Assembly: GCA_050300635.1 (NCBI GenBank)
Contig: JBNKYC010000016.1
Coordinates: 12,337 to 76,336, forward strand
Length of the DNA: 64,000 bases
From: Polyangiaceae bacterium
GTDB taxonomy: Bacteria; Myxococcota_A; Polyangia; Polyangiales; Polyangiaceae
Direction of reading: 5' to 3'
In this document: one piece after another, positions 1 to 64,000 of the stretch
Numbering within the stretch: the stretch's first letter is position 1
Layout: each line of letters opens with the position of its first letter
Program-made: the position numbers and the translations under genes
Notes under the pieces: model-generated
The model's input: only the letters and a program-made list of their open reading frames with translations
Databases searched by the model: none
Told to the model about the DNA's origin: nothing

Positions 1-43
1 AGTCCAAACAACCAATCAGCCGTATCGAAACTGCCCTGTTTTC

Positions 44-931
44 GTGGGTGAGCTGGCTGCTTCAACTCGGAGGGGGATGATGCTTCGTAGAAGTGGTCTT
101 TGGGATCCGAAACTGGCCTGTGTGCTGACCCAAGCGAGTGTGGCGGCTCTTTTCGTATTCGCCTTGCGTCCTGGACTCACTCAGATCAACGACAGCGACT
201 TCTTCGATGCGAGCGGTCTCATGCTGCTGGAGGTTCTCCGGATCGAAGGCAATACGCTCAACCTCCAAGTCTTGCACGCGCTCCCTCTTCTCTTGGTTGG
301 TTCCTTGCTGACGTGCCTCTGCCATCTCTGGCTCATGCTCGACGAACTGCGGCGCACCAACCCCGACTTTCGGCGCAGCTCGAAAGCACCTGCCCATGAC
401 CTATTGATCCAAACGCGTTCGCTGCTCGATGCCTATCCTGTGTACCTGGCGATCCACTTGGGAAGCTGGCTCATCTCCGGAGGATTCCTGGCCGGATGGG
501 GATACGCGACCCTTCAGGCAGCCCGACGACTCAACCGTGATCTCAGCGGCGTCACCCTACTTCAAACCTGTGCGCTACAGCTACTTCTGCTCGGCCTTTT
601 CCTGGCGCTGCTCGTCCTTTTCGATCTCCTCAAGCTCCACATATCGTGCGCTGAGTCGCCATCTCGCTCGCTTGCCAAAAATAACTGGGCTAAGGCGGTC
701 CTTTTGGGATTCACCAAGGCTCCGGGGTCGTTGCTTTTCGTCCGGCTGCTTCGTCTTGTGCTGAGCTGTGGCTTCGCGTTTTGCCTTTGGCTATTGCACC
801 GCGACCCCGATCAAAGCGGATGGGGCGCGAGCCTCGTGACTCAACTCGGCATCTACGGCGCGGTGCTGCTCGAAGCCGCCTGGTATCGCTATCTGATTCG
901 CCGCACCCTGACCTTCGCTCAGACGAGATGA
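44..931 (+). CDS. hypothetical multi-pass membrane protein
   Basis: 295-aa ORF with several long Leu-rich hydrophobic segments (LQLLLLGLFLALLVLFDLL, LVLSCGFAFCLWLL). No catalytic motif recognised. Start not verified. Confidence 0.4.
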   Translation: MGELAASTRRGMMLRRSGLWDPKLACVLTQASVAALFVFALRPGLTQINDSDFFDASGLMLLEVLRIEGNTLNLQVLHALPLLLVGSLLTCLCHLWLMLDELRRTNPDFRRSSKAPAHDLLIQTRSLLDAYPVYLAIHLGSWLISGGFLAGWGYATLQAARRLNRDLSGVTLLQTCALQLLLLGLFLALLVLFDLLKLHISCAESPSRSLAKNNWAKAVLLGFTKAPGSLLFVRLLRLVLSCGFAFCLWLLHRDPDQSGWGASLVTQLGIYGAVLLEAAWYRYLIRRTLTFAQTR

Positions 932-961
932 AAGAGAAGGCGGCTCCGCCCCCAACCAGGG

Positions 962-2368
962 CTAACGAGAAGAAACCAGCTGCGAGTACACCTGGATGTG
1001 GCGACGGGCCGCACGGTCCCACGCCAAGTCGCGGCGCATGACCCGAGAAAGCAGACGTCCATAGGCGGGAGCGCGGTAGGCACGCACCGCGCGCGCCACC
1101 GCCGTCTGCACACAACGCTGCGTCATCGAATCGAAGAGAAAGCCGTTGCCGGTATCCAGCTCGGGATCGCAGTCGACTACAACATCCGGGACAGCATCGA
1201 TTTGATAGGCGATGGGGATCGCCCCGTAGCGAGATGCCTGCATGAGCCCTACGCCCGTGGGATCAGACCGACGCACCGAAAGGTAGAAGTCGGATGCGGC
1301 CAGCACTTCACGGCGCATCTTTTCGTCCAGGCTTTCGACCGCAGCGAGGTGAGCACGAAAGTCACGACGCAAACCATCATCGATCCCTTCGGCACCACAC
1401 AGAACAAGCGTGACCTCATTGCGCATCAGCGCCGGAACGGCGCCCAGCACGGTAGACCAAGCTGGATCGCCTTCGGGATCGTGCTCGCAGAAAACGATCG
1501 GCCGAGCAGGATCAAACTCAAGCTCAAGTCGCCCAAGTAGCTGCACTCGATTGCGCCCTTTGTCTTCGGGGCGCGCCGCGTCGTAGCGACAACTCAAGGC
1601 CGCATCGGTAGCGGGGTTGTAGACGGCCTGATCGACGCCCTCGGTGATCGCTACTCGATTGACCGCCTGAAAGGCACGAGCCAGTCCCCCCTGAAGCTCA
1701 GGAGTGCACAATTTGTCGCCGTAGTTCTCCGAAGGCACGATCACCGTGTCCGACTGAGACAGCGCCCCTTTGAGAAGACTGATTTCTTCGCCAAGAGTAA
1801 AACCGTGGCTGCTCAGCCACTCTTCCGAAAGCCCCAGCTCTGCCGAGAGATCACGAGGGAAAGCGCCAGAGTAACTCGCGTCGCGCACCGTCGAAACACG
1901 AGCGACCCCCGACTCTTTAAGAGAAAGTAGGGCCAACCCCAACTCACAATCGTGGCTATGCACCACGTCAAAGGCCTGCCCCTGCTCTGCCTGATGGCGC
2001 GCCAAAGCGGCCACGGCGCGGCTCCATCGACTCAGCCACGCGGCCCTTTCGGGCAGAGCCTCGGGAAGCCCGTCGCTCGGAGTCTCAAGCCCCAGCACAT
2101 CGATGAGCGACAGTTGAACACCACTGGCCAGACCGACATCAAATACATGGGCCAGCTGCTCTTCCCTTCCATCGACCGTCTCGACCAAAGGAGAAACGCG
2201 ACGGGCCGGCACCAGTCCCGAGGTCTCGTACTCGCTGGATCGTGGAACGACCACCGTCACCGTGTGGTCAAGCAGTCGCAGCGCCTTGGCCAAGCTCGCC
2301 ACGGATTCGGCCGAAGGCCGTTTGGACGAATAGGGCGCGATTTCGGCTGCAACGAGCAAGATATTCAT
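962..2368 (-). CDS. glycogen/starch-synthase-like glycosyltransferase (GT5-like), divergent
   Basis: The N-terminus (MNILLVAAEIAPY) and the C-terminal GLMQASRYGAIPIA block resemble GlgA. The ORF is open to 2467, but the ATG at 2368 fits the family N-terminus. The KTGGL-type and EPCG-type motifs are not conserved. Confidence 0.65.
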   Translation of the reverse strand: MNILLVAAEIAPYSSKRPSAESVASLAKALRLLDHTVTVVVPRSSEYETSGLVPARRVSPLVETVDGREEQLAHVFDVGLASGVQLSLIDVLGLETPSDGLPEALPERAAWLSRWSRAVAALARHQAEQGQAFDVVHSHDCELGLALLSLKESGVARVSTVRDASYSGAFPRDLSAELGLSEEWLSSHGFTLGEEISLLKGALSQSDTVIVPSENYGDKLCTPELQGGLARAFQAVNRVAITEGVDQAVYNPATDAALSCRYDAARPEDKGRNRVQLLGRLELEFDPARPIVFCEHDPEGDPAWSTVLGAVPALMRNEVTLVLCGAEGIDDGLRRDFRAHLAAVESLDEKMRREVLAASDFYLSVRRSDPTGVGLMQASRYGAIPIAYQIDAVPDVVVDCDPELDTGNGFLFDSMTQRCVQTAVARAVRAYRAPAYGRLLSRVMRRDLAWDRAARRHIQVYSQLVSSR

Positions 2369-2511
2369 GAGCCGAGTCTCTACCCCTTTCTGCAAGGCCG
2401 GTCTAGCCGCCACGCTCGAGCCTCGCCGCAGCTTGGCGCCCGAGCTGTTTTTCGGGGCACTTTCCAAGGGTTAGCGGTCGTGACACCAAGGTGCTAGGGG
2501 GGCAGCTGCCG

Positions 2512-3411
2512 ATGGACGCATTGATTCAAAAAGCTGCGGTTCTGCACGAAGCTCTCCCCTACATTCAACGCTTTCAAGGTCGTGTCTTCGTCGTCAAGTA
2601 CGGCGGACACGCCATGGTCGACGAAAAGCTCAAGCGCTCTTTCGCGCGAGATGTCTGTCTGCTGCGCTATGTCGGAATCCACGTGATCGTGGTTCACGGC
2701 GGCGGGCCACAAATCAGCAAGACCCTGCAACAGATGGGGATCGAGTCCACCTTCCGTGGGGGACATCGGGTCACCGATGACGCCACGATGGATGTGGTCG
2801 AGATGGTCCTGGGTGGTCAGGTGAACTCCGAGATCGTCGGACTCATCTCCGAAGAAGGCGGGCGCGCCGTCGGCTTGAGCGGTAAAGATGCCCACCTGAT
2901 CACCGCCCGCCGCAAGGCACCCGTTATGGCTCCCTCAGAGGACGGAAACAGTATCCCAGTCGACCTCGGTCGAGTCGGAGTGATCGACACGGTGCGGCCG
3001 CAAATCTTAAAAGACCTATTCGACAAGGGTTATATCCCCGTCGTGGCCCCTATCGCCAAAGCCGAAAACGGCGAGGCTCTCAACGTCAACGCGGACACGG
3101 CCGCGGGTAAAATCGCCGCCGCGCTTCGTGCGGCCAAGCTCATGTTGATGACCGACGTGGAAGGGGTCAAAGACGGAGGGGGCAAGTTGATTCGCTCTTT
3201 GCGTGCCCGCGAAGCCAAACGCCTCATCGCCGAAGACGTGATCTCAGGAGGCATGATCCCCAAGGTCGAGTGCGCCCTTTCAGCGGTAGATGGCGGGGTC
3301 GAAAAAGTGCACATCGTCGACGGCCGCGTCGTCCACGCTCTGCTCTTGGAGATCTTCACCGACCAAGGCATCGGCTCCGAAATCCAGAAACTCGACGACG
3401 GAGCTCTCTAG
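2512..3411 (+). CDS. argB: acetylglutamate kinase
   Basis: LPYIQRFQGRVFVVKYGGHAM, VVHGGGPQI and NVNADTAAG are typical ArgB motifs. ATG at 2512; the ORF is open from a GTG at 2491. Confidence 0.9.
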   Translation: MDALIQKAAVLHEALPYIQRFQGRVFVVKYGGHAMVDEKLKRSFARDVCLLRYVGIHVIVVHGGGPQISKTLQQMGIESTFRGGHRVTDDATMDVVEMVLGGQVNSEIVGLISEEGGRAVGLSGKDAHLITARRKAPVMAPSEDGNSIPVDLGRVGVIDTVRPQILKDLFDKGYIPVVAPIAKAENGEALNVNADTAAGKIAAALRAAKLMLMTDVEGVKDGGGKLIRSLRAREAKRLIAEDVISGGMIPKVECALSAVDGGVEKVHIVDGRVVHALLLEIFTDQGIGSEIQKLDDGAL

Positions 3412-3427
3412 GAGCAAGTTACAATTC

Positions 3428-4456
3428 GTGAGCCAAGAGCCGAAACGCCCCGGGGGGGTGGACGAAGACGCGATACTGCGAGTGATTCGCGTCCCGCCTG
3501 AATCCCAAGGCATGCGCCTCGACCGGTTCTTAACTACACAACTGCGTGCCACCAGCCGCACCCGCGCGGCCCTGATCATCGAAAACTCGGCGTTTAGCTG
3601 GGATGGGCGACGCCTCAAACCATCCGAGAGGGTCAAAGCGGAAGCTCGTATTGCTCTATGGCGACCAGCCTTGGACGAGGCCCCCCCCCCCACCGCCATC
3701 ACGACCATCTACGAAGACGAGCACCTCCTCGTCGTCAACAAGCCGCCTTTGATGACCGTGCATCCAACGGCACGCCACAATCGCCACACGGTGATTCGCT
3801 CACTTCAGGCCAGTCGCCCAGGGGAGCACCTGTCGCTGATTCATCGACTCGATCGCGAAACAAGCGGCATCTTGATGCTCGCCAAAAGTCCAAAGGCGGA
3901 CGCTTCTTTCAAAAAACAGATCGAGGGTCGGGCCAAAGCGGAAGCTCGCGCAGCACAACGTGGCGAGGCACTCCCCGATCGTTGTGACAAGATCTACCTG
4001 GCCATCACCTGGGGCCGACCGGAAGGAGGACTCGTCAACGCTCCTCTCGACGCCGATCCCAGTCCACTGCGCGTCAAGATGCGCGTGGTCACGCCCGGTC
4101 AGGGGCTTCCAGCGCGCACGGGCGTCCAGGTCATGGAGCAACGCGGCGACTATAGTCTGGTCCGCTGCGAACTATACACCGGTAGACAACACCAAATCCG
4201 GGTCCATCTTGCACACCGAGGGACCCCCATCGTCGGTGACAAACTTTATGGTCCCGACGAGATCTACCTGGCCCGGGGCGCCGACAACGAACTGACCGAG
4301 GATGATCTGCGCGTACTCGAATTGCCGCGCCACGCTCTGCACTCGACCTACTACAGGGTGGTTCACCCCTTCTTTGAGCGAGAAGTCGAGTTCGAGGCGC
4401 CCCTGCCCGAAGACCTGACTACCTTTTGGGAACAAAAACGCATCAAGTCCTTGTGA
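3428..4456 (+). CDS. RluA-family 23S rRNA pseudouridine synthase (RluD-like, S4 domain N-terminal)
   Basis: Catalytic HRLDRETSGILMLAK motif, LLVVNKP, and GRQHQIRVHLA. The in-frame GTG at 3428 lies just after the argB stop, so the longer 3290 start would overlap argB. Confidence 0.85.
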   Translation: MSQEPKRPGGVDEDAILRVIRVPPESQGMRLDRFLTTQLRATSRTRAALIIENSAFSWDGRRLKPSERVKAEARIALWRPALDEAPPPTAITTIYEDEHLLVVNKPPLMTVHPTARHNRHTVIRSLQASRPGEHLSLIHRLDRETSGILMLAKSPKADASFKKQIEGRAKAEARAAQRGEALPDRCDKIYLAITWGRPEGGLVNAPLDADPSPLRVKMRVVTPGQGLPARTGVQVMEQRGDYSLVRCELYTGRQHQIRVHLAHRGTPIVGDKLYGPDEIYLARGADNELTEDDLRVLELPRHALHSTYYRVVHPFFEREVEFEAPLPEDLTTFWEQKRIKSL

Positions 4457-4594
4457 AGGCGCACACCAAGAGCCCGCGCGACGGACGCAATCGCTCAAGG
4501 TAGTGACGCACCCGAGAGCCTCAAGGGGGCCAAACTGGTGGAGATCAAGAGCGAAGTTGACGAGGCAGGGTCGGGACGTTACCCCGGCTTCAAT

Positions 4595-6157
4595 ATGCCG
4601 ATTCGCCGAGCCCTTCTCTCCGTTTCCGACAAAACTGGCCTGGTCAGCTTCGCCCGCGCGCTTTCAGAACGCGGCGTCGAACTGCTCTCCACCGGTGGCA
4701 CCTTCAGCACCCTCAAGCAAGCCGGGATCCCAGTCGTGGCTGTGGATGAGTACACCGGCTCACCGGAGGTCATGGCGGGGCGGGTCAAAACTTTACACCC
4801 CAAGATCCACGGAGGGATCCTCGCTCGAGAGGGAACAGACGAAGCCGATCTCGAAAAGCTCGGGGCGGGATTCATCGATCTGGTGGTGGTCAACCTCTAC
4901 CCCTTCGAGCAAACCCTCAAAAACCCAGATTCGACCTTTGAAGAACTCATCGAAAAGATCGACATCGGTGGACCGAGCATGGTCCGTAGCGCCGCCAAGA
5001 ACCACAGCCGAGTCGGCATCATTTGTGATCCCTCCGACTATGGTCGAGTCCTGGAAGAAATCGAAAAAACGGGTGAGCTCAGCATCACGACCCGCAAAAA
5101 GTTGGCTGGCAAGGCTTTCGCTCAGACGGCAGCCTATGATGCAGCCATCTCGGGCTGGATGACTGGTCTGGATGAAGGAGACGGATTTCCGCAAAACCTC
5201 ACACTACCTCTGACCAAGGGTTACGGCCTGCGCTACGGCGAAAACCCCCACCAAAAGGCGGCCTTTTATGTGGAGCGGGACGCGCCAGAGGGCTGTTTGG
5301 CGCGCGCCGAAAGCCTGGGAGCTGGCGCCAAAGAGCTGTCTTTCAACAACCTCGTGGACGCGAGTGCAGCTGTGGAAGCCGTACGTGAGCTCGTCGAACC
5401 AGGTGCTGTGGTGATCAAACATGCCTGCCCCTGCGGTGCAGCCACGGCTCCGACCCTCAAGCAGGCCTACCACGCGGCCCGCGAGGCTGACCCTGTCAGC
5501 GCTTTCGGCGGCATCGTGGCTCTCAACCGCCAGGTCGATGCTGAGACAGCGGCGCTGCTGGCTGAGACTTTTCTCGAATGCATCATCGCTCCCACTTTCT
5601 CGGAAGAGGCGCTCGCGACTCTGCGCAAGAAGCAGAACCTACGCCTCTTGGCCACCGGCGCCTGGCTCGACGGTGCCCATCATGCACTTTACGCAAAGGG
5701 GATTGGCGGTGGCTATGTCGTGCAAGAGCGAGACGCTTCGGCCGCAGGTGAGGTCAAGAGCGGCACCGTTGCTACCGAAAAGAAGCCCGACGACGAGATG
5801 TTGGCGGCTCTGGAGTTCGCCTGGGCGATCTGCAAACACGTGCGCAGCAACGCAATTCTTCTCGCGCGCCAAGTTGAGCCGGGCGTCTACGCCACGGTTG
5901 GGGTGGGCGGCGGCCAAACGGCACGGGTCAACGCCGTGAAAATCGCCTGCGAACAGGCCGGGGATTTGGCGAAGGGAGCCGTCTTGGCCTCCGATGCGTT
6001 CTTCCCCTTCCCCGACGGAGTGGAGGTCGCGGCAGCTTCTGGGATTTGTGCGGTCGCCCAGCCCGGAGGCAGCAAAAAAGATCCGGACGTGATCGAAACG
6101 GCCAATCGTCTGGGGCTGACGATGGTGATGACGGGTCATCGCCACTTCCGACACTGA
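4595..6157 (+). CDS. purH: bifunctional AICAR transformylase / IMP cyclohydrolase
   Basis: [42 protein letters not shown] and a C-terminal RHFRH. ATG at 4595 ([10 protein letters not shown]). Confidence 0.95.
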
Positions 6158-6287
6158 GCGGATCAGCTTCTTTGAGCGATTATGTGGGTCGTCATTGAGT
6201 AGTTCGACAAGAACTTCCAGAAAGTTGGCCAAGATCTGAAAGAGATGCGATTCCCATCCTGCGCGGTCGGCGAGCCGCATAGGAGGC

Positions 6288-6596
6288 ATGATGAGCGATC
6301 AATCAGACTATCAGGCGGCTGTTAAGGCCATTGACAACGACGACTCCATCCCCACGGGGATGTACCCCGGCCCCAAGAGCGCCGGGCCCAACCGAGAGGG
6401 GTCCCCTCGAGAAAAGATGGAGAAGCCCACCCATTACAAGGTGATTTGCATCTCTATGTACACCAAGGACCTCAAGCGCCTCGATGAGATGGTGGACACC
6501 TTGAAGGCCAAGGGTATGACCAAGGCTAATCGCAGCGCACTCATTCGTTATGCGCTCAACGAGGTTGATCTGGACCAGGTTCCCCAGGGTATCTGA
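6288..6596 (+). CDS. small ribbon-helix-helix (CopG/ParG-like) DNA-binding protein
   Basis: The C-terminal 45 aa (HYKVICISMYTKDLKRLDEMVDTLKAKGMTKANRSALIRYAL) fit a beta-alpha-alpha RHH pattern. The N-terminal half looks disordered. A strong terminator follows. Confidence 0.5.
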   Translation: MMSDQSDYQAAVKAIDNDDSIPTGMYPGPKSAGPNREGSPREKMEKPTHYKVICISMYTKDLKRLDEMVDTLKAKGMTKANRSALIRYALNEVDLDQVPQGI

Positions 6597-6629
6597 TCAG
6601 GACACAAACACATCTCGCCGAATAGAAAG

Positions 6630-6662
6630 GCGGTGCACCAAGGTGCGCCGCTTTTCTTTTTT
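6630..6662 (+). terminator. rho-independent terminator
   Basis: GCGGTGCAC-CAAG-GTGCGCCGC forms a 9-bp stem with one G.U pair, followed by TTTTCTTTTTT. Confidence 0.8.
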
Positions 6663-6716
6663 GTCCCACCCGGCCCTGGGGGCTGCTTCGCGGCAGTGCT
6701 CAGATATACTGCCTTC

Positions 6717-7796
6717 GTGCCAAGCTCGTCCCCCCACGCTCCCGCCGAAGCCCCCACGCGGGCTGAGGCATTGGGGATTTCTCGGCACGCCTGGGACTTG
6801 TATCGCTCGAGCGTCGTCATCGATCTGCACATCGAGTCCTACAGTTTCTATCGCAGCTTCGGCTACAACCCCACGCGCCGCCACGGAACGGGGCTCAACC
6901 GCGCGCTACTGTTTGGACAGGCGGATTTGCCGCGTCTGTGTGAAGCCGGCATCCATGGAGGGACCTGGGTCATCACCGCCAACCCCCTGCGGCCCCCCGA
7001 AGAGAGAGCCTCGAGCTTCTTGAGCTATCTCAACGAACTTTCGGGTCTGCTGACTCAAGCAACCACCAAAACCAACATCGTGCGCAACGTTCCCGAGTTT
7101 GAAGCGGCTCGGCGAAGGGGACGACATGGCGCTTTCATTGGCGTGCAAGGAGCCAATGCCCTTCCTTCGGACCTGAGCTTTCTCGAGCAAATCAGCAGTC
7201 GTATCCTCCGCGTCACTCTTCTGCACATGAGTGACTCAACTTGGGGGTGCACCAGTACCCCTCGCCCCCGCTTTCGAGACACGGGACTGACGCAGCAAGG
7301 CTTCGAACTCGTCGAGGCCTTGAACACCTGCCGCATCGGCGTCGATCTGGCTCACATTCACCCACAGGGCTTTTGGGATGCCGTGGGCGCGCACGACAAT
7401 GCACTGCCTTTGATGGTCACCCATACTGGAGTCAGTGGGATTCATCGGCACTGGCGCAATCTCGACGATCAACAGCTCAGAGCCATTGCCGATTCGGGCG
7501 GAGTCATCGGAATCATGTACCACGCGCTGTACCTGGGAGACCCATTGTTGGCTGGACGAGCCCACACCGTGGCACGCCACATCAAGCACGCCCTCGACGT
7601 GGTAGGAGAAGACCATGTCGCTCTGGGCAGCGACTGGGACGGGCTCATCTGCACGCCCCGGGATATGCCGACTTGTTTGGAGCTCCCTCGACTGGTCCAA
7701 GAGCTCCTTAACCTGGGGGTGAACGAATCGAGCATCGTCAAACTCTTGGGCCAAAACTTCCTGCGTGTAGTCGATGCCCTGAAGGGACGCCCATGA
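6717..7796 (+). CDS. membrane dipeptidase, peptidase M19 family
   Basis: RNLDDQQLRAIADSGGVIGIMY and GEDHVALGSDWDG match M19 blocks. The 6633 ORF start lies inside the upstream terminator, so a later start (GTG 6717 or TTG 6771) is likelier. The start is uncertain. Confidence 0.75.
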   Translation: MPSSSPHAPAEAPTRAEALGISRHAWDLYRSSVVIDLHIESYSFYRSFGYNPTRRHGTGLNRALLFGQADLPRLCEAGIHGGTWVITANPLRPPEERASSFLSYLNELSGLLTQATTKTNIVRNVPEFEAARRRGRHGAFIGVQGANALPSDLSFLEQISSRILRVTLLHMSDSTWGCTSTPRPRFRDTGLTQQGFELVEALNTCRIGVDLAHIHPQGFWDAVGAHDNALPLMVTHTGVSGIHRHWRNLDDQQLRAIADSGGVIGIMYHALYLGDPLLAGRAHTVARHIKHALDVVGEDHVALGSDWDGLICTPRDMPTCLELPRLVQELLNLGVNESSIVKLLGQNFLRVVDALKGRP

Positions 7797-9130
7797 GCAA
7801 GAAAGTCCGCTGGATTCTACACGCTGATATGGACGCTTTTTACGCCTCCGTCGAGCAGCGCGACCACCCAGAACTACGGGGTAAACCGGTCATTGTCGGT
7901 GCGCGAGGGGCTCGTGGGGTCGTCTCGGCTGCCAGTTATGAAGCACGTGTCTTTGGAGTGCGCTCGGCAATGCCGGGCTTTCAGGCACACAAGTTGTGCC
8001 CCCAAGGTGTCTTTTTGGATGGCGACATGAAGAAGTACGCCAGCGTAAGTCGAAAGATCCACCAAGTCTTTCAGGAGTTCAGCGACGAGATCGAACCCCT
8101 GGCCCTCGACGAGGCCTTCATCGATATCACCGGCAGTCTCGGATTGTTTGGAACCCCAAAGGAACTGGGACGCAGACTCAAAGAACGTGTCATGGAGTCT
8201 GTCGGATTGGTCGTTTCTGTTGGGATCGCGCGCAACAAGCTACTGGCGAAAATGGCTTGTTCCCAAGGAAAGCCCGACGGCCTCTTCGTCCTCGAAGAAC
8301 AAGACATCGAGCCCTTCCTGGCCCCTCAACCCGTGCGTGCCCTCTACGGCGTTGGACCCAAGACAGCGGAACAACTCACGAAAACCGGAATTGTTACTCT
8401 GGGCCAGCTTTCACGGGCCTCCATGCGCTTGCTGCGCCCCATCTTCGGTGATCATGCTCCCGAGATCCGCGCCCGAGCCCAAGGCATCGACCAGCGCCCG
8501 GTGCAAAGCGATCGCGAACCCAAGTCCATCGGCGAAGAAGCCACCTTCGCGGACAACGTAACCGACGACGAACGCATCGTAGCGGCCATCATTTCCCATT
8601 CTGAAATGGTCGCCGCACGAGCTCGGCGGAGCGGGTTTCGGGGACGCACAGTGACTCTAAAGGTCAAGTTGGCTCGTCGGAAGCACTGGGGCGACAAGAC
8701 AGTCGCCAATCACGAACTCTTTCCAGTCGTGAGCCGTCAGAGCAAGCTCCCCGCGCCCACTGTAGATGGGTCAGAAATCAGCCGCGTCGCGCGAGAGCTC
8801 TACGCCAAACTACAGCTCAAAGAACCGGTTCGGCTGGTGGGCGTGACTCTGAGCAGCTTGGAGCGCGAAGAAGCCCCCCGTCAGCTCGATCTGTTTTCGC
8901 TCGGAGCGCCCGCTCCGCCTCGCCCCTTCGCACCGGAAAAGTCGGGAGAGCTCACTTCACGGCAACGACGTACCCGTACCAAGGGCGAACAGCTCGGGGC
9001 CACCCTCGATCAAATCACCGCTCGCTTCGGGAGCGACGCCGTGACGCGTGGCGGGCATAAAGTCGACAAGATTGCGGCGAGCGACAAGCTGAAGCTGGGC
9101 GAGCTCGAAGGGGACGAGGAAACCCCGTAA
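7793..9130 (+). CDS. dinB: DNA polymerase IV (Y-family)
   Basis: ILHADMDAFYASVEQRDHPELRGKPVIVG and LDEAFIDITG. ATGA start/stop overlap with the upstream dipeptidase gene. Confidence 0.95.
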   Translation: MSKKVRWILHADMDAFYASVEQRDHPELRGKPVIVGARGARGVVSAASYEARVFGVRSAMPGFQAHKLCPQGVFLDGDMKKYASVSRKIHQVFQEFSDEIEPLALDEAFIDITGSLGLFGTPKELGRRLKERVMESVGLVVSVGIARNKLLAKMACSQGKPDGLFVLEEQDIEPFLAPQPVRALYGVGPKTAEQLTKTGIVTLGQLSRASMRLLRPIFGDHAPEIRARAQGIDQRPVQSDREPKSIGEEATFADNVTDDERIVAAIISHSEMVAARARRSGFRGRTVTLKVKLARRKHWGDKTVANHELFPVVSRQSKLPAPTVDGSEISRVARELYAKLQLKEPVRLVGVTLSSLEREEAPRQLDLFSLGAPAPPRPFAPEKSGELTSRQRRTRTKGEQLGATLDQITARFGSDAVTRGGHKVDKIAASDKLKLGELEGDEETP

Positions 9131-9183
9131 CGCCTCGGCCCCCCACCATCCTGCGGCACTCGACGATCAGCCGCTAAGAGCAT

Positions 9184-9382
9184 CTAGTGCTGCAACCGTT
9201 TAAATTTGAGCGCTTCTTGCTCTATCAGCGTTGAGAGACGGCTCGGTTTTCAGGAAGGGTCGCGGCACAAATGGGAAGAGAAAAATGCGGAGACAGAGAG
9301 GGCCGAGCGCGGTTGCGAAGCCGACCTCACGTTCTTGGGGAGAGCTTCGCAACCGCTCATTTCTAAGTGGTCGTAGCACTAG
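9184..9382. repeat. 199-bp CTAG-bounded structured repeat, copy A (candidate MITE or ncRNA)
   Basis: 183/199 identical to 56865-57063 in the same orientation. Terminal inverted repeats CTAGTGCTGCAACCG / GGTCGTAGCACTAG. Internal perfect 13-bp hairpin at 9309-9321 / 9344-9356. Confidence 0.85.
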
Positions 9383-11088
9383 TGTACGGATGGCCCGGTC
9401 AAACTGAGCGCCTGCGCCTTTTCTTCCTCTTCGACGGATCGGCGCTGGTCCTCGTGGGCAGCAATCAGACTTCGTAGCTCTTCTCTGGTCACACCGAGAC
9501 GGGCAGCGGTGTTGCGGGCCAGGGATGTGCCGGCGACCCCAGGTCGAAACTGATAGGTAGGACGCTTCTGCGCGTCCAGCTCGACCTGCAGGAAGGTCAG
9601 ACAAGAAGTAGCTTCGAGCGTCTCGCCCTTTCCACCCACGGACTCCGCCTTATCTCTCATGCGCGAAGCGAAATCGAGAAAGTGGGTAGTGATCCAGACT
9701 TGAGCCCCTAGCTCCTGGAGCAGGTCGAGCACCATTTCGAAGATCCGTTCGCCCTCCGAGGGGTTTGTTCCCGAGCACAATTCGTCCATCAGGATAAGGG
9801 AGCGCGCTCCCGACGACTCGAAAACCTGACGGATCCGCATCAGTTCGAGCCCGAGTCTCCCCTCGGCTTGATCCGCCTCTGCGTGCTCAATCATGGAAAG
9901 AAACAGTTGCTCGACCCAATCCAACTGAGCACTTCGGCAGGGAACGGGCAGTCCGGCTTGGTAGAGCAGCTGGCTGATTGCAAGCGATTGCAGAAGCCGT
10001 GTCTTTCCGCCCGAGTTGGGTCCCGTCACGATGACGATGGATTCGTCATCGTCAAGCTCGAGATCACACGGAACAGGAGGACTCTTACTTTGGGCCAGAA
10101 GCCACGGATTGAAGAGTCCTATCAGTACCCGTCCCTGCCCCTGAGAAGCCGAGGGCCGACAGGTATAAAGCCCTGCCCCCCGAGCTTTGTTACGAAAGAA
10201 GGACGAGCGCAGGTAGAATTCGATTTGCTGCATGAGTCCCAAAGCCAAAGCAACTTCGCCCTCGAGTTGACCAAAAACGTCGTCCAAGACTTGACTCATC
10301 ACGTCCTCTTCGCTGAAGCGATATCCTTTGAGAAGCGACACCAGACTTGTCAAAAAGCGAGTGAATGGACCGCGAGGAAAGGCTTTATGCTCGACGTTCG
10401 AAACCCTCACGATTTCGAAGCGTCTCAGAGTCCCATCGTAGCCAGCTTGTAGCCGCGTCTCGAGCACCGACCGACCGTCTTCGAAGTCGAGAAGCTGAAC
10501 GAGCGCTCGATACGAATCCTTTTTTTGGACCTCTTCGACCCAGTCGGCGATGCGACGCAATCCGCTCTCGCTGGTCGCACAGGCCCGAAACAAGGCGTCC
10601 AATGCCTTCTTGTACCCCGCAAGGATATCAATACGGCGACGCACGCCGATGCTGCGCTGGTTAAAGTCGGAACCACACAGGCTATCGCGAAAATCGACCA
10701 GCGCCAGGTAGGCACCCTCGAGCCACTTCAAGCGTTCTGGTTCACTCGATAGTTCATCGTGGATCTCATAGCGGAAATCCACTGAGCTCTTCTGTTTCGG
10801 GGGCGAGGAAAGCACGCGTAGGAAGAAGCGCGACGGAGCGTCCACCGACTTGTTGCGTACTACGACGCGAAAACAGCGTTCAACGAGTTCTTGAAGAAAG
10901 AGATCTTCACCGAACACCTTCGGGTCAAACGAGGTTGCCTCAATGGGAGGCTCGCTCACATGGAGCAAACGATCGCGATCGGCACCTCTAGCGAAACCGA
11001 AGGTCAGAGCCTCTCGCAGGGCCTTGTCCTTTGGGGCATCAGGTAAGAGCAGCGGTGGGTCGTAGAGGATGTCGGGGCCGGATGTCAT
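9379..11088 (-). CDS. MutS-family ATPase paralog (domain V; no obvious mismatch-binding or Smr domain)
   Basis: Walker A IVTGPNSGGKTRLLQSLA and LILMDELCSGTNPSEGE are typical of the MutS ABC ATPase. The ORF is open to 11139, with an ATG at 11088. The stop TAG lies inside the repeat terminus. Confidence 0.75.
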   Translation of the reverse strand: MTSGPDILYDPPLLLPDAPKDKALREALTFGFARGADRDRLLHVSEPPIEATSFDPKVFGEDLFLQELVERCFRVVVRNKSVDAPSRFFLRVLSSPPKQKSSVDFRYEIHDELSSEPERLKWLEGAYLALVDFRDSLCGSDFNQRSIGVRRRIDILAGYKKALDALFRACATSESGLRRIADWVEEVQKKDSYRALVQLLDFEDGRSVLETRLQAGYDGTLRRFEIVRVSNVEHKAFPRGPFTRFLTSLVSLLKGYRFSEEDVMSQVLDDVFGQLEGEVALALGLMQQIEFYLRSSFFRNKARGAGLYTCRPSASQGQGRVLIGLFNPWLLAQSKSPPVPCDLELDDDESIVIVTGPNSGGKTRLLQSLAISQLLYQAGLPVPCRSAQLDWVEQLFLSMIEHAEADQAEGRLGLELMRIRQVFESSGARSLILMDELCSGTNPSEGERIFEMVLDLLQELGAQVWITTHFLDFASRMRDKAESVGGKGETLEATSCLTFLQVELDAQKRPTYQFRPGVAGTSLARNTAARLGVTREELRSLIAAHEDQRRSVEEEEKAQALSLTGPSVH

Positions 11089-11246
11089 ATAATGCTTTGC
11101 CGAACTGTGTGGAGGAAAGGTCCTGAAGAATAAGGCCATATGGGCCGAGCTGCTCTATCCAACCGACAACTCAATTGCGCAAAAGTTCCTCAGCTCTGAC
11201 CTCTAACCTACCGCTTGACACCCGCGACCAGACGACAGGCCTCCTG

Positions 11247-11287
11247 AAAAAAGAAAGACCTCGCTCCCTATGGGGCGAGGTCTTTTT
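11247..11287 (-). terminator. bidirectional rho-independent terminator
   Basis: AAAGACCTCGC...GCGAGGTCTTT stem flanked by an A-run (11247-11252) and a T-run (11283-11287), just downstream of the 11309 gene end. Confidence 0.7.
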
Positions 11288-11308
11288 CCAGCCGACAACA
11301 GATAGGCC

Positions 11309-11935
11309 TCAACCCACAGCTTCGGACCACCCAGACTCTTCGTCAGACGAACTGGCAACCACACTCAAGCGGGCTCGCGTGCCAGACTCAGCGGGCCTTT
11401 CTTCTTCGCTTATCTTGGGGAGGCGGCGCTTGCCCACTGGCCCCTCATCGACGTAGTCGCGAAGCACGTTCATATCCGAGAGAGCCTCCAGCTTGGCCAA
11501 AGCTTTGACCTCCACCTGGCGAATTCGCTCTCGCGTCAAGTTCATGATGGCTCCCACGTCCTCCAGAGTCGTGCCGCCGTGATCGGCAATATCGAGAGCG
11601 CACGATTCGGAAAGCTCCCAAACTTCGAGATCGGGAAAGTTCAGCTTAATGGCCCCGGTACGCGGCGAGACGTCCACATACAGGTGATGCTTGCAAGAGA
11701 TGAAGGGACAAGGCCTCGGTCCGCCCTTGCACTCCGCTCGGGTCTTTGGCTTCCAGTAGTCTTCTTCGGGATAGAGCAAACGACCGATTTCCAGCTCGCG
11801 CTTGGTCATTCTCTTCACACTAATCGTGCGAGCGCGGACATCGCGCTTACGACGCGACCGGCGCTGTTCGCGGGTGATTTGCTCCTCGTCCTGCGTACTG
11901 CGCTGCTCGCGCTCATCTACTGCTTTTGCTTCCAT
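11309..11935 (-). CDS. sigma-70 region-4-like HTH protein with basic N-terminus and Cys/His cluster
   Basis: [27 protein letters not shown] resembles sigma-70 region 4. It is preceded by [16 protein letters not shown]. No region 2 is recognisable. Confidence 0.55.
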
Positions 11936-12051
11936 TTAACTGCCTCAACCGAACTTTTGCGCGTACCTATCCGCTGGCGAGCCCCGACTGAACCCACCCA
12001 ACAACGGGGACTCATGCCCCAAAAATTTTTTCGCAATCGAATGCGACCTGT

Positions 12052-12570
12052 TTAGCCAGCAACCTCCGTGGCTGGCTCGATTGAATGTTGAGCATTCAAT
12101 CTCGATTCCAAAGAACGCAGTTTTTCGAGCAAGTCTTTGCCCAAACTGCGCGCGGCGTTGAGCTCACGCACCACGCCCAGCTCTCGCCTCTTGGGTTCAC
12201 GCATGACCCGAGAACCGAGTGTCTGAAACACTCCTTGCATCCGAAGATCCAGGTCCTCAATCTCGCCTTGAAGGAAGATAAAACGATCCTTGATCTGCTC
12301 GATCGTCAGATCGCGAGCCATCAGTTCTTTGATGGCCAAGATCTGGCGAACAACCCGTACCGGGTAAACACCTTTTGAACCGCGATGTTTGCCCTTTTCA
12401 CCGACACGAACGCTGCGAGGCAGGAGCCCCAACTGGACGTACTTCCTTAAGCTCGCCTCGCTGAAGGACTGACCGAATTCGGCAAGTATTCTCAAGATCT
12501 CCTGAGAGGTCAGACCCTCAGATCGCTCGAGCTCAAGCTCGGTCAGTTTTGAATCAAAAGCGAAAATCAC
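12052..12570 (-). CDS. MerR-like HTH transcriptional regulator
   Basis: LTSQEILRIL...SLRKYVQLGLLPRSVRVGEKGKHRGSKGVYPVRVVRQILAIKELM fits a MerR-type HTH plus wing, followed by a coiled-coil tail. A GTG at 12570 follows a GGAGAG Shine-Dalgarno. The ORF is open to 12687, so the start is uncertain. Confidence 0.5.
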   Translation of the reverse strand: MIFAFDSKLTELELERSEGLTSQEILRILAEFGQSFSEASLRKYVQLGLLPRSVRVGEKGKHRGSKGVYPVRVVRQILAIKELMARDLTIEQIKDRFIFLQGEIEDLDLRMQGVFQTLGSRVMREPKRRELGVVRELNAARSLGKDLLEKLRSLESRLNAQHSIEPATEVAG

Positions 12571-12680
12571 GAAAACGGCTCTCCGGTACTCGTACCCAGG
12601 AAAGAAAAGACAACGAAGGCTCGAGGCCCCCCTTTGATCTCGTGTCTCATGATCCTCTCCTGCGGAACGCGCACGAATAT

Positions 12681-12697
12681 ATTCCACTCAGTGGAAT
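12681..12697. promoter_or_regulatory. perfect 8-1-8 palindrome ATTCCACT-C-AGTGGAAT
   Basis: Read directly from the sequence, at the edge of an AT-rich divergent intergenic region. Confidence 0.3.
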
Positions 12698-12745
12698 GCC
12701 CAAAGTAGTTTTATCTCAAATTTTAAGGGCAATTTAATATCTAAG

Positions 12746-12833
12746 TCCATGGAGCTAGCTTCTGCCCAAGATGTGACATTTAACTTCCTATCTAATAAAC
12801 CATCCATGGAGACGATATGACGTCCATGGACGT
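12746..12833. promoter_or_regulatory. three TCCATGGA palindromic boxes (candidate operator sites)
   Basis: TCCATGGA occurs at 12746-12753, 12803-12810 and 12823-12830. The last is embedded in the 14-bp palindrome ACGTCCATGGACGT (12820-12833). The local sequence is AT-rich. Confidence 0.35.
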
Positions 12834-12905
12834 AGGACCGCGATGGGCGGTGACAAGTGGGCGGGGCTTGGTCGGGCGGGCGAATGATGCTCTAGTTCGG
12901 AGGGA

Positions 12906-13787
12906 ATGGTGGATGAGGCGGGCCCAGTCGAACCTATAGAAGTACATCGGGACGTCTCGTCTGCCGGTGTGCGACTGCGTACGACCGAATGGAGCCGTCC
13001 GGACTCAACTTATGGCGAGACCGCCACCATCGTCGCCCTGCCAGGGGTGCTCTCCCCTCGATTTTCCTTTCGCAAACTCGCCGAGCAACTCTGCCCCGAG
13101 TTTCGGGTTATCGCGGTGGATCTGCCGGGCTTCGGTGAAAGCGAAAAACACTCGCCCGCTCGCTACGAATACGGTATCGCCAGCTTCGCGGAAGCGATAG
13201 CCGATCTGTTCGGCGGACTGGCCCTCCCCGGCGCCCACATCCTCGGGCACGGCGTAGGGGGCGCTGTCGCCCTCAAGCTGACAGCTCATCATCCCGAACT
13301 GGTCAAACGCTTGGCCCTGATTGCTCCACTCGTTCACCCACCCCGGATGCAATGGGGAACGCAACTGCTATTGGCTCCGATGGTGGGTGGCTTGGTCTTT
13401 CAACAGATGCTGGGCAAGGGATGGTTCTTCCGCTTCTACCGTGATCAGGTCAACCCGCGGATCAGCAACGAGGAACTCGGCAGATACTACGAGTGCCTTT
13501 CCCCCCCCCCCTGTCGCTCTGCTCTCCTAGCCACGCTGAGGGCGTGTCGAGATGGCTCGTCGGTCATCGCTGATAGTCGACGAGTCCGTGCTTCGACCCT
13601 CATTCTCTGGGGACTCGAAGATCGCTTGCTCCCCATCGAGCTCGGTCGAGGCTTGTCACGCGAGATGCCGCAAGCCGGGCTCGAGATCATGAAGAGCTGC
13701 CATGCTCCTCATGAAGCCGATCCAGAAGAAACCGCCCGAGTGCTCGGCGACTTCTTCTCGGGCCGCCGGGCTGGGTTTTCAAACTAG
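12906..13787 (+). CDS. alpha/beta-hydrolase fold protein (nucleophile Ser not conserved)
   Basis: VIAVDLPGFGES, HILGHGVGGAVAL (a nucleophile-elbow-like motif without Ser) and a C-terminal SCHAPHEADPEE. Confidence 0.75.
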   Translation: MVDEAGPVEPIEVHRDVSSAGVRLRTTEWSRPDSTYGETATIVALPGVLSPRFSFRKLAEQLCPEFRVIAVDLPGFGESEKHSPARYEYGIASFAEAIADLFGGLALPGAHILGHGVGGAVALKLTAHHPELVKRLALIAPLVHPPRMQWGTQLLLAPMVGGLVFQQMLGKGWFFRFYRDQVNPRISNEELGRYYECLSPPPCRSALLATLRACRDGSSVIADSRRVRASTLILWGLEDRLLPIELGRGLSREMPQAGLEIMKSCHAPHEADPEETARVLGDFFSGRRAGFSN

Positions 13788-13793
13788 CGGCTG

Positions 13794-13839
13794 GGCCTAG
13801 GTTTCAGCCGGAATCTCGGTTTCGGCTGAAACCTAGGCC
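13794..13839. terminator. bidirectional terminator hairpin between convergent genes
   Basis: Perfect 17-bp stem GGCCTAGGTTTCAGCCG / CGGCTGAAACCTAGGCC with a 12-nt loop, followed by TTT. Confidence 0.7.
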
Positions 13840-13851
13840 TTTCGCCCGACC

Positions 13852-16617
13852 TCATTCTGGCTCGGGGAATCCCGCGCTCGGTGGATTGTCCGAAGGACGA
13901 CGGGTTGTTTTTGCTCGCTCGATCGCGCGACTGCCAGGGTCGCTCGCTTGAGTCTTGCGCGGAGCTACATAACTTGGGGTCGGCTCTTCCGGTGAGACCC
14001 GCTCTTCAGCGTCCAAGTCGGTGGTGCCTTGATTCCCGCTGGGCGCGAGAGGAGTCGAAGACACAGCCTCTTCCGCTGGGGTGTCTGAGTCCTCGTCCTC
14101 CTCCTCCGGAGCAGGAATGATATCCTCGAGTTCGCTACCTCGCTGCTGTCCACTCTGTGGAGAGGCGGAATCGATACGTCGTTCTTCGCTCTTCAGCGCA
14201 GCCGTGCTCGAATTCTCCCCCTTCCCGCTTTCTCCGCCCTGCAGCCCACGGATCGCCGTAGCCAACACCACAAGCAGAGCGCATGCGCCCACGATGGCTA
14301 GGACGGTTCGGTGCAGCTTTCGAGCGCGTTCGTCAGAAACCGAGGGCCGGAAACTCTCTACGTCGTCAGCGTGAAGTTGCTCGATTTCCGAAAGGACAAC
14401 ATGACGGGCAGCCACATCCGCTGGCCCCCCCTCGTAGCTCCCCTCGTCCCCCTTCTGGAAGAAGTCGTCGTGGTGAGCGTCTTCACCTTCTGCTCTTGGC
14501 TCGTCCGAATCGGCGGAGCCAGGTGCTTCTTCTGAGCTCGCCCCTAGAGAACCCTCTTGTCGAGCCACCGGTGTCTGGGGATTGGTCGGGGTCTTCCCTT
14601 TGCGGATCGAAGCCGCCTCAACCTCAGCCGCAGCTTCGAGAGCCGAATCAGAATCAGGAGACTGAGAAAACTCGGCCGGGCTTCCATAACGACTGGAACG
14701 CGGAGGAGCCTCCGAATCAGCTGCATAGTAATCCTTGGGTTCGATCGACGTTGGTCCCGGGGGCGGCGTCCCGTCCATGGAGCGCCCCGGTTCGCCCTCC
14801 TCACTCGAGAGAGAATGACGGGCCGTTGGCGCTCTGGATGCTCCCCAAGGCTGCTCACCCCGATCGGCCACCGCGTCGCGATGCCAGACCGGCGCCTCGT
14901 CGAGCACACCCGACGGGAGAGGCGTTTGTGACTCACGTCGCCTACTGAGCGGAAGTGGAATGGGTTCCCAGGAACGACGCGAAGCAGGCCCCTGCGAGCC
15001 CACTTCCGACTGAAACTCCGCGCCCTCGGTCTCGGGAGGCACCGGTGTCTGAATGCGAGGGGTCACGGGACCACTTGTCAGAGGCTTGGTCGTGGGGCCA
15101 TTCGAAGCAGTCGGGTTTTGGGTCGAGGCTTGCTGCTCGGAAACCTCTCTCAGGCCTTGACCCAGCGAAGTATCATCGGGCTCCGCGCCCGAGTTGAACT
15201 CAACCGGGCGAACCGATGGACGTCGCCCCGAGGAAGGCGGAACTGGAGTCTGAGGAACTTCGTAGTCTCCCGGGTTGGCAGGTGGGGCTGGTGCGCCGGG
15301 ACGAGTGGCTGTCGAGCGCGCTTTAGCGTGCTTGGTGCGTTCCTCCTCGACGGAGACGAAGGAAGGTGCCCTGGCCGCACCTTGAGGAGCAGCCACCGCC
15401 GGGACACGAGCTGACGGGGCCTGAGGGGGCTCTTCCTCGTTTGGTTCTTGCGGCTGTTGCGCAGCGAAGGGATCGGTCCCCTCTGGCGCTTGACGCTCCG
15501 ACTCCGCCACCTTGGGGAGCGCCGCTGGTGTCGGAATCTCGGGCTTGACTGACACTGGAGGCGCCGAAGGGCGCCACGAGTTGCGTGCCTGGGCAACGCC
15601 AGATCCCGATACCGGAATCAGGTTATCGCTATCTCGCGCGGGGACCACGGCCTCATGCGAAACAGGCGCCTCGTAGATCGAAAGCAGACCTTCGAAGTAG
15701 AGCTTCGTCACTGTCGACAAAGTCGACAGGTCTTCAAACGGGCTTTCGTCCACGACGTCCATCAGTGAGCGAGTACCGTCAAAGAGCCGCAAGACCCCGT
15801 TCAACTCATCGGGGATCTCGTTCAGGCGCTCGGCGAGCAGCTTGCCGTCGACACGGAAAATGGTGTTGAGGGGAGGAAGCTGCTCACACAGGCGCCCCCA
15901 CTCGTCCACGCGACGCATCCCCTCCATGAGCAACCCCTGCGTTGAAGTCAAAATGACTTCTTCTCTGTCGATCGGCTCGAACTCGACCTCGAAAGTGCCC
16001 CCGGTCCAGATCAAACAACGATAGATGGCCTCTTCGCCTTTGAGCTTGCCGTGCTCCGCATCGACGACCTTCCCGTCGCGGAAGAAGATCTTGGCTTCAA
16101 GATCCTTCTCGTGCAGCTTGGCCACGCCGCTCTTGCGACCCAGCTCAAGAGTTTGGAGCAGATCGACAACGCCCATGTCCGCCAAGTCGCCGCTCAGGGT
16201 CGTTCTGCGACTACCGGGAACGAAAGCCGACATCCGCTGATGAGTACGTCGAGCCAAGAGCATGTGCACGCGAGCTATGAGTTCGCGCACAAAAATCGGC
16301 TTGGTAAGGTAGTCCTCGACCCCCAACTCAAGTCCGCGGATCTTATCCTCGACGCTCTTCTGACTGGTGAGGAAGACGATAGGTACGCCGGCCAAACCGG
16401 GCATGTCTTTGATCCGGCGCACCAGCTCGTATCCGTCTACGCGCGGTAGTCGCGTATCGGTAAGAATCAGATCAGGAGAAGACAGGTCGAGCTTCGATAA
16501 AGCATCCTGGCCATCCGCGGCGGTCGTTACGCTGAAGCCCGCTTTTTTGAGGCTCACCTCAAGAACTCGCACGCTGGCGGGATCTGCATCGACAAGAAGA
16601 AGTTGCTGTTTTGCCAC
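13852..16617 (-). CDS. response regulator (REC) + DUF4388/PATAN-like domain + long Pro-rich disordered region + TM segment
   Basis: REC motifs LLVDAD, DLILTD and [27 protein letters not shown] is DUF4388-like. About 430 aa of P/S/E-rich low complexity follow, then the hydrophobic [18 protein letters not shown]. Confidence 0.8.
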
Positions 16618-16762
16618 GCTAGTCTCTAAGCGTTTCTGGACTCCCTCGGTCTGTCAAGGGAATCCGAATTCAATCGCATACTTAGTGAGCTAACCCTCGT
16701 TAGTCCAGAACTATCGAAGGTTCACTCTTTCCCAACCTGGAGCCGGCGAAATCCCTTGGGCA

Positions 16763-17869
16763 CTACCTCTTGCGAGCCATTTGGTTCTTTGCCGCTTTTT
16801 GTACGGCTCCGGGGATATTTTTGCTTTTCGCGATCTGCTTGACGTCCATGTCCCTCAAATGGGGCATGAGGCGGGAGGAAAATGTGAAGGGAGTCCTCGG
16901 ATTCGTGACCAAATTGAGCTTGACCTGATAGCTGCGCGTCAACTCCCGGTTGTTAGCAATGATACGCAAAACTTCGTCTGACACCGAACGGCTCGACGCA
17001 ATACGTGCAGCATCATTTTCTGTCATGCGTGGACTTTTTGCTGCGGCTTCCGACACGAGTCGATTTGTGTCGCGCACGAGCAAGAGTCGCTCCGTACTGT
17101 TGCCTAGCATCGCCCGGCGAATCTTTTCTGTAATGGACGCATCCTGCAGCTGCTTAAACAACGGTACGGCCTTGTCGACTAGCTTCTCTTCGCCCTCATC
17201 GTCTCGCTCGATCACGTCTTCTTCGTCGCCGAGCTCAGCGTCGAGAGCGCATTGCTCCGTCTGTTGAAAATGAAGGTCATCGAAGGTTGGCTCCTCGCTC
17301 GGCTCGGGAATGAGCTGATTCATGATCGCTTGAGCGGCTTGCCTGAAAGCAGGAAAGTTCAATTCGATGTCGTTTCGAACGGCCAGTTCGACTAGACGGT
17401 CCGAGGTGGACATTCTTACCGCCTTGTTCATGTAGAGCTTCTCGATCGCGAGGGGAAAACGCAAAAGAAGAGCCTCATTGGTCGCGATGACTTCGCCACC
17501 GGCCTCATTCGTCTTGCTAGACAAGGTCGCCAAGAGGTCCTCTGTCAACTGTTTCTGGCCCAGGAGGCGCGCGATGATGTCCCTGTTCTCGCAATGATGC
17601 TCGACCAGTGCAGCCAATACGAAGGGCTGCAGTTCGCCAGAAAGTGCGCCATCCAAGAGAGGCTTGGGAGGCGCCTTGAGCGTGGTGAGCGCTGCATCTG
17701 CCACCTTGGCCTCAGCCGTCTGGGCAAGTGCCGCAATGACACTCAAGGCATCAACAGGCGGCGCACCGGGAATGACACCCTTGGCCCCCAACATCTTCAT
17801 GGGCAGCGGTGCTTTTTCGGACAGGACCTTCTGCGCCGGTGCACAGAGAACATCTACCTGGAGGCTCAC
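16763..17869 (-). CDS. conserved hypothetical protein (alpha-helical repeat-like)
   Basis: 368-aa ORF with a GTG start and coding-like composition. No motif recognised. Confidence 0.45.
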   Translation of the reverse strand: MSLQVDVLCAPAQKVLSEKAPLPMKMLGAKGVIPGAPPVDALSVIAALAQTAEAKVADAALTTLKAPPKPLLDGALSGELQPFVLAALVEHHCENRDIIARLLGQKQLTEDLLATLSSKTNEAGGEVIATNEALLLRFPLAIEKLYMNKAVRMSTSDRLVELAVRNDIELNFPAFRQAAQAIMNQLIPEPSEEPTFDDLHFQQTEQCALDAELGDEEDVIERDDEGEEKLVDKAVPLFKQLQDASITEKIRRAMLGNSTERLLLVRDTNRLVSEAAAKSPRMTENDAARIASSRSVSDEVLRIIANNRELTRSYQVKLNLVTNPRTPFTFSSRLMPHLRDMDVKQIAKSKNIPGAVQKAAKNQMARKR

Positions 17870-17970
17870 CGAATGACTATTTCACCATTACTGGGCGCGG
17901 GCAAGGGAAGCCCCTAGGTCGATGAGCGACTCAAAGCAGCGTGGGTATCCTGCCAAGGACTCATTTAGGA

Positions 17971-18807
17971 CTAATTGGCGCCATACTTGCGAATACGCTC
18001 CGCTAACTTGGCAGCGCGAATTTTTTGCTGACGCTCCACGGCATCGGGGTCAATGACCAAAGCTATCGTACGCTCTTCTTTTTCGAACTTCTCTTTGTAG
18101 AGCTTGGCTTGGTACTTCGACTTGAAGGAGCCGATACGAACTCGATGCCAAATCCCGCGCCCCGGTACATTGGCGGCTTGGCGGAAGGCCTTGTGCCCGC
18201 GAGAGCGAAGCTCTTGAACAAAGGCCTCCGCGTCTTCTTGATCCTTGAAACTCGCTACCTGAACCAAAAACCCACCTTCGCGGCCCGACTCGGCGATCGG
18301 TTGTTCTTCCTTCCCTGACGAGGCCTGTACCGCAAGCCGTGACAGCTCATCTTTGGGTTGCTGGGTCACAGAGGTGGACGCCAGAAGCGTCCCGGCCGGA
18401 AGACGTTCCACGGGAACCCGGGCCAAATCCGGCGTCTTGGTCGGCTCTACCTCTTCTGACTTCTGTTCGACAAGACGTCCCTTCCCGTCTTTCACAGCAA
18501 CGAGCGCCGTTGTCCTGTGGTCGGCATCGCTCAAGATTTCAGGAAAATCAACGTCGCTCTTGTCGAATCGAAGCGCGTCGAGGTCTTCGGCCTCAGCTTT
18601 TTCTTCAGCCTCGGCCACGAGGGCTGCTAGAGGATCGGTCCGCTCGGTCTCCTTGGCAGGTGCCTCTTCCCGAAGAGTCATGGTTACCACCAAAACGGCC
18701 GCCGCTCCCGTAGTGGCGAGCAGAAAAGTGGCCAGCTTCGGTGATCGCGCACCTGAGCCTTCAACGATGCGTTCGAGGTTACGCAGGTTTACGGGCGACG
18801 TACTCAT
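17971..18807 (-). CDS. SPOR domain protein with N-terminal TM anchor
   Basis: The C-terminal GGFLVQVASFKDQEDAEAFVQELRSRGHKAF...WHRVRIGSFKSKYQA is SPOR-like. N-terminal hydrophobic segment FLLATTGAAAVLVV. Confidence 0.7.
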   Translation of the reverse strand: MSTSPVNLRNLERIVEGSGARSPKLATFLLATTGAAAVLVVTMTLREEAPAKETERTDPLAALVAEAEEKAEAEDLDALRFDKSDVDFPEILSDADHRTTALVAVKDGKGRLVEQKSEEVEPTKTPDLARVPVERLPAGTLLASTSVTQQPKDELSRLAVQASSGKEEQPIAESGREGGFLVQVASFKDQEDAEAFVQELRSRGHKAFRQAANVPGRGIWHRVRIGSFKSKYQAKLYKEKFEKEERTIALVIDPDAVERQQKIRAAKLAERIRKYGAN

Positions 18808-18897
18808 GGTGAGTTTGGAGTAACCGATACTGGCAGCAACGGCCCAATTTTTGGGCAGAGAAGCTGATCTGGCCTGCCATCGCGCCCAAGCTCAGGC

Positions 18898-20172
18898 CTA
18901 GGACCCCGCCGGAGCTAGTTCGACGAGAGAGCTCAATTGTTCGGCCTTCCATAAAGTCTCCTCCACCTCCTGAACGGGATCGCTGTCGGCAACGATCCCC
19001 CCTCCGGAATAATAGAGGGCTCGGCCGCCCTCAAAGATGAGGTTGCGGATAGCCATGGACAAGCGCAGCGTGCCCCGATTGGATACGTAACCCAGCGCGC
19101 CCGTATAAAGGCCCCTGCGATGCGCCTCGAGCTGTGCGATCAAATCCATGGCGCTCACTTTAGGAGCCCCGGTAACACTGCCGCTCGGACAAGTGGCCTG
19201 AAGCAGCGCCGACCAACTCGTGCCGCGGGGAAGCCGGGCCTCCACCTCGGCCTCGCGGTGCAAAACCGAGGGATAGCGGACGACGCGGGGAGGAAAGCTG
19301 AGGCGTACGCTGCCGACTTCGGCGATCTTGCCCAGGTCGTTGCGTTCCAAGTCGACCACCATGGTCAGCTCCGCTCGCTCCTTTTCCGACGCTTCCAGCT
19401 CAAACTCGGATTGCTCATCCAACGCATGGTCACCGCTCCTGGGGCGGGTCCCTTTGATGGGTCGTGTGCGCACTAACCCGCTCGCCTCGGCATGGATAAA
19501 GAGCTCAGGAGAAAGGCTGACAAGTCGGTGGGGCCCCCACTGCAGGGCGGCACCGAAAGGCGCCGGTCCTCGGAGCTGCAAAGCACTCAGTAGCTCGAAC
19601 ACGCTGCCCTCCGCTTCAAACTCGAATCGGCGTGCCAGATTGACCTGGTACAACTCTCCACGCCCGATCGCCTCGAGAGCAGAAAGGATCCGCGCTCGAT
19701 GAAGCTCGGCGCGCTCGGGGGGAGCCGCCCATCTGAGCCGCGCCTGGTCACCCCGCACTATAGTGCCCCCCCGCAAAGCGCCCACCAAAGTTTGGACTGC
19801 GCCCCTCGTCTCTCCCACCACTTGAGTCCGCCCGGCTTCGAGACGAGCGATGGCTGGAAACCTCTTCCAGATTGGCTGAGACCAGCTCGTCGGTGCACGT
19901 CTGTCCCCGCGAATTGGGGTGCTCCGCTCGAGACCACGAAAGCTCTCGTAGGGAAGAACCCCCACCCACTGCGGGACTTCGAGCGTCGAATCCGCGGCGC
20001 GACCACAACCCACTCCCCCTTCGGTTGGTTCGAGCTCGTGAGAGCTCTGCGCCGCAAAGGCCCCGCAAAAAGCCACGCCGGCCTCTCGATAGAAAAAAGC
20101 GTCGGGGAGCAAAGCGAGCCTGCGCTGCAACTCGTCGGGGGCGAGCTTCAGATCGACGATGATCTGGGTCAC
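18898..20172 (-). CDS. pabB: chorismate-binding enzyme (aminodeoxychorismate/anthranilate synthase component I-like)
   Basis: RPIKGTRPR, MVVDLERNDLGKI, PSGSVTGAPK and RGLYTGALGY. Confidence 0.75.
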   Translation of the reverse strand: MTQIIVDLKLAPDELQRRLALLPDAFFYREAGVAFCGAFAAQSSHELEPTEGGVGCGRAADSTLEVPQWVGVLPYESFRGLERSTPIRGDRRAPTSWSQPIWKRFPAIARLEAGRTQVVGETRGAVQTLVGALRGGTIVRGDQARLRWAAPPERAELHRARILSALEAIGRGELYQVNLARRFEFEAEGSVFELLSALQLRGPAPFGAALQWGPHRLVSLSPELFIHAEASGLVRTRPIKGTRPRSGDHALDEQSEFELEASEKERAELTMVVDLERNDLGKIAEVGSVRLSFPPRVVRYPSVLHREAEVEARLPRGTSWSALLQATCPSGSVTGAPKVSAMDLIAQLEAHRRGLYTGALGYVSNRGTLRLSMAIRNLIFEGGRALYYSGGGIVADSDPVQEVEETLWKAEQLSSLVELAPAGS

Positions 20173-20220
20173 CCCCGCGACTTAGTCGCCCAAGGGCATC
20201 CAAGCAACACGCCGAGTCGT

Positions 20221-21099
20221 TCAGAGTTGGATCACTCTCCCTTGCGGGGTCACGACGGCGCGATGCAGGGGCGCCTGCGCCTGGGCACCGGGCAATACAA
20301 CTGACTCTTCAACCACGCCCGCCCCGACAATGCGTGCGTCCTCACCCAAGACGGATGATCGGACTTCCACCCCGGACTCCCAGCGCGCGGACGGGGCCCG
20401 GATCGTACCCCCGCTTGAGCGCACGCACCTCAGATTGGCCTCCAAGTAGACACTCAACGAGCCGATATCCAAGAACTCACTCTCAACAAAGTGTGCCTCG
20501 ACCGACCGCAGAGCTCGGAGCTCGGGCAACGCCCAGTCGCCAATTAGACAGCCGTGCCGCGGCAAAGTCGAGAGGCAACGTGGCCCAAGGCGAGCCACTC
20601 CCATGTAGTCGCCCGAAGCGACTTCCTTCCCGAAAATCTCCCCCCGCAGTCGTACCACTCGTCCCTGTGAGTCCACCCCCACCGTTCCCTCACCGAGTCG
20701 TCGACGGACGACAGCCAACAGCATCCCGTCGCTAGCCTGCTCCAGAAGCGCGCTCAGAGGCAAGGAGCCAAAAATATCCCCGTTGACCACGACAAGAGAC
20801 TGAGCACGGCATAACTCGGCCGCCTGCCGCGCGCCTCCCGCTGTGCCCAAGATGCGTTCTTCTCGAGAAATGATTACAGAAGGAAAGGCCCCCTGCACAA
20901 GCGCCGCCACCTGCTCTGCGTTGTAGTGGACATTGACGGCCACAGGACCCACGCAAACCTCTCCGATACGGTCCAAAATATCGAGCACGAGAGGCCTGTT
21001 TCCGACCGGAACGGTGGGTTTAGCCATTTCGTCCGTCAGTGGAGCCAAACGGGTGCCAAAACCGGCAGCGAGAACCAAGGCAGCAGTAACCGGACCCAT
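20221..21099 (-). CDS. sugar-phosphate nucleotidyltransferase with C-terminal hexapeptide-repeat region
   Basis: LVLAAGFGTRLAPLTDEMAKPTVPV is the NTP-transferase signature. The ATG at 21099 (MGPVTAALVLAAG) is preferred to the 21240 ORF start. Confidence 0.7.
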   Translation of the reverse strand: MGPVTAALVLAAGFGTRLAPLTDEMAKPTVPVGNRPLVLDILDRIGEVCVGPVAVNVHYNAEQVAALVQGAFPSVIISREERILGTAGGARQAAELCRAQSLVVVNGDIFGSLPLSALLEQASDGMLLAVVRRRLGEGTVGVDSQGRVVRLRGEIFGKEVASGDYMGVARLGPRCLSTLPRHGCLIGDWALPELRALRSVEAHFVESEFLDIGSLSVYLEANLRCVRSSGGTIRAPSARWESGVEVRSSVLGEDARIVGAGVVEESVVLPGAQAQAPLHRAVVTPQGRVIQL

Positions 21100-21230
21100 C
21101 GGACGAATCTGACAAAAGGGGACGACGAGGACAAATTCCTTGAGTCCGAGCCGCCGGACGCCGGGGTCGATCGGGATTGATTCACCCGAAAATTCGTGCG
21201 GACGCGACAGTTCGTGATAACGGCTGAGCG

Positions 21231-21701
21231 ATGCGCGCAACGAGTCCTTCTAGGCGGACCTCCGCTCTTGTCACGATTCAGTTAGTGGCCCTCGGGCACT
21301 TTTTCGGTTTGACAGGAGGATGCAGCACCGACGCAATCGCCATCCAACAATGTCGCGAAGTCGAATTCTTACGTTGCGAGGCCTCGGTGAGCTGCGGGAT
21401 CGTCGACGCCGACGAAGTCGACAGCTGCAAGAGGTTTTACGATCATCACTGCTTGCACGGTATCGCGGGGCCCGAAGAGCCCAGCGCCGATGAACAAGAA
21501 ACCTGCCTGGCGCACATCGAAGACGCGTGGGACGCAGCCGAGAAAACGCGGGACGACGAGGACGAAGACGTCGTCGAAGAGCACGAGGCCGCCTGCGCCG
21601 TGATCGCCGCACCCTGGGACGATGAAGAATGCGACTATCTCGAAAAAACTGAGGCGGCCGGAGGCGCGAGTTCCGAATCCGAGGAAGAAAAAGACAAATG
21701 A
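21231..21701 (+). CDS. acidic Cys-rich lipoprotein, hypothetical
   Basis: Signal peptide with lipobox LTGGC, 10 Cys and a D/E-rich C-terminus. Confidence 0.5.
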   Translation: MRATSPSRRTSALVTIQLVALGHFFGLTGGCSTDAIAIQQCREVEFLRCEASVSCGIVDADEVDSCKRFYDHHCLHGIAGPEEPSADEQETCLAHIEDAWDAAEKTRDDEDEDVVEEHEAACAVIAAPWDDEECDYLEKTEAAGGASSESEEEKDK

Positions 21702-22228
21702 AGCAGCCGTCAGCTCGTCAGCTTTCCTTTATCGTTTGCGCGCTCGCGACTGCTTGTGGCGGCGCACCGAAAGAGGCAGCTCCAGTCAAACGGCTCAGCG
21801 CGGCGGATGAAATCACTCGCATCGCCACCGAGTGGATGTCGGTCGTGCCCGCGCAGGGATTGCTCTCTCCTCCCAGCAAGATCAGTACCTTCAAGAACAG
21901 CCGCGCGAGCAAGATCGTGCTCGGGGCGCATTCCGCAACCGAGACTCTAACGATCGAAGAAAAACTTCAACTCCGAACCGGCGAGAGAGTCAGCTGCTCC
22001 ACTCAGGTGCAGCTCGAACTTAGGGTGCGGTACGGTCGCCGAGGTGGCGAGGCCGCGGTCGAACTAACGAGGCCGCCCCTAACAGTTCCCCGTTCCTGCC
22101 AAGGGTTTCACCCTGAGGGCTCCCTCAACGAACCCGAACGGAGCGCGCTTTTCGTATTGCGAGCTGACACTTTAGTCGCCCTCGAGCCACCTCTCGAAAA
22201 GCGAAAATACCTACCGGGAACCAAGTAA
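21698..22228 (+). CDS. hypothetical lipoprotein
   Basis: Lipobox LATAC. ATGA overlap with the upstream gene. Confidence 0.5.
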   Translation: MKQPSARQLSFIVCALATACGGAPKEAAPVKRLSAADEITRIATEWMSVVPAQGLLSPPSKISTFKNSRASKIVLGAHSATETLTIEEKLQLRTGERVSCSTQVQLELRVRYGRRGGEAAVELTRPPLTVPRSCQGFHPEGSLNEPERSALFVLRADTLVALEPPLEKRKYLPGTK

Positions 22229-22286
22229 ATCGGTCTGATCCCCTGCCGGCTTGTCAACAATCACTGGCGACTGCTAGTCCCCCGCC

Positions 22287-23192
22287 ATGCGGATCCGCGT
22301 CCTGGTCATATCGGCCCTCTTCGTCTGGGGCTGCAATCGCAGTAGCAGCGAAACCATCAGTCAAACTCACGTGACACGAATCGTGGTGAGTCCCGACGAG
22401 TTTCTCGGCGAAGTCAGTTGCGGCCTTCCCGGCGGAATGGAGAGCTACCAGGCCACGCTCTACGACGTCACCGAGGGACTGGGACGGGCGTTTCAGCTTC
22501 CGAGCTCGAAAGTGGTCAGCTGCCGCTCGAACGTCAATTTTGAGCGAGTGCTCGAACGTCACAGCTATATCGCGACCATCGTTGGCTTTGACCGCAGCGG
22601 CTACAAGAGCCAAAATCCAGGCTCTCCGATTGTGGTCGACGAAAACGGCAAGAGCGTCGCTCCCCAGTTTCGCGGTACCTGTTGGGGAAGCGACGAAGCC
22701 CGGGACGAATACGCAGCGGGCGGAGCCGGCCCCGTCGTGGACGGACAGGGAGGCATCACCGGGGCGGACAACTTGGGCGCAGTCGCCTATTACAGAACCG
22801 AGATCTTAGTCCGGGGATGCACCCCCCTCGAAGTCGACAAAGAGCCAGACCCCACCGCGATCGAATTCGATCTCAGCCCCAGCTTACAGGGCTTGGAATG
22901 TGGCCACGACGCAGGCCAGGTCCAAGGCTTCGAGATTCGGGTCATCGAGTCAGAAACCGGCGCCCAAGGAGGTGCCGGCGGATCGGGCGGAGCAGAGGCG
23001 GAAGACAGCCAACAGGTCGCCTGTGGCGAATCCCTGATTTGGGAAGACTGGCCCCAAGACGAACGCCTCGGCTTCGAAGTTTTGGCCCTGGACGGCGCCA
23101 CGAGCTCGCCGGCTTGGAGCACGACTTGCAGCGCAACAACCCAACCGAATGTCACAGTTTCGGCGAGCTGCGGCAGCTTTTTGGAGCTCTAG
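22287..23192 (+). CDS. hypothetical lipoprotein
   Basis: MRIRVLVISALFVWGC signal/lipobox, in a 301-aa ORF. Confidence 0.5.
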   Translation: MRIRVLVISALFVWGCNRSSSETISQTHVTRIVVSPDEFLGEVSCGLPGGMESYQATLYDVTEGLGRAFQLPSSKVVSCRSNVNFERVLERHSYIATIVGFDRSGYKSQNPGSPIVVDENGKSVAPQFRGTCWGSDEARDEYAAGGAGPVVDGQGGITGADNLGAVAYYRTEILVRGCTPLEVDKEPDPTAIEFDLSPSLQGLECGHDAGQVQGFEIRVIESETGAQGGAGGSGGAEAEDSQQVACGESLIWEDWPQDERLGFEVLALDGATSSPAWSTTCSATTQPNVTVSASCGSFLEL

Positions 23193-23235
23193 CGCCAAAG
23201 CAGCTCCTGGCGGGGCTCGACTTGGGCCCTTTTCA

Positions 23236-24063
23236 ATGAAAGGCTATCGAGCAGGTCTTTGGATGCAGTCCTCCCAGCAAATGAACTTTCCCGTTCCGGG
23301 CCGTGTACTTAAGACAGTTCTTGGTGGACTGTTCGCGGTCTGGCTCGTTTTGGCCCTAGCGATCAACTGGGGGGGAGCCTCCGAGGAGGCGTTCTGGAGG
23401 TGGACAGGCAACTCGGATGCGATCGCACGAGGCGAAGTCTGGCGCCTGGTGACGGCGATGGTCATGCACCTGCCAAGCGGATCCATCGGTCACATCCTCG
23501 GATCAATGATCGGGCTCTATTTTTTGGGCTCGTCGCTCGAAAAAGCCTGGGGACAAAAGCGTTTCGCTTGGTTCCTTTTTTGGACAGGAGTCCTGTCTTA
23601 TTCGCTCCAGTTCGCCGCATCGTTGGTGCTCGCGCCATCATTGATGGCCAGCTTGGCCTATGACAACTACTTCGGCGCCACGCCCGTCATCTATGCCGTG
23701 GCGATTGCCTGGGCTTCGTCCTTCAAAGGGCAGAAGGTCATGCTCATGTTTGTTCTGCCTGTGTCTTCGCGTGCCCTGATCTGGATCACAGTGGGGGTTG
23801 GATTGATGCTATTGATCGCTGGCGGTAAGACCCCATCAGGCCACATTGCCAGTTTCGCGGGTATGGGATTTGGCTATCTGCTGGGCGGAGGCTCCCCTTC
23901 CCCGCTTCGTAGAGCGTTGCTCAAGTACAAGCTGGCTAACCTAGAAAGACGGGTTCAGAGCGAGCGCAGGAGTCGACGGCGCAGCGCCTCGCGGTCGGGC
24001 TTGAAAGTGATTACCGGAGGACGCGATGAAAGCGACCCCGGAAAGAACGGAATGCTGCACTGA
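23236..24063 (+). CDS. rhomboid-family membrane protein (GxSG replaced by GATP)
   Basis: VWRLVTAMVMH, HILGSMIGLYFLG and GHIASFAGMGFGYLLG match the rhomboid TM2/TM6 blocks. The TM4 block reads FGATPVIYAV. ATG at 23236. Confidence 0.75.
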   Translation: MKGYRAGLWMQSSQQMNFPVPGRVLKTVLGGLFAVWLVLALAINWGGASEEAFWRWTGNSDAIARGEVWRLVTAMVMHLPSGSIGHILGSMIGLYFLGSSLEKAWGQKRFAWFLFWTGVLSYSLQFAASLVLAPSLMASLAYDNYFGATPVIYAVAIAWASSFKGQKVMLMFVLPVSSRALIWITVGVGLMLLIAGGKTPSGHIASFAGMGFGYLLGGGSPSPLRRALLKYKLANLERRVQSERRSRRRSASRSGLKVITGGRDESDPGKNGMLH

Positions 24064-24102
24064 GATGCGAGCCGCCAAGGCTTGTGATAGCCAACAACCT
24101 CA

Positions 24103-24669
24103 ATGAGGACCCTGCTCAGCACCGAGGATGCCGCCCGCGGATTGCGTCGCTTGGCCGGCGAAATAGTTGAACGCCATCGCGGCGTCGAGCAATTGATCCT
24201 GGTCGGGATTCGGCGGGGAGGCGTACCTCTCGCCGAATGGCTCGCACGCGAACTCGAGGAACAAACTGGCCTACGCCCGCCAGTCGGGAGTGTCGACATC
24301 ACGCTTTACCGCGACGACGCCGCCGAGGCACTTCCCAACCCCAGAATCGGCCCCACCAAGATCCCTCTCGAGCTCAAGGGCTATCGCGTCGTGCTCTGCG
24401 ACGATGTGCTTTTCACGGGGCGGACGATTCGAGCAGCTATCGATGCTCTTTTCGACTATGGACGCCCCGCCAAGGTGGAGCTGGCCGTCATCATCGATAG
24501 AGAGGGCCGAGAACTGCCGATTCAAGCGGACTACCTAGTGAGAAAGATCGAAGCTTCGTTTTCGGAGCGTGTTGACGTCATCGCCACCGACGAAGGCTTT
24601 CGAGCCGTCGCGGTTGCCCAAGGCTCCCCCACCACGCCTCCCCCAGCCGTGAGCGAGAATAACCCATGA
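24103..24669 (+). CDS. pyrR: pyrimidine operon regulator / uracil phosphoribosyltransferase
   Basis: [19 protein letters not shown] and [17 protein letters not shown]. Confidence 0.9.
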
Positions 24670-25607
24670 AAGACGTTCGCCTTCGCCACCTGCTCGGCAT
24701 CGAAGAGCTCGATGCGCAAACCGCTGTTCATATTCTCGACACCGCAGAAAGCTTCTTGGAAGTCACTCGTCGCCCGGTGCGCAAAGTGCCGACCTTGCGA
24801 GGGAAGACGATTCTGAACGTTTTTTTCGAAAACTCGACCCGCACTCGCACCAGCTTCGAGCTCGCCGGAAAGAGGATGGGGGCCGATGTGGTCAACATGA
24901 GCGCGAGCTCTTCGAGTACGAAGAAGGGCGAGACGCTCTACGATACAATGGCGACCCTCGACGCAATGCACGCCGACGTGGTTGTGATTCGCCATGGCGC
25001 CTCTGGCGCTCCTCACTTGGTCGCGCAACGCAGCCGAGCCTCGGTCGTCAATGCCGGAGACGGGATGCACGAGCACCCCACCCAGGCTCTGCTCGATGCT
25101 TTCACGATGCGCAAACATCTGGGCAGTAACCTGGAAGGCAAAGTTGTCGCGATCTGCGGAGACATCCTTCATAGCCGCGTAGCTCGCTCCAATGCCCTCC
25201 TGCTCAAAAAACTCGGAGCTCGGGTTCGTCTGGCTGGCCCCCAGACCATGTTGCCGCACCGCTCAGCAGATCTCGGTTGGGACGTCTACAATCGCCTGGA
25301 GCCGGCCCTTGAAGGCGCCGATGTCGTCATGATGCTCCGCATACAAATGGAACGACTCGGCGCACCTCTCTTCCCCTCGACGCGGGAGTACGCCCGCGTC
25401 TGGGGACTCAACGAAAGCCGACTCGCCCTAGCGAGCCCCGACGCCATCGTCATGCACCCAGGCCCACTCAACCGCGGCGTGGAAATCCACGAAGATATCG
25501 CCGACGGCGACCGCGCGGTGATTCTCAACCAAGTCGAAGCGGGTGTGGCTGTCCGAATGGCCGTGCTCTATCTCTGCGCAGCTGAAGTCGGAGAAGCGAT
25601 AACCTAG
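24666..25607 (+). CDS. pyrB: aspartate carbamoyltransferase catalytic subunit
   Basis: [23 protein letters not shown] and [15 protein letters not shown] overlap with pyrR. Confidence 0.95.
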
Positions 25608-26002
25608 GCCCGACGCGACTTGGTGCGTTCTTGGTGCGTTTCCTCGCAGGCGGCCAGCCACCACAAGGCCGCGTCGAGGTCGTAAAACGGTTTCATTCGC
25701 TGACCGCTTGCGAGCGCCATGGCAGAAACGACCAGGTGCCAGAGTGTTTTTTGGGTCACGACCGCAACCGCGCCGATATCCCTCTTGTGAGCGCGGTTCC
25801 AGTCGATGAACAGCTGTCTCGCCTCGGGGGTGTAATCGACCATGCCAAGGCAATCGACAAGCAGCAACCGATCTTGCCCCGGGCGGATGCACCCCCCCAA
25901 CTGACGTGCCAGACCGAAATCGTTGACCGCGCCGACGAGGTTGATCCGCACATAGTCGACCTCAGGCTGCTCAACTTGGCTCGCTAATTCCTGTCCCCTC
26001 AC
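25604..26002 (-). CDS. SpoIIAA/STAS-like small protein (tentative)
   Basis: 132-aa ORF. The [24 protein letters not shown] block is reminiscent of the STAS_2 family. Weak assignment. Confidence 0.4.
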
Positions 26003-26173
26003 AAATACAACCTATAGGGTTGCGACAATGCGGCGGCTAGACGTCAAACGCCTATAGCGGAAAAGAAGTGACGAAAGTATCTACACTCGCCCACCTGACG
26101 AATTCTGACGGACAGAAGACTGCCCAACATCAGACTCACCTCATTTCAGTTTCGTAAGGCTCAGCCTTAAAAC

Positions 26174-27034
26174 TCAGCCGACAACGAGATCGATTTGTTC
26201 GACCTCGGGCGTATGCTGGCCTAGAAAAAGGTCAGCTACCGCTTGAAATCCCGTCGGCTGATCCGTAACCAAAAGCTCAAGTTGAGCGCCTGGGGCTCCA
26301 GGTGGTGCAGGTGGGATGGTGTTTCGAGCCAGCATTTCTACAACCGAAAGAGCTGTCGCCTCGGCGCTGTCCACAACCGGGATGTCTCTACCAGTCAACT
26401 CCGCCAGCACCTGTCGAACCAAAGGCCTGAGCAGAGGATAGTGTGTGCACCCCAACACGAAAACCCCTGCGCCTTGTTCGAGCAGGGGGGTCACGTAGCG
26501 TTCGATAGCCAGGCGTGGCACGTCGCCCTCGAGCCATCCTTCTTCCACCAGAGGGACCAAAAGCGGAGCCGACTGCGCAACCACTTCGAAACGTGTCGAT
26601 AGTTGTTGGACGTGTCGAGAGTAGGCGCCCGAACGCACGGTACCTGCCGTACCCAAAACGCCAATCTTAGGAGGAGGCCCACCCGTGCGCTCCGCCTCCC
26701 GCTCGGCGGCGGCCACCGCCGCCTGGGCCCCCGGGTGCACCACCCCAATCACGGGCATATCGAGCTCAGCTCGGAGCAAGTCCAGAGCCACAGCGCTCAC
26801 CGTATTGCAAGCAATCACAAGCGCCTTCACCCCTCGCTCGGTCAGCACCGAGGCGCAGGCGCGAGCGTAGCGGATCACCGTCGAAGCCGAGCGCGTTCCA
26901 TAAGGAACGCGTGCTGTATCCCCCAGATAGATGATGGACTCGTTCGGAATCGAATCCCTGAGGGCGTGCACGACTGTGAGCCCTCCGAGCCCCGAATCGA
27001 ACACCCCCAGAGGTAGACGACTCACTTCAGACAT
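26174..27034 (-). CDS. murI: glutamate racemase
   Basis: GVFDSGLGGLTV, VIACNTVS and GCTHYPLL. ATG at 27034 overlaps the hom stop by 8 nt. Confidence 0.9.
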   Translation of the reverse strand: MSEVSRLPLGVFDSGLGGLTVVHALRDSIPNESIIYLGDTARVPYGTRSASTVIRYARACASVLTERGVKALVIACNTVSAVALDLLRAELDMPVIGVVHPGAQAAVAAAEREAERTGGPPPKIGVLGTAGTVRSGAYSRHVQQLSTRFEVVAQSAPLLVPLVEEGWLEGDVPRLAIERYVTPLLEQGAGVFVLGCTHYPLLRPLVRQVLAELTGRDIPVVDSAEATALSVVEMLARNTIPPAPPGAPGAQLELLVTDQPTGFQAVADLFLGQHTPEVEQIDLVVG

Positions 27035-28358
27035 CCTCGATTCGAATGAATCGAGGCTCGCCGACCAGCACATTCGAAGACCGAAGTGCTTCTAAGGCTT
27101 GCACGAGCTCACCTTCGTTGCATCGATAGGTCAACATGAGAAGCGTGGCTGACTCGGCCGCGTCCTCTTGAACCATCTTTTCGATGCTGACTTTGAAACG
27201 CCCCAAAGCTCCCGCGATTTCAGCGAGGACGCCCGCCGAGTTCTTGACGTCAAAACGCAGGTAGTAGCGCGACTCAAGCTGACTGAGCGGTTGCAGTTTC
27301 CGTTCGCGGGGACGAATGGCGCGCGTGGAAAGGCCACGGTGACCTTCAATACGCGAACACGCCACATCGGCGAGATCGGCTACAACGCTCACGGCCGTCG
27401 GCAAGTCTCCGGCTCCTCGTCCTACGATGATGCAAGGGCCGAGACCGCGGCCGCGTACCAGGACGCAGTTGAGCACATCATCGATGTTCGCCAAGACACT
27501 CGACTTGGGAATAAAGGTGGGATGAGTGTGCAGGGAAACCTCATGGCCCAGATCGCGAGCAACAGCCAGATGCTTGATGGTGTAGCCAAAGCGATCGGCC
27601 GCCTTGAAGTCGGTGGTATCTATTTTCGTGATGCCTTCCACCGGAGAAGCGTCTGCGCCAAAGTTCGAGCCAAAAGCAAGCATGCTGCAGATGATGAGCT
27701 TCTGTGCAGCATCATGGCCCTCGATGTCCAAGGTCGGATCGGCCTCGGCATAACCGAGCTGCTGCGCCTCATAAAGAGCTTGTCTAAAGTCAACGCCCGC
27801 CGAACGCATGCGGGTCAAAATGTAGTTGCAGGTCCCGTTGAGGATCCCAACAACGGACTCGATCTTGTCGCCGGTTAGAGCCTCGCGCAAAGTGCGAATG
27901 ATGGGGATACCGCCGCCAACCGAAGCTTCAAAAGCCAAGTCGACTTCTTGCTCCGCAGCCCGCTTGAGCAGGGCGGGACCGTGTGTGGCCATCAAGAATT
28001 TATTGGCCGTCACAACCGTGAGACCGCGATCAATCGCTCTTTCGATGTAGGTCTTCGCGGGCTCGGCTCCGCCCATCAGCTCTAGGACGACATCGACTTC
28101 GGGGTCGTTGAAGATCTTGTCGGGGTCGGTGGTCAGCCATTCTCTCTTGCAGTCTGCAACACGCTGTCGTTTGAGGTCGCGCACCAAGACATGCCGAACC
28201 TCTAGGGGAGCTCCCACCTTCTGAGTCAGAGAGTCATGATTTTCGCGCAACAAGCGGAGCACGCCTCCACCAACAGTGCCGCAACCGAGCAGGGCAATCT
28301 TGACCGGAGGGTTAGCGGCTAAATCGGCGCTTCGCAGAGACAATTCACGATCATTCAC
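27027..28358 (-). CDS. hom: homoserine dehydrogenase with C-terminal ACT domain
   Basis: KIALLGCGTVGGGV, VVTANK and GILNGTCNYILT. Confidence 0.9.
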   Translation of the reverse strand: MNDRELSLRSADLAANPPVKIALLGCGTVGGGVLRLLRENHDSLTQKVGAPLEVRHVLVRDLKRQRVADCKREWLTTDPDKIFNDPEVDVVLELMGGAEPAKTYIERAIDRGLTVVTANKFLMATHGPALLKRAAEQEVDLAFEASVGGGIPIIRTLREALTGDKIESVVGILNGTCNYILTRMRSAGVDFRQALYEAQQLGYAEADPTLDIEGHDAAQKLIICSMLAFGSNFGADASPVEGITKIDTTDFKAADRFGYTIKHLAVARDLGHEVSLHTHPTFIPKSSVLANIDDVLNCVLVRGRGLGPCIIVGRGAGDLPTAVSVVADLADVACSRIEGHRGLSTRAIRPRERKLQPLSQLESRYYLRFDVKNSAGVLAEIAGALGRFKVSIEKMVQEDAAESATLLMLTYRCNEGELVQALEALRSSNVLVGEPRFIRIEDV

Positions 28359-28422
28359 GCCCCCCCTCTAGCCTGAGCGACGGAGCATCTCAACCTGCTG
28401 GGATTGAGCTAGCTTGGACGCC

Positions 28423-30195
28423 TCATTGGCCCGCAGTCGGCAGACTGCTTCCCTTTTTTTCGGGCTCCTCGTCGAGATAGTCGGGGGGAGGCGGTACGAG
28501 GGGCTGGTCCGGTCGCTGCCGCGCTTGCTCGTAGGCTGCCCTAAGGACCTCTGGTTTGAGACGGATCCGAGCCACGATGGTCCTCAGGGGAGCGTTCTGC
28601 ATCTCCCCCTCGATGGTTCGAGCCTGCGGGGGGCCGGCATTTGCCATGACCAGGGTTGGTACGCCCGTGACGGGATCTTTTTCGTCAATGAAGAAGGAGT
28701 GGTAGTGAAACTTCTCGTCGTCGCGGAGACCGTAGATAAAAACGACGTCCCCCGGCTGATAGACCTCGTGCATTTGGGCCAACCACGCAAAGAACTTTTC
28801 TCGGTATAGGAACTTGACGCGTTCGCTCTTTGGGGTGAAGTGCACATCGAACCACGAGGGAACAGCTGCAGCATAGTTGAGTAGACTCTCGACGCTCCTT
28901 TCGTTTTCGATTCCGAAGCTAGGAAAATAGAGCGCCCCGCGCACGTGGCGCGCCCTTTCGTGACGGCCAGACCAGTAGCCGCCTGTTCCCCAATCAAATG
29001 AATCGGTGATGAAGTCGATACAGACTTCAGGCAAACGAGGACGACCGAATCCATCGTACGTGTAGTAGCTATCACCGTTGAACTCGTAGGTTTCCCGATG
29101 ATGGCGATGGGCCTTCCGAAACGCGATGCGAAGCAGACCATCCTGCTGCCCCTCCTCGGTACGAGGTTCATCAAAAGGCAGACGACGAGAAATAATCTCG
29201 CGGGCCGCTGAGAGCACGGGTTCGACAAGTTCCCGAGCCAGAAGGCTTTGATTGCGTGCAAAGAGCAACGCCGAACGCTTTTGCTGCAAGGTCGACTCGC
29301 ACACCAGAGTTGCCTCTGTTTGAGAAACATCTGCCACAATGGTCGATCGGCGCCCCCTGGTCCTGAGCTCGAAGCCCCATCGGTTCTCGGTCTTGAAAAT
29401 GGGGCTCGCCGTCTCAAAAGCGAGCTGCTTCGCGAGTTCGTTCAAGGCAAAACCAGGGGTGCTCTTCCAGCTCTCTTCGGGCGTCCTTGCCCGGTCGAAG
29501 AGCAGTAGCCCAGCTGGAGATCCATGCTGCATCCGCTGGGGAACGACGCCCACAACCGGTTCCTCCGGCAAGTAGTAGCGACCATCTTCCAAGTAGGCCC
29601 GGAACTCGTGCCCGCCTCTCTCAATCACCACCTCCGGATCGTCAAACAAGTGGTCCAAGCGCAACACTTGAGACAGGCGCAAAGCAAGAAGTGGTAATTC
29701 TGCAAAAAGGTACCCCTCCGAGAGAAAGATGGCTCGCCGCAGCGCATAGCGGCGGGTCGTGCGCCTCAGAATGACCTGAATATCGGATGCTGGATCCTGA
29801 CTCTTGATCAGAACCTTGCGGTACTTATGGGTCAGTCGCACCTCGTCATCGGTCAAGCCAGCGAGATCCGCTTGAGGAACTCTCTTGAAAAGAAGCGGCA
29901 CAGCACGGGCGCGCGCAAGTATCTCGGCCCGGTGACTATCGAAGACCGGTGTGCCGGGGACCTGGGGCTCATTTTGTAGTTGTTCGACCTGAACCAGGCA
30001 GGGATCTACCACCGGGGGCGCGGCGGTGGGCACCGGCGCCGGCGGCGCTGAGGTAGGGTGAGCCTCGCCTTCCTCGGCAGCTTGTCGTTCGGCGCGTTCA
30101 CAGCCGAGGCAAAGCAGTATCGCCAACGAGAAAACGCCAACCCTCGGTCCGAATGAACCCAGGCTTGGCGCTTTCTTCTGTGTCACGCTCATCAA
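28423..30195 (-). CDS. hypothetical lipoprotein (590 aa)
   Basis: Signal peptide with lipobox LCLGC. No family recognised. Confidence 0.5.
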   Translation of the reverse strand: MMSVTQKKAPSLGSFGPRVGVFSLAILLCLGCERAERQAAEEGEAHPTSAPPAPVPTAAPPVVDPCLVQVEQLQNEPQVPGTPVFDSHRAEILARARAVPLLFKRVPQADLAGLTDDEVRLTHKYRKVLIKSQDPASDIQVILRRTTRRYALRRAIFLSEGYLFAELPLLALRLSQVLRLDHLFDDPEVVIERGGHEFRAYLEDGRYYLPEEPVVGVVPQRMQHGSPAGLLLFDRARTPEESWKSTPGFALNELAKQLAFETASPIFKTENRWGFELRTRGRRSTIVADVSQTEATLVCESTLQQKRSALLFARNQSLLARELVEPVLSAAREIISRRLPFDEPRTEEGQQDGLLRIAFRKAHRHHRETYEFNGDSYYTYDGFGRPRLPEVCIDFITDSFDWGTGGYWSGRHERARHVRGALYFPSFGIENERSVESLLNYAAAVPSWFDVHFTPKSERVKFLYREKFFAWLAQMHEVYQPGDVVFIYGLRDDEKFHYHSFFIDEKDPVTGVPTLVMANAGPPQARTIEGEMQNAPLRTIVARIRLKPEVLRAAYEQARQRPDQPLVPPPPDYLDEEPEKKGSSLPTAGQ

Positions 30196-30245
30196 TGTGC
30201 ACGTCTTACGGATGACGGTTGCACCGCCTACCCCGCCACCTCGAT

Positions 30246-32687
30246 TTAGTTGGGTTGAGGTGGTTTGCTCGCCTCACGCTGCGCCATCTCGTCCAAATAG
30301 GCCTGGGACGGTTGGGGCATTTCTTCGAGCGCCGCTTCGAGCACCTCTTCGACCTTCTTTACAAAGACGAACTCAAGCTCGTCCCGCACTTCTTTGGGCA
30401 CCTCCTCGAGATCGGCCTTGTTTCGGTCAGGCACGATCACTCGTTTGATGCCCGCTCGATGCGCAGCCAGAGTCTTTTCTTTGAGGCCGCCAATCGGAAG
30501 CACCCGACCACGAAGAGAAGTCTCACCGGTCATGGCGACATCATGTCGTACTCGAATCCCGGTCAATAGAGAGACGATGGCTGTAAACATCGTAATGCCC
30601 GCACTCGGACCGTCCTTGGGCATCGCGCCTGCAGGAATGTGGATGTGAATGTCGCTCTTTTCGAGAAAGTCTCGAGGGATACCAAAGCGTTCGGCATTGG
30701 TGCGCACGTAGGAAAGGGCAGCATGGGCCGACTCTTTCATTACATCGCCGAGTTGTCCCGTGAGCTGCATTTTGCCGGAACCAAACATACGGGTGACCTC
30801 GATGAAGAGGATTTCTCCGCCTACGCTGGTCCAGGCCAATCCCGTCGCAACACCGCTTTCTTCGGTGCGCTCAGCCACTTCGCTGGTGAACTTCACAGGA
30901 CCTAGGAACTCTCTCAGGTCGTCCTCCGTCTTGACGGCATGGCTCGAAGTGTCTCCTTCGGCCACCTTGACCGCCACACCACGAATGACGCTCGCCACCG
31001 TCCTCTCTAAGGAGCGAACACCAGCTTCGCGCGTGTAGTGTTCAATGAGCTCCTCGACGGCCTCATCGGTGATCTTCAGTTGCTCCTCGGTGAGACCATG
31101 CTCCTCAAGTTGCTTGGGGATCAGGTGCTGGCGGGCAATAGCCAGCTTCTCGCGACGCGTGTAGCCGGGGATTTCCAAGATTTCCATCCGATCACGCAAG
31201 GGAGGCGGGATCGGATCCGCCACGTTTGCCGTAGCGACAAACATGACGTTTGAAAGATCATAGGGGATCTCCAGATAGTGGTCGGCAAAGGTGTTGTTCT
31301 GCTCAGGATCGAGCACTTCCAAAAGCGCCGCACTCGGATCGCCCCGGAAGTCATGTCCAATCTTGTCGATCTCGTCCATCATGAACACTGGGTTGACGGT
31401 GCCGGACTTCTTCATGCCCTGAATGATTTGGCCGGGCAGAGCGCCCACATAGGTGCGGCGATGGCCGCGGATCGCTGCTTCGTCATGAACCCCACCCAGG
31501 GAGACACGAACAAACTTCCGCCCCAAAGATTTTGCAATACTACGACCCAGCGAGGTCTTACCCACGCCAGGTGGACCAACCAGACACAGGATGGGCCCCT
31601 TCTTATCCTTCTTCAGCTTGCGCACCGCCAAGTATTCGACGATGCGCTTTTTGACCTTGTCCAGACCATAATGGTCCTCATCGAGCACATTGCGCACCTC
31701 GAGGATTTCCAAGTTATCCTCGGTCGACTCGCTCCAAGGAATATCCAAGATCCAGTCGAGATAAGTCCTGACCACGGTGTACTCAGCACTGCCGACCTGC
31801 ATCGACCGAAGGCGCTTGAGCTGCTTCTTGGCTACATCGTCTGCCTCTTTAGGTAGTTCGGCCTTCGCGATGCGCTCCTCGAGGCCGTCAAGGTCACCCT
31901 GGTCGCCCTCGTCTTCGCCGAGCTCCTCTTTGATCGCCTTGAGCTGTTGACGCAAAACGTACTCACGCTGGTTCTTTCCCATTTCTTCTTTGATCTGAGA
32001 ATTGATGCGTTCCCTCATCTTGAGGATTTCGAGCTGACGGGTCAGAAGGCGCAGGACTTTACGGATCCGCTCCTTGACCTCCACCGTCTCGATGAGCTGG
32101 GCTTTTTCATCCACTGGGGCATCAAGATTGGCCGCGACCAAGTCGGCGAGAGCGCCTGGAGCCTGAATAGAATCGATTAAGCTCCCGGCTTCGCGGGGTA
32201 GCTCGGGCATCAGCTGGATAACCTGCTTGGCCACATCCCGCAGGCTCATGGCCAAAGCTTCGGCCTCAACGTCTTCTTTACCCGCTGGCGCAACGCGCTG
32301 CACTTTGGCCTTGAGAAACGGCTCGGACTGAGTGACCTCGCTGAGCTTAATGCGGGTGAGGCCTTGAAGAATGAGCGAGTAATTGCCGGAGCTATGCTTG
32401 AGCGCCTTGAGTACCCGAGCGGCACAACCCATAGAGTACAAATCGTCTTGTCCCGGGTCGTCAGTGGCGGGATCCTTTTGGGCGAAGATGGCAATGACAG
32501 GGCCATCTTGGTTGTGCACATCCTCGACAAGGGCGACCGATTTGTCGCGCCCGACGTCAAAAGGAGCGACTGCTCCAGGAAAGAGGACGGCATTGCGAAT
32601 CGGAAGAACAGCAAGCTCTTCGCCAAATTCGATTTCGTCTTCGGTAGGAGGGGGAGGCGGAACGGATGAAGGATCTTGGTCGCTCAT
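30246..32687 (-). CDS. lon: ATP-dependent Lon protease
   Basis: [13 protein letters not shown], the catalytic block [11 protein letters not shown] and an N-terminal LON domain. ATG at 32687; the ORF is open to a TTG at 32711. Confidence 0.95.
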
Positions 32688-32791
32688 TTGTGACTTCGTT
32701 TTTCTGCCCAAAAGGGCTCTCGATCAACCTAGCCACTCTTTCGCCTTGTACAACCATGGCGAGGACGATTCGGAACGACTAAGACGATGAC

Positions 32792-33745
32792 GTGCGCGTC
32801 ATATTTTGCGGAACCCCGGAAATAGCCGTCCCTTCGCTCCAAGCTCTCGACGAAATCACAGAAGTTGTAGGAGTAGTCTGCCAGCCAGATCGAAAGGCTG
32901 GTCGAGGGATGAAACTCACCCCGCCCGCCGTCAAAGTGGAGGCGCTTTCAAGAGGGCTTGAGGTATACCAACCTGCAAAAGTAAAGGATGGCACGCTGGA
33001 GGCCTGGATGCGAGAACGCAGAGCCGACGTGGCCTTGGTCATCGCCTATGGTCGCATCCTCACCACAGAAACACTTGCGGCCCCTCGCCTCGGCTGCGTT
33101 AACCTGCATGCGTCGCTCCTGCCACATTATCGTGGTGCCGCCCCGATTCAGCGAGCGATCATGGCCGGAGAGTCCGAAACCGGGGTGTGCCTCATGCAGA
33201 TGGACGAGGGAATGGACACAGGACCAGTCCTGAGTCGACGAAGCATTCCGATCGAAAGCGAGGACGACTCTGGGAGCTTGGCTTTGAAGCTGGGGCAATT
33301 GGCGGCCACCATCACCAAAGAAGATCTCCCCCTTTTTCTTGAGGGGCACTTGCATCCCTCCCCCCAGGAGCATGAGCTCGCCAGTTATGCTCCCCCTCTG
33401 ACCAAGGACGACAGTCTGATTGATTTTTCCCGTCCAGCTCAACTCGTCAGAGCTCAGATTCGAGGACTGGCGCCACGACCGGGGGCCGTATGTTTCACAG
33501 AGAAAGACGGCGGAAAACGCCTCAAGCTCACCAAGGTGCGAGAAGTCAGCGCCTCCCTCGGGCTCGCCCCAGGGCAGGTGCGAGTTGTGGACGAGGAATT
33601 CGTCGTCGGGACCCTGGAGGGGGCCCTAGAAGTCCTCGAAGCTCAAATCGAAGGGAAGAAGAGTCAGCCAGGTTCGCTCTTGGCTCGCGGGCGAGCAGTG
33701 GTAGACGGGCAGTTTCTGTACGGAAAGGTCGCATCTTTATCTTAG
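32792..33745 (+). CDS. fmt: methionyl-tRNA formyltransferase
   Basis: RVIFCGTPE, NLHASLLPHYRGAAPIQRAI and CLMQMDEGMDTGPV. GTG start. Confidence 0.95.
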   Translation: MRVIFCGTPEIAVPSLQALDEITEVVGVVCQPDRKAGRGMKLTPPAVKVEALSRGLEVYQPAKVKDGTLEAWMRERRADVALVIAYGRILTTETLAAPRLGCVNLHASLLPHYRGAAPIQRAIMAGESETGVCLMQMDEGMDTGPVLSRRSIPIESEDDSGSLALKLGQLAATITKEDLPLFLEGHLHPSPQEHELASYAPPLTKDDSLIDFSRPAQLVRAQIRGLAPRPGAVCFTEKDGGKRLKLTKVREVSASLGLAPGQVRVVDEEFVVGTLEGALEVLEAQIEGKKSQPGSLLARGRAVVDGQFLYGKVASLS

Positions 33746-34005
33746 ATAACCGACTGAGGGAAATTGCACGAAAACGGAGCATCAGCGGCAGTGTCGGGCG
33801 CCTGGTAGCTTACCCCATTAGCGCTGTCCCCGACGGCAAGACTAGTTCAAGAACATTCCACCATCACTCAACCACTGATATGGTCGCAAGCGTCCTGAAG
33901 GGGAAGTCTCTGACCCACCTCTTTTGACCTCTCGATTCTTCTTTACCCTTTTTCCGACTCAGTTCGACTAGCCCCCCTTATCCAGACGGACCTGAAAGAT
34001 CGTTC

Positions 34006-37000
34006 ATGGCAGTTGTCGGCATCGACCTTGGCACAACCAATACCGTCATAGCAGCAGTTCGCGACGGGCGAGCCACGGCGCTCAAAGATAGGAGTGGGCG
34101 CGCCCTCCTGCCGAGTGTCGTCTCCTTCGGAATTCGAGGGTCCGCAAAGGTAGGCTACCCCGCCAAAGATCGTCGCACTCTCGACCCAGAGAACACCGTC
34201 TTTTCAATCAAGAGATTGATAGGACGCACTTTCGATTCTGAACACGTTCAGAAGTCGCTCGATCGATATCCCTTCAAACTAAAAGAAGGACCGGGGAAGG
34301 CGACAATGGTTTCCTGCCACGGGCAGGATCATACCCTTCCCGAGATCAGTGCTCTTGTTCTTCAAGAAGCGGCGACAATTGCCGAACAACGCCTGGGAGA
34401 ACGCATTTCGGATGCTGTGATCACGGTCCCCGCCAACTTCAACGATCTTCAGCGCGCAGCAACCAAGATTGCGGGACGGACGGCAGGGCTGGAGGTACTG
34501 CGTATCATCAACGAACCGACAGCCGCTGCATTGGCGTATGGGTTCGGCAAAAGCGGGCGCGAGCGTATCGTCGTCTACGACTTTGGCGGCGGCACTTTCG
34601 ACGTAACCCTGCTCGATCTGAATGAAAACGTATTCGAGGTACTTGCCACGGCGGGCGACACCTTCCTCGGTGGCGACGATGTGGATCGGGCGATCATGGA
34701 CCGCATGGCGGAAGCCCTGCTCGCTCACCAAAAGATCGACGCCGACCAAGACATTTTGGTAAGGGAGCAGCTCCGCGTCGCCGCAGAAAAGTTAAAGATC
34801 GAGCTTTCTTCGCGCAGTATGGCAAAGGCCCGCATCGAGGATCTCGAGTTCGAGTTTACGATGCGCCGGTCTGAGTTCGAGTCACTCACCGAACCCTTGC
34901 TCGCCAAGACTCTTTCTGTCTGTGAACAAGCCTTAGACGTCGCTGGAGTCTTTATCCGGGACATCGATCAGGTCCTGTTGGTGGGCGGCTCGACGCGCAT
35001 CCCCTTGGTTCGTCGACGTGTCTCGAGCTTCTTCTCCAAAATGCCCCAGAGCCGCATCAATCCCGACGAGGTCGTAGCGATTGGTGCCGCGATTCAGGCC
35101 TCCTCCTTGGAGGCCAAACAGGGGACCTCTCAGCTTCCCGACGCCCCTCGTCCCCGACGAGCCACCTCTCAGTCTTCTCGAGCTCCAGCAGCCCTGGGGC
35201 GAACCAAGACCGGTCTAGCCGGGTTAAAGCAAACGTTGGTGAGCAAGGGCGAGCGATCCGAAGTCCCCCCCGCCGGCAAGCCAGGCTCTCTCCTTTCTGC
35301 ACTCAAACCCAACCCGGCTCCCTCGGGTTCGGCGACGGCGGACCCACGAAAGCCAGCCGGAGACGCAGCCGACCTACCTGCGGTTCCGCCCGCCCGCACG
35401 AAAGGAGCGATGAGCTCGACGCGAACTCAGGCTCGCCCCCCCCTTCAAACCCTTTCAGGCATGGGGGAAGAGAAGGACCGGTTGAGCGACACGCTCTCGG
35501 GCGTACAGGGGGCCAAAAGCACAACGAACCTCGGGCTCGGTCAAGCACCTGGCTCACCCCCTGCCCAATTGGGAGCCCCACCACCACGCGCCGTCGTCCC
35601 CGCCCCTGGCGGTACTCCACGGAAGCGCCCTCCACCCCCTGCACCCGGCCACCCTCCTCAGGCGGCGCCCCAACCCGCCGCCTCACCACTAGCTCAGTTC
35701 ACTCAAACACAAGTTGGAGGCACGGCAGACGAGCTGACAGGCGATGCGCTTTCGCTGGACGAGCAGATGAACTTGGCGTCCACAAAGGACGCTGGTTCCG
35801 GCGTCCCAAAGGACGGAGACGGCTCTGTTACTTTTGATCTGGAGGAGCTCGAAGAAGAAGATTCGACCAGCTTCCCCCATGACGACTTCGACGATGACGA
35901 AACAACCGAAGTCTTCAATCGACAAGCCAGAGGTCTACAAAATCTGCCTCCAGGACGGATCGGCCTGACCACCTCCCCGGGAGGAACGATGAGTTCTGAT
36001 CTGCTGGAGGCGGAGCTCCCGGTGCCCATCGAAAAGGCACAAGAGGGGCAGCAGCAGCAGCCCATCGAAGAAGTGGGCGACAGTGCGGTCTTCATGCTTC
36101 CAGACGATGAGGAAGAGGAAGAGGCTGATCTACCTGCACCAGTCACGAAAACCGCCGGTTTCGGAGCCCGAAATCCCTTGGGGCGCACCGCCGAAGAAAG
36201 CGATCTCATATCGCTTCAAGAACTCACAGAAGACGACAACGAGGAAATCGACCTCCCATCGCCGGCTTCTGGACCGCACAGCCCAACACAGGCGGACGAC
36301 CGAGACAGTGACCTTCCGCTTCCAGTCGTCCATGCTCCGGGCACGGACCTACCCACCTACCAAACTTCTCACGGAGTCGAAAATCAACCCCCGCCCGAAC
36401 CTACCGGCACGGGTGAACCAAAAGCCCCGCCCGCTGTCCCTTCCCCTCTAGCGCAAACGCTTCTTGAAGGGCCCAAGCCTGTACCCCCCTCGTCGCCCGC
36501 TGACCTTCCTCCGCCGGCCCCGCCCCTCCAGGACTCTTCACCCGAGCCCGATGCGCAATTCGACCCCTTCCCTTCCCGCGCGCTGATGGATTCGGTAGCA
36601 GAGATCGACGATCTAGCAGCCAAACCTATCGATCATCGGACAAGTTTCTCTCCTCCCGGTGGTAGCTCCCCCACAGCGAGCGCCACCTTGAGCAGCGCGC
36701 CAAGTCACAGCATCCCTCCAGCCCCCACCGAAAGCGTACCGCACCCTGTTGGCGAGTTGACGGGTCGCCCCCTGTTGCTCGATGTGACGCCTTTGTCCTT
36801 GGGAGTAGAGGTCGTCGGTGGATACGTGGACCGACTCATCGAGAGAAACAGCCCCGTTCCGTGCGAATGTACGAGAACCTTCGCGACAGCTTCCGACAAC
36901 CAAGCCGTGGTGCGAGTTCGTGTCAGCCAGGGAGAAGACGAACGCTTCGAACAGAACACTGTTTTAGGCGAGGTTCAGCTCAGCGGATTGTCCCCTGGCC

Positions 37001-37134
37001 CTCGGGGTAGTGTAAAAATCGACGTCAGCTTCTCGCTGGATGAAAGCGGCATGCTACAGGTATCCGCCCGGGATCCGTCCACGGGAAGTGCCGCCGATGC
37101 TCGACTGGCGCTGGCCGGCGTCGCGGAAGGATAG
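34006..37134 (+). CDS. Hsp70-family protein with ~550-aa disordered insert between NBD and SBD-beta, no lid
   Basis: NBD motifs [18 protein letters not shown] and LVGGSTRIP fall in aa 1-~367. [13 protein letters not shown] starts the SBD-beta at aa ~923. The intervening sequence is P/A/S-rich and then D/E-rich low complexity. Confidence 0.85.
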
Positions 37135-37178
37135 GGAGCAGCCTACCCAGGCAAGAAGTCCCACCCCGAGACCCCATC

Positions 37179-37718
37179 GTGGCAAGCTTAGAACTCATCG
37201 CCCAAGTGGAAAACTGGCTCGAGATCCTTGAGCGCGCCAACTACTACGAGCTGCTCGGTATCTTGGAAATCGCCGATGAGGGAGCGATACAACGAGCTTT
37301 TCACGATTTTTCGGTCAATTTTCATCCAGATCGCTACCGCGGTGAACCCGACGCATTGGTCCATGCAATCACAAAGATATACCAACGAGGAGCTGAAGCC
37401 TACGGTGTCTTGCGCGACCCGAAGACCCGAGCCAAATACGACATTGCACTTAGCCAAGGCGCTCTTCGCTATACCCCCGGGCGTACCCAACACGACAACG
37501 CAACCGCAACGGACCAAGAACTGGCCGCCAGCGCCACGACGAGGGGAGGGCAACTGCACGCCCGGCAAGCTGAACGGGCACTCAGCGAGGGCGACATTGA
37601 CCTGGCTCAACATCTCATTGATAAGGCCCTTCTCGCCGAAGGGGACAATCCCGAATTTTCACGGCGTGCCGACGAACTACTCCTCCTCGTCCGGAGTGGG
37701 CGCATCCTACCGCAATGA
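37179..37718 (+). CDS. J-domain protein
   Basis: NYYELLGI...FHPDRY carries the HPD motif. GTG start 45 nt after the Hsp70 stop. Confidence 0.8.
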   Translation: MASLELIAQVENWLEILERANYYELLGILEIADEGAIQRAFHDFSVNFHPDRYRGEPDALVHAITKIYQRGAEAYGVLRDPKTRAKYDIALSQGALRYTPGRTQHDNATATDQELAASATTRGGQLHARQAERALSEGDIDLAQHLIDKALLAEGDNPEFSRRADELLLLVRSGRILPQ

Positions 37719-37921
37719 GGGAGGTCCTGGACCTACAGACTCGCACCTGCAGCAAGAGTATAACCCTCAAAAACAACAACGTTTTCATACATTTGTATGA
37801 TTCAGAGGGGAGACGCAGCAAGTCGGAAAATTCGTCACCTAAGATCCGTCCCCCCTGGAAAATCAACAAATCGATGTTAAAAGACCCGGGCGAAAGAGCG
37901 CCGCCCCAGCTCGGGGTTTGA
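37715..37921 (+). CDS. possible small basic protein (68 aa), unverified
   Basis: ATGA overlap with the J-protein stop. By hand count, third-position GC (~64%) clearly exceeds the local overall GC in an AT-rich gap. No homology recognised. Confidence 0.25.
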   Translation: MREVLDLQTRTCSKSITLKNNNVFIHLYDSEGRRSKSENSSPKIRPPWKINKSMLKDPGERAPPQLGV

Positions 37922-38030
37922 TGAAGATTTACGCGCAACCAAAACTTTTCGCCGACCTACCCGTCAATATTCTCTAGAAAATCGGACCTCGCATCGCTTA
38001 GACGACTCGACGAGGACGGAGAGCACACAC

Positions 38031-39398
38031 GTGAAGATCTCTTGCCCCACATGTTCAGCCAAGTACTCGATTGCGGACGAGAAAGTACAAAATCGTCTTG
38101 CCAAGATCCGTTGCCGCAAATGCGGAACGTCGATCGTAATTGATGGGAACGTTTCGCCAGCCAACGTTTACGCAGCCGACGCTGCCCCAGCGCCTGCCCC
38201 TGAACCCGAAGCGGCGCCTGCGCCCGCGGCGGAACCAGCAGCAGCTCCGGCGGCTGCCCCCTCAAGCACCGAGGTGATCTACACGGTCGACTTGGGAGAA
38301 AACGATCAGCGCCAGATGAGCACGCCCCAGCTGGTCGAGGCGTACAATACAGGAGCGGTCACTGCCGAAACCTACGTTTGGGCCGACGGCTTTGCCGACT
38401 GGACGCCACTTGGCCAGGTAGAAGAGCTCGTGGCCGCATTGCACGCCGCAGCCGAACCAGCAGCAGCAGCGCCTCCTCTCGATGAAGCCTCCGCCGTCGG
38501 TGCCTCAACTCAAGTAGAAGAAAAACCGTGGGATTCGGGTCCTAACTCGCCCGATGCCGCGGCCGCCCCTGCCGCAGCGGGTGGCCCAGATCTCTTCGGA
38601 AGCGTAACTGACGCGGGTGCTGAGTCGGAGGGTGTGTCCGTAGGAACAGCCTCGAACCCCTTCTCCGGGGCGAACACTGGCGCTCGCAACGAGTCCTCAG
38701 TTTTGTTTTCCCTGAGTGCCCTGACCTCAGGGACAGGCAGCTCCCGTCCAAGTGTGCCAGCCCCTGCCCCCTCCACCAGCGGAAACGTCAGTGAAGACTC
38801 GGGACTCATCGACCTCAAGGCTCTGACCGCAACCGCCGAAGCCGGAGGTCCCGGAGCACCTCAGCAGCCCCCTCCAGCCCCCGTCGCGGCGGTGAGTCCC
38901 TTTGGCGCTCCCTCGCCCCTTGGGGCGCCCTCTCCCATCGCTAGCCCGAGCATCGGACCCGGGGCGATGCCTGCGCAAAAGAACAACACAGGATTGATCA
39001 TCGGGATCAGTATCGTTGTGGCTGCCGTGGCCGTCGCCGCTATCATGACCTTCGGCGGAAACGAAGAGCAACCCGTAGCGCCGCCGGTGCCCGCCGTAAC
39101 GGCGCCACCCGCTGCCGCACCGGCACCCGCACCAGAGCCCGCACCAGAGCCCGCACCCGCGGCCTCTGCGGCCGAATCGGACGCCAAACCGCCGGCCACT
39201 GGCACGGAAGCGGATCCCCCCGCTCCGTCGGTCCAGAAGAAGACCTACAGCAAGCCGAAGACGAGCGCTCCAGCACCCAAGGCGAGTCCCTCTCCTTCCC
39301 CGGCACCCAAGCCCAAGCCCAAGCCCAAGCCCAAGCCCCAAAGCAAGTGCGGCTGCAAGGCAGACGACCTGATGTGCCTCATGAACTGCGCGAAGTAG
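38031..39398 (+). CDS. MJ0042-type zinc-ribbon + GYF_2 domain protein with Pro/Ala-rich linkers and one TM helix
   Basis: MKISCPTCSAKY...IRCRKCG is a CXXC...CXXC ribbon. YVWADGFADWTPLGQVEEL is GYF_2-like. TM helix GLIIGISIVVAAVAVAAIMTF. GTG start with a GGAGAG Shine-Dalgarno. Confidence 0.7.
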   Translation: MKISCPTCSAKYSIADEKVQNRLAKIRCRKCGTSIVIDGNVSPANVYAADAAPAPAPEPEAAPAPAAEPAAAPAAAPSSTEVIYTVDLGENDQRQMSTPQLVEAYNTGAVTAETYVWADGFADWTPLGQVEELVAALHAAAEPAAAAPPLDEASAVGASTQVEEKPWDSGPNSPDAAAAPAAAGGPDLFGSVTDAGAESEGVSVGTASNPFSGANTGARNESSVLFSLSALTSGTGSSRPSVPAPAPSTSGNVSEDSGLIDLKALTATAEAGGPGAPQQPPPAPVAAVSPFGAPSPLGAPSPIASPSIGPGAMPAQKNNTGLIIGISIVVAAVAVAAIMTFGGNEEQPVAPPVPAVTAPPAAAPAPAPEPAPEPAPAASAAESDAKPPATGTEADPPAPSVQKKTYSKPKTSAPAPKASPSPSPAPKPKPKPKPKPQSKCGCKADDLMCLMNCAK

Positions 39399-39416
39399 TC
39401 CAAGCCGAGAGCGAAA

Positions 39417-39458
39417 ACGAAAAACGCCCCAGAGAAATGCTCTCTGGGGCGTTTTCTT
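39417..39458 (+). terminator. bidirectional rho-independent terminator
   Basis: CGCCCCAGAGA-AATGC-TCTCTGGGGCG forms an 11-bp stem, flanked by an A-run and TTTTCTT. Confidence 0.8.
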
Positions 39459-39523
39459 GTATTTGTCCCCCAACGAGGACGACGCCGAGCGTCTCTCCGA
39501 ACTCGAAACAGCCCGGGGTCGGA

Positions 39524-42500
39524 CTAATTCAGATGTTGAGCGAGGAATTCGGCTGGATGCTGTGGTACGAAGCGGGCAAAACGCTTGACCTGGCTCCGGC
39601 ACGAGTGTCCCGTCGCAATCACTCGCTCCTGGCCTTCCATGTCCTGGGGAAGCCGCTGCCCCCAACTCATGTCAAAGATACCTCGCGACTCCTCCAGGTG
39701 TTCTGCCTCGTGGCCAAACACGCCGCACATACCACAGCAACCCGTAGCCTCGAGCTCGACTTGGAATCCAAACTGCTCGAAAACCTCTTGCCAAAGTTTC
39801 TGGCTCTTGGGTTCAAACGTGCGCTCTGTGCAGTGGCCGAACAGTCGGAGAGGTTCATCGACGGCAGCAGACTTCGTAACTGATGTCGCCCATGCGCCAC
39901 GGCGTGCGTGAAGGTACTCCTGGAGCATCTGCACCTCGAAGCCAAGTTCGGACAGAGCATGTTTGTATTCGTCACGATAGGTCAAGGTCACCGCTGGTTC
40001 GATCCCGATCATATCGATGCCAAGGCCCTGAACCTTCCGATAAAACTCCGCGTTCTTCTGGACGAGCTTTCGAAACTGAGAAACGAAGCCCTTGATATGC
40101 AGCCCCTTGCCGTTCTCTCGATAGGGGAGAAAAACGACACGCCGTCCTAGTCGAGTCAAGAGATCGTACACCGAAAGGGCGACATTGGGCTCGTAGAAGG
40201 TGGTAAAGGCGTCTTGCAGCACGAGTACCGTGCGCGCCTTTTCGTCCGTGCTGAGTTGAGCCAGACGCCTCCAATCAAAGGCGTCTGCTCCTCGCTCCTT
40301 GAGTCCAGCGGAAAGCGTCGCTTCGCCCAACGCCGGAGTATCCACGATGCCGATCACGCGCTCAGTGATCCATCGAACCAAGCTCAACTGGGTGACGAAG
40401 TTGAACAGCCGAGGCCAGGCACCAAGAAAGCCGAGCATCAACTCTAGGCCAGCAACAAAGTAGTCTTTCAAAGGGCGGCGATAGCGACTGTGATATTGCT
40501 CATAAAAGTCGGCCCGCATACTGGGGATATCGACTTTAATTGGACACTGCGTCGCGCAGGCCTTGCACGCAAGGCAACCGTTCATCGCATCGTAGACTTC
40601 GTGGGAGAAGTCTCTCGGTTCGCTGAGACGACCACGAAAGAACTGAGCGCTCGTCGATCCGTTGGGTTCTGCGCCAGCCAGATGCCCCTTTTGACTCGTC
40701 AACCTGAGCCACTCGCGCAAGATCCCAGCGCGTCCCTTGGGGGAGTGGATCCGCTCCTTGGTCACCTTGGAGGAGGGACACATAACAGCATCTGGATTGT
40801 AGTCGAAACAAGCGCCGTTGCCGTTGCAGAAGACAGCCTGAGAATACTTGTCGCGTACTCGTGGATCGATCTGACGATCGTAGGCGCCCCTGGTCATGGA
40901 ATCCACGCTCACCAAACGATCGCTGCTCTTCGAAGGCGTCGCGAGTTTGCCGGGATTGAGTTGATTGTGAGGATCAAAAGCCGCCTTGACACAACGAAGC
41001 TCTTCATAGAGCTCGGCGCCGAAGAAGGTTGGGGTGTACTCGCTGCGGTAACCGCGACCATGTTCGCCCCAAAGCACGCCACCGTACTTCTTGACCAGTC
41101 GGACGACTTCGTCGCTGATGTCCTTAAGTGCCTGCGCGTCCTCTTCTTTCTTCATGTCGAGAGCTGGCCGAACGTGGAGACATCCGACATCGACATGCCC
41201 AAACATGCCGTAGCGCAGACCTTTAGAGTCGAGCAAAGCCCGAAACTCTTGGATGTAGTCGGCCAGATGCTCGGGAGGCACCGCCGTGTCTTCGACGAAG
41301 GGGACGGGTCGACGTTCGCCTCGTGCGTTGCCCAATAGGCCAACTCCCTTCTTACGCAGCGACCAAAGCGAGGCGATATCGACGGGATCTGTTGCGACGA
41401 CATAACCCGAACTGCACCCAGTTTGACCGCGCTCGGCATCCAGCACTTGTCGAAGTTGGGTCACCTTGCCGGCCACTACCTCCGGGTCGTCCGACTCGAA
41501 TTCGACCAAGTTGACAGCCGCCACCGGCGGTTCATCCGCGGCATCGAGTAGGTGCGCCACCTGATGCCAAATCACGTCTTCTTTCGCGAGCCCTACAATC
41601 GTGTCGTCCACCGTCTCGATCGCTCCAGGTCCGGTCGCCACCAGGCGATTGGCGGCGCGCAGAGCCGCGTCGAACTCAGAATAGCGAATAGCGAACAGAG
41701 TCTTGTTCTTCGCAATCGGGGTCAGGCGCACCTTGGCTTCGGTCAAAATGACAAGAGTCCCTTCGGAGCCACATAGGACTCGCCCGAGATCAAAGGCGCC
41801 CTCTTGCTCAACGTGAGCAAGATCGTAGCCAGTCAAAAAGCGCTTGAGCTGCGGAATCTGTGTCTTGATGCGCTCAGAATTGCGTCGAACGATATCGCGC
41901 ACCTCGCGATAGACGTGACCTTCTTGCCCGGGACGAGCACAGGCGGCTTCGAGTTCGTCGGGGGCGAGACGTCCGGTTTCGGTGACCGTGCCATCAAGGA
42001 GAACAGCCCTCAGACCCATCACGTGCTCGCTCGTCTTACCGTAGATGCGTGACCCCTTGCCGCTTGCATCGGTATTGATCATGCCGCCCAAGGTGGCGCG
42101 GCTACTCGGAGACAGGTTCGGAGCAAAGAAGACTCCGTGGGGCTTCAGGTAGGCATTGAGTTGATCCAAGATCACACCGGGCTGCACGCGGACCCAACCT
42201 TCTTCCAGATTGAGCTCCAAGATGGATCGAAAGTGCTTGGACACATCGAGGATCACACCGTCGCACAGGGATTGCCCATTCGTTCCGGTGCCGCCGCCAC
42301 GGGGACTCAACTTGATCGGGCGAAACCTTTCCTGGGAGGCAAGACGCAGAACAGCCTGAATGTCGGCTTCCGATCGGGGATAGAGGACGGCCAAGGGCAC
42401 CAGTTGGTAGACGCTATTGTCCGTCGCCGTTACGAGACGTGTTGCATAATCCGTACGGATCTCGCCCTGGTAGGAGCTGCTTTCGACGGCTTTGAGAAAT

Positions 42501-42550
42501 TCGGCATATAGGCCGGGAAGATGCTCATCCGCGATAATCCTCGGAATCAT
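39524..42550 (-). CDS. FAD-linked oxidase fused to 4Fe-4S and CCG domains (YdiJ-like, D-2-hydroxyacid dehydrogenase-type)
   Basis: An N-terminal FAD-binding PCMH-type region (PRGGGTGTNGQS), then CLACKACATQCP ferredoxin-type Cys clusters, then C-terminal Cys-rich repeats (GCCGMCG). ATG at 42550. Confidence 0.8.
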   Translation of the reverse strand: MIPRIIADEHLPGLYAEFLKAVESSSYQGEIRTDYATRLVTATDNSVYQLVPLAVLYPRSEADIQAVLRLASQERFRPIKLSPRGGGTGTNGQSLCDGVILDVSKHFRSILELNLEEGWVRVQPGVILDQLNAYLKPHGVFFAPNLSPSSRATLGGMINTDASGKGSRIYGKTSEHVMGLRAVLLDGTVTETGRLAPDELEAACARPGQEGHVYREVRDIVRRNSERIKTQIPQLKRFLTGYDLAHVEQEGAFDLGRVLCGSEGTLVILTEAKVRLTPIAKNKTLFAIRYSEFDAALRAANRLVATGPGAIETVDDTIVGLAKEDVIWHQVAHLLDAADEPPVAAVNLVEFESDDPEVVAGKVTQLRQVLDAERGQTGCSSGYVVATDPVDIASLWSLRKKGVGLLGNARGERRPVPFVEDTAVPPEHLADYIQEFRALLDSKGLRYGMFGHVDVGCLHVRPALDMKKEEDAQALKDISDEVVRLVKKYGGVLWGEHGRGYRSEYTPTFFGAELYEELRCVKAAFDPHNQLNPGKLATPSKSSDRLVSVDSMTRGAYDRQIDPRVRDKYSQAVFCNGNGACFDYNPDAVMCPSSKVTKERIHSPKGRAGILREWLRLTSQKGHLAGAEPNGSTSAQFFRGRLSEPRDFSHEVYDAMNGCLACKACATQCPIKVDIPSMRADFYEQYHSRYRRPLKDYFVAGLELMLGFLGAWPRLFNFVTQLSLVRWITERVIGIVDTPALGEATLSAGLKERGADAFDWRRLAQLSTDEKARTVLVLQDAFTTFYEPNVALSVYDLLTRLGRRVVFLPYRENGKGLHIKGFVSQFRKLVQKNAEFYRKVQGLGIDMIGIEPAVTLTYRDEYKHALSELGFEVQMLQEYLHARRGAWATSVTKSAAVDEPLRLFGHCTERTFEPKSQKLWQEVFEQFGFQVELEATGCCGMCGVFGHEAEHLEESRGIFDMSWGQRLPQDMEGQERVIATGHSCRSQVKRFARFVPQHPAEFLAQHLN

Positions 42551-42605
42551 GCCGCCGAGATAGTCGATCCACCCGGTCCACGCTAGCCTTGCCCCGAGCA
42601 ACTCG

Positions 42606-43145
42606 ATGACGCGACGCGACCTCTTACTTTTCAGCCTGGCCGCTGGCGGAGCCCTGAGCATCGCTTGGGCTGTATTTTCGCCCAAAAGTGACGAAGAACG
42701 CGTGGCCGAGCAGTTGCATGCCCTGGCGGACGCCGTGCACTTCTCGGAGCCTATTTTAAACCCCTTGTTCTGGGGAACGCGTGTCGCTGAGAAGATGGAG
42801 CCCCTGACCAGCCCCTCTCTGATCTTGTCTCTGGCAGAAATAGGCGGAAGCCCACCGACGGAGCGTAGACAGTTGGCCCTGGCCGGAGCCCAGATGCTTT
42901 CGCGTTATGGCTCTTTCGAGGTGCACCTCGAGGACCTCAACATCCGCCTCAATGAGACCGGTGCTCAAGCGTGGGCGCGAGCGCGTACCCTTGCCAACGA
43001 AGCCGGGCAGATCCGAAGCGATACCCGAAAGGTACACTTTCGATTGGATAAGGCTTCGAGCGATTACCTAATCACCCACATCGAAGTCGAGTCGCCGGAT
43101 CACAGCACCGAAACGAATAGAACCACAGGACCTCTCGTCCCATAA
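42606..43145 (+). CDS. hypothetical secreted/anchored protein
   Basis: 179-aa ORF with an N-terminal hydrophobic segment (LLLFSLAAGGALSIAWAVF). No family recognised. Confidence 0.4.
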   Translation: MTRRDLLLFSLAAGGALSIAWAVFSPKSDEERVAEQLHALADAVHFSEPILNPLFWGTRVAEKMEPLTSPSLILSLAEIGGSPPTERRQLALAGAQMLSRYGSFEVHLEDLNIRLNETGAQAWARARTLANEAGQIRSDTRKVHFRLDKASSDYLITHIEVESPDHSTETNRTTGPLVP

Positions 43146-43211
43146 GAGTGCGGCGCGAGGGCAAGCGCAACATGCGACAAGGGCGTTCTGGAAGCCCACG
43201 AAATCGCTTTG

Positions 43212-45683
43212 TTAGTAGACGAGCCCTGGACCCAAGGCATGGATCTCGTGCCCCCAGACTTGCGTTTCGCCCCGGTTGTCAGAAACGGTGAGTTGATCCC
43301 GCCCGTCCACAGATACCATATGGGGAAATTGCGCCGGAGCTTCTGTCATCCAAGGAACGGGGATGCGCAAGGAATGCCAGCGACCTTCAGATCTCCCTTT
43401 CGGGGTCGAGGGCCATAATGCCTGGCGACAAAGACGCGCGACTCTCGCTTCGGGTTCGTAGGTGTAGCACGCGCGCAGCGCCTTTTCGGTCTCCGTGTCA
43501 TACTGTGGAGCGAAGAGTAGCCCTGCAGCAATCGCACGGCGCACTACGAGCTCGGAACTATGCAGAAGCACTTCGTTCGGCTCACGTCCACCACAATCCA
43601 GGCTCGCTTCGGCAGCGAGCCCCCATGCCGCCGCCCGCAGGCCGTCGTTTTTGGACGCACAGTCCTGAGCCCGGAGAAGATCTTTCGGAAGGGGTTCAAG
43701 CACACCGCGCGCTCGTGCACGTCCGATCCCGCGGAGCGCTGCCGCCCGGACATAGAGCGGACGTTTCGCACTCCAAGCGAGGAAGTCGTCCGCGGTGGTT
43801 CGATCGCTAATCCACCCCCAGGTTTCCAGAGCCAAGGCCACGACGCGGGAGGCCGAGTCTCCGAGCAACCCCCTCACCACCAAGCGCGCATCTTCGCGCT
43901 TGGTCAGGACCTGAACCAACTGCAGGCGCTCGGGGACCGATAGTTTAGGAACAAGCGAGCTCAACCTGGACGCGTCTAGGCTGCGACCCAAGGCGGGGAC
44001 CAAGCGTAGGCGTGCGACCCGCGGCAGTGCGCGGAAAAGCTCAAGCAGTTGCTCTTGTAGTTCGGGATCGTTGGGCACGCTTAGCCCCTCGGCGGCCAGA
44101 AGCAAAATCGAACCACCCCTCATCTTCCGTCCCTCCACGAAGGTGAGCAAAGCTCGGGCCCGGGCGCCCTTTGTTCCCTCGGCGAGGGTCTCCGCGGCGA
44201 CAAGGCGAAGTTCGCGTCGCCCCTCCATCAGCAATGCCTCGAACTCGGCCGCGCTCGAGGCCCAGGTCGCCCCAAGGCGCGTAGCGGCTTCAGCAACAAG
44301 AGGATGGGTCGCGTCCCGGTAGGCTCGGAGCCACGGGCGCTCGTGGGGCGCAGGAGCACGAGCCAGCAAGGTGAGTAGGGCAGCGAGATGAGCAGGCTGG
44401 GACGAAGCACGACGAAGCCCGAGCAGAAGCGGCTCGAAAGCGAAACCGGGGAGCTGAGCAATCGAGCTCAAGTACCCCAAAACGGCGTCACGTTCGCCAG
44501 CTCCAACCCGACCGGGAGAAGAGACCATTTCGAGAGCTCGGACGAGAAGCCTCTCTTCGCTGGGACTGACTCGACCGCTGGTCGAGTTAGAGGCGAGGAG
44601 GGAAAAGGCCTGGGCGGATGAAAGCCGCCGTTCGTCGACCGGTGACCACAAAGCCGATGCCCCGCCTCCCTGAAGGAGGTGCAGTTGAGCGCAGAACTCC
44701 AGCTCTGAAGAAACCGCATGGGCGAGGCAGTCCGTGACATCCACTGCTCGGGGCAATGACCCGAGACGCACCCAAGATAGGAGAGACGAGCTAACTCGGG
44801 GCACGGAGGTGAGCGCCTTGATGAATTCGGACTCCGCCAGATCGGGATCGAGAGCGAAAAGAGCTCCCAGCGCGCTCAGTTGCGCCCTCTGCATGGGCAC
44901 CTTTCGGATGAGCTCAATGAGTCCAGGTATGGCCTGCTGGTCGCCACAAAATTGCAGGGCCTGAGCGGCCGCGGCGGACACTTGAAGACTCGGATCGTCG
45001 AGAGCCCCGAGCAAAGCCGGAACGGTATCCCGATGTGCCAAGACAGAAAGCGCCTTGACCACGGCCAGTCGGACCTCGTCCTCGGCGTCCTGAAGTTGGC
45101 CCGCCAAGTAAATAGCCACCGACTGGTCGCGGAGTAGCCCCAGAGCACGCGCACCTGCGGCCCGCACCTCGGGCTGCCGGTCGCTGAGCGAGGTCAAAAC
45201 GAGCTGTGCGGCCGTCCGGCTCCATTGGGGCGGCGTCGCTCCAAGCGCAGATAGCGCTGCGAGGCGGACCTCGGCTTCGTGATCGCTGACCAGACGTCCC
45301 AATATCGCGAGCTGCTGCCGACCTGGCTGAAGGGCAAGTAGTTGGGCAGCCCAACGGCGCTCGATGGCACTAGTGCTCCTTTCCCAGAGAGAGGCAACCC
45401 GCGCGACTCCGACCAGATTGTTGCGCAAAGCGAGTTCAACGAGAAGCGCTCGAAGCTCAGGGTCCTCGTATTCAATCAACTCCACAGCGAGCGCTTCAAG
45501 TTCGCTCCGCGGAAGCTGAGCGGCGCTTTCGGCCGCAGCCTTCCTTTGCTCTTCTGATCCGGAACGCAATCCCTCGGCGAGCGGTTTCGCGGCAACTGGC
45601 CAATGAGCACGAGCCGAACCAGCGAACCCAAGCACAAAGAACGCACCAAGCGCCCAGCCATAGACCGACCTCAACATGCTCAC
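43212..45683 (-). CDS. HEAT/armadillo-like repeat protein with signal peptide
   Basis: 823 aa of Leu/Ala-rich helical repeats with recurring D..VR.AA..AL motifs. N-terminal signal GWALGAFFVLGFAGSARA. Confidence 0.6.
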   Translation of the reverse strand: MSMLRSVYGWALGAFFVLGFAGSARAHWPVAAKPLAEGLRSGSEEQRKAAAESAAQLPRSELEALAVELIEYEDPELRALLVELALRNNLVGVARVASLWERSTSAIERRWAAQLLALQPGRQQLAILGRLVSDHEAEVRLAALSALGATPPQWSRTAAQLVLTSLSDRQPEVRAAGARALGLLRDQSVAIYLAGQLQDAEDEVRLAVVKALSVLAHRDTVPALLGALDDPSLQVSAAAAQALQFCGDQQAIPGLIELIRKVPMQRAQLSALGALFALDPDLAESEFIKALTSVPRVSSSLLSWVRLGSLPRAVDVTDCLAHAVSSELEFCAQLHLLQGGGASALWSPVDERRLSSAQAFSLLASNSTSGRVSPSEERLLVRALEMVSSPGRVGAGERDAVLGYLSSIAQLPGFAFEPLLLGLRRASSQPAHLAALLTLLARAPAPHERPWLRAYRDATHPLVAEAATRLGATWASSAAEFEALLMEGRRELRLVAAETLAEGTKGARARALLTFVEGRKMRGGSILLLAAEGLSVPNDPELQEQLLELFRALPRVARLRLVPALGRSLDASRLSSLVPKLSVPERLQLVQVLTKREDARLVVRGLLGDSASRVVALALETWGWISDRTTADDFLAWSAKRPLYVRAAALRGIGRARARGVLEPLPKDLLRAQDCASKNDGLRAAAWGLAAEASLDCGGREPNEVLLHSSELVVRRAIAAGLLFAPQYDTETEKALRACYTYEPEARVARLCRQALWPSTPKGRSEGRWHSLRIPVPWMTEAPAQFPHMVSVDGRDQLTVSDNRGETQVWGHEIHALGPGLVY

Positions 45684-47954
45684 CTACAAATGCCCCTGCG
45701 CCCGACGGATCAGCCAATGAATGCTCATGAGAGCCACCGCGAGAGTAGCCCAAATCCAGTTGGAGAGCACAGGGTGGCTCACCCGTTCGGCCGACACGAA
45801 GGAGGACTCCACTGGAGGTACTTCCGCGATTTGATCCCGAAATACCGAAACGCCCCCCGTCGCCGCTGCGATGCTCCTCAGGCGCTCGGCATCGGGACGA
45901 CTATCCGCCCAGGCCTCCCCTCCCTCTTCACAGGCAATCACCGTTCGCGAAGGCGGCGCCGCGCCCACGCGAACTCGGGCCGCATAGCCCCCTTCCGGGA
46001 TCTTGCGTGCGATGAATCGCCGCGCACCACCGCCACCGGCTTCGACTTCTTGCAAGGGCAAAGCATCGACTGCACCCGAGCCCAACTTTTCGAGACTGAG
46101 TCGGATCTCTTCTTTTGTTCCCAAGATGGGGTGAACCGAAAACCCCTGGTCCACTCCGGCTTGGCACGGCCCTTCGAGTTGAAGCTGAGCGCTCTCGTAC
46201 CGCGGGTCTCTCATTAACCATCCAAGCAGCCCCTCCCAAAGATCGGCATGGGCGCGCCCTCCCGTTTTCGCTCCCAACTCGCCGAAGCGCAGCTGGTGAG
46301 TCCCATCCACCGATAAAGAAATGCTTCGACCATCCCCCACCTCATAGACGGCGAGAATGGGCATTTTTTCTGGGGCAGAACGCGCGGGTAGTGTCTCGGT
46401 GGGGTGTTCCCAGAGGACAAGGGCGCCCTCCTTTGGGGCACCGAGAACATTGGATCCGTCCATTTCGGGCAACACGTCGCCCAAGTTGTTGCGCAATGCC
46501 CGTAAGATCGGCGCCGCCCTCCCCACATCAGTTGCTTGAGGAACGAAGGGCTTTCTCACGATCAACTCACCGTCCTTGGGAAGTTGTACCGGAAGCACGT
46601 CTTCGAGTGGGGACCCAGCATACCCGCCAGAAGAAAACCCCGTCGGCCCACCTACCAAGACCAGGCCGCCTCCTCGGATCACGTAATCCTTCATCGACCG
46701 AAAATAACGATCCAACCGGTAGCGCCTGGCATCGATGTCCTGGAGAATCACGGCATCGAAGCTGCTCAGGTGGTCGGAAAACAGTTCGTCCACCGGAAAG
46801 GGGATGAGCGCAAGTTCATCCTGCTCGGCCTGCACCTGATCACTTTCGGTGCGCAAAATGAAGAAAGAGATCAAGTCCGTGCTTTCGTCCGACTTGAGAA
46901 AGCGTCGAAGAGCCCGCACATCATAGGTGGGGCGCCCAGCGACGTGCAGCATTCTCAGGCGATCACGACGTACCAAGACAGGGATGATGCGGTGATCGTT
47001 TTCGACCACTGCGTCAGGCTCATCCCCTACAAGTCGAATCAAAAGAGCCCGGTTCCCCGCCTGTTCTAGAGTCACTTTTAGAGAAAGAAGAGCTCGCCCC
47101 CCTTCACCTCGAGCTTCGCCTCGAGCCAAGAGTCGCTCGGGCTGACGCTCCATGAGTTCAAAAACCTCGACCTCCACCTGATCGCAGGACTCGGGGAGGT
47201 GGCACCCCACCTCGACCTCCAGGCGAAACGGCTGGTGGGCAACGGCCGATCCAGTAAAACCGATAGAACGCAAACTTCGGTCTTTAGGGGAAGCCTCAGC
47301 GACCGCAATCGTATGGACCGGAACTCCTGCGCTTTTCGAACGCAAAAGATTGCGCCAGGCCTCATCTGCGAGAGGTCCAGGTCGAGTCATTCGCCCATCG
47401 CTGATCACAATCACCGCCTGAGGCAGTTCCGCAGATTCGTCCAAGGCACGGGGAAGCGCTGCGAGCAAGTCACTTCCCGAAGCGGGACCTGGGTCGTCGA
47501 AGGTCGTCGTCGCGTCGCTAGAGAGCAGCTCAGAAGTAAATGCGCGCACGACGACTCTCGCCCCTTTGAGATGAGCCTTGAGCTCGTTCACAGCTTCGGC
47601 GGCAAGCTCGCGTCTGGTCTCGGCTACGGTCCCCAAATGATCCGTGGCGGGTAGGTCCATCCGATGGGAGCTATCAACCAAGACCAAAACGTATCCAGGA
47701 ACGGTCTTGCCCTTGAGAGAAAGCGAAACCGGGCGCAGCACCGCGAGGGCCAGAGCGATAGTGGCCAAGGCACCCGAGACAAAAACGAGAAATCCTTTTG
47801 AGCGAATTCGACGGATCTCGAGCAAGAGCAAAAGCAAACTTGCACCAACGAGGCACCAAACAATGACCTGCGCCAACAGCGGCAAATCGTCGGAGAACCG
47901 CAACTGACTCCAGGCTCCGGATCCGAAATTCGATCCACTGAAAGCAAACATCAT
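45684..47954 (-). CDS. BatA-like membrane protein (N-terminal double-TM, vWA-like and GATase1-like/DUF1355-like regions)
   Basis: N-terminal TM pair, then YVLVLVDSSHRMD and AVIVISDGR (vWA-like), then DAVILQDID...GGGLVLVGG (class-I amidotransferase-like fold). Assigned from memory of family blocks. Confidence 0.55.
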   Translation of the reverse strand: MMFAFSGSNFGSGAWSQLRFSDDLPLLAQVIVWCLVGASLLLLLLEIRRIRSKGFLVFVSGALATIALALAVLRPVSLSLKGKTVPGYVLVLVDSSHRMDLPATDHLGTVAETRRELAAEAVNELKAHLKGARVVVRAFTSELLSSDATTTFDDPGPASGSDLLAALPRALDESAELPQAVIVISDGRMTRPGPLADEAWRNLLRSKSAGVPVHTIAVAEASPKDRSLRSIGFTGSAVAHQPFRLEVEVGCHLPESCDQVEVEVFELMERQPERLLARGEARGEGGRALLSLKVTLEQAGNRALLIRLVGDEPDAVVENDHRIIPVLVRRDRLRMLHVAGRPTYDVRALRRFLKSDESTDLISFFILRTESDQVQAEQDELALIPFPVDELFSDHLSSFDAVILQDIDARRYRLDRYFRSMKDYVIRGGGLVLVGGPTGFSSGGYAGSPLEDVLPVQLPKDGELIVRKPFVPQATDVGRAAPILRALRNNLGDVLPEMDGSNVLGAPKEGALVLWEHPTETLPARSAPEKMPILAVYEVGDGRSISLSVDGTHQLRFGELGAKTGGRAHADLWEGLLGWLMRDPRYESAQLQLEGPCQAGVDQGFSVHPILGTKEEIRLSLEKLGSGAVDALPLQEVEAGGGGARRFIARKIPEGGYAARVRVGAAPPSRTVIACEEGGEAWADSRPDAERLRSIAAATGGVSVFRDQIAEVPPVESSFVSAERVSHPVLSNWIWATLAVALMSIHWLIRRAQGHL

Positions 47955-47957
47955 GAA

Positions 47958-48713
47958 TCAGCGCTCCTGCCGACGGCGCATCAAAAAGGGAGCATGGACT
48001 TGGTCGTCTTTGTAGTCCGAACACAAGACGTACATGGCGATGTTCACCGCAAAGCGAATCGCGAGTTGACGCGCTGTGGCATCACCGGACTGCATTGGCA
48101 AGGCCCAGGTTTCGCCCTCACGAGCCAAGGCACCCAGAAGATCGTGATTCAAAAACAGAACTTGGACGTTCTTTCCTGAAAGGATGGCCTCGATATGCCC
48201 GGGACCGTTCGCCCGGCCGTAGGGGCCGTCGAGGATGTAGAAGGACTTGAAGAGCACATGATTCTTGTCGAGGCGCACCGGGGTCGCCTCAGGCAGTATC
48301 TTCGCGACCTCGCGGTGAGCCGCCTTCAGGAAGGCTCCCCCCTCGGGAACAGGGGTTCGATCGTCCACAAGCAGGATGCCCCCCATACGCAGATACTCTC
48401 TCAGTCCGCGGATAGCGCGCTGGTCCAAGGGGCCCGGGTCTTTGCTATCGGTCCAAACTAAGAAAGGCTCTTTGAGGAGCTCGTTGCTCTTTGGAGCCAC
48501 CGAGAAACTCGCCAACTTTCCCGGTGCACTTGTGCGCCGGGTCAACTCAAGAGCCCAGCGTCGCGTCGCGGTCAGCTCCAACTTGAGGTCCTTGCGGCGG
48601 AGCGAAAGCAATCGCGCATGAAAGGCTCCGTCTTCGCCGAAAGACCAAGCGGGATCACTGAGTAACGCCGCCGCTGTGGCAAACAGCGCTTGCCTACGCC
48701 CCACCTTCGTCAC
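47958..48713 (-). CDS. DUF4159-like protein with Tat-type signal
   Basis: GRRQALFATAAALL twin-Arg signal, then GGILLVDD and a C-terminal DYKDDQVHAPF. The GTG at 48713 makes a GTGA overlap with the upstream stop. The ORF is open to 48737. Confidence 0.5.
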   Translation of the reverse strand: MTKVGRRQALFATAAALLSDPAWSFGEDGAFHARLLSLRRKDLKLELTATRRWALELTRRTSAPGKLASFSVAPKSNELLKEPFLVWTDSKDPGPLDQRAIRGLREYLRMGGILLVDDRTPVPEGGAFLKAAHREVAKILPEATPVRLDKNHVLFKSFYILDGPYGRANGPGHIEAILSGKNVQVLFLNHDLLGALAREGETWALPMQSGDATARQLAIRFAVNIAMYVLCSDYKDDQVHAPFLMRRRQER

Positions 48714-49387
48714 CGGGGCACCTCCGAGATCAACCAACCGGCATCGGACTTTTTTAGCCGGATCGTCATGCCACCAGGAAGAGCAACTGTGGCGCGGTCG
48801 TTTTCGATATCGACTACCGCAAAATGCGACTGGGCTACCGCGTCCTCCAACTGCCTAAGCAAATCATCCACCGTCTCTCCGAGCTCCGGAGTCAGAACGG
48901 ACTGCAGGAGCTGGTAGTCCCGCAGAGCAAGCGCGAGGTGGAAACGCTCAACGGCGTCCAAGGGCCCTTGCGCAGGAAGTTGCAGTAGATCAACTCTAGA
49001 GATGCCGAAGTCCCCGTGGTCAGCGCGCAAGCCCACTTCGCGACCGTCCCCGAGCTCCACGGCGGCTTGAGTCACCACCCGAGCGTCTGCCTTGAGCGCC
49101 TCGACTCTTGAAGCAAGCTCTGCCTCGTTTTGAGTAAGTAGAAGCTTGAGCTCTTCCTTCGAAATCCGAGCCTGCGCCTCGTCGCTCATCATCGACCACA
49201 TGCTTTCGACGTCTTGACTGAGAGCGGCACGCGCATAATCACTCACGGCGGTTTCGACGCTCGGCGGGCGCTTGGCCGCGCACCCCCAAGCAAGAATCGA
49301 AACCATGCTGAGCAGGATCCGAGGGGCCACCCGACAAGTGCCGAGGCTACGAGCGTGTAGCCGCTTTTTTGATAATAAGAACGCCAA
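48710..49387 (-). CDS. hypothetical lipoprotein
   Basis: Lipobox ILAWGC in a 225-aa ORF. Confidence 0.45.
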   Translation of the reverse strand: MAFLLSKKRLHARSLGTCRVAPRILLSMVSILAWGCAAKRPPSVETAVSDYARAALSQDVESMWSMMSDEAQARISKEELKLLLTQNEAELASRVEALKADARVVTQAAVELGDGREVGLRADHGDFGISRVDLLQLPAQGPLDAVERFHLALALRDYQLLQSVLTPELGETVDDLLRQLEDAVAQSHFAVVDIENDRATVALPGGMTIRLKKSDAGWLISEVPR

Positions 49388-49490
49388 GATGAGCTCAAGT
49401 CCCTTTCAGCCCCGATCATCTTGGTCAACCCCCGCAGTCAATTCAATACCCCAAGTTGATGCGGACAGGTGCGTCGCCTATGAATGACGG

Positions 49491-49715
49491 GTGACTTCGG
49501 AAAAACGACTCGCTCGGGCCCACAGCTCGATTAGATGGGGCACCACTTCGGGGGCCCTCGGAGTGGCACTTTCCCTTTTCGGCGACGGCAATCTCGGTGG
49601 AACCTTCGTCATCGTCGGAGTAGCGACGGCGCTGTTTGGGCTCCATCACCTGGGGCGGGTGGGAACACGAGAGCCCCTCGCACGCCCCACCCCAAGCGGC
49701 CCCGCTCGAGATTAG
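49491..49715 (+). CDS. possible small two-TM membrane protein (74 aa), unverified
   Basis: It lies in an otherwise unassigned ~320-bp gap. Two hydrophobic stretches (GALGVALSLF, GTFVIVGVATALFGL) and GC-rich third positions. GTG start without a clear Shine-Dalgarno. Confidence 0.2.
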   Translation: MTSEKRLARAHSSIRWGTTSGALGVALSLFGDGNLGGTFVIVGVATALFGLHHLGRVGTREPLARPTPSGPARD

Positions 49716-50581
49716 GTCTCGCTGCGAAGCACCGCCAGCACTACGTCATCGCCAAGTTCTGGTAGGTGCTTGAGAGCCAAACCAAAGGGACGACGAGTGA
49801 TCTCGATCGCTCCGGTCCACATATCTTTGCCCTTGGATTTTTCGACAGGGTTCATTTTTACGATTTCTTCTCCGTTCACCGTCGGGGACACAGGAGCACC
49901 GTAAGCTTGACCACCCACCACGACATACACATAGAGCAAAGGAACCTTATCTCCCTCCTCGGTCTCACCCAAGACTTCTGAGCGGAGGGCCATCTCGAGA
50001 CGATAGGCGTAGGAGGACCAGGACCACCCGCTCACAAACAATCCGGCGGGCTGTCCGTCGAGCAGCACTCGAGACATGGCCAGCCATTGGGCATCTGGAC
50101 GTCCATTGACCCCCCGAGCCACGTCCCAGCTACCGCCAGTTTCGAAGTAGTCTTGGTTCAAGCCTTTCTTGCTCGTCGGATACACCTCAAACAAGTTCTT
50201 TTCGGCCATCTCGTCAGATTCGAGGTTGTTTCTCAAGATGGTTCCGTCCGCGGCCGCGATCAGAAAAAAGGTCGACTTCGCCGAACTGATATCCCGATTG
50301 TCGCTGCGAAGCCGAAGTAGTTCTTTGCGAGCATCGACAGCTGCCGGCTTCTCGGGAGCGGCTTGTCGAAAGAGCGCTTCGAGTTCTTTCGCCCCGGCTG
50401 GCATGCCGCGCCTCACCTCTCCGAGGTCCCGCTCAGCCGCTTTGGCGACGTACTCCATGTTCGGGACGACAAGCTTGGCGCTTTTTTTGCCACTGTCCTC
50501 GCATCCGACGACCGAAAGAAGGCCCACCGTGAGCAGGAGGCGCCGCGAAAAAGAGAGTGCCTGAAATGCTAGTCCATTCAT
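49712..50581 (-). CDS. hypothetical lipoprotein
   Basis: MNGLAFQALSFSRRLLLTVGLLSVVGC signal/lipobox. The ATG at 50581 forms an ATGA overlap with the bcp stop. Confidence 0.5.
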   Translation of the reverse strand: MNGLAFQALSFSRRLLLTVGLLSVVGCEDSGKKSAKLVVPNMEYVAKAAERDLGEVRRGMPAGAKELEALFRQAAPEKPAAVDARKELLRLRSDNRDISSAKSTFFLIAAADGTILRNNLESDEMAEKNLFEVYPTSKKGLNQDYFETGGSWDVARGVNGRPDAQWLAMSRVLLDGQPAGLFVSGWSWSSYAYRLEMALRSEVLGETEEGDKVPLLYVYVVVGGQAYGAPVSPTVNGEEIVKMNPVEKSKGKDMWTGAIEITRRPFGLALKHLPELGDDVVLAVLRSET

Positions 50582-51267
50582 GCCTGAGCTGCCTCCAAAA
50601 CCGCCTCCACATGGCCTTTGACTCTGACTCCTCGCCACTCTTTCTTCACTTTGCCATCAGCACCGATCAGAAAAGTGCTTCTCACGATCCCCCAATACTC
50701 ACGTCCATAGTTCTTCTTCAGAGCCCAAACACCGTAAGCTTGAGCGAGTTCCTTGTCGGGGTCGGATAGCAGAGTAAAAGGAAGCTCGTATTTGTTGGCA
50801 AAGCCTGCGTGGCTCTTGGCAGAATCGGGACTCACTCCAAGAACAGTCACCCCAAGCGCCTGAAAGTTCGCAATCCCGTCACGAAAATCGCAACTTTCGG
50901 TGGTGCAACCCGGAGTGTTGTCTTTGGGATAAAAGTAAAGAACGTAGGGAGTCTTCGCCAAACTGCTCGACTTAACAATCTGGTCCTCTTGGTTCTTGAG
51001 CCGAAAGGCGGGAGCCTTCTTTCCTACCAACGAGGTGGGCGCGCCCGCCAAGGACGCTTCTGCGGCAGAGGACTTCTTCGGGGGAGCCTTCTTGACGGGA
51101 GCTTTCTTCACCTTGCTCTTGGTAGAAGTCGCCTTCTTGGAAGCAGTTTTTTTAGCCGTCGCGGCGTTTTTTGCCAAAACGGGCTTCTTCGCCACGACTT
51201 TCTTTGAAGCGCCTGAGCCCCGCGCGGTAGAAGTAGAGGTTTTCTTGCTTGTCTTTTTTGCTGCCAT
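50578..51267 (-). CDS. bcp: thiol peroxidase Bcp (peroxiredoxin) with Lys/Ala-rich histone-H1-like N-terminal extension
   Basis: YFYPKDNTPGCTTESCDFRD is the Bcp active-site block. The first ~75 aa are AKK/KKA repeats. Confidence 0.85.
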   Translation of the reverse strand: MAAKKTSKKTSTSTARGSGASKKVVAKKPVLAKNAATAKKTASKKATSTKSKVKKAPVKKAPPKKSSAAEASLAGAPTSLVGKKAPAFRLKNQEDQIVKSSSLAKTPYVLYFYPKDNTPGCTTESCDFRDGIANFQALGVTVLGVSPDSAKSHAGFANKYELPFTLLSDPDKELAQAYGVWALKKNYGREYWGIVRSTFLIGADGKVKKEWRGVRVKGHVEAVLEAAQA

Positions 51268-51390
51268 CTCGACGATGAGAGTGATCTCAAGCGAGAGGAG
51301 CTGTCAACCAGAGGATGTTCCGGCGCTCGGATCATAATTTCCTGCCAGCCCTTGCCACGACCCAGGGTGGTCCTTAGATTCAGCGTCGAA

Positions 51391-51849
51391 ATGCTCGACC
51401 TACCTGACAACGGACTCTATCGCACAACCACAGCCATGCCCGGACACGAAGATGCCTTTCCGGCCGGTGTTCTTGTCTATGTGGGCGAGAAGTCCGGACA
51501 GAAGTTCGTGGTACGCCCTGGACAAAACAAGAACAATCGCTGGTTCTGGGGAGAGCCCACGACCCCGTTACGCAGCCCCACCTGGTCACGCACTCTCAAA
51601 AAGCTACCGAGTGAGGGTTTCTATACCCTGCCTCGCGAACTGAACTTCGATGGCGGAGGGCGCTGGCTCAAAAACGCCATCATTCAGCTTGGCTACAACG
51701 CGGAAGGCAAAGGCATTGCCTTCGTGGGCGAGAGCCGAGACACCTCGGAAGAGAACGCTCTCTACTTCAGTGAGCGGGGTATGATGATCGATGACGAGAT
51801 GCTCGAATCGTTGATCTGGGCTCCGATCCTTCCAGTGAAAAATAGCTGA
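51391..51849 (+). CDS. hypothetical protein
   Basis: 152-aa ORF from the ATG at 51391. No signal peptide and no family recognised. Confidence 0.4.
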   Translation: MLDLPDNGLYRTTTAMPGHEDAFPAGVLVYVGEKSGQKFVVRPGQNKNNRWFWGEPTTPLRSPTWSRTLKKLPSEGFYTLPRELNFDGGGRWLKNAIIQLGYNAEGKGIAFVGESRDTSEENALYFSERGMMIDDEMLESLIWAPILPVKNS

Positions 51850-51984
51850 GTTCGGCCGTCCGACTGACCAACTTGGCCCGCCCCAGAAAAGTTAAAAAAA
51901 AGTTCGCCCTGCCCCTTTAGACAATTCCTAGAGTGCCGTTATGGGCTGCGGAACATCGATTCCTACTCAATTAAGGAGGCACAA

Positions 51985-52275
51985 ATGGGCGAAGCAGCAC
52001 TCGATCAAACACAGTCAACTCTTCTGGAAAACGCGGACGCACTACTCCCCCCTCAGCCGCTCAAGCGGATGACTCTCAGGGATGTCCGCAAGGAACTCGG
52101 CCGGACCCAGGTCCAGGTAGCCAAGGAAGCTGGTATGTCTCAGGGCGACCTGAGCCGTCTGGAGCGTCGAAGCGACCACCTGCTTTCGACGCTTGAGCGA
52201 TACGCTGAGGCTCTCGGCGGGCGACTTGACGTCGCACTCGTACGGGGCACTCGTCGATACCCCCTTGAGTTCTAA
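51985..52275 (+). CDS. XRE-family helix-turn-helix protein
   Basis: LRDVRKELGRTQVQVAKEAGMSQGDLSRLERR is a Cro/C1-type HTH. An AAGGAGG Shine-Dalgarno lies 7 nt upstream of the ATG. Confidence 0.7.
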   Translation: MGEAALDQTQSTLLENADALLPPQPLKRMTLRDVRKELGRTQVQVAKEAGMSQGDLSRLERRSDHLLSTLERYAEALGGRLDVALVRGTRRYPLEF

Positions 52276-52284
52276 AACGGGGAC

Positions 52285-52305
52285 AAAAAACGAGGGATCC
52301 CCTCG
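52285..52305 (-). terminator. rho-independent terminator (minus strand)
   Basis: CGAGGG-GAT-CCCTCG followed by TTTTTTG on the minus strand, downstream of the sdh / cytochrome c genes. The stem is short. Confidence 0.45.
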
Positions 52306-52467
52306 ATGGCACGATGGGCAAGTGAGGAGGACCGGAGGGGTTTCGTCACTTGCCCTTCTTGTATCCACGCCAGGCGTTTACGTAACCATGCCTACATTGA
52401 CCCGCGGCGAGAGCGAATCGACCCCGTCCTAAACGCCACACTGTCGACGTTCAGGATCAAGGAAAAA

Positions 52468-53001
52468 TCACTGCTTCTTGGTATGGCAGTGAAAACAGCC
52501 GAAGCCCTCGTGGGTTTCGGGGTTGTAGGGCTCCTCGCCCAATATCGCCGCCATCTTGGGAACAACCGTCTCGCTCATGAACTTCGTCATTTCGGGATGC
52601 GCGCCCATCTCTTCTTCGTCGAGGGCCGGCAGAGACTTGCTCGGCATCTCGAATTCGCCGTTCTTAGCGCCGGGACCATGACAGGTCATGCAGTTGACCT
52701 TGCCAAATTCCTCTTGGCTGAAGGCCTGAAAAGCCTCGGTCATCTGAGGTACCACCACCTCCTTCATGACCTTCATACGTTCGGGAGGAGACATAGCGTC
52801 AAAGCTTTTATGCTCCCCTTCCTCACCCTGGACGGCCTCGGCCGAGGCCTCCGTAGAGGACGGCGCGGTTTCTTCTCCCCCCGCTGGTTCCGCTTCGGAA
52901 GGAGCGTCGGCCGGGGGAGTACTGCCCCCGCAAGCCGCGATGATTCCAGCTCCGGAAACTGACAGAATGAGCAAGTCCCTAACTTTTGTTGACCACATCA
53001 T
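52468..53001 (-). CDS. dihaem c-type cytochrome lipoprotein
   Basis: Two CXXCH motifs (CMTCH, CFHCH) and lipobox IIAAC. ATG pair at 53001. Confidence 0.65.
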   Translation of the reverse strand: MMWSTKVRDLLILSVSGAGIIAACGGSTPPADAPSEAEPAGGEETAPSSTEASAEAVQGEEGEHKSFDAMSPPERMKVMKEVVVPQMTEAFQAFSQEEFGKVNCMTCHGPGAKNGEFEMPSKSLPALDEEEMGAHPEMTKFMSETVVPKMAAILGEEPYNPETHEGFGCFHCHTKKQ

Positions 53002-53087
53002 GAATTTACACTTCTCCTCGACTCGCGGTGCACCAACGAGCACCTTGTTGCACACATCCCGCCACCCCGCGGGGAGATGCGTTGTAG

Positions 53088-53870
53088 TTATTTAACGCTG
53101 CGAGCCTTGAGCTCAGTGCGAGCGCTGACAGTCGCCTGAACAAAGTCGCGGTTCAACTTGGCGATGAACTCGACATCGATGCCTTTGGGACACGCGTCCA
53201 TGCACTCGTAATGATTGGTGCAGTGACCGAAACCTTCTGCCTCCATCTGAGCGACCATGTTTCGCACGCGCGCGCCCTTTTCGGGCTGCCCCTGGGGAAG
53301 CAGGTTCAAGTGCCCGGCCTTGGCTGCCGTAAAGAGCATAGCCGAAGCATTGGGGCACGCGGCGACACAAGCGCCACATCCAATGCAAGCCGCGGCGTCC
53401 ATTGAGCGATCAGCCTCTGGCTTGGCGATAGGAAGAGCATTCGCATCGGGAGGAGCCCCTGCGCGCGCCGAGATATACCCTCCCGACTGGATAATGCGGT
53501 CAAACGCCCCTCGGTCGACGACCAAGTCACGAACCACGGGAAAGGCCTTGGCACGCCAGGGTTCGATCCACAATTCGTCGCCCGTCTTGAACTGCCTCAT
53601 ATGAAGCTGACAGGTAGTTGTCGCCTTTTGGGGTCCATGGGGAGTGCCATTGATGACCATGCCACATGTCCCACAAATGCCCTCTCGACAGTCGTGATCA
53701 AAAGCGATCGGCTCTTCACCCTTCTCGATCAGCTCCTCATTGACCTGATCAAGCATCTCCAAGAAGGAGGAATGTTCGGAAATATTCGTCGCCTCGTAGC
53801 GGACAAACTCTCCCCGAGCCGAACTGTCCTTTTGTCGCCAAACGTGAAGCACAAGATTTAGGGTACTCAT
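53088..53870 (-). CDS. sdhB: succinate dehydrogenase/fumarate reductase iron-sulfur subunit
   Basis: [21 protein letters not shown] and [12 protein letters not shown] Fe-S cluster motifs. Confidence 0.95.
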
Positions 53871-53904
53871 TTTCGTTTTCGTCCTTATTCGGCAATCGAG
53901 GGCG

Positions 53905-55833
53905 TTACTTGTAACTACGTTGTGAGGGTTTGACGTACTCGAAGTTTAGCGGTTCCTTATTGAGCGTCGGCTGGGACACATCACCCGAAAACTCCCACGC
54001 TGATACGAATTGGAAGTTCTCGTCATCACGCTTGGCCTCACCTTCCTCGGTTTGAGACTCCTGGCGAAAGTGACCGCCACAGGACTCAGCACGAGACAAC
54101 GCGTCGCGACACATGAGCTCGCCGAGCTCCAGAAAATCAGCTACGCGACCAGCCTTCTCGAGACTGACGTTGAGCTCGTCGCCATTGCCGAGCACGCGCA
54201 GATCCTTCCAGAACTGCTCGCGCAGCTGGGGGATCTTCTGAAGGGCGGTCTCCAAACCTTCTTTGGTTCGGGCCATGCCACAGTGCTCCCACATAATCTG
54301 GCCGAGTTCGCGATGGAAGGAATCGGGGCTACGGGAGCCTTTGATGTCGAGAAACTTCTGCATCCGGGCTTTGACCTCTTCGACCGCAGCAACGGCTTCC
54401 GGATGGTTTTCGTCGACGGCCGCTTTGGGTGCCTGGGCCAGGTAGTTGGCCACCGTATAGGGCAAAACAAAGTAACCATCCGCGAGCCCCTGCATGAGGG
54501 CCGACGCACCCAGACGGTTTGCTCCGTGGTCCGAGAAGTTAGCTTCACCGCCGACAAACATACCAGGGATGGTGCTCTCCAAATTGTAGTCCACCCACAG
54601 GCCGCCCATGGTGTAGTGGATAGCGGGATAGATACGCATCGGCGTCTCGTAGGGATCTTCCCCCGTGATGCGCTCATACATTTCGAAGAGGTTCCCGTAA
54701 CGTTCTTCCACGGCTTTGCGACCCAGACGCTGCACCGCGTCTCCGAAATCCAGATAGACACCTCGGCGCTGCCCCCCAACTTTGGGCCCCACCCCGAGCC
54801 CCTGATCGCACATATCCTTAGCTCGACGCGAGGCGATATCGCGAGGAACCAAGTTGCCGAAGCTGGGGTAGATGCGTTCGAGGTAGTAGTCGCGGTCCGC
54901 CTCAGGGATGGTGGAAGGATCCTTTTCGCAATCCTCGGCCTTCTTAGGGACCCAAACGCGTCCGTCGTTGCGAAGGGACTCGCTCATCAGAGTGAGTTTC
55001 GACTGACTTTCTCCGCTTACAGGAATGCAAGTGGGGTGGATCTGCGTGTAACAAGGGTTCGCGAAGAACGCCCCCTTGCGATGGGCCCGCCAGGTCGCCG
55101 TAGCGTTGCATCCCATGGCATTCGTCGAAAGAAAGAACACGTTGCCGTAGCCGCCTGTGCAGAGCACGACAACATCAGCCATGTGAGCCTCAATCTTTCC
55201 ACTCACCATATCTCGCGTCACGATGCCGCGCGCCCGGCCCTCGACCTTGATGAGCTCGAGCATTTCGGTGCGCGGGAACATCTTCACCGTTCCGGCATCC
55301 ATTTGCTTACTGAGGGCCTGATAGGCGCCGAGAAGCAGCTGTTGCCCCGTTTGACCGCGAGCGTAGAAGGTACGCGACACCTGAGCGCCGCCGAAGGACC
55401 GGTTAGCCAGGTTGCCACCGTATTCACGAGCGAAAGGCACCCCTTGAGCAACACATTGGTCGATAATGTTTACGCTCACTTCGGCCAGGCGATAGACGTT
55501 GTCCTCGCGCGCGCGGAAGTCGCCACCTTTGACCGTGTCGTAGAACAGCCGATAGACGCTGTCGCCGTCGTTCTGGTAGTTCTTGGCGGCATTAATACCG
55601 CCCTGGGCCGCGATACTGTGCGCTCGCCGAGGGCTGTCCTGGTAGCAGAATGCCTTCACATTGTAGCCTTGCTCTCCGAGCGTTGCCGCCAATGCGCCAC
55701 CGGCAAGGCCAGTACCAACGACAATGACTTGATGCTTGCGGCGGTTAGCTGGGTTGACCAGCTTCATGTTGAACTTGTGACGAGACCAGCGCGTCTCGAT
55801 GGGACCCTCGGGTGCTTTTGACTTGAGTTCCAT
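53905..55833 (-). CDS. sdhA: succinate dehydrogenase/fumarate reductase flavoprotein subunit
   Basis: [31 protein letters not shown] and HYTMGG. Confidence 0.95.
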
Positions 55834-55891
55834 AGTGTTCTCTTTAAAAACGATGGGGTTTCTGGGATGCGTTCAAATCAGTGGAGAGTGC

Positions 55892-56569
55892 TCAGTGGTG
55901 CACGATCCCCATCAGCACCGACAAGGGCAGAATGATGTTGCCAACCGTCACGACCATCGCCAGAAACTGTGCGATGCCCTTGACCGTCTCGTTACGCAAA
56001 GGATTGTTCAAACCCAAGGTCTGAAACAGGCTGTAAGAGCCGTGGTAGAGATGTAGGCCGAGCGAAATCATCGCAGCGATGTAGAGAGCAACCACCCAAG
56101 GGATAGAAAACCCATTAACGAAGTTGCTGTAGGCCGCCGAGTACGGCTGATGGTCGTAAGCCCCCATAGCCACTCCAGGGAAGGTAAAGTGGGCCAAGTG
56201 GTAAAGAATAAAGAAGAGCAAACTCAGCCCGCTGAACTTCATCGTGAGCGCAGCAAAGGTGGTGCGATCATTCTTCTTGACCCGATACCCCACCGGGCGA
56301 GCGGCCGCGGAGCGCGCGACCAACTGCATCGCCATCACGATGTGAAGGAGGACCGCTGCGAGCAGAACCAAGCGAGCCAAGATCAAGAACTTGCCTCCCA
56401 AGAGATCATGTATCCCGACGGCATACGAGTTGAAGGCTTCTGGTCCTAAGAAGATCTGCAGGTTGCCTGCCATGTGCCCCAGAACGAAGCCAAACAGAAC
56501 TAGGCCCGATAGGGCCATCACAATCTTCTTGCCAATGGTGGTGTCGATGAAACTTAACGCCTGGTTCAT
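55892..56569 (-). CDS. sdhC: succinate dehydrogenase cytochrome b subunit (b558-type, 5 TM)
   Basis: 225-aa polytopic protein with conserved His in its TM helices, directly upstream of sdhA. Confidence 0.8.
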   Translation of the reverse strand: MNQALSFIDTTIGKKIVMALSGLVLFGFVLGHMAGNLQIFLGPEAFNSYAVGIHDLLGGKFLILARLVLLAAVLLHIVMAMQLVARSAAARPVGYRVKKNDRTTFAALTMKFSGLSLLFFILYHLAHFTFPGVAMGAYDHQPYSAAYSNFVNGFSIPWVVALYIAAMISLGLHLYHGSYSLFQTLGLNNPLRNETVKGIAQFLAMVVTVGNIILPLSVLMGIVHH

Positions 56570-56795
56570 GGCTCCTCGTGGGTTTTAGTAGTCAAGCGAA
56601 CCCAGGAATACAACTCAAACAGTAGCTGGGGAGGGTCGATTCGACGGAAATGTATCGAAAAAGAACAGGGTCACCGGCAAGTTTCGAAATGAACAAGAAA
56701 CAGCCAACTCCATATTCACGGCCCGCATTGCCGTCCGGAAACCAGCCAACGAGCCAATACCCCCCTCAAAGAACAAACTGGGGACAGGAAGCCCG

Positions 56796-56833
56796 AAGCA
56801 AACAAGCCGCCCCATCAGAGTGGGACGGCTTGT
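56796..56833 (-). terminator. candidate terminator hairpin (minus strand)
   Basis: ACAAGCCGCCCCA / TGGGACGGCTTGT stem with one mismatch, followed on the minus strand by TTGCTT. The U-tract is weak. Confidence 0.4.
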
Positions 56834-56864
56834 CGTTAAACGGAAACAATCGACGTCGCGCGTA

Positions 56865-57063
56865 CTAGTGCTGCGACCGTTTAAATTCGAGGGCTTCTTG
56901 GTCTGTCAGCGTTGAGAGCCGGCTCGGTGTTCAGGAAGGGTCGCGGCACAAATGGGACGAGAAAAGTGCGGAGACCGAGAAGGGCGAGCGCGGTTTCGAA
57001 GCCGACCTCACTATCTTGGGGAGAGCTTCGAAACCGCTCATTTCTAAGTGGTCGTAGCACTAG
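56865..57063. repeat. 199-bp CTAG-bounded structured repeat, copy B
   Basis: Same length and orientation as 9184-9382, with 16 substitutions and no indels. Internal hairpin at 56990-57002 / 57025-57037. Confidence 0.85.
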
Positions 57064-58628
57064 GGGCACCCTGCCCCTGTGCAGTTGCAAGTCGAATTCG
57101 TCGGACACGCCGAGCACGTCGCCCCCTCGTCGCATTCCATAGTGAAGGTCGAGGCCTTGTCGGACTCCGCAGTAAAGGTGCAGTCTGCGCCTTTTTCGCA
57201 GTGAACCACGCCAATGTCCTGCTGGTATTGCTCCGAGATGATTTCACAAGTGGACCCGGCCTCGCAATTGATGACCGCGTCGACGTCCCCACCTGGCCCC
57301 ACAGCAAAAGAGTAGGAGCAGTCGCCGTCCTTGGCGCAGTTGAAGACGCCGGAAATGTCACCCTCCCACGCGTTGGTCGACGAAAGGTTGCAGTTAGAGT
57401 CCGGCTTGCAATCGACTTCGCAAAGCGCGCCCCCACCGGCGCAGTCGATGTTGCAGGTTGCCCCGGCGTTGCAGGACAGATCGGTGCAGTCCTCCTTCCA
57501 ACTGCACGCCATGTCGCACTCCACCGTCGTGCCACACTGCGCTCCTGAACACTCGGCGCTGTTGTTACAATCGGCAGACATCCCCTCGCCCAGGCACTTG
57601 GCCTGGTGATCCAAATCGCACAGACTACACAAGCTCAAGTCGTAGCGACAGTCACTACCGCAGGTATCGATGACGGAATCATCGCCGGTAAAACCAACGT
57701 CTTCGCAGGTCAAACCACCAGGCACGGTCCCCTCGCATTGTTCATCCCCGTTTTTTACCCCGTCGCCGCAGTACTCACAGGTGGACTCATCCCAGGTGGC
57801 ATCAAGGCCACAGCTAGCAACTCCCCCCGTGTAGTCCTCGGCAGGGTCCAAAATATCTCGGCAGTCAATGGTGACGTCGTAAGCCATCGGATCGCATTCG
57901 ATACAGTCAACGGTGTTCCACAGAGTCCCGCCGTCGCAAAACACGTCACCGACCGGCCGGGCACCCATCGTCGCCGTCGAGCAGCTGGGCGGAGTCACGT
58001 CCCCATCACAAAGAGCACACTCAGACCAATCGTAGCTACCTTCAGCGCTACAACTCGCCATTCCTCCGCGATTGTCCGTGGGGTTCATCGGCGAGTCGCA
58101 ATCCGCCGCCGGACCGCTTTCGTCACAAGCCGAACAAACGTCCATGGGTTCTTCAACCCATCCCAACCCTTTTTCGTCGCAGACGACCTTGCCATCTGGT
58201 GTCGCCTGATCGAGCAGAGCGCAAGATACTTCTTCGTCGGGGGTACAGAACATACACCCCGAAAGGTCCCAACCGTCCCCCTCGCACACAGCCATGCCGT
58301 TGGGGTATTCGTCGGAATGCTCGGAACAGGCCTCTTCTGCGCCCTTCTCGCATACGGGAGGGGCGCCTCCGTCGTTGCTTCCACCCGAGCTGCTCGCTCC
58401 CCCAGGATCGGTTTTACCCCCACCCGATGCGTTGGATGCTCCACCGGAGCTCCCGCTCACACCTCCCGACGCGGTCGAAACGCGCCCCCCCGAACCGTCA
58501 CCGTCCCCGGAAGAGTCGGAGCCGCCGCTCCCTCCCCCGTTTCCGGTCGATTCGACTTGGGCACAAGAAAAAGTGAGGGCACCAGATACGGCAAAAACGA
58601 CGCCCCAGCGGGCGAATTGATGAGTCAA
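57060..58628 (-). CDS. secreted cysteine-rich repeat lipoprotein (Myxococcus-type Cys-rich repeats)
   Basis: Lipobox LTFSC, a Gly/Ser-rich linker and dozens of Cys, including CGDGVKNGDEQCEG. A TTG at 58628 follows a GGAG Shine-Dalgarno. The ORF is open to 58700. The stop TAG lies inside the repeat terminus. Confidence 0.7.
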   Translation of the reverse strand: MTHQFARWGVVFAVSGALTFSCAQVESTGNGGGSGGSDSSGDGDGSGGRVSTASGGVSGSSGGASNASGGGKTDPGGASSSGGSNDGGAPPVCEKGAEEACSEHSDEYPNGMAVCEGDGWDLSGCMFCTPDEEVSCALLDQATPDGKVVCDEKGLGWVEEPMDVCSACDESGPAADCDSPMNPTDNRGGMASCSAEGSYDWSECALCDGDVTPPSCSTATMGARPVGDVFCDGGTLWNTVDCIECDPMAYDVTIDCRDILDPAEDYTGGVASCGLDATWDESTCEYCGDGVKNGDEQCEGTVPGGLTCEDVGFTGDDSVIDTCGSDCRYDLSLCSLCDLDHQAKCLGEGMSADCNNSAECSGAQCGTTVECDMACSWKEDCTDLSCNAGATCNIDCAGGGALCEVDCKPDSNCNLSSTNAWEGDISGVFNCAKDGDCSYSFAVGPGGDVDAVINCEAGSTCEIISEQYQQDIGVVHCEKGADCTFTAESDKASTFTMECDEGATCSACPTNSTCNCTGAGCP

Positions 58629-58783
58629 GTTGGTTTCTCCAAGAAAGTGGTTACCGAAGAATAATCTAGCGAGGCTGTTGTAACAACAACGCGTTGCCAC
58701 GATTCTGTAGAAAACCTGCCCCTTCTTGACTCACTCGCGGGCTCAGCGCGCAGCACCCAAGCTTCAGCCCCTAAAATAGCTCA

Positions 58784-58812
58784 CAAAAAAAGAGCCTCGT
58801 CCGGACGGACTC
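58784..58812 (-). terminator. rho-independent terminator (minus strand) after sodB
   Basis: An imperfect GAGCCTCGTCCGGACGGACTC hairpin, followed on the minus strand by a T7-8 run. Confidence 0.55.
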
Positions 58813-58861
58813 AGCCCTTTTCTTCGCCACGCACTTACATGTGCGCCACTTGTGAACGCTC

Positions 58862-59437
58862 TCAGAGATTCTGAGCGACGAAATCCCAATTGATGAGTTT
58901 GTCGCAAAAGGCCTCAAGGAAAGCCGGGCGCGCGTTGCGGTGATCGATGTAGTAGGCGTGCTCCCAAACGTCCACACAAGCCAAAGGCTTGTCTGAGCCT
59001 GTGAGGGGCGTTTCGGCGTTAGACGTGGTCACAACTTTGAGCTCACCGCCGCTGAGTACCAACCAACCCCAGCCAGAGCCAAACTGAGCACCGGCCTTGG
59101 CGATGATGTCCGCGCGCAGCTTGTCCCAACCGCCGTACTTTTCCACCAGGTCCGAAACTGGACCCGCCGGGGGTGCACCGCCTCCGCCGGGTTTGATGCT
59201 GTTCCACCAAAAGGTGTGATTCCAGATCTGAGCGGCGTTGTTGAATACGCCGCCCGAGCTCGACTTCACGACATCTTCGAGAGATTTTTCTGCATCGGGG
59301 GTTCCCTCAAGCGCAGCCTTGAGTTTAGTCATGTACCCTTTGTGATGCTTTTCGTAGTGAAACTCGAGAGTCTCTTTTGACATCACGGGTTCGAGCGCGT
59401 CTTTTGCGTAGGGAAGTTCGGGAACTACAAATTCCAT
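58862..59437 (-). CDS. sodB: iron superoxide dismutase
   Basis: PELPYAKDALEP, FNNAAQIWNHTFWW and DVWEHAYYIDHRNARP are close to the E. coli SodB blocks. ATG at 59437. Confidence 0.95.
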   Translation of the reverse strand: MEFVVPELPYAKDALEPVMSKETLEFHYEKHHKGYMTKLKAALEGTPDAEKSLEDVVKSSSGGVFNNAAQIWNHTFWWNSIKPGGGGAPPAGPVSDLVEKYGGWDKLRADIIAKAGAQFGSGWGWLVLSGGELKVVTTSNAETPLTGSDKPLACVDVWEHAYYIDHRNARPAFLEAFCDKLINWDFVAQNL

Positions 59438-59541
59438 GGTGCTTAATCCTTCGATGGAGGTGTGGACGGACACGCGCTCGGCGCAGCCGTCTTCGTTTGT
59501 TCGCAGATTATGCGCAAAACCTGCGGCGAGTACAGAGTTGC

Positions 59542-60480
59542 GTGCTCATTCGCTACAACCCGTCCGTGAGTTTGAACAAAGCCCGAGCGCGGGCAGAAAA
59601 GATCGGGCTAAAGCTGAGATACGATGCTGACCCCGCCCTCTTGGCTGCGGCGGGAGCGCCTTTTACCCAGCTGGGTCTCGACGAACATACGGCCGAGTAC
59701 CTGCTAGCGAGTGAACAATTTCGCCACGGCACCTTCACAACGTGGATTCATCGCCTGATGCGCGGGTTCTGGTCTGATTTTGACATCAACGGAATACTGG
59801 GCACCTATCCAATGCACGTGCTGTCGAGGGCTCAATGGGAAACCCTCTTCGATACCGCCCGAGCCAGCGCGGACCAGAGTTCACTGTTAGCCCATAATGA
59901 CGAGTTCGGTAGACTGCTCGATATCGGCGCCGGCAGAGGTGATGCCACCGAGGAACTCGCCCCGCTCTTTGCTCAAGTGACGGTAACCGAAACGTCGAAG
60001 CACATGGCTCGTCGGCTTCGAAGCATGGGTTTTGAATGTCTGGCCGAAGACATCAGCAGTCGAGCCGATCTGCGCGCCCAGTTTGACGTAGTCAGCCTGC
60101 TTAACGTGCTCGATCGTTGCGACCGTCCCATGTCTCTTTTGGCGACAGCGCGCCAAGCGGTCAAACCTGGCGGACTGTTGCTCATCGCGCTGGTGCTTCC
60201 CTACAAGCCTTTCGTCTACGACAATGGACAACCGCGGGCGCCCGAGGAGCGTCTGGCTATCCGAAGCGCTCAGTTCGAAGTCGCCGCCGCCGAATTCGTC
60301 ACGCACTGTCTCTTGCCCCTCGGATTGACTCCCCTGACGCTGAGTCGCGCGCCTTATCTTTCGGGAGGAGATGCTCACGCTGCGCTCTACGAGCTCGACG
60401 ACCTCATCGTCGTCTGTCAGGTGGAGAGTAATATCGTGATTGTCGGCGAAAATATCGATGAGAAAAAAACCGAGACTTAA
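59542..60480 (+). CDS. DREV/METTL9-like class I SAM-dependent methyltransferase
   Basis: LLDIGAGRGDAT (motif I), FDVVSLLNVLDRCDRP, LIALVLPYKPFV, PYLSGGD and YELDDLIVV resemble the METTL9 family blocks as I recall them. The start is uncertain (GTG 59542, GTG 59566 or TTG 59497). The 59377 ORF start would overlap sodB. Confidence 0.6.
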   Translation: MLIRYNPSVSLNKARARAEKIGLKLRYDADPALLAAAGAPFTQLGLDEHTAEYLLASEQFRHGTFTTWIHRLMRGFWSDFDINGILGTYPMHVLSRAQWETLFDTARASADQSSLLAHNDEFGRLLDIGAGRGDATEELAPLFAQVTVTETSKHMARRLRSMGFECLAEDISSRADLRAQFDVVSLLNVLDRCDRPMSLLATARQAVKPGGLLLIALVLPYKPFVYDNGQPRAPEERLAIRSAQFEVAAAEFVTHCLLPLGLTPLTLSRAPYLSGGDAHAALYELDDLIVVCQVESNIVIVGENIDEKKTET

Positions 60481-60580
60481 GACTTTACACCGTCAGGGGA
60501 GCGCGCTAACTGCCCTCTCCCGGTTGTCGGGTCCCTCAAGGGGGCGCGACGCTGGCGAACCGAAAGGTTCATTGAGCAAC

Positions 60581-60664
60581 GCCGAAGTGGCGGAATTGGC
60601 AGACGCAGCGGATTCAAAATCCGCCGCCCTTAAAAGCGTGTCGGTTCGAGTCCGACCTTCGGCA
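60581..60664 (+). tRNA. tRNA-Leu (anticodon CAA), type II with long variable arm
   Basis: Acceptor stem GCCGAAG/CTTCGGC, anticodon stem-loop GCGGA-TTCAAAA-TCCGC and T-arm GTCGG-TTCGAGT-CCGAC. No CCA is encoded. Confidence 0.9.
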
Positions 60665-60670
60665 CTGCCT

Positions 60671-60710
60671 AAAAAGGATCCAGGTTTCTCACCGGGTCCT
60701 TTTTACTTTT
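60671..60710 (+). terminator. rho-independent terminator after the tRNA
   Basis: AAAAAGGATCC...GGGTCCTTTTT stem followed by ACTTTT. Confidence 0.7.
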
Positions 60711-60775
60711 GTACTCGACAAGCGCGCGACTAGAAGCCCCCTAGCGCAGCTAGGGGCAGAGAGCTAAGGTGTCCC

Positions 60776-61270
60776 ATGGCCGCTCGTAAAAGCTCGGCAT
60801 GGATCCCGGACCGACCAGACCCACGAGGCGCAGCCCCAGCGCGACTCGGCGATCTGCTCGTCGGAGTCGAGGCCTTCATGGCAAAAAAAACGGGAGCCGC
60901 CATCAGTCGAGAAGAGTGGCGAGCTCTCGTAGGAGAGCGGGTGGCCAATCGGACCCGAGTAGGCCGATTGAACCGGGGCCTGCTGACACTCCATGTTGCC
61001 ACCAGCGCCTGGAGCAACGAGCTCAGCTTCCTCAAACAGGACATTCTTTTTCGCCTCAAGGCTTCGGGGAAGCAAGTGCGCGATCTGCGCTTCGTCGTCG
61101 ACCAGCTGGAGCAACCAAAACCTCGCGCCTTCCACAAGGCGGAATCAACACCGCAACCCATCGAGAAGCTCCCCGACTCCCTTCTGAGTCGCTTGCAAGA
61201 GGTCGATGACCCCAATCTCCGCGCAGCGATTGCCCAAGCAGCTCGATACAGCCTTCGCAAGACCAGATAG
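60776..61270 (+). CDS. DUF721/DciA-like protein
   Basis: GLLTLHVATSAWSNELSFLKQDILFRLK resembles the DUF721 core. Confidence 0.6.
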   Translation: MAARKSSAWIPDRPDPRGAAPARLGDLLVGVEAFMAKKTGAAISREEWRALVGERVANRTRVGRLNRGLLTLHVATSAWSNELSFLKQDILFRLKASGKQVRDLRFVVDQLEQPKPRAFHKAESTPQPIEKLPDSLLSRLQEVDDPNLRAAIAQAARYSLRKTR

Positions 61271-61285
61271 TTTCTGAGTTTGAGC

Positions 61286-62035
61286 TCAGCGGAGCACGTG
61301 CTCTAGCCCCTCGAGCCTCTTGAGTACGAAACGCTCACCAGGGTCGTAGGTTTCCACCATCGGGCCCAGCACTGCCAGATAGTCGCGCAGAAGGGGCCGT
61401 GCCGAAGGCTCTTGGAGCCTGGGCCCCAAGGAATAAAGCAAGTTGACGGTCTCTGCATCCATGAGCCGGATCTTGGCGCCATAGAGGCGAAAGAGGCAAA
61501 TGACCCACCGGGACTTTCGAGTCAGCTCGGCAATTCGCATCGCGAAAATGGTCGTTTTCTCGAACTCATCAGCATTGATGCTACCGCCACTCTCGGCCCG
61601 CTCCACCAAAGCCTCCAGTTGTCGGCCAATGATGCGCTCGGCTTCGTCACCCCGGCCCATACTGATTGCCTTTTCGGCAAGGCCTCCCAAGACGCCAAAT
61701 GCGTCGGCCCGCGATGTGGTCTCGCGCTGGATCAAGGTCTCGGCTCGCCCCTTTCCCGCACGCCGGATCAGAACCATCTCTTGAAGGCCAACCCGGATCT
61801 TGTCGCCATGCTTGATCGCAAGCTGCCCCTGCACGCGCATATCGTTCAGGTACACACCATTGCGGCTGTTGAGATCCTCAAGCACGACTTCCTCCCCGCG
61901 CATCGCAATGAGTGCATGATGACGCGACGCGACGGGATCATCCAAACAGAGTTGGCAGTCCTCGCTCCTTCCGATGGTGAATCGGTCTTCCCCCAAAGGA
62001 AAATCTCGACCGGCGTAGCGAATGGCAAAGTTCAT
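61286..62035 (-). CDS. FHA domain protein
   Basis: FTIGRSEDCQLCLDDPVASRHHALI...LNSRNGVYLN is a canonical FHA domain, with a helical C-terminal domain. Confidence 0.8.
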   Translation of the reverse strand: MNFAIRYAGRDFPLGEDRFTIGRSEDCQLCLDDPVASRHHALIAMRGEEVVLEDLNSRNGVYLNDMRVQGQLAIKHGDKIRVGLQEMVLIRRAGKGRAETLIQRETTSRADAFGVLGGLAEKAISMGRGDEAERIIGRQLEALVERAESGGSINADEFEKTTIFAMRIAELTRKSRWVICLFRLYGAKIRLMDAETVNLLYSLGPRLQEPSARPLLRDYLAVLGPMVETYDPGERFVLKRLEGLEHVLR

Positions 62036-62889
62036 CGTGGGGCCTCGGGCGCCTCCGACATCGTCTTGAGGATCTCGATCGTCGCCTCGTCTGCAAGTTC
62101 ACCACCAGCCGCAGGCGGCCGTACACTGCGCACTACCGCGGTCACTGCCGGAGCCAGCGTGCTACGAGCGGAGGGTGGCAGACTGCCAAGTTGCTGACTG
62201 ATATCGAAACCGGGAACCAACCCGCGTTTAGAGTAGAGCCCCAATGCCCAGCGGGCCCACTCCACGTTTCCTGACTCACTTGAGAAGCGAATCGCCCCGT
62301 CCGCCAGCTGGTCCAAACGCCGACGATCCACTGAAACGGAAACTGAATCAAGCACATCGCGCGCCTGGATAAGCAGTCTTTCCAAATTGTCGCTCCGTCC
62401 CAAAGCTCGGGCACGATGGATGGTCTCGGCAACAAGCTCGATACTCCATGCTTGCTCCGTCGTGGTGGTCGGCTCGTCGCCCCCATCGTCCTTTTCAACC
62501 CCACAATGCGGGCACTCACCTGCTTCGGTCGAATAAGGCAGCCCGCAGCTACTGCAATGAATCATGAATCCAGTGGCAGGACGACGTGGAGCCGCCACGG
62601 TCGTCTCTTCGATGCGACGCAGGGTGAGCTCTTGGGTTCCGACGCGAAAACGAACGCCATCGCCAATCTCGATTCGCCCGCTGATCGTGCGACCGTTGAC
62701 TCGAATGCCGTTTCTTGATCCCGCGTCCTCGATGTAGACACGCTCCCGCTCGACGATGATGCGAGCGTGGCAGCGGGACACGAGCGGGTCGTCGATAGTA
62801 AGACCGCAACTGGCACTTCGTCCGATGACGAGCTCTCCCATAGGGAGGTCCATTTCGTGGAGGAGAAAACGCAGTCGGAATCGAGCCAA
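62032..62889 (-). CDS. FHA domain protein with zinc-ribbon (CXXC...CXXC)
   Basis: LVIGRSASCGLTIDDPLVSRCHARI...GSRNGIRVNG, then HCSSCGLPYSTEAGECPHCG. A TTG at 62889 gives an N-terminus parallel to its neighbour's. The ORF is open to 63033. ATGA overlap with the downstream FHA gene. Confidence 0.65.
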   Translation of the reverse strand: MARFRLRFLLHEMDLPMGELVIGRSASCGLTIDDPLVSRCHARIIVERERVYIEDAGSRNGIRVNGRTISGRIEIGDGVRFRVGTQELTLRRIEETTVAAPRRPATGFMIHCSSCGLPYSTEAGECPHCGVEKDDGGDEPTTTTEQAWSIELVAETIHRARALGRSDNLERLLIQARDVLDSVSVSVDRRRLDQLADGAIRFSSESGNVEWARWALGLYSKRGLVPGFDISQQLGSLPPSARSTLAPAVTAVVRSVRPPAAGGELADEATIEILKTMSEAPEAPR

Positions 62890-63180
62890 AGGAGCTGACC
62901 TTGAGATGGAGCAACCAGAATCAAAGATGATCCCGTGGGTGGCCAGTTTAATGGAAGCGAAAGGGCGGGTCAAAGATGGACGAGAGACGAATGACCAAGC
63001 CACCTGGTGCGACAGCGGAATGAAGTGTCGCACCTATGTAGTTTGACGAACCACACCGACCGTCGGGATACCTCTTGATTGCACCGTCAAGCCAGCTTTG
63101 GCCGTTTGTTCCCACGCCAAACCGTCGAACAATCGTCGGAATTATTAATGGCGGAGGGGCCTTATTCCCCCCCTGCAGAT

Positions 63181-64000
63181 TCAGCTGTTTCGATATGTCC
63201 GGAGAAACTCGCAGAGGGCATCAACGGACTCCAAAGGAACGGCATTGTATATCGACGCGCGCATACCGCCCACGATGCGATGGCCTTTAAGCCCCACCAG
63301 ACCAGCAGCAGTAGCGGCCGCTACGCAGGCTTTCTCGTCTTCCGCAGAAGGTAGGTTCCAAACAACATTCATAATCGAGCGGCTAGCTCGCTCCACCCGA
63401 AGAGAAAACAGATCGCTCCGTTCTTCGAGGACCGCATACAGGCGTCGAGCCTTTTCCTGGTTGCGCTCGTGCATCGCGGCAACACCTCCTTGAGCTTTCA
63501 CCCAAAGAAGAACATTGCGGAGCATGTAAACCCCAAAAGTCGGGATGGTATTCGACAGCGAGCGTGCCTCGGCCTGGGTTCGGTACTGGAAGATGAACGG
63601 AATATCTCTTCGGCCATTTTCGACAATCTCCTTGTGAGCGATCACGAGAGTGATACCGCTGGGACCCAGGTTCTTTTGTGCACCCGCATAGATAATGCCA
63701 CACTTGGAAACGTCGAGGGGGCGCCCCATGATGTCGCTCGACATATCCATCACCAGAGGCACACCGGGGCTTTCGGGGATCTCGTGAAATTGAGTCCCCA
63801 TGACCGTATTGTTGGTCGTAAGGTGAAGGAACGCAGCCTCAGGATCCAACTCCAACTCATCGGGGGCAGGAACGCGGAAGAACTTGCCGTCGGTTTCTTC
63901 GGTAGTCGCCGCGAGACGCGCCGCGCCCATGTGTTTGGCCTCCTTGATGGCCTTCTTCCCCCATACTCCCGTCACGACGTAGTCAGCGCTCTTGTTGGGG
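63181..64000 (-). CDS. serC: phosphoserine aminotransferase (5-prime end beyond the window)
   Basis: TTNNTVMGTQF, IYAGAQKNLGPSGITLVI and GLKGHRIVGGMRASIYNA. The reading frame stays open to the window edge. Confidence 0.9.
   Translation of the reverse strand, partial: PNKSADYVVTGVWGKKAIKEAKHMGAARLAATTEETDGKFFRVPAPDELELDPEAAFLHLTTNNTVMGTQFHEIPESPGVPLVMDMSSDIMGRPLDVSKCGIIYAGAQKNLGPSGITLVIAHKEIVENGRRDIPFIFQYRTQAEARSLSNTIPTFGVYMLRNVLLWVKAQGGVAAMHERNQEKARRLYAVLEERSDLFSLRVERASRSIMNVVWNLPSAEDEKACVAAATAAGLVGLKGHRIVGGMRASIYNAVPLESVDALCEFLRTYRNS

Follow-up and report, generated by a model that had tools for sequence, protein, structure and literature searches.

A CTAG-flanked 199-bp repeat from a Polyangia-like myxobacterial lineage is very probably a MITE rather than an RNA gene

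Two intervals of the window studied here (the whole stretch of 64,000 nucleotides from a Polyangiaceae bacterium) carry the same 199-bp sequence, which can fold on itself and starts and ends with CTAG. An earlier note, made from the letters of this DNA, had left two identities for it, a non-coding RNA (ncRNA) or a MITE, and the question that the locus raises is which of the two it is. We conclude that the repeat is very probably a MITE, that is, a non-coding and non-autonomous DNA transposon that inserts at CTAG. This half of the proposal is borne out by dispersed copies with unrelated flanks, a target duplication, a dimer, a 104-bp variant and assembly breaks inside the repeat. The ncRNA half did not hold up, given weak covariation, the lack of a match in Rfam, of a promoter and of a terminator, and a 104-bp variant that breaks the stem. 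The two copies in the window are the following.

9184..9382, plus strand: copy A, 199 bp, consisting of a 191-bp core (9188-9378) and a CTAG on each side
56865..57063, plus strand: copy B, 199 bp, consisting of a 191-bp core (56869-57059) and its flanking CTAGs

Reading and aligning both intervals confirmed that they have the same length and the same orientation. Compared base by base, they are 92.0% identical and differ, as had been counted, by 16 substitutions (at element positions 11, 24, 28, 37, 41, 55, 65, 94, 102, 112, 117, 120, 132, 148, 149 and 167) and no indels. Their homology is bounded by CTAG at each end, and the 50-bp flanks do not align. The ends were said to be invariant between the copies, which is the case, but the fixed 3' stretch measures 32 nt (168-199) and not 26 nt. 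A family profile recovers copy A with an nhmmer E-value of 1.6e-69. A 39-nt piece of the element, searched with up to 3 mismatches, was found in the window at copies A and B only, with 0 matches in 100 shuffles, and this element is the sole repeat family of at least 40 nt in the window. Judged by the proteins encoded on either side, the window comes from an uncultured lineage of Myxococcota close to Polyangia. Named matches at 42-44% are from Sorangium, Minicystis and Polyangiaceae, and the best non-self homologue of the MutS-related protein next to copy A is 70% identical.

The element does not look like a gene for a protein. By a count made by eye, 14 of the 16 substitutions between copies A and B change an amino acid in the longest open frame, and the start codon of this frame is not conserved between the two copies. 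A small protein was rejected on these grounds, nearly all substitutions being non-synonymous and the start codon not being conserved. A search of all six frames against Pfam and NCBIfam (E<=10) gave no match. Two other structured elements were also considered and set aside: a retron msr/msd, as there is no reverse transcriptase nearby, and an integron attC site, as the expected core sites are absent by eye.

The earlier note had taken a lack of further copies as a sign of simple segmental duplication, and such copies do exist. Seven were recovered beyond those of the window: three or four full-length 199-bp copies, two truncated ones, one 104-bp variant and one Logan contig that repeats copy A. 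The recovered set amounts in total to six full and three partial copies. The further copies come from the NCBI assembly GCA_050300095.1, the ENA entry ERZ23398518 and a JGI metagenome. In GCA_050300095.1, four loci are spread over three contigs: one copy truncated after element position 159 (contig L005), one full copy and one 104-bp variant (both in L009) and one further full copy (L010); two more loci are those of the window. The ENA contig (L008) belongs to a different genome of 63.6% GC and carries a tandem pair. The JGI metagenome contig (L003), obtained by a pattern scan of metagenomes, begins at element position 65, and the Logan contig, reached through the neighbouring DinB, is identical to the window and ends at element position 71. 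Two assemblies made independently are thus broken within the repeat, which is what a multi-copy sequence would lead one to expect. Copies of the main subfamily are 92-96% identical to one another, and the L008 subfamily is about 82% identical to them. The copies differ by 4-8%, which gives no sign of recent activity. Additional copies at such loci argue for a mobile element and not for an RNA gene.

These copies were obtained by several routes. The minus-strand frame of the element, used as a protein query, found P0001 only, and an exhaustive search of representative proteins gave P0122-P0124, which led to contigs L008-L010. The contigs reached in this way hold five of the further loci, those of L005, L009 (two), L010 and the L008 pair. 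Four loci were located via ORFs called on the minus strand of the element, and the sample, which is small, is thereby biased in orientation. No match came from a search with all frames of all copies concatenated, no other copy from the family profile run over about 200 kb of the window and the recovered contigs, and no true copy from exact-pattern scans of the GTDB representative genomes (with the 3' 19-mer and a central 20-mer). The single match among these genomes (L006) lies in a coding region of an actinobacterium and is due to chance. Two scans of viral contigs and blastn against plasmid and phage collections were likewise without a match. In the metagenome scan, one match (L004) looks like chance and another (L002) is a possible left-end match.

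The boundaries of the element are those of a transposon. The mobile core of 191 bp reads TGCTGCGACC...GGTCGTAGCA, with TG...CA at its tips, and its ends are imperfect terminal inverted repeats of about 15-19 bp that share an 11-bp core, GTGCTRCGACC. This end motif is present at both ends of every full copy (six full copies). In copy A the repeats are located as follows.

9188..9202, plus strand: left terminal inverted repeat of copy A, element positions 5-19, with the core GTGCTGCRACC at 4-14
9364..9378, minus strand: right terminal inverted repeat of copy A, element positions 181-195, with the core GTGCTACGACC on the minus strand at 186-196

The terminal helix that had been described, in which nucleotides 1-19 pair with 181-199 through three G.T pairs and in which the A11.C189 mismatch of copy A is a G-C pair in copy B, is found as drawn; it is this pair of terminal inverted repeats. 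With G.T allowed, 18-19 of the 19 positions of the terminal arms pair, and in L010 the first ten bases of the core (TGCTGCGACC) form a perfect inverted repeat.

Outside these ends stand the CTAG tetranucleotides, which in the window occupy the following positions.

9184..9187, no strand: left flanking CTAG of copy A, as read here one half of a 4-bp target-site duplication
9379..9382, no strand: right flanking CTAG of copy A, whose CTA is the TAG stop of a minus-strand MutS-related gene
56865..56868, no strand: left flanking CTAG of copy B
57060..57063, no strand: right flanking CTAG of copy B, whose CTA is the TAG stop of a minus-strand gene for a Cys-rich protein

At six loci the flanks read CTAG...CTAG, and it is the exception that tells what they are. 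The flanks of the L010 copy read ggca-CTTG-TGCTGCGACC...GGTCGCAGCA-CTTG-tgcc, which is a direct and non-palindromic repeat. The tetranucleotides are thus a target-site duplication and not part of an inverted repeat or helix, since a helix would give CTTG...CAAG. Two independent matching mutations leading to CTTG...CTTG would have a rough probability of about 0.002. The L008 pair points in the same direction: its two copies follow each other in the same direction, at a period of 195 bp, and have one CTAG in common, as expected if the second copy entered the CTAG flanking the first. Duplications of 4 bp (CTAG) and of 2 bp (inside CTAG) fit the data equally well, and a 6-bp NCTAGN duplication, as made by IS481, is excluded by the bases outside CTAG, which differ between the two sides.

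The choice of CTAG also bears on where the element is found. CTAG is rare in the window (72 occurrences in 64 kb versus 233 expected), and a crude gene call puts 25 of the 72 at stop codons or in the approximately 8% of the sequence that is non-coding, with eight of these overlapping TAG stops. This rarity of CTAG and its enrichment at gene ends explain why A, B and the second L009 locus (L009b) lie directly against stop codons. At both copies of the window, the minus-strand gene that abuts the element has its TAG stop within the right CTAG; these genes are the MutS-related gene (9379-11139, minus strand, ORF end at 9379, with a Pfam MutS_V match) and the Cys-rich protein gene (57060-58700, minus strand, ORF end at 57060). 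The neighbour keeps its TAG stop because the target is duplicated. In L005 and at the first L009 locus (L009a), 5-11 nt separate the copy from the called start codon of the gene downstream. The enrichment of CTAG at gene ends may explain this position as well. Most copies also appeared to be biased in orientation with respect to the upstream genes; this was rejected, as four loci had come via minus-strand ORFs and the unbiased L009b copy has the opposite orientation.

Orthologous sites that lack the element are known. Four contigs (L007, L011, L012 and L013) carry the dinB/mutS-related locus of copy A with no element in it, and in them dinB and the mutS-related gene run tail to tail with 38-56 nt in common. 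These contigs come from distant relatives, with a MutS-related protein only 64-70% identical, and we take the absence of the element from them as supportive rather than decisive. Among the sequences recovered, none from the same species shows an empty site with a single CTAG. The locus of the window is itself remodelled, its MutS-related protein having an extra tail of 17 residues whose stop is the flanking TAG.

Transposition into CTAG is active in this lineage. At positions 137-1497, the metagenome contig L003 carries an IS701-family insertion sequence (IS) whose transposase reaches 322 bits (cutoff 150); this IS has the inverted ends CACTACYTGAT, is flanked by CTAG on both sides and is inserted exactly in the terminal CTAG of the element. 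Mobilisation of the element by this IS was considered and rejected, as its ends are unrelated to those of the element.

The end motif also recurs inside the element, at two places in each copy of the window.

9258..9268, minus strand: inner inverted end motif of copy A, GTGCCGCGACC, element positions 75-85
9285..9295, plus strand: inner forward end-like motif of copy A, GTGCGGAGACA, element positions 102-112, weaker than the former
56939..56949, minus strand: inner inverted end motif of copy B
56966..56976, plus strand: inner forward end-like motif of copy B, GTGCGGAGACC

In copy B, two interior matches to the end motif have a shuffle P of 0.003. The inverted motif at 75-85 departs from the left end motif at one position, occurs in six of six full copies and is invariant in all eight aligned copies (8/8). 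The forward motif at 102-112 reads GTGCGGAGACA in copy A and GTGCGGAGACC in copy B, and it has two mismatches in copy B and in L009a. The 104-bp variant (L009, 12332-12435) has both ends and CTAG flanks as in the 199-mer, and its whole length aligns with element positions ~99-199, i.e., with the right half (z = 26); its true left end falls on the segment at 102-112. Since this short variant exists and the end motif recurs inside the long one, the 199-bp form is read as two units joined together. It would have arisen by fusion of two units of about 100 bp, whose inner ends would have decayed at 75-85 and 102-112. The inverted motif would then be the relic right end of the first unit or, alternatively, a candidate inner binding site for the transposase, and the forward motif would be the relic left end of the second unit. 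This right unit would comprise the hairpin and the right end, and would also exist alone as the 104-bp element.

The hairpin brings us to the strongest rival of the MITE reading, a family of structured ncRNA genes in which the copies would be paralogous RNA genes, each giving a 199-nt plus-strand transcript closed by the helix 1-19/181-199 and bearing a long hairpin. We judge this to be quite improbable. The folding on which it builds is real, and the hairpin lies at the following positions.

9309..9356, plus strand: internal hairpin of copy A, element positions 126-173, with a 13-bp stem, an internal loop, an extension of 4-5 bp and a 6-nt loop, followed by TCATTTCT
56990..57037, plus strand: internal hairpin of copy B, in which the pair 132/167 is T132-A167

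Here again the description of the earlier note was accurate: the stem is a perfect one of 13 bp (126-138 with 161-173), the G132-C167 pair of copy A is T-A in copy B, the stem extends through CCTC/GGGG, and the apical loop contains substitutions 148 and 149. A U-rich tail (TCATTTCT, also given as UCAUUUCU) follows the hairpin on the plus strand and lies 8 nt before the right end. The fold energy is low compared with shuffles, with z-scores of -4.7 (copy A) and -5.05 (copy B), which speaks for an RNA; it is equally low on the minus strand of copy A (z = -5.5), and scores of this kind on both strands are what any set of inverted repeats gives.

Conserved base pairing would be a better argument for an RNA, and the earlier note had proposed to test covariation. 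Double-sided changes do occur, but covariation is weak. The G132-C167 pair is found in copy A only, six other copies having T-A, and a double transversion at this place in a perfect stem has a rough p of about 0.01-0.03. This change is real and counts in favour of an RNA, but it is one event in one copy. A second double-sided change affects the terminal arms of one of the two L008 copies (L008a). Over eight sequences these are the two double-sided changes among 37 pairs, and 24 of 500 shuffles reach as many, in a measure that is inflated by the relatedness of the sequences. Perfect DNA palindromes can, moreover, gain concerted double changes by template switching at quasi-palindromes. When RNAalifold is applied to the eight sequences, the terminal helix is no longer predicted and the left end pairs instead with the interior block 76-86, because the end motif is repeated inside.

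The four wobble pairs had been taken as weakly favouring a plus-strand RNA. All four are indeed G.T on the plus strand, which fits a transcript of that strand, but the sign test gives a p of only ~0.06-0.12. They become A.C mismatches on the minus strand, which is the one that the neighbouring genes would mostly read through, in a count of orientations biased by the way in which copies were found. The substitutions between copies A and B preserve the minus-strand fold better than random (0.3-0.7% of simulations), another observation that would suit a folded RNA; the plus-strand fold is not clearly preserved (27-42% with a fixed structure, 0.7% and 15% with refolding).

Other checks for an RNA were negative. 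In agreement with the earlier note, which recognised no known RNA family, a search of the window against Rfam 15 at the gathering threshold returned only a tRNA. With E<=10, the interval 9100-9460 gave three chance-level matches of 11-16 bits, where the gathering thresholds are 40-100. Neither a sigma-70-like promoter nor a canonical intrinsic terminator was found at either copy. The variants weigh against an RNA gene as well. The CTTG...CTTG flanks of L010 break two pairs of the putative terminal helix and yet form a direct repeat, the L008 dimer has one CTAG for both copies, and the 104-bp variant lacks half of the RNA and has two of the 13 stem pairs broken without compensation.

A further sign of structural constraint is the conservation of the right part. 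Between the subfamilies, the right-hand unit differs by 4% versus 20% elsewhere, fixed differences number 3 in the 76 positions of the hairpin and right end versus 25 in the 124 elsewhere (Fisher 0.0013), and the hairpin is the most conserved part of the element. An RNA gene would agree with this. We read the hairpin as a module of the right unit that has been conserved, and our best guess is that it may be a relic or a working stem-loop of the parent element, e.g., a terminator just inside its right end. There is a small, though not negligible, chance that the right-hand unit (hairpin, U-rich tail and right end) would be a working structure that the MITE spreads, such as a plus-strand terminator, a stabiliser of mRNA 3' ends at gene ends or a hairpin that controls transposition. 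The right-hand unit is reported intact in the 104-bp variant apart from the two broken stem pairs, and it carries one clean compensatory change.

A second rival accepts that the element moves but assigns its movement to a system other than a classical DDE transposase, be it REP/RAYT-like, IS200/IS605-like (as for PATE) or of the type of the unexplained Haloquadratum repeats. TG...CA tips and a short duplication of fixed length, both present here, are typical of DDE transposition. This is one reason why we hold such a system to be a little less probable still than the RNA genes; another is that REP and PATE elements are without terminal inverted repeats and make no target duplications (PMC3119063), features that the present element has. 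The same study gives this rival a precedent, since it describes in Haloquadratum transposase-free repeats with inverted ends whose mobilisation is unexplained (PMC3119063). The strong subterminal hairpin would also agree with it, as single-strand transposases recognise hairpins. So would the lack of a partner: no autonomous IS with matching ends was found in the window or in the recovered contigs, tblastn detected no transposase in the window, and none is called in L005 or in L008-L010.

Finally, a non-mobile repeat spread by segmental duplication or gene conversion, with CTAG ends by coincidence, would suit the presence of only two copies in the same orientation within the 64-kb window, but is already contradicted by at least seven insertion loci with unrelated flanks from at least three sources, by boundaries that are identical to the base in every copy, by the direct-repeat flanks, the dimer and the short variant, and by the two assemblies that break inside the repeat.

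We return to the MITE reading and to the way in which the element would move. A DDE-type transposase encoded by a full-length IS would recognise the ends of the element in trans and insert it in the CTAG tetranucleotide, CTAG being duplicated on both sides; alternatively, the duplication would comprise two bases inside CTAG, as in IS630-like elements. Insertions that survive would then sit at gene ends, where CTAG is disproportionately found. Several families of IS behave in a comparable manner. According to their descriptions in ISfinder, the IS5 group and the IS701 family make 4-bp duplications of YTAR/CTAG, IS630 duplicates TA within CTAG, and IS481/IS1002 use NCTAGN. The element resembles the CTAG-targeting members of these groups (IS5 group, IS701, IS630) in its CTAG target and in its duplication, for which 4 bp and 2 bp are both compatible lengths. 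The same lineage does contain an IS701-family IS flanked by duplicated CTAG, the one on L003, but the ends of the element (TGCTGCGACC) are unlike its CACTACYTGAT.

In size (199 bp and 104 bp, well under ~600 bp), in being non-coding, in its terminal inverted repeats, in its target duplication and in its multiple dispersed copies, the element is built as MITEs are. It is comparable to those described in bacteria and archaea, namely Correia/NEMIS in Neisseria, RUP in Streptococcus pneumoniae and HqIRS in Haloquadratum (PMC3119063), which are likewise non-coding, 100-200 bp long and provided with terminal inverted repeats and a short target duplication. Like these, it has many intergenic copies, often directly beside genes, size variants with common ends, copies inserted into one another and transcripts that would fold into hairpins. 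It differs from them in two respects: Correia and RUP duplicate TA, whereas the flank is here CTAG, or TA/TT within it, and the 199-bp form is a composite of two units with relic inner ends, unlike Correia/NEMIS, RUP and HqIRS. It has no sequence similarity in the plasmid, phage, viral and GTDB-representative collections, and no likeness to the RNA families of Rfam. It is a new element family of an ordinary sort, from a lineage of myxobacteria that has hardly been sampled, and not a demonstrated RNA gene. As such it opens no long-standing question and is unsurprising to a specialist.

Its practical meaning lies first in annotation. Stop codons and start codons are exactly where the element sits, and two proteins of the public assembly, P0122 and P0123, have false N-terminal extensions that read through it. 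Short-read assemblies of this Polyangia-like lineage of myxobacteria, which is poorly sampled, are also broken by it. For the biology of transposons, it offers a tidy case of a CTAG-targeting MITE that preserves the TAG stops of its neighbours through target duplication, and of dimers and composites that would form by insertion in its own flanking CTAG.

In four contigs of relatives, all lacking the MITE, the tail-to-tail overlap between dinB and the mutS-related gene is 38-56 nt long; in the window the two genes are 248 bp apart, and copy A lies between them. The intervals compared were as follows:

Window, 9130-9440: dinB/mutS-related locus
L007 (relative's contig), 5640-5677: orthologous locus
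L011 (relative's contig), 2113-2168: orthologous locus
L012 (relative's contig), 4652-4689: orthologous locus

The MutS-related protein of the window carries an extra C-terminal tail of 17 residues (SVEEEEKAQALSLTGPSVH), which ends at the TAG of the MITE flank. From a crude gene call on the whole window, TAG is the stop codon of 18 of the 53 genes, and the tetranucleotide CTAG is about three-fold under-represented across the same stretch (72 observed for 233 expected from base composition).

In a metagenome contig carrying one MITE copy, the terminal CTAG of that copy is the exact insertion point of another mobile element:

L003 (JGI Ga0316575_10020737), 137-1497: complete IS701-family insertion sequence of 1361 bp, encoding a 404-aa transposase

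This insertion sequence has inverted ends CACTACYTGAT with CTAG on either side, and its ends are unrelated to those of the MITE. A partial match came from a second metagenome contig:

L002 (JGI Ga0102934_1000317, 52.6% GC), 10534-10675: region with matches to the MITE ends

The 19 nt of the MITE right end are matched exactly at 10657-10675, and about 120 nt upstream lies a 10-nt match to the left-end motif (AGTGCTGCGA) in the correct inverted orientation. Within 10534-10675 the left-side CTAG is absent and the interior has no similarity to the MITE, and these end matches could reflect either a distant relative of the element or chance.

Around copy B and further downstream, the window contains these features:

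57060-58700, minus strand: gene for a Cys-rich protein of 546 residues with a Gly/Ser-rich N-terminal region
60581-60665, plus strand: tRNA-Leu (CAA), the only Rfam or ARAGORN match in the window

The Cys-rich protein is predicted to be secreted and gave no Pfam match. Its gene is directly upstream of sdhC and sdhA (55892-56569 and 53905-55833, respectively), with copy B in between.

Copies A and B differ by an unusually transversion-rich spectrum, beyond what neutral divergence usually gives, only 5 of the 16 substitutions in their alignment being transitions. Two proteins of GCA_050300095.1 were called through further copies:

L009, 10001-10912: called protein P0122
L010, 10001-10798: called protein P0123

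The first ~65 residues of each are a translation straight through the MITE copy, which is possible because the position of the TAA stop in the window copies is occupied by GAA in these two. Both N-terminal extensions are likely gene-calling artefacts, and the true start of the DUF2490 protein P0122 is probably the methionine of MVSPLV..., 5 nt past the MITE.
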